A stretch of 11,583 nucleotides of DNA from Candidatus Nanohalobium sp. (GTDB lineage: Archaea; Nanohalarchaeota; Nanosalinia; Nanosalinales; Nanosalinaceae), in the NCBI GenBank assembly GCA_042217555.1, contig JBDGSL010000028.1:1-11583 (forward strand), in the 5' to 3' direction. Shown here in pieces: positions 1 through 11,583 of this stretch. The notes beneath the pieces were generated by a model. That model ran no database searches. It was not told where the DNA came from and worked only from the letters and a program-made list of their open reading frames with translations. A program made the position numbers and the translations under genes. Numbering within the stretch: the first letter of the stretch is position 1; each line of letters begins with the position of its first letter.

Positions 1-99
1 GAAGCAGTTCTGGAGAAGCTGGACGAAAACAGGGAAAGATTCGATGAGGAAACAGCAGAGGAAATAACTGAAGGCCTCGAGGAATGGACTACAACATAA
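1..99 (+). CDS. 3' end of an acidic hypothetical protein (partial, starts before the window)
   Basis: Frame 1 is open from base 1: EAVLEKLDENRERFDEETAEEITEGLEEWTTT, TAA at 97-99. It directly abuts the TAG (100-102) of the convergent GIY-YIG gene. Confidence 0.7.
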   Translation, partial: EAVLEKLDENRERFDEETAEEITEGLEEWTTT

Positions 100-624
100 C
101 TACGAGCTTTTAGTATCTAAAAAATCGTCGATACTATCTTCTAGAATATTTAAATGCTTGTAGAGTATGCTTTGTGTATCTTTAGTATGATTAGATGTTT
201 TTATCTTATCAGCCATCCTTTCTAAGTGTTCTAACTTCTGTTTAGTTCTATTATATGGTTTCCTCCTGAATTCGGCTTCTTTGTCCGAAATTAGATTGAG
301 CTTACCGGTAGGGTTATCGCGTTCCAGGTCTGAAAAATTGGAGTCAAAACCCTCTAAATTTAGATAAGGCTCAAGGTCACTAATGAGTTCTTTCTCTAAT
401 CTGTCAGGATTTTCTACTTTCCAGTATTTTACATAGAAAATGTCCCAAATATCTAACTTTCCATAGCTTACAATGCTGGAATCCTGTCGTATCAGATGTT
501 GTTTAAGCCTACTTCTGATACTGCTATTTGTCTTACCGACATATACCGGCTCCTCATTAAGGTCGTAGAAACAGTATACTCCTTTTTCCGAAGGCAGATT
601 ATTTACTTTTTGTCTTAGATTCAT
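100..624 (-). CDS. GIY-YIG nuclease family protein (UvrC N-terminal-like domain plus helical tail)
   Basis: LPSEKGVYCFYD...PVYVGKT...IRSRLKQH...LEKELI...PYLN matches the GIY-YIG pattern (GVY, YVG, conserved R, E and N). Confidence 0.85.
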   Translation of the reverse strand: MNLRQKVNNLPSEKGVYCFYDLNEEPVYVGKTNSSIRSRLKQHLIRQDSSIVSYGKLDIWDIFYVKYWKVENPDRLEKELISDLEPYLNLEGFDSNFSDLERDNPTGKLNLISDKEAEFRRKPYNRTKQKLEHLERMADKIKTSNHTKDTQSILYKHLNILEDSIDDFLDTKSS

Positions 625-683
625 TCTATATATGATTAGTATATTTTTAGGTTTCTTAACTTTTGAACCCGACTTCCCTTATG
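625..683. promoter_or_regulatory. Divergent archaeal promoter region between GIY-YIG (-) and the DUF6884/TGT operon (+)
   Basis: AT-rich ~60 bp spacer. TTCTTAAC at 653-660 reads as a TATA-like box on both strands, about 25-35 nt from each start codon. Confidence 0.4.
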
Positions 684-1148
684 ATGTCAACACTTTTAAT
701 TCAGTCATGCTCTGGCACTAAGAACGATGTTGATGGGTCTGTCCCCGCTATCCAGTTGTATGACGGGTACTTTTTCAGGATTATCAAGAAGGCACAGAGA
801 AATTTCGGCCTAGACAATGGTTTAGATATGTTGATTTTATCAGCCAAACATGGGATCATTGATCCAGAAGAAGAGATTGAGCATTATGACCAAGTTATGG
901 ATGAAGAGAGAGCTAAGGAGCTGAATAAGGAAGTTGTAGAAGCAATAGCCAAACGTGTAGAGAATAAAAACTACAGTAAAATTGTTTGTAATCTAGGTAA
1001 AGACTATCTGAAGGCAGTAGAAGGTCTTGAAAATCATTTAAGTGACGAGCAGGAGCTACATGTCATCGAAGGTAATGGTATCGGAGAGAAAGGTAAGGTA
1101 TTGAAAAAAATAGTAACGGGGTCTTCACTGGATAGTTACGTGAATTAG
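684..1148 (+). CDS. DUF6884 / YaaA-like protein
   Basis: LLIQSCSGTK...PAIQLYDGYFF...ILSAKHGII.PEEEIEHYDQVM...NLGKDY...GIGEK is typical of DUF6884-like proteins. ATG at 684 (or 681) is preferred over the TTG at 663. Confidence 0.7.
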   Translation: MSTLLIQSCSGTKNDVDGSVPAIQLYDGYFFRIIKKAQRNFGLDNGLDMLILSAKHGIIDPEEEIEHYDQVMDEERAKELNKEVVEAIAKRVENKNYSKIVCNLGKDYLKAVEGLENHLSDEQELHVIEGNGIGEKGKVLKKIVTGSSLDSYVN

Positions 1149-1178
1149 GAATAAAAGATCTACGGACACACCCTAGTT

Positions 1179-2405
1179 ATGGGCAAGTTTGAAATCAAGA
1201 GTCAAGCTGGAGACGCACGTATAGGCCATTTACACTTTAATGATACTGATTTAGAAACTCCTCATCTTTTTCCTGTAATCAGTTTCTACGGAGGGGGAAA
1301 TCAAGAAGCACTGTTCGGAGGGGGTTTCCACAGAACAGTCAAGGAGTTTATGGTAAACCATGAGAGGCAAGTAAATGATGGTAAAGATTTCAGTAACTTA
1401 TTTGATGGTTTAATGACTTCTATATCTTCTCTTACCGACTTTAATATTAGCGAGGATAAGCTAGAAGAATACTTAAGTAAAGAGATAAGAGAATGGGAGG
1501 CCTTCCAAGACTTTGAGGGAGTAATATTCCTGGATTCTGGAGGGTTCAAGGTAATGACACAGGGTGCTCTAGAAGGTAGTAACTTTGAGAAAGAAATTGA
1601 CCAAGAAACTGCCTACGAACTTCAAAGAAGAGTTGGGGGAGATATATTGGTCAATCTTGATCGGCCTATTCTACCTGACGACACTTATGAAGACCGCGTT
1701 AAGAAGGCAGATAAAACTCTGGAGAATGCAAAGGAGTTTATTGAAATTTCTGAGGGTTTTAATGGTGCTAGATACCTCACTGTCCATGGCTACGATAAAA
1801 GCATGATGGAGCGGTTTTTCAACCAGGCTGAGGAGAAATTTGACGGGCCTCTAGATAAAATATTTGATGGAATTGCATTAGGTAGTCTGGTTCCTAAGAA
1901 AGATGATTATGGTACGCTAATTGATGCTGTAGGAGGATGTAAGGAAGTTATGCAAGAAAGAGGACTTGAAAATATGCCTTTACACGTATTAGGCATCTCT
2001 AGCAGCGCAATACCTTTACTTGTGCTTCTGGGAGCAGATACTTTTGACTCGGGCACTTATTTCCAAACAGCAATAAATGGTAAGTACATGACTTCATTAA
2101 CAGACCACAAGACTTTGGAGGAAGCTAGAGAACAGAACTTCTCTGAATGCAATTGCCGTGTTTGTTCTGATCCGGACCTAGTTAAGAAAATGCAAGGAGA
2201 GGCCGAGTACCAGAAAGATATTTACGGCCCCGTTGCCATCCATAATATGGAAGTACAAAAGCGAGAAATTGAAGCACTTAAAGATAGTATTAGAGAAGGT
2301 GAGGATGCTCTTAGACTTCATATCGAAAAGACGCTCGGAGAAAAAGACGGCCTTAAGAGATTTGCATATAGAGCAGTAAATAGGTCTTTAGAAGAATACT
2401 TCTAA
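1179..2405 (+). CDS. tgt: tRNA-guanine transglycosylase family protein, divergent paralog (DpdA-like candidate DNA deazaguanine insertase)
   Basis: N-terminal F.I....G.ARIG...ETP..FPV; DSGGF (D119); LDRP (D161); VHG (H203); ALGSLVP; LHVLG; GADTFDS (D290); Zn site C324-x-C326-x2-C329-x25-H355. No PUA domain. Confidence 0.9.
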   Translation: MGKFEIKSQAGDARIGHLHFNDTDLETPHLFPVISFYGGGNQEALFGGGFHRTVKEFMVNHERQVNDGKDFSNLFDGLMTSISSLTDFNISEDKLEEYLSKEIREWEAFQDFEGVIFLDSGGFKVMTQGALEGSNFEKEIDQETAYELQRRVGGDILVNLDRPILPDDTYEDRVKKADKTLENAKEFIEISEGFNGARYLTVHGYDKSMMERFFNQAEEKFDGPLDKIFDGIALGSLVPKKDDYGTLIDAVGGCKEVMQERGLENMPLHVLGISSSAIPLLVLLGADTFDSGTYFQTAINGKYMTSLTDHKTLEEAREQNFSECNCRVCSDPDLVKKMQGEAEYQKDIYGPVAIHNMEVQKREIEALKDSIREGEDALRLHIEKTLGEKDGLKRFAYRAVNRSLEEYF

Positions 2406-2410
2406 GGTGA
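2406..2410 (+). promoter_or_regulatory. Shine-Dalgarno site (GGTGA) for the GHKL ATPase
   Basis: TAA-GGTGA-TAAA-ATG links the TGT stop to the ATG at 2415, consistent with co-transcription. Confidence 0.65.
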
Positions 2411-2414
2411 TAAA

Positions 2415-3956
2415 ATGAAGAGAACTCCACAGGTAAATCAGGTAAATGAATTTTTAGAAATCGCTAGTGACTTTGAAAATCCGCTTGAAATCATTAGAGA
2501 AGCTTTATCTAACTCTTACGACGCAGGAGCTTCTAAAGTAGATATTAAAGTAGTTTCTGAGGAAGATGATGTAATTATAATAAGAGATGACGGAGAAGGA
2601 ATGAGCAAAAAGGATTTAGAATCGTTCTTTGACCTAGGAAATTCATTCAAGGAAAACAGCATTGGTCATAAAGGACATGGAACCAAAATATACTACAAAA
2701 GCGATAAAATCGAAATTGAAACAGTAAAGAAAGATAAGAAGCTGGACGCAGAGATGGAAAAGCCGTGGGAGAAGCTAAACAACAAAGAAATGCCTCAATA
2801 CTCTATCCAAGAGGAACAAAGCGATGAAGATTCATATACCGAGATAAGAATTCATAACTTCAAAGCAGGTCAGGGCTTAAGTGCAGGATCTTTGACTTAC
2901 AACAAAATCCATCACTATATCAAATGGAAGACTATTGGAGGATCTACAGAACATTACTTCGAAGAAAATCCAAGAATTATGGACATTTCTATCGAGCTGG
3001 ATGATAGCATAGATGACAGTAAAGATTCTCTTAAACTGAACAATAAATTTGAATTCCCTCAAGAGAACCGACTACCTCAGAATAAGGAATATCCATCCAA
3101 ACACATGTGCAAAGTTTATCCTCCTAAAGAAATTGAAGTAGATGTTGACGGAGAATCTGTGACTTTGGAAATTGTTGGTATGGTTGGAGGAAAGGAAGCA
3201 AGAAATAAATTGCCAACTTACGGAAGCCATAAATCACAGTTTGGAGTATGGCTAGCTAAAGATCATATCAAAGTAGAGAGAATAAATGATGCAGTTGGTC
3301 ACGATGAAACATACATTCACTTCATGTTCATAGCTAACTGTCAAGAAATAGAGCTTTCTGCAAACAGAGAAAAAGTTAGAAACAAATCCGGCGAAGTTTT
3401 CCAGGAAATAACTGACGAGATCAGCGACTTTATGACTAAGGTAATTGAAGATAGCTGGTATAAGAAATATCTCGAACAGCGAAGAATCGATACAAAGAAA
3501 CAGCGTAATCAGACGCAGTCAAGTTCTCTAAAAGAACGAGAAGACAAGGTACAAAATTTAATAGACCAAAATCGCCGTCCTACTCCGTCTAATACTGTTG
3601 AAACAGTGGCGGAAATCGAAAGATCAAATGCCAAAGGATGGCTGCCTCAAAAGCTGCAAATAGCTGATTTCTCACCCGATGAAGATGTAAACACCATTCT
3701 TCAAAATGGTAGCAAAATCTATCGGGCAGCAGTTTATCCAAAAATGAGCAGTTTCTTCGAACAAGAAAAGGCTCTAAAGCATGTCGAGAAATTTGTCTGC
3801 TGGGAGAAAGGAGATATTGACCAGCTCAGAGAGATAGAGAGAAAGAATTATCTCGGCGATGAAATAGAGTTTAAACTAGATGAAAATAAGATAAGGTATG
3901 TTAATGGAAGTGAAAGAGAAATTGATATATTGGAATTGAGCCAATATATTAACTAA
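2415..3956 (+). CDS. GHKL (HSP90/MutL/MORC-type) ATPase with a putative degenerate nuclease-like C-terminal domain
   Basis: Bergerat motifs REALSNSYDAGA (N-box), IRDDGEGMS (G1) and IGHKGHGTK (G2); S5-like segment with LSANRE; charged helical linker; C-terminal alpha/beta domain containing FVCWE. Confidence 0.85.
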   Translation: MKRTPQVNQVNEFLEIASDFENPLEIIREALSNSYDAGASKVDIKVVSEEDDVIIIRDDGEGMSKKDLESFFDLGNSFKENSIGHKGHGTKIYYKSDKIEIETVKKDKKLDAEMEKPWEKLNNKEMPQYSIQEEQSDEDSYTEIRIHNFKAGQGLSAGSLTYNKIHHYIKWKTIGGSTEHYFEENPRIMDISIELDDSIDDSKDSLKLNNKFEFPQENRLPQNKEYPSKHMCKVYPPKEIEVDVDGESVTLEIVGMVGGKEARNKLPTYGSHKSQFGVWLAKDHIKVERINDAVGHDETYIHFMFIANCQEIELSANREKVRNKSGEVFQEITDEISDFMTKVIEDSWYKKYLEQRRIDTKKQRNQTQSSSLKEREDKVQNLIDQNRRPTPSNTVETVAEIERSNAKGWLPQKLQIADFSPDEDVNTILQNGSKIYRAAVYPKMSSFFEQEKALKHVEKFVCWEKGDIDQLREIERKNYLGDEIEFKLDENKIRYVNGSEREIDILELSQYIN

Positions 3957-3975
3957 TTATTTTCTTTCTCTATTG
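3957..3975 (+). terminator. Putative archaeal oligo-T terminator between convergent units
   Basis: TTATTTTCTTTCTCT immediately follows the GHKL stop, in the 19-bp gap before the convergent PLD stop. Confidence 0.35.
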
Positions 3976-4395
3976 CTAGTTCAGTTCCTTATCGATAAAA
4001 TCATCGATGCTATCGTGGTTGTTCTCAACAATCTTTGAAATCTCTATATTATGATGAAGTCCTCCCATGGTGACATTTGCAGAACCTATGAGAGCCAGAT
4101 TAGTACATACAATAGCCTTAGCATGTAAATCCTCCATAATCCTGTAAGAATCGTCAGGTACACGCGACAAAAAATAGTCATTGTGTTCTTTCTCACCGAC
4201 AATAAGTTTAACTCCGCCTCTGTTTCTTATTGCTGCCGATAAGCTTTCACTATCATAACCCCTATTGTTATATGGATATTTGACCTTGATATCGCTTATC
4301 CAGGGACTTAAGATGGCAATCTCCTCGCTATTAAGGATTTGATGACCTATAAAATACCCGATTCCGTTAGAAGGAAATGAAAATGCTCTTTCCAT
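3976..4395 (-). CDS. dpdK: Single-domain phospholipase D-family nuclease, DpdK-like
   Basis: ILSPWISD, EHNDYFL, DLHAKAIV...LIGSANVT.GGL..NIE (HxK...GSxN). Overlaps the helicase 3' end by 29 nt, as in the dpdJ-dpdK pairing. Confidence 0.75.
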   Translation of the reverse strand: MERAFSFPSNGIGYFIGHQILNSEEIAILSPWISDIKVKYPYNNRGYDSESLSAAIRNRGGVKLIVGEKEHNDYFLSRVPDDSYRIMEDLHAKAIVCTNLALIGSANVTMGGLHHNIEISKIVENNHDSIDDFIDKELN

Positions 4396-7300
4396 CTAAT
4401 TTACCTGCGCTTAGAGTTTCTTCTTCAATTACTTTTTCCTCTATTTCATCGTCAGAAACTTCCTTTAGGATTTTGTCCATCAATTTTCTCAGGAAGCGAT
4501 AGCTAACCACCTCTTCCTGATCTAGGTTTGATTTACAGTTCGATAGATGGAGATTTGCCATGCAGCCGTCTACATCAGGTGGAATAAGGAGATTTCTAAT
4601 AGCATCAAATCTCCCATCAGGTATATCGCCGAATTCTTCCCTTAGAAATCCTTTAGAGATTTCATTGCCTTGTATTTTCTCTTTGTTAATTTTTCTCTTA
4701 GCTTTCAAGACTTCATCAAGAGATACCTCATCTATTGTCTGATTGACTTCCTGAATGTTTTCATAGGTGTTTAAGGCCTCTTGACTTATTTTTGAGATTA
4801 CTTCAGGATATAGTATCTCTGTTTTTTCCTTTACTTTCTCGTTTAATTCCTCAGTCTCTTCAGATACATCTATATCTATCCATAAGTCTGTGAAATCTTC
4901 ATCAGTCCATATTTTTTCATTTTCTATCTGAGTGTTGTAACCTACGCGAATTGTTGACTTCAAGAGCTTCCCGGGATTGGAGTTGGCCATCTCGTGGAAA
5001 TAATCTGCAATTCCTTGGCCGCCTTCAGATTCCTCAAATACATAAACTATTTTTTTCTCGCTATCATAGCCGTAATGCAGGAGTGATGGATTAACTCCGG
5101 TTACATCAGATATTAGTAGAGTTAAGAAGTGTGCAGTAGTGTGGTATTTTATTCTCTCTAAGGAAACATCTTCTTCTCTGTAGTTTCTGATCATTTCTTC
5201 ATCTAGATTAATTTCATCTATTATATCTCCTATTTTCCAGATAATGACTCTTGTATCATAAGAGATACCAAGTTTAGATCCTTCTACACCGATTTCTACT
5301 TCTTTTTTGTTGTCCCAGTCAGGATGCCACTCTCCACCATAGAACTGGTTGGGAGTAATTTCTAGTTCTACACCATCTAGACTTAATTGAACTGTTAGTG
5401 ATTGAAGGTCAATTCCATCAAAGCCTCCATTAAAGTTCTCGAGTGAAGATGAAACTTTAGGAGAGCCGTGAATTCGTCCCGTGCTGCTTTCGGAGTGTCG
5501 AGGACATTGATCTTCCTTGCCTAGCAAGTGGTAACATTCTGGGCAATAGTCTACAACTCCATTGGCTTTTTCCTGGGTCCTATCAAGTACATCCTTCATA
5601 GGGATGGAATCAGGTATAATTATATCGCCTTTACGAGTTCCATCAATATTAGAAAAGTCAAAAACTACTTCACCAGAATCTTTCTTTTTGGTTTTCGGCT
5701 GGAAGACCTGTAAATAAGGGCCGCTCTGTTTGTATTGTGTGCGGTAAGGAGAGTACTTCCCGAAGATTTTAGTCAGTGGTTCTTCCCAGTTATCGTCATA
5801 TTCGAAATCTGGAACAAAGGTGACATTCTTTCCTCCGCCTCCTCCGAAATAATTCTTTGGAGTGTACCACACCTTCTCTCCGTACCCTTCTCCGGATACT
5901 TGGAGGAATCTGTCATAGAAGTATGCGCTCCTCATCAATCCTTTGAATGCATGAAGACTCCATTTTCTATAGGGTACATCTAAGTAACTATCAAGGTTTT
6001 CAAGCGACTTCTTGAGGTAGTAAACTCTCTTTAGGTCATTACCGTATTCTTCTACTTTATCTGCAGTTAAGTTATCTAGTGTATCAAGCTTATCTTCAAA
6101 TTCTCCCAACTCGCTAAATGCGTTATCAATTTGAAGCTCAACATCGTGGACTTTCTTACCATCTTTGTAAAGTAATTTGTGTTCTAGTTGGCTGATATCT
6201 CCACTTATATGATGCAAGTCTCCTGAAACAGACCTAATAACTCTAAGTCTTTCATCATTAGAATCCTTTTCGCGCTCTAATTCTGATCTCAGGTCCTTCA
6301 GTTTCTGAAGAATCTCTTCTCTATCTTCTTCCATTTCTCGAGCCTCTACAGCCGCATCTACAATATCTTTCGTTAATTCTTCTCCACAGACATCTATCAT
6401 TTTGAGGCCTTTTTCTTCTACATCTTCTAAGAGTTGGCCAAGGGTATCGCTCTGTAGGAGTACATTAGAGTTCTGATCTGTGTATTCTAGAATTTCTTCA
6501 AATTCTTCTTCAATTTCTTCTTCCCGTTCGTCCAAATCTGATAGAAGCCGTTCAATAACATCTTGGCTTAGCAAAGTTCTTGCATCTATTTCTTCATCCA
6601 ATATGTCTCCTATTGCATCTTCAGGATTGTCAAGTAAAGTCCAGAACTCCTCATAATCGAAATTATCATTGAATAATTTCTTCAGAAGCTCTATTTCCTT
6701 AGAGTCTTCAGGTATTGAACCATCCCTATAGATTCTATTACCTTCTTTGTAAAATTGCAGGTTTTTATCGTGAATCCATTTGACGATAGGATTATCGACA
6801 TTAAGAGGGATGTCTACTTCTGAGTCAAGGAATCTATCAGCCCTGTAGAGAAGATTGGAGTCTTGACCATTATTATTTAGAACCATCATGAGGTAAGCTT
6901 CTTCGCCAGGTTGTCTCGCTGCTCTTCCTATTCTTTGAACGAATGAGGCGTAGTTCATTGGTGCGCTGTATTGAGTCACTATACGGATTCCCGGAAGATC
7001 GACACCTACTTCCATGGAGGAGGATGATATGATCATCTCTGCTTCTTCTAAATCACTGGAACTTAGATTAGTTTGTGAGTGATTTGTTTTGATGTCCAAG
7101 GGCTCATCAATGAATTCTTTACCCATCTGAGTTGATATGTCTGGCCAGTCTTCAGTCTCATTCTGGTGGTAACTCCAAAGTCCCTCAGATTCTGCATCTT
7201 CCAATTGTTTTTCTCTCTGATTAATTTGGCTTATACTGTCGATAAAGTTCAAACTGGTGCTTCTATCTCTGCCTTCATCAGAAGGTTCTTGTAACAAACA

Positions 7301-8440
7301 GTGGGAGAGAAGCATTGTTTCCTGAATGTAGGTAGATGCTAATCCCATTTCATCTGCTGACTCAACAAAGAAAAGGTGTTCTTTTTCCTCAGCTTCTTTC
7401 TTATCTTCTTCCTCTACTTCTATAACCTCTGCCGAGTTTTGAGGCAAGTCGAATATTTTCTCTGTAAATGATTCAGCAGCATCTAATGTTGCTGAAGAGC
7501 CTGCCAGAAGTAATGGAGAATCCTTCACGCTCTTTATGTTCTTAATAACGTTTGCAGCGTGAGCACCATAGATGCCCTCATATAAATGAGTCTCGTCGAA
7601 GACTATCGCATCCATGGCCTCTGAAATCCTGTAATTGGGTTTTAAGGTAAATTGTTCCATGGACTCCAGAGTTGTCAAAAGTATGTCCGGAGGACTATTT
7701 TTTATTTCGCCTCTATGTAACTTCAGCTGAGGATATCCGAATTTATGTCCATTAGGGCACTCAATTCCATACCAACCTCTTGAAGAACTTGTTTTCCAGT
7801 CGAAGTTTACTACTTCATCCGAATCGCATATTTCACAATTAGTAAAAGCAAAATTGCCATCTCTCGTTTGATAATCCCAGGAATTGTAGACATCTCTTTT
7901 TCTGTTCTCAATGTCTCCATGCCACATTCCTACTTCTAATTTATGATCATATGTTTCTTCTACTCTATGTATACCTTCTAGTACACGACCTAATTGATCC
8001 TCTAATAAATCTTTTCTCGGATATACCAAAACTACGGTATCCATTTCTTCATCTTCCAGTAGCTTCAAAATAGGACCTAAAAAACCCTCTGTTTTACCAT
8101 ATCCTGTGGGTGCAGAAAGTAGTACTCCTTTCGAGTTGTCAGTGTCTTTGATTTCTTGATGAGCGTTGAAAATTCCGGTCCATGCATCCTCCTGAAAATT
8201 CAGTAATGTATCAAACTCGAAAATTTCCAAAGTATCGAGTATTCTTTGATCATCCCCGGAGTATTCGGTAAAGTCAGGCCTTTCTATATTTTGACCGTGG
8301 TATTTTAGAAATGAGGATACCTTACGCGCCTCCCCTTGATCTTCTTCAGTTATCCTTCTTGCTTGTAGAATTCCATTGATTAGGGGTCTGATATCATTTT
8401 CAAAGCGAGAAAGGTCTGAGTTTGGATGGGCGTGTTTCAC
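4367..8440 (-). CDS. dpdJ: Large SF2 DExH helicase with Zn-finger-like inserts, coiled-coil insertion and DUF1998-like C-terminus, DpdJ-like
   Basis: Q-motif FQ; Walker A APTGYGKT; VYPRKDLLEDQ; DETHLY; SSATL; SSSMEVGVDLP; QRIGRAAR; CEIC..CPNGH and CPEC..CPRH; C-terminal HTTAH...FEESEGGQG...DGC. GTG start. Confidence 0.8.
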   Translation of the reverse strand: MKHAHPNSDLSRFENDIRPLINGILQARRITEEDQGEARKVSSFLKYHGQNIERPDFTEYSGDDQRILDTLEIFEFDTLLNFQEDAWTGIFNAHQEIKDTDNSKGVLLSAPTGYGKTEGFLGPILKLLEDEEMDTVVLVYPRKDLLEDQLGRVLEGIHRVEETYDHKLEVGMWHGDIENRKRDVYNSWDYQTRDGNFAFTNCEICDSDEVVNFDWKTSSSRGWYGIECPNGHKFGYPQLKLHRGEIKNSPPDILLTTLESMEQFTLKPNYRISEAMDAIVFDETHLYEGIYGAHAANVIKNIKSVKDSPLLLAGSSATLDAAESFTEKIFDLPQNSAEVIEVEEEDKKEAEEKEHLFFVESADEMGLASTYIQETMLLSHCLLQEPSDEGRDRSTSLNFIDSISQINQREKQLEDAESEGLWSYHQNETEDWPDISTQMGKEFIDEPLDIKTNHSQTNLSSSDLEEAEMIISSSSMEVGVDLPGIRIVTQYSAPMNYASFVQRIGRAARQPGEEAYLMMVLNNNGQDSNLLYRADRFLDSEVDIPLNVDNPIVKWIHDKNLQFYKEGNRIYRDGSIPEDSKEIELLKKLFNDNFDYEEFWTLLDNPEDAIGDILDEEIDARTLLSQDVIERLLSDLDEREEEIEEEFEEILEYTDQNSNVLLQSDTLGQLLEDVEEKGLKMIDVCGEELTKDIVDAAVEAREMEEDREEILQKLKDLRSELEREKDSNDERLRVIRSVSGDLHHISGDISQLEHKLLYKDGKKVHDVELQIDNAFSELGEFEDKLDTLDNLTADKVEEYGNDLKRVYYLKKSLENLDSYLDVPYRKWSLHAFKGLMRSAYFYDRFLQVSGEGYGEKVWYTPKNYFGGGGGKNVTFVPDFEYDDNWEEPLTKIFGKYSPYRTQYKQSGPYLQVFQPKTKKKDSGEVVFDFSNIDGTRKGDIIIPDSIPMKDVLDRTQEKANGVVDYCPECYHLLGKEDQCPRHSESSTGRIHGSPKVSSSLENFNGGFDGIDLQSLTVQLSLDGVELEITPNQFYGGEWHPDWDNKKEVEIGVEGSKLGISYDTRVIIWKIGDIIDEINLDEEMIRNYREEDVSLERIKYHTTAHFLTLLISDVTGVNPSLLHYGYDSEKKIVYVFEESEGGQGIADYFHEMANSNPGKLLKSTIRVGYNTQIENEKIWTDEDFTDLWIDIDVSEETEELNEKVKEKTEILYPEVISKISQEALNTYENIQEVNQTIDEVSLDEVLKAKRKINKEKIQGNEISKGFLREEFGDIPDGRFDAIRNLLIPPDVDGCMANLHLSNCKSNLDQEEVVSYRFLRKLMDKILKEVSDDEIEEKVIEEETLSAGKLDGKSIFISF

Positions 8441-8532
8441 ATTGATCTATATTGAATAAAACATAATTAAATTGTAATGACTGTAAATTCTAATATATTA
8501 TTTAAGTAAGGCTCTAGTAATACTGAATTAAT
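8441..8532. promoter_or_regulatory. Divergent promoter between helicase (-) and the RHH-yhhQ-queC operon (+)
   Basis: Very AT-rich 92 bp. TTTAAGTA at 8501-8508 is ~25 nt before ATG 8533; TTTAATTA on - at 8464-8471 is ~25 nt before GTG 8440. Both fit leaderless spacing. Inverted repeat AGTA-A-TACT at 8516-8524. Confidence 0.55.
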
Positions 8533-8724
8533 ATGCCAAAGATAACAGTCGATATCCCTCGGCATCTACTCGAGGATCTTGATGAACATACTGGAGATGA
8601 CAAAAAATTCGTTAACAGATCAGATGCAATTCGTGCCTCAATCCGTAAGACCTTGGATTTCATGGATGAGATTGATGAGAAACATGGTAGAGCAGAAGAT
8701 GCCCGTGAGGAGGATAAAGAATGA
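8533..8724 (+). CDS. Ribbon-helix-helix (CopG/Arc/MetJ) transcriptional regulator
   Basis: MPKITVDIP..LLEDLD.......FVNRSDAIRASIR is a classic RHH pattern. ATGA overlap with the next gene. Confidence 0.85.
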   Translation: MPKITVDIPRHLLEDLDEHTGDDKKFVNRSDAIRASIRKTLDFMDEIDEKHGRAEDAREEDKE

Positions 8725-9443
8725 TAGAAAATATTCTGCTCTGGACTCTACTAACATTAACAGGTGCGACTGCTACAGTTCTCCTTGGGGAGCGATATGG
8801 ATATGAAGTCATTATCGGAGTATTCGCCGGGTTAATTGTAACTGCACAGATATTAGCCAATAAGACAGTCACAATACTTGAGTTTACAGTTCCTGCAGGA
8901 GTTCTAGTCTACTCAACCAGCTATTTACTGACAGATGTTTTAGCTGAGTTTCACGGTAATAAAGAAGCTAAAAAGGCCGTCTGGAGCGGATTTATGGGTT
9001 CAATTCTGCTGGTATTAAGCATCAATATTGCAATCTCTTGGCCCGGAGCTGCTTTCTGGAAGGGTCAAGAAGCATTTGCACAGGCATTAGGTTCTACTTG
9101 GAGGATTGTAGCAGCATCTCTTGGAGCCTATCTCGTGAGCCAGAACTTAGATGTGTTCCTATTCCATAAGATCAGAGATAGAACAGGAGAATCCAAGCTT
9201 TACCTCAGGAACATTCTTTCCACGGGAGTCTCACAGTTTGTAGACACTGTCATCTTCATAGTAATAGCATTTTACGGGGTAATGCCAATTGTTCCTCTCA
9301 TCATAGGACAGTACATCATTAAGCTTGGAATTGCAGCACTTGACACGCCATTCCTCTATTCAGTTAAGTACTTCAAGAACAGCAAATGGGCGAACTACCA
9401 ACTTCCAAGCTTCGATTTCAGAGGGATGATAACAAGTGACTAA
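8721..9443 (+). CDS. yhhQ: Queuosine precursor (preQ0/preQ1) transporter, VUT/YhhQ family
   Basis: Multi-pass hydrophobic protein with AQILANK, YLLTDVLAEFHG...A...VW.GF, RIVAASL.AYLVSQ.LDV, RN..ST.VSQFVDT.IF..IAF and K...A.LDTP. Confidence 0.9.
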   Translation: MIENILLWTLLTLTGATATVLLGERYGYEVIIGVFAGLIVTAQILANKTVTILEFTVPAGVLVYSTSYLLTDVLAEFHGNKEAKKAVWSGFMGSILLVLSINIAISWPGAAFWKGQEAFAQALGSTWRIVAASLGAYLVSQNLDVFLFHKIRDRTGESKLYLRNILSTGVSQFVDTVIFIVIAFYGVMPIVPLIIGQYIIKLGIAALDTPFLYSVKYFKNSKWANYQLPSFDFRGMITSD

Positions 9444-10107
9444 GGCCTTAGTACTGCTTTCTGGAGGTATAGACTCAGCAGTTTGCCTCCGGAAGGCACT
9501 CCAACAACATTCAGAAGTAGAAGCTATTCACTTTGATTACGGGCAACAAACAGAGCACATAGAGCGCAGAAACGCTCAGAAACAGTGCAGGGAAAAAGAT
9601 GTTGAACTAGAAATCGTAGATTACAGAGATGTCTTCAGCAACTTTGCTGAGGGAACAGTCAGAGACAAAGAGTATAACTCTAGTAACACTGTAGAAGACG
9701 AGCACTCTGTTGGTTATGTGCCTCAGCGAAATCTACACTTATTGACCTCGGCAGCGGCAAAAGCAGAACATCACAGCGAAACAGGTGAAGAAATATTTCT
9801 GTATATAGGTGTTCAGAGCGGAGACGCCGGAGATTATCCAGACTGCCGTCCGGAGTTCATGGAGTTAGCAGAAAAGACTATTAACCAAGCGACAGAACAG
9901 CACGAGTTTAATATTGAGACTCCTTTAATCTCTAGATCCAAGGAGGAAGTATTAGAACTCGGTCAGGAGCTCGGTGTAACCTGGGAATTGACTTTTAGCT
10001 GTTACAACGATGAAAATGAGAACCCATGTGGGGAATGTCCGGCATGTATTGAGAGGGAAGAGGCTTTCCAGAAAATCGATTTTGATGACCCAATTCGCCA
10101 AGAATAA
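9436..10107 (+). CDS. queC: 7-cyano-7-deazaguanine (preQ0) synthase QueC
   Basis: PP-loop LSGGIDS, FDYGQ, YVPQRN, YPDCRPEF, and Zn ligands SCY...CGECPAC..R. GTG start overlaps the yhhQ stop. Confidence 0.95.
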   Translation: MTKALVLLSGGIDSAVCLRKALQQHSEVEAIHFDYGQQTEHIERRNAQKQCREKDVELEIVDYRDVFSNFAEGTVRDKEYNSSNTVEDEHSVGYVPQRNLHLLTSAAAKAEHHSETGEEIFLYIGVQSGDAGDYPDCRPEFMELAEKTINQATEQHEFNIETPLISRSKEEVLELGQELGVTWELTFSCYNDENENPCGECPACIEREEAFQKIDFDDPIRQE

Positions 10108-10132
10108 AACCATTAGTTAGTTAAATAGATAT

Positions 10133-10475
10133 ATGGCTAATCTCAGAGATAATCTTCTGCATGTTCTGGATAACTACGAGTCTGCAAGTTCTGAAGAATT
10201 CGCAGGCCACCCGATAAAGGATGTAATTAAGGAGGATTTGCCCGAGAATATTAATTCAGCTCTTGAAGAGTTTGGAAATCTTGAGGTAAAAGGTTCTGCT
10301 GGAAAGGGCAACTGGACTTCTACTCCATATATTGCTATAATGGACAGCCGAGAGACGAATACTCCGCAGGAAGGAGTTTATGTCGATTACCTTTTCAAAT
10401 ATGATGAAGGGAAGGTCTATCTTGCTATTGATCAAGGTTATACTCAATTGACAGAAGATTATGGTAAAAGAGAAA
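10133..10475 (+). pseudogene. Truncated McrB-like N-terminal DNA-binding domain (DUF3578/MrcB_N)
   Basis: VKGSAGKGNW...PYIAIMD.RET..PQEGVYV.YLF...VYLAIDQG. After ~YGKR the frame becomes Arg-rich and unlike the acidic proteome until the stop at 10627. No AAA+ domain follows. Confidence 0.7.
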
Positions 10476-11057
10476 GCGGAATCCGAGGACTTCAACCTGG
10501 CAACCATCGAGAGCGGATCACAGAGAATCGCTACAATGGAAAGCGAGGAAAAAGAGATTGCAGTATACCACGACAGCTCCGCCAGAGATCTCGACATAGA
10601 GTTCAAGTTCGATCCAGAAGAAGATAGCGATGAACCTTACTGAAGGCCTGAAGAAGTGGAGTTAAAGTCCCGTGAAATTATCAGCGAGTACTTCAACAAG
10701 AAAACCCGAGAAGTTACAGGAAGGCCTGATGTTATACTGGTCGAAATTATCGATAAAGATTTAGAGGACAGAGAATTCTTCATCACCGAGGTCAAAAACT
10801 CCACCAACGAGAAAACCATCAAGAGAGGTATCAAAGAGGCCTTAGAGTACCTTGCGTTTCTCAGAGACGGAGATGATTTCATCTATGAAAGAGAAAATCT
10901 GGGTGGAGAAAAGTCAGGCCTGCTAGTTGTCCAGGATTTCGAAGATGAGAACAGAGGAACTGATTTAGAGGATCAGGAAGGCCCTGTCAGGATTGTTGAG
11001 GCCTCTAAACTTGAAGATGATATAGAAGCTTTAATTGAGGAGAAGATTTCGGTTTAG
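10461..11057 (+). pseudogene. C-terminal fragment of an McrC-like PD-(D/E)xK nuclease, interrupted by an in-frame TGA at 10641-10643
   Basis: ORFs 10461-10643 and 10656-11057 share one frame separated by a single TGA (...DEPY*RPEEVELK...). Motifs GRPDVILVE...ITEVKNS...IKRGIKEALEYL. Confidence 0.65.
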
Positions 11058-11180
11058 TTGACTAGATTAATGGATTTGAAAAAAGTTTTTAATTTTTAAC
11101 TTGCATTTTGATTGTTACTAATAATCACGGTCTATATGACCATCAGGAGATAGCTAATTATCTCCGAACTGGTGAGATTG

Positions 11181-11327
11181 ATGAGCAAAGACTTCCTCCG
11201 AAACGAAAAAGAAGTTAGAGAAGAGTCTAGAGAGACTTTGGACTATCTTAATGAGGAAGATGAAGACGAAGGGTTTCTTAGAAATGAGTTCAAGAAGCTC
11301 AGAAAGCTTTCAGGCGGAATTCTGTAA
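11181..11327 (+). CDS. Small acidic hypothetical protein, 48 aa (absent from the ORF track)
   Basis: MSKDFLRNEKEVREESRETLDYLNEEDEDEGFLRNEFKKLRKLSGGIL*. GGTGA at 11171-11175 lies 5 nt before the ATG; composition matches the other genes. Confidence 0.5.
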   Translation: MSKDFLRNEKEVREESRETLDYLNEEDEDEGFLRNEFKKLRKLSGGIL

Positions 11328-11375
11328 GAAATTTACTTGATTTCAGTTAACTCAATGACTATTTTATGAATATGA

Positions 11376-11582
11376 CTAGCTCGCTGTCTTTGGCTCTAAG
11401 TGGCTTTTGCCTTGTGTTTGTAGCCAGTCGCCGGCTGCGCGAAGGTTTTCTTCGTTTATTTCCAGTTCTCCGTTGCCGAGTCTTACTGCCGGTCCGTTGG
11501 GGTCCTGGTGTGAGGCCTTTTGTGCGGTGTCGTTGTCGTAGAGGAATGCTGTGGTTTCTCCGACCCATCTGTGGATTCCGCC
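11376..11582 (-). CDS. 3' end of a hypothetical protein (partial, starts beyond the window)
   Basis: Open - frame from the edge: GGIHRWVGETTAFLYDNDTAQKASHQDPNGPAVRLGNGELEINEENLRAAGDWLQTQGKSHLEPKTAS, TAG at 11376-11378. More plausible composition than the listed Arg-rich ORF 11359-11568. Confidence 0.65.
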   Translation of the reverse strand, partial: GGIHRWVGETTAFLYDNDTAQKASHQDPNGPAVRLGNGELEINEENLRAAGDWLQTQGKSHLEPKTAS

Positions 11583-11583
11583 G

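Follow-up and report, generated by a model that had tools for sequence, protein, structure and literature searches.

A GHKL ATPase as the likely stand-in for DpdB in a putative compact Dpd-like island of Candidatus Nanohalobium sp.

The window, i.e., the whole stretch of DNA that was analysed, comprises 11,583 nt of Candidatus Nanohalobium sp. (GCA_042217555.1, contig JBDGSL010000028.1, positions 1-11,583 of the forward strand). The host genome is a nanohaloarchaeal MAG of 1.3 Mb that is 94% complete, and the contig is low in GC (39.3% vs 45.8%). Three co-directional ORFs, listed at 663..1148, 1179..2405 and 2415..3956, encode a DUF6884 protein, a TGT paralog and a GHKL ATPase (Table 1). The 30-nt and 9-nt gaps between these genes (1149-1178 and 2406-2414) and the GGTGA between tgt and the ATPase gene were read in the sequence as the original prediction had given them. 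The start of the trio had been placed at 684, where an in-frame ATG does occur, but the adjacent in-frame ATG at 681 was adopted instead. Of the 33 trio loci, 9 encode a nearby homolog of the GIY-YIG protein upstream (33-51% identity, cluster c9), which makes it a frequent but not a constant neighbour. At the other end of the window, the MrcB_N domain of the 164-aa protein is not followed by a GTPase domain, and tblastn of the other 32 trio loci did not find this protein; it is uncertain whether it, or the 133-aa ORF next to it, is part of the system.

Table 1. Genes and sequence features of the window.
Feature	Position	Strand	Length	Evidence
GIY-YIG nuclease-domain protein	100..624	-	174 aa	Pfam GIY-YIG, E 1.8e-7; divergent from DUF6884 gene
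DUF6884 protein, short DpdC/ArcS-C1-like domain	681..1148	+	155 aa	PF21818, E 1.2e-15, 58.3 bits (cut-off 30)
TGT paralog	1179..2405	+	408 aa	PF01702, E 5.1e-29; arcTGT-type catalytic domain
GGTGA, Shine-Dalgarno-like	2406..2410	+		4 nt ahead of GHKL ATG at 2415; context ...TTC TAA GGTGA TAAA ATG..., read directly
GHKL ATPase	2415..3956	+	513 aa	HATPase_c_3 PF13589, E 1.8e-13
DpdK-like small PLD-family nuclease	3976..4395	-	139 aa	NCBIfam DpdK, E 2.5e-13, 49.9 bits (cut-off 100); PADLOC DpdK, 2.5e-13
DpdJ-like (YprA-family) SF2 helicase	4367..8440	-	1357 aa	NCBIfam DpdJ, E 3.6e-53, 180.7 bits (cut-off 800); PADLOC DpdJ, 5.5e-56
YhhQ/Vut_1 queuosine-precursor transporter	8721..9443	+	240 aa	PF02592, E 4.7e-51; TIGR00697, E 8.2e-48, over cut-off
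QueC, 7-cyano-7-deazaguanine (preQ0) synthase	9436..10107	+	223 aa	PF06508, E 3.9e-58
McrB-N-type DNA-binding domain only	10133..10627	+	164 aa	PF12102 MrcB_N, E 6.1e-30
ORF	10656..11057	+	133 aa	no family match in Pfam, NCBIfam, PADLOC or PHROGs

The window and all 32 further archaeal loci (L006-L037) share the order DUF6884, TGT, GHKL (33/33). Throughout these loci the TGT and GHKL genes were spaced by -11 to +9 nt, with an overlap in 18; in the haloarchaeal loci they overlap or abut, unlike the GGTGA-spaced pair of the window. The pairwise-identity matrices of the two proteins correlated with r = 0.95. Within a sample of 301 Halobacteria, the GHKL clade, the TGT clade and close DUF6884 orthologs (E <= 1.5e-29) each occurred in 30, which were the same 30 genomes with the genes adjacent; these genomes and the 33 loci overlap and are related (many are Halorubrum), and the counts are not independent. 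Among Nanohaloarchaea, 2 of 41 genomes carried the trio. Since the order is kept in all further loci and the same 30 of 301 genomes carry all three genes, the arrangement is far beyond chance: the trio is a single inherited, translationally coupled unit. It had been stated that a joint function would be disfavoured if close homologs of GHKL and DUF6884 mostly lacked a TGT partner; this was observed for distant family members only and not for the close clades.

The DUF6884 protein matched DUF5591 of Pfam under cut-off (E 3.1e-5) and the PADLOC model PDC-M57A with E 5e-12. C10, S11 and K14 (CxxxK) as well as S54, A55 and G58 (LSAxxG) were invariant in 24 orthologs, and hhalign matched the protein to an ArcS-like C-domain (E 0.0014), aligning CSxxK with PCSQxKPY. 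DpdC itself carries a DUF6884 domain (bioRxiv 10.1101/2025.02.24.639861), and its reaction has been established experimentally (PMC10164549). Judged by its sequence, the DUF6884 protein is thus the DpdC-like part rather than an orphan accessory, and its predicted target is the nitrile group of preQ0 in DNA. As DUF6884 is DpdC's own domain, nothing replaces DpdC here, and the proposal that the GHKL ATPase does so was abandoned, also in view of a weak match to the PADLOC DpdC models (E 1.6e-4). Nor did DUF6884 have to be given a functional context, as had been expected, since it already had one in DpdC.

The TGT paralog scored 122.5 bits with the NCBIfam model TgtA (TIGR00432, cut-off 350, E 1.5e-35) and 23.8 bits with DpdA (NF041059, cut-off 200). 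In comparison with 1IQ8, the profile match covered residues 85-332 of 582 (E 3e-30), and the Asp residues of DSGG and FDS and the CxCxxC...H zinc site of arcTGT were aligned; the match stops at residue 332, and the tRNA-binding C1-C3/PUA part is absent. Among 41 nanohaloarchaeal genomes, none had an arcTGT over cut-off and just three had a TGT-like match; the only TGT of the host genome is that of the window. As this sample lives without arcTGT, TGT is to be regarded as a sporadic accessory gene. Three observations point to DNA as the target: the missing C1-C3/PUA part, the lack of arcTGT in Nanohaloarchaea and the adjacent restriction genes. On this basis TGT is predicted to be a DpdA-like DNA guanine transglycosylase, although its closer relationship to the tRNA enzyme than to DpdA and its score far under the DpdA equivalog cut-off count against the DNA-marking reading.

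That relationship would fit a trio acting on tRNA as a portable archaeosine-like pathway, in which TGT puts preQ0 into tRNA, the DUF6884 protein finishes the base like ArcS C1, and the GHKL protein serves as an RNA or protein chaperone. With no second TGT in the genome and tRNA arcTGT as its best family match, with a DUF6884 domain that resembles the catalytic domain of ArcS, and with an ArcS-like TGT+DUF5591 protein carrying the PCX3KPYX2SX2H motif in 29 of 33 loci, such a pathway deserves consideration. However, it is very unlikely in view of the low TgtA score, the truncated match, the absence of arcTGT and the sporadic trio among the 41 genomes, and a low-GC contig on which Dpd-type helicase and nuclease genes adjoin. 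In addition, the ArcS-like protein near the trio gave no PUA match in Pfam, and seven trio contigs are among the defence loci listed as BRIGADE Type I (PMC12458937).

The domain layout of the GHKL protein was derived from an AF2 model (mean pLDDT 91) and from conservation. It suggests a Bergerat ATPase with a transducer-like middle domain (approximately residues 1-345), a long helix (347-384) and, at the C-terminus (approximately residues 394-513, nt 3594-3953), a restriction-endonuclease-like domain without the catalytic D and ExK. Foldseek matched the model to Hsp90, MORC2/3/4, SMCHD1, GyrB and TopoVI-B over about 400 columns (E 1e-11 to 7e-14), and the ATPase motif residues E29, N33, D36, D58, G60, G62, G84, G87, G89 and T90 were invariant in 83/83 sequences. 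Prokaryotic MORC/MutL-like proteins are reportedly found in restriction systems. Residues 26-305 matched the NCBIfam model of BbrUII/HgiDII (NF050001) with E 6.6e-7 and 28.2 bits (cut-off 550). In the distant relatives, which stand alone, the nuclease motif is intact. Their genes often lie beside restriction or defence genes (several adjoin type I R subunits, MmeI-like enzymes, OLD/UvrD or DUF1156/DUF499 genes), and none of 13 loci had a TGT within 3.5 kb, suggesting that the ancestral role of the family lay on the restriction side.

If its C-terminal domain were active, the GHKL protein could still cleave DNA as a restriction endonuclease that depends on ATP and uses an unconventional site. 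It would then be the restriction part of a self-contained R-M system formed by the trio, with TGT and DUF6884 as the modification part. The core of this domain (alpha-beta-beta-beta-alpha-beta) and its weak structural neighbours, mostly restriction-type nucleases, are consistent with this, as are the conserved residues E396 (78/78), D418 (75/78) and an acidic position 424 (76/78) of the archaeal-type proteins and some loci without other effector within 10 kb. However, none of these 78 proteins retains the E of ExK, only one has its K, and 76 have another residue in place of the metal-binding D, whereas the five distant bacterial homologs retain D and E in 5/5 and K in 4/5. The best Z in VIA was just 4.8, with PD-(D/E)xK proteins on top of the list, and Foldseek gave no match for the domain at E <= 0.001. 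We therefore consider an active nuclease hardly credible.

Beyond 3956, where the original prediction ended, the same window holds what was overlooked, a DpdK-like and a DpdJ-like gene as restriction half together with YhhQ and QueC. The DpdK-like gene, of which 11 of the 33 loci have a copy (cluster c7), is convergent with the GHKL gene and overlaps the DpdJ-like gene by 29 nt. The DpdJ-like helicase had full-length matches of 30-35% identity in 13 haloarchaeal loci, including L025, L028 and L030, whose contigs are listed as BRIGADE Type I (PMC12458937). An own-genome search for QueC over cut-off returned the window's copy only, and the host genome gave no match to QueD (PF01242). Based on these assignments, the trio would be the half of a Dpd-like island that modifies DNA, and the nuclease, the helicase, YhhQ and QueC would form the rest.

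Bacterial DpdA needs ATP hydrolysis by DpdB (PMC10164549). The DpdB profiles NF041060 and PF14072 had no match in the 94% complete host genome, NF041060 had none in two of two haloarchaeal genomes, and PADLOC found no DpdB among 20 + 76 neighbour-cluster representatives of trio loci; these negatives are weak, since the profile was silent in all 14 control genomes as well. The effectors next to the trio vary: the window and 10 other loci have both DpdJ-like and PLD genes, while PglZ-like genes accompany it in L006, L008, L032 and L035, with a HerA-like gene also in L006 and L032. Where the effector set is changed or more than 10 kb away, GHKL is still found with TGT. This independence of the cassette from the type of restriction places GHKL on the modification side, supporting that the ATPase belongs to the transglycosylase module; with DpdB missing, there is no other candidate ATPase. 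The GHKL ATPase thus likely stands in for DpdB, which is well supported by context, and of the proposed replacement of DpdB/DpdC only the part concerning DpdB was retained.

Alternatively, the GHKL protein may belong to restriction as its sensor or coupling factor. Such a MORC-like clamp, its nuclease domain being dead, would read whether the DNA is marked and license the effector at hand, DpdJ/DpdK-like or PglZ/HerA-like, while TGT would act alone like phage DpdA. Phage DpdA enzymes reportedly function without DpdB, and an ATPase helper is therefore no logical necessity. The distant homologs with their retained D...ExK motif and restriction-gene neighbours, the similarity to BbrUII/HgiDII and the defence role of GHKL-nuclease fusions such as VcSduA (PMC12137116) argue in the same direction. 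Yet the GHKL gene is welded to TGT and to no effector gene, stays with TGT when effectors change or lie far away, and has exactly the presence/absence pattern of TGT across the 301 genomes; a sensor common to unrelated effector sets would also require contact with very different partners. A sensor role is thus unlikely.

We consider it fairly probable that the window represents a compact Dpd-like (BRIGADE-type) island, whose trio writes 7-deazaguanine into the cell's own DNA with the GHKL ATPase doing the job of the absent DpdB. YhhQ would import preQ0 or CDG (7-carboxy-7-deazaguanine, the QueC substrate), with QueC completing the synthesis. ATP binding may induce the GHKL protein to dimerise and to clamp or distort duplex DNA, its dead nuclease-like domain serving as a DNA-binding foot, which would expose the target guanine that TGT then swaps for preQ0. 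The invariant Cys and Lys of the DUF6884 CxxxK motif would then convert the nitrile, yielding, by analogy with DpdC, the amide dADG. DNA lacking the mark would be attacked by the helicase and PLD pair.

Compared with the archaeosine pathway (arcTGT, ArcS; PMC5699537), the window shares the arcTGT-type catalytic domain and, between DUF6884 and ArcS C1 (DUF5591), the CX3K signature and a weak profile similarity; haloarchaeal trio loci add the ArcS-like protein with its full motif. Unlike that pathway, the trio lacks C1-C3/PUA tRNA-binding domains, and its genes are accessory, sporadic, island-borne and coupled to a GHKL ATPase and restriction genes. The window's protein is also comparable to GHKL-nuclease defence proteins (VcSduA Shedu, PMC12137116; BbrUII/HgiDII, NF050001), and its distant bacterial homologs keep D...ExK. 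The archaeal clade differs in having lost the nuclease residues and in sharing an operon with a base-exchange enzyme, which the available text on these proteins reports for none of them.

The trio of L006 and L032, beside HerA-like, large ATPase and PglZ-like genes, is like BRC (BREX-related capture) with TGT (PMC12839542), whereas the window has the DpdJ/DpdK-like pair instead of PglZ/HerA. L006 is the other nanohaloarchaeal trio locus. According to the BRC paper, DpdB and DpdC homologs were not detected and a STAND NTPase was proposed as DpdB substitute (PMC12839542), and GHKL does not occur in its searchable text; in those same architectures, however, we find that DUF6884 (DpdC-type) and GHKL genes flank TGT.

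The window shares with bacterial Dpd (dpdA-K, Salmonella Montevideo; PMC10164549) a joint set of genes for an ATPase, a TGT-family enzyme and a protein of the DUF6884/DpdC type, next to genes for a helicase like DpdJ and a PLD nuclease like DpdK. QueC and YhhQ lie in the island as well, and the predicted logic is alike: own DNA carries 7-deazaguanine as a mark, and unmarked DNA is restricted. In contrast to Dpd, the ATPase is of MORC/Hsp90-type GHKL with a dead nuclease-like domain instead of the ParB/DndB-like DpdB, TGT is an arcTGT derivative far from the DpdA cut-off, the DUF6884 protein is much shorter than the PADLOC DpdC models (about 312-319 positions), DpdD-I are absent from the window, and all Dpd-model scores are under the curated equivalog cut-offs.

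Another close counterpart is BRIGADE Type I (bioRxiv 10.1101/2025.09.15.676423; PMC12458937), a Dpd-like island of halophilic archaea with a 7-deazaguanine gene cluster, a small nuclease of the PLD family and a Dpd-like helicase of the YprA type. The trio contigs L012, L018, L019, L021, L026, L028 and L030 are listed there (Table S1), and the helicase and PLD nuclease of the window are full-length homologs of their L028 and L030 counterparts. BRIGADE has been reported from halophilic archaea only; Table S1 gives the class 'Stenosarchaea group' among the rows covered, and 'Nanohaloarchae' does not occur in the part searched. The window differs by one helicase instead of two, with no ARMADA-like helicase on the 11.6-kb contig, and by the lack of an ArcS-like gene. 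TGT, GHKL, MORC, HATPase, DpdA, DpdB, DpdC and transglycosylase do not occur in the searchable BRIGADE text (PMC12458937), in which the role of GHKL is thus undiscussed. The haloarchaeal island type was therefore already known as BRIGADE Type I, and what is new is the proposed role of the GHKL ATPase in such islands.

The original prediction had described a DUF6884-TGT-GHKL operon, and the gene coordinates, the gaps of 30 nt and 9 nt and the GGTGA site at positions 2406-2410 all proved to be correct. The operon itself was confirmed as observed; however, its extent had been ended at position 3956, short of the adjoining restriction genes, and the trio is in fact the modification half of a Dpd-like restriction-modification island (see the table). 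A scan with bacterial-type promoter and terminator models, which are unsuited to an archaeon, yielded nothing above shuffled expectation.

Features of the window and of the loci and genomes compared with it (positions without a locus name refer to the window)
Feature	Position	Strand	Basis or context
GIY-YIG protein	100-624	-	ORF list, family scans
DUF6884	681-1148	+	ORF list, family scans
TGT	1179-2405	+	ORF list, family scans
GHKL ATPase	2415-3956	+	ORF list, family scans
DpdK-like PLD nuclease	3976-4395	-	ORF list, family scans
DpdJ-like helicase	4367-8440	-	ORF list, family scans
YhhQ-type queuosine-precursor transporter	8721-9443	+	ORF list, family scans
QueC	9436-10107	+	ORF list, family scans
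McrB-N-domain protein	10133-10627	+	ORF list, family scans
Unassigned ORF, 133 aa	10656-11057	+	ORF list; family scans without assignment
Second DUF6884/GIY-YIG pair of the genome	L001 609-1520 and 1387-1944 (= G000:C83)	- and +	Pfam
ArcS-like protein, examples	L007 6313-8217; L012 11613-13634		27 other loci
PglZ-like neighbourhoods	L006 6776-8035 onward; L032 12000-21000; L008 and L035 374-3139		
Q-TGT of genome G028	L083 7305-8507 (G028:C17)		beside HD-domain protein, near Csm6-like HEPN protein
DUF6884-family matches of genome G076	G076:C1:2727885-2728202 and 2728530-2728961		second, weakly similar match about 330 nt upstream of the trio's DUF6884

The window is the complete contig C21 (11,583 nt) of an 88-contig, 1.31-Mb genome with a completeness of 94%, and its GC content is 39.3% vs 45.8% for the genome. 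A mis-binned haloarchaeal contig was ruled out because of this low GC and because its proteins are nearer to those of another Nanohaloarchaea MAG (71-79% identity) than to haloarchaeal proteins (about 50%). The three focal proteins are acidic, with 17-19% D+E. The bin includes about a dozen more short contigs of comparably low GC content (37-41%), consistent with acquired islands or with binning noise.

The McrB-N-domain protein (164 aa) consists of the DNA-binding N-domain alone (PF12102, E 6.1e-30), lacks the GTPase part and is followed by the 133-aa ORF; neither has a match in the other 32 trio loci, and together they may be what is left of a modification-dependent restriction system, or a reader from such a system that stands alone. 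In addition, the genome possesses a second DUF6884 gene (PF21818, E 2.1e-39) whose divergent partner, as in the window, is a GIY-YIG-domain gene (E 2.1e-9). GIY-YIG homologs occur close to the trio in 9 of 33 loci, and DUF6884 and a GIY-YIG nuclease may form a recurring pair in their own right.

The GHKL protein has at least 460 relatives at E <= 0.001 among 8000 candidates scored, hundreds of them full-length. The best 120 of these 460 have 507-531 residues and, the window's own protein aside, share 48-87% identity; the closest named relative among the matches listed belongs to a Candidatus Nanohaloarchaea MAG (71% identity). All named relatives among the best 120 belong to Halobacteria or Nanohaloarchaea, with the exception of one protein (P0072) labelled Streptomyces sanglieri, which is 51% identical, has the haloarchaeal-type length and is encoded on a 5-kb contig; the label is probably due to contamination or to an error in the source record.

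A scan restricted to one genome per species returned 76 loci. The order DUF6884-TGT-GHKL was found by tblastn in 32 of 32 archaeal loci (L006-L037; GHKL full length, at least 46% identity), which together with the window make up the 33 trio loci. A further 43 loci are bacterial, and neither the TGT nor the DUF6884 protein of the window had a match in them; their GHKL identity is 22-50%, often over the ATPase part alone. One further archaeal locus, L078 of Haloarcula amylovorans, was rejected as a trio locus; it contains only GHKL fragments (residues 3-76 and a C-terminal piece), showed no TGT or DUF6884 match at E <= 1e-5 and is treated as a decayed copy. Across the 33 loci the distance from the TGT stop to the GHKL start is -11 to +9 nt, with an overlap in 18 loci and with the 9 nt of the window as the largest value, and the DUF6884-TGT gap is -4 to +43 nt. 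The pairwise identities of TGT and GHKL over the loci are correlated (r = 0.95), a value that fits inheritance as one unit, although shared descent by itself also adds to it.

This linkage was also apparent among 301 evenly sampled Halobacteria genomes, where the GHKL clade, the TGT clade and DUF6884 matches with E <= 1.5e-29 were each found in 30 genomes, and these were the identical 30 genomes with adjacent coordinates; the DUF6884 match contains an in-frame TGA in two of them. In 25 more genomes, which lack this TGT, only weak DUF6884-family matches (E 1e-10 to 7.5e-6) occur, at other genomic positions. The refuting condition named with the original prediction, that close GHKL and DUF6884 homologs mostly occur without TGT, therefore fails for the close clades, since these share the same 30 genomes, and applies only to the wider families. 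As the 30 genomes overlap with the loci of the locus scan and are mutually related, the counts do not represent independent events. The extra DUF6884-family match of the haloarchaeal genome G076 may be a tandem duplication. A viral origin of the trio was set aside, as pattern scans of IMG/VR recovered no relative of this TGT clade and only three distant GHKL relatives (27-33% identity).

The TGT is nearest to the archaeal tRNA enzyme arcTGT (TIGR00432, E 1.5e-35, 122.5 bits vs a cut-off of 350), while the DpdA model NF041059 scored 23.8 bits vs a cut-off of 200 and the PADLOC DpdA model matched residues 167-301 only (E 5.7e-7). It is thus a TGT-family enzyme outside the bacterial DpdA clade. 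A profile of 30 TGT orthologs matched the arcTGT structure 1IQ8 (E 3e-30), and the profile alignment paired VDSGGF with VDSGSF, GADTFDS with GVDLFDS and CDCPVCS...HN with CSCPVCS...HN. D119, D290, C324, C326, C329 and H355 are invariant in the 30 orthologs, so that the catalytic Asp residues and the zinc site of arcTGT are retained. The protein has 408 aa and the match stops at residue 332 of the 582-residue 1IQ8, indicating that the tRNA-binding C1-C3/PUA domains of arcTGT are missing.

The gene is the sole TGT of its genome. No arcTGT over cut-off was found in any of 41 genomes of the same order (Nanohaloarchaea), several of them closed and 98-99% complete, and any TGT-like match was restricted to three: the window's genome, G012, whose TGT contig is identical to L006, and G028. 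The last was dropped as a trio carrier, as its Q-TGT is of bacterial type (PF01702, E 8.8e-133) and lies in an unrelated context; this different TGT was probably acquired as well. With QueD also not found in the window's genome, tRNA archaeosine and the de novo synthesis of preQ0 (7-cyano-7-deazaguanine) appear to be missing from the lineage, and the TGT of the window occurs sporadically and is carried on an island. This, in combination with the restriction genes beside it, makes DNA the favoured substrate of the TGT. An action of the trio on tRNA, with which the arcTGT-like catalytic core would agree and the missing tRNA-binding domains would not, is improbable.

The assignment of the DUF6884 protein is based on PF21818 (58.3 bits vs a cut-off of 30) and on the motifs CSGTK (CxxxK) and LSAKHG (LSAxxG), of which C10, S11, K14, S54, A55 and G58 are invariant in 24 orthologs. 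The accessible part of the Pfam paper describes the family as related to YaaA, with a probable DNA-binding cleft and the two motifs CxxxK and LSAxxG (PMC11701544), and that of a preprint surveying dpd islands with GATOR-GC names DUF6884 as the domain of DpdC (bioRxiv 10.1101/2025.02.24.639861); these were the only two mentions of DUF6884 found in the literature. As far as the available text reports, DpdC converts preQ0-DNA to ADG-DNA in vitro with no need for DpdA or DpdB (PMC10164549). The PADLOC DpdC models matched the protein weakly (E 1.6e-4 and 1.9e-4, about 80 of 312-319 positions), DUF5591, the ArcS C1 domain family, remained just under cut-off (E 3.1e-5), and no NCBIfam model matched. 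Based on the family naming, the similarity to DpdC and DUF5591 and the invariant motif residues, DUF6884 is therefore read as a putative DpdC-like enzyme acting on the nitrile of DNA-borne preQ0.

A second, longer TGT paralog of 634-708 aa flanks the trio in 29 of 33 loci; it is absent from the window, L006, L028 and L029 and is thus missing from both nanohaloarchaeal loci. This ArcS-like protein contains a TGT domain with DSGG and FD(C/S)S motifs and a DUF5591 domain with PCSQxKPYSxSRTH, corresponding to the full ArcS motif PCX3KPYX2SX2H; Pfam identified no PUA domain. Profile comparison aligned the CSxxK of DUF6884 with its PCSQxKPY (E 0.0014, probability 17%). The presence of this protein suggests that the DNA base made by the haloarchaeal islands is archaeosine-like or a lysine adduct.

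The AF2 model of the GHKL protein (pLDDT 91) matched Hsp90, MORC2/3/4, SMCHD1, GyrB 43K and TopoVI-B in Foldseek over about 400 columns (E 1e-11 to 7e-14), with TM values on the query of 0.43-0.46 for Hsp90, MORC3, MORC2, SMCHD1 and GyrB 43K. The model accordingly predicts an ATPase domain followed by a transducer-like second domain. In ATPases of the Hsp90, MORC and GyrB type, ATP binding leads to dimerisation and to the formation of a clamp on a client or on DNA. Motif I (ExxxNxxD), motif II (DxGxG) and motif III (GxxGxG(T)) are all present, and the ten motif residues (E29, N33, D36, D58, G60, G62, G84, G87, G89 and T90) are invariant in 83 of 83 sequences.

A long helix connects this part to a C-terminal domain, whose core is alpha-beta-beta-beta-alpha-beta. 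Foldseek gave no match for this domain at E <= 0.001, and VIA-align reached Z <= 4.8 with restriction-type nucleases (LlaBIII, NucS, SfsA, FokI, BsaWI) at the top; the proposed nuclease-like fold therefore draws mainly on the alignment to bacterial homologs. In five distant ones, the D, E and K of D...ExK occur at the expected strands in 5/5, 5/5 and 4/5 sequences, respectively. The window's protein has N426, A439 and Y441 at these positions; of 78 archaeal-type sequences, two keep the D, one keeps the K and none keeps the E. Judged by this alignment, the archaeal GHKL clade lacks the catalytic D...(D/E)xK of PD-(D/E)xK nucleases. That the GHKL protein is still a nuclease is highly improbable.

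None of 13 bacterial GHKL loci examined has a TGT within 3.5 kb, and the neighbours in several of them are restriction genes (type I or MmeI-like), OLD/UvrD or DUF1156/DUF499 genes. The simplest history would be one in which a GHKL-nuclease of restriction systems was deprived of its nuclease activity, retained the ATPase and became fixed downstream of TGT. A role as Hsp90-like chaperone was set aside, because the nearest sequence relatives are nuclease-bearing proteins in defence contexts and not chaperones. The restriction-side ancestry of this family would also agree with GHKL acting as a sensor or coupler of the restriction side; with the gene so closely joined to TGT, we consider such a role unlikely, if less so than action on tRNA.

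On the precursor side, the island carries a YhhQ-type transporter, and its QueC, whose substrate is 7-carboxy-7-deazaguanine (CDG), is the only QueC of the genome, in which QueD was not found. This organism therefore seems unable to make preQ0 de novo and is likely to salvage preQ0 or CDG, presumably from the haloarchaeal host. The island brings the sole TGT and QueC into a nanohaloarchaeal lineage otherwise without the pathway, suggesting that genes have come from the host and that the lineage depends on it metabolically.

The DpdJ-like helicase and the DpdK-like PLD nuclease form the predicted restriction side. The DpdJ model was the best family hit of the helicase (180.7 bits vs an equivalog cut-off of 800), as was the DpdK model for the PLD nuclease (49.9 bits vs 100). 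Full-length homologs of both proteins with 30-42% identity are present in L025, L028 and L030 (helicase: 35% to L028, 34% to L030), and the window shares with L028 and L029 the layout of trio, PLD and then helicase on the opposite strand. According to the accessible part of the preprint, BRIGADE islands are Dpd-like, exclusive to halophilic archaea and contain a predicted 7-deazaguanine cluster and YprA-family helicases, with a small PLD nuclease added in Type I (bioRxiv 10.1101/2025.09.15.676423 = PMC12458937). The available part of its Table S1 assigns the contigs of the trio loci L012, L018, L019, L021, L026, L028 and L030 to Type I, likewise that of L025, and holds no occurrence of Nanohaloarchaea (PMC12458937). 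L012, L018 and L021 derive from Halorubrum coriense DSM 10284, H. lipolyticum DSM 21995 and H. kocurii JCM 14978. Based on the helicase and PLD homologs and the layout, the window is a nanohaloarchaeal island like BRIGADE Type I, but reduced. In four other loci (L006, L008, L032 and L035) the trio adjoins PglZ-like genes, accompanied in L006, the other nanohaloarchaeal trio locus, and in L032 by genes for a HerA-like protein and a large ATPase (1300 aa). The composition of these two loci equals that of the BREX-related capture systems (BRC) as far as described in PMC12839542. Found beside BRIGADE-type and BRC-type genes, the trio acts like a portable writer cassette to which restriction modules of different kinds are joined.

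Taken together, we consider the following reading of the whole island probable. PreQ0 would be supplied via YhhQ and QueC; a GHKL dimer, driven by ATP and using the inactive nuclease-like domain as its foot for DNA binding, would hold or distort duplex DNA, in which TGT would then swap guanine for preQ0. DUF6884 would next modify the nitrile, and the DpdJ-like helicase and the PLD nuclease would attack DNA without the mark. Against this reading stand the position of TGT outside the DpdA clade, the restriction-side ancestry of the GHKL family and the finding, in the accessible part of PMC12839542, that DpdB is dispensable for some DpdA enzymes.

More tentatively, and with rather more doubt than confidence, the observations may be joined into one account. 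A domesticated restriction-type GHKL-nuclease would have lost its cutting residues, kept its ATP-driven clamp and become the DNA-opening motor of a base-exchange enzyme, as a non-homologous replacement of DpdB. The trio would serve as a portable writer for at least two unrelated restriction machines, BRIGADE and BRC, and would have moved into Nanohaloarchaea; as these lack QueD and arcTGT, the symbionts would rely on a precursor taken up from their haloarchaeal host for the marking of their DNA. If true, this would be the first GHKL/MORC-type ATPase powering DNA base swapping. How a tRNA-type transglycosylase gains access to guanine buried in duplex DNA is an open mechanistic question of the Dpd field, and base exchange in bacteria requires ATP hydrolysis by DpdB, according to the available text of PMC10164549. 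Were another ATPase, unrelated to DpdB, established at the equivalent place in the operon, it would follow that base exchange needs DNA remodelling by a motor and not DpdB in particular; a MORC/GyrB-type clamp would also offer a structurally better-understood motor on which to study DNA access.

The island type as such is already known from Dpd and, since 2025, from BRIGADE, to which the window adds a reduced member in Nanohaloarchaea. With BRIGADE Type I it shares the halophilic archaeon, the 7-deazaguanine cluster, the Dpd-like YprA helicase and the small PLD nuclease; Type I has a second, ARMADA-like YprA helicase, whereas the window has one helicase ORF and its contig ends may hide more. 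The available text of the preprint, the drawing in Fig. S1 aside, mentions no TGT, GHKL, MORC, HATPase, DpdA, DpdB, DpdC, transglycosylase or ParB, and the gene content of its 'biosynthetic cluster' can now be specified. We found no description of GHKL-TGT coupling in the literature, in which co-mentions of GHKL with DpdA, or of GHKL or MORC with deazaguanine, were unrelated, including one in a Vibrio cholerae paper. In the accessible part of the BRC paper, no DpdB or DpdC homolog is reported, a STAND NTPase is suggested as a substitute and GHKL is absent (PMC12839542); in contrast, in the loci described here a DUF6884 gene and a GHKL gene flank TGT, correcting the annotation by a DpdC-type gene and a candidate ATPase. 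Bacterial Dpd encodes the ParB/DndB-like ATPase DpdB beside DpdA, whereas none was found in the window. Its genome (94% complete) had no match to NF041060 (NCBIfam DpdB) or PF14072 (Pfam DndB), two haloarchaeal carrier genomes had none to NF041060, and PADLOC DpdB matched none of 20 + 76 representatives of gene clusters within 10 kb of the trios; NF041060 also matched no control genome, so that its null result alone is a weak negative, and Pfam DndB matched one control. In comparison with these systems, we rate the trio as a predicted Dpd-type writer with a non-homologous ATPase.
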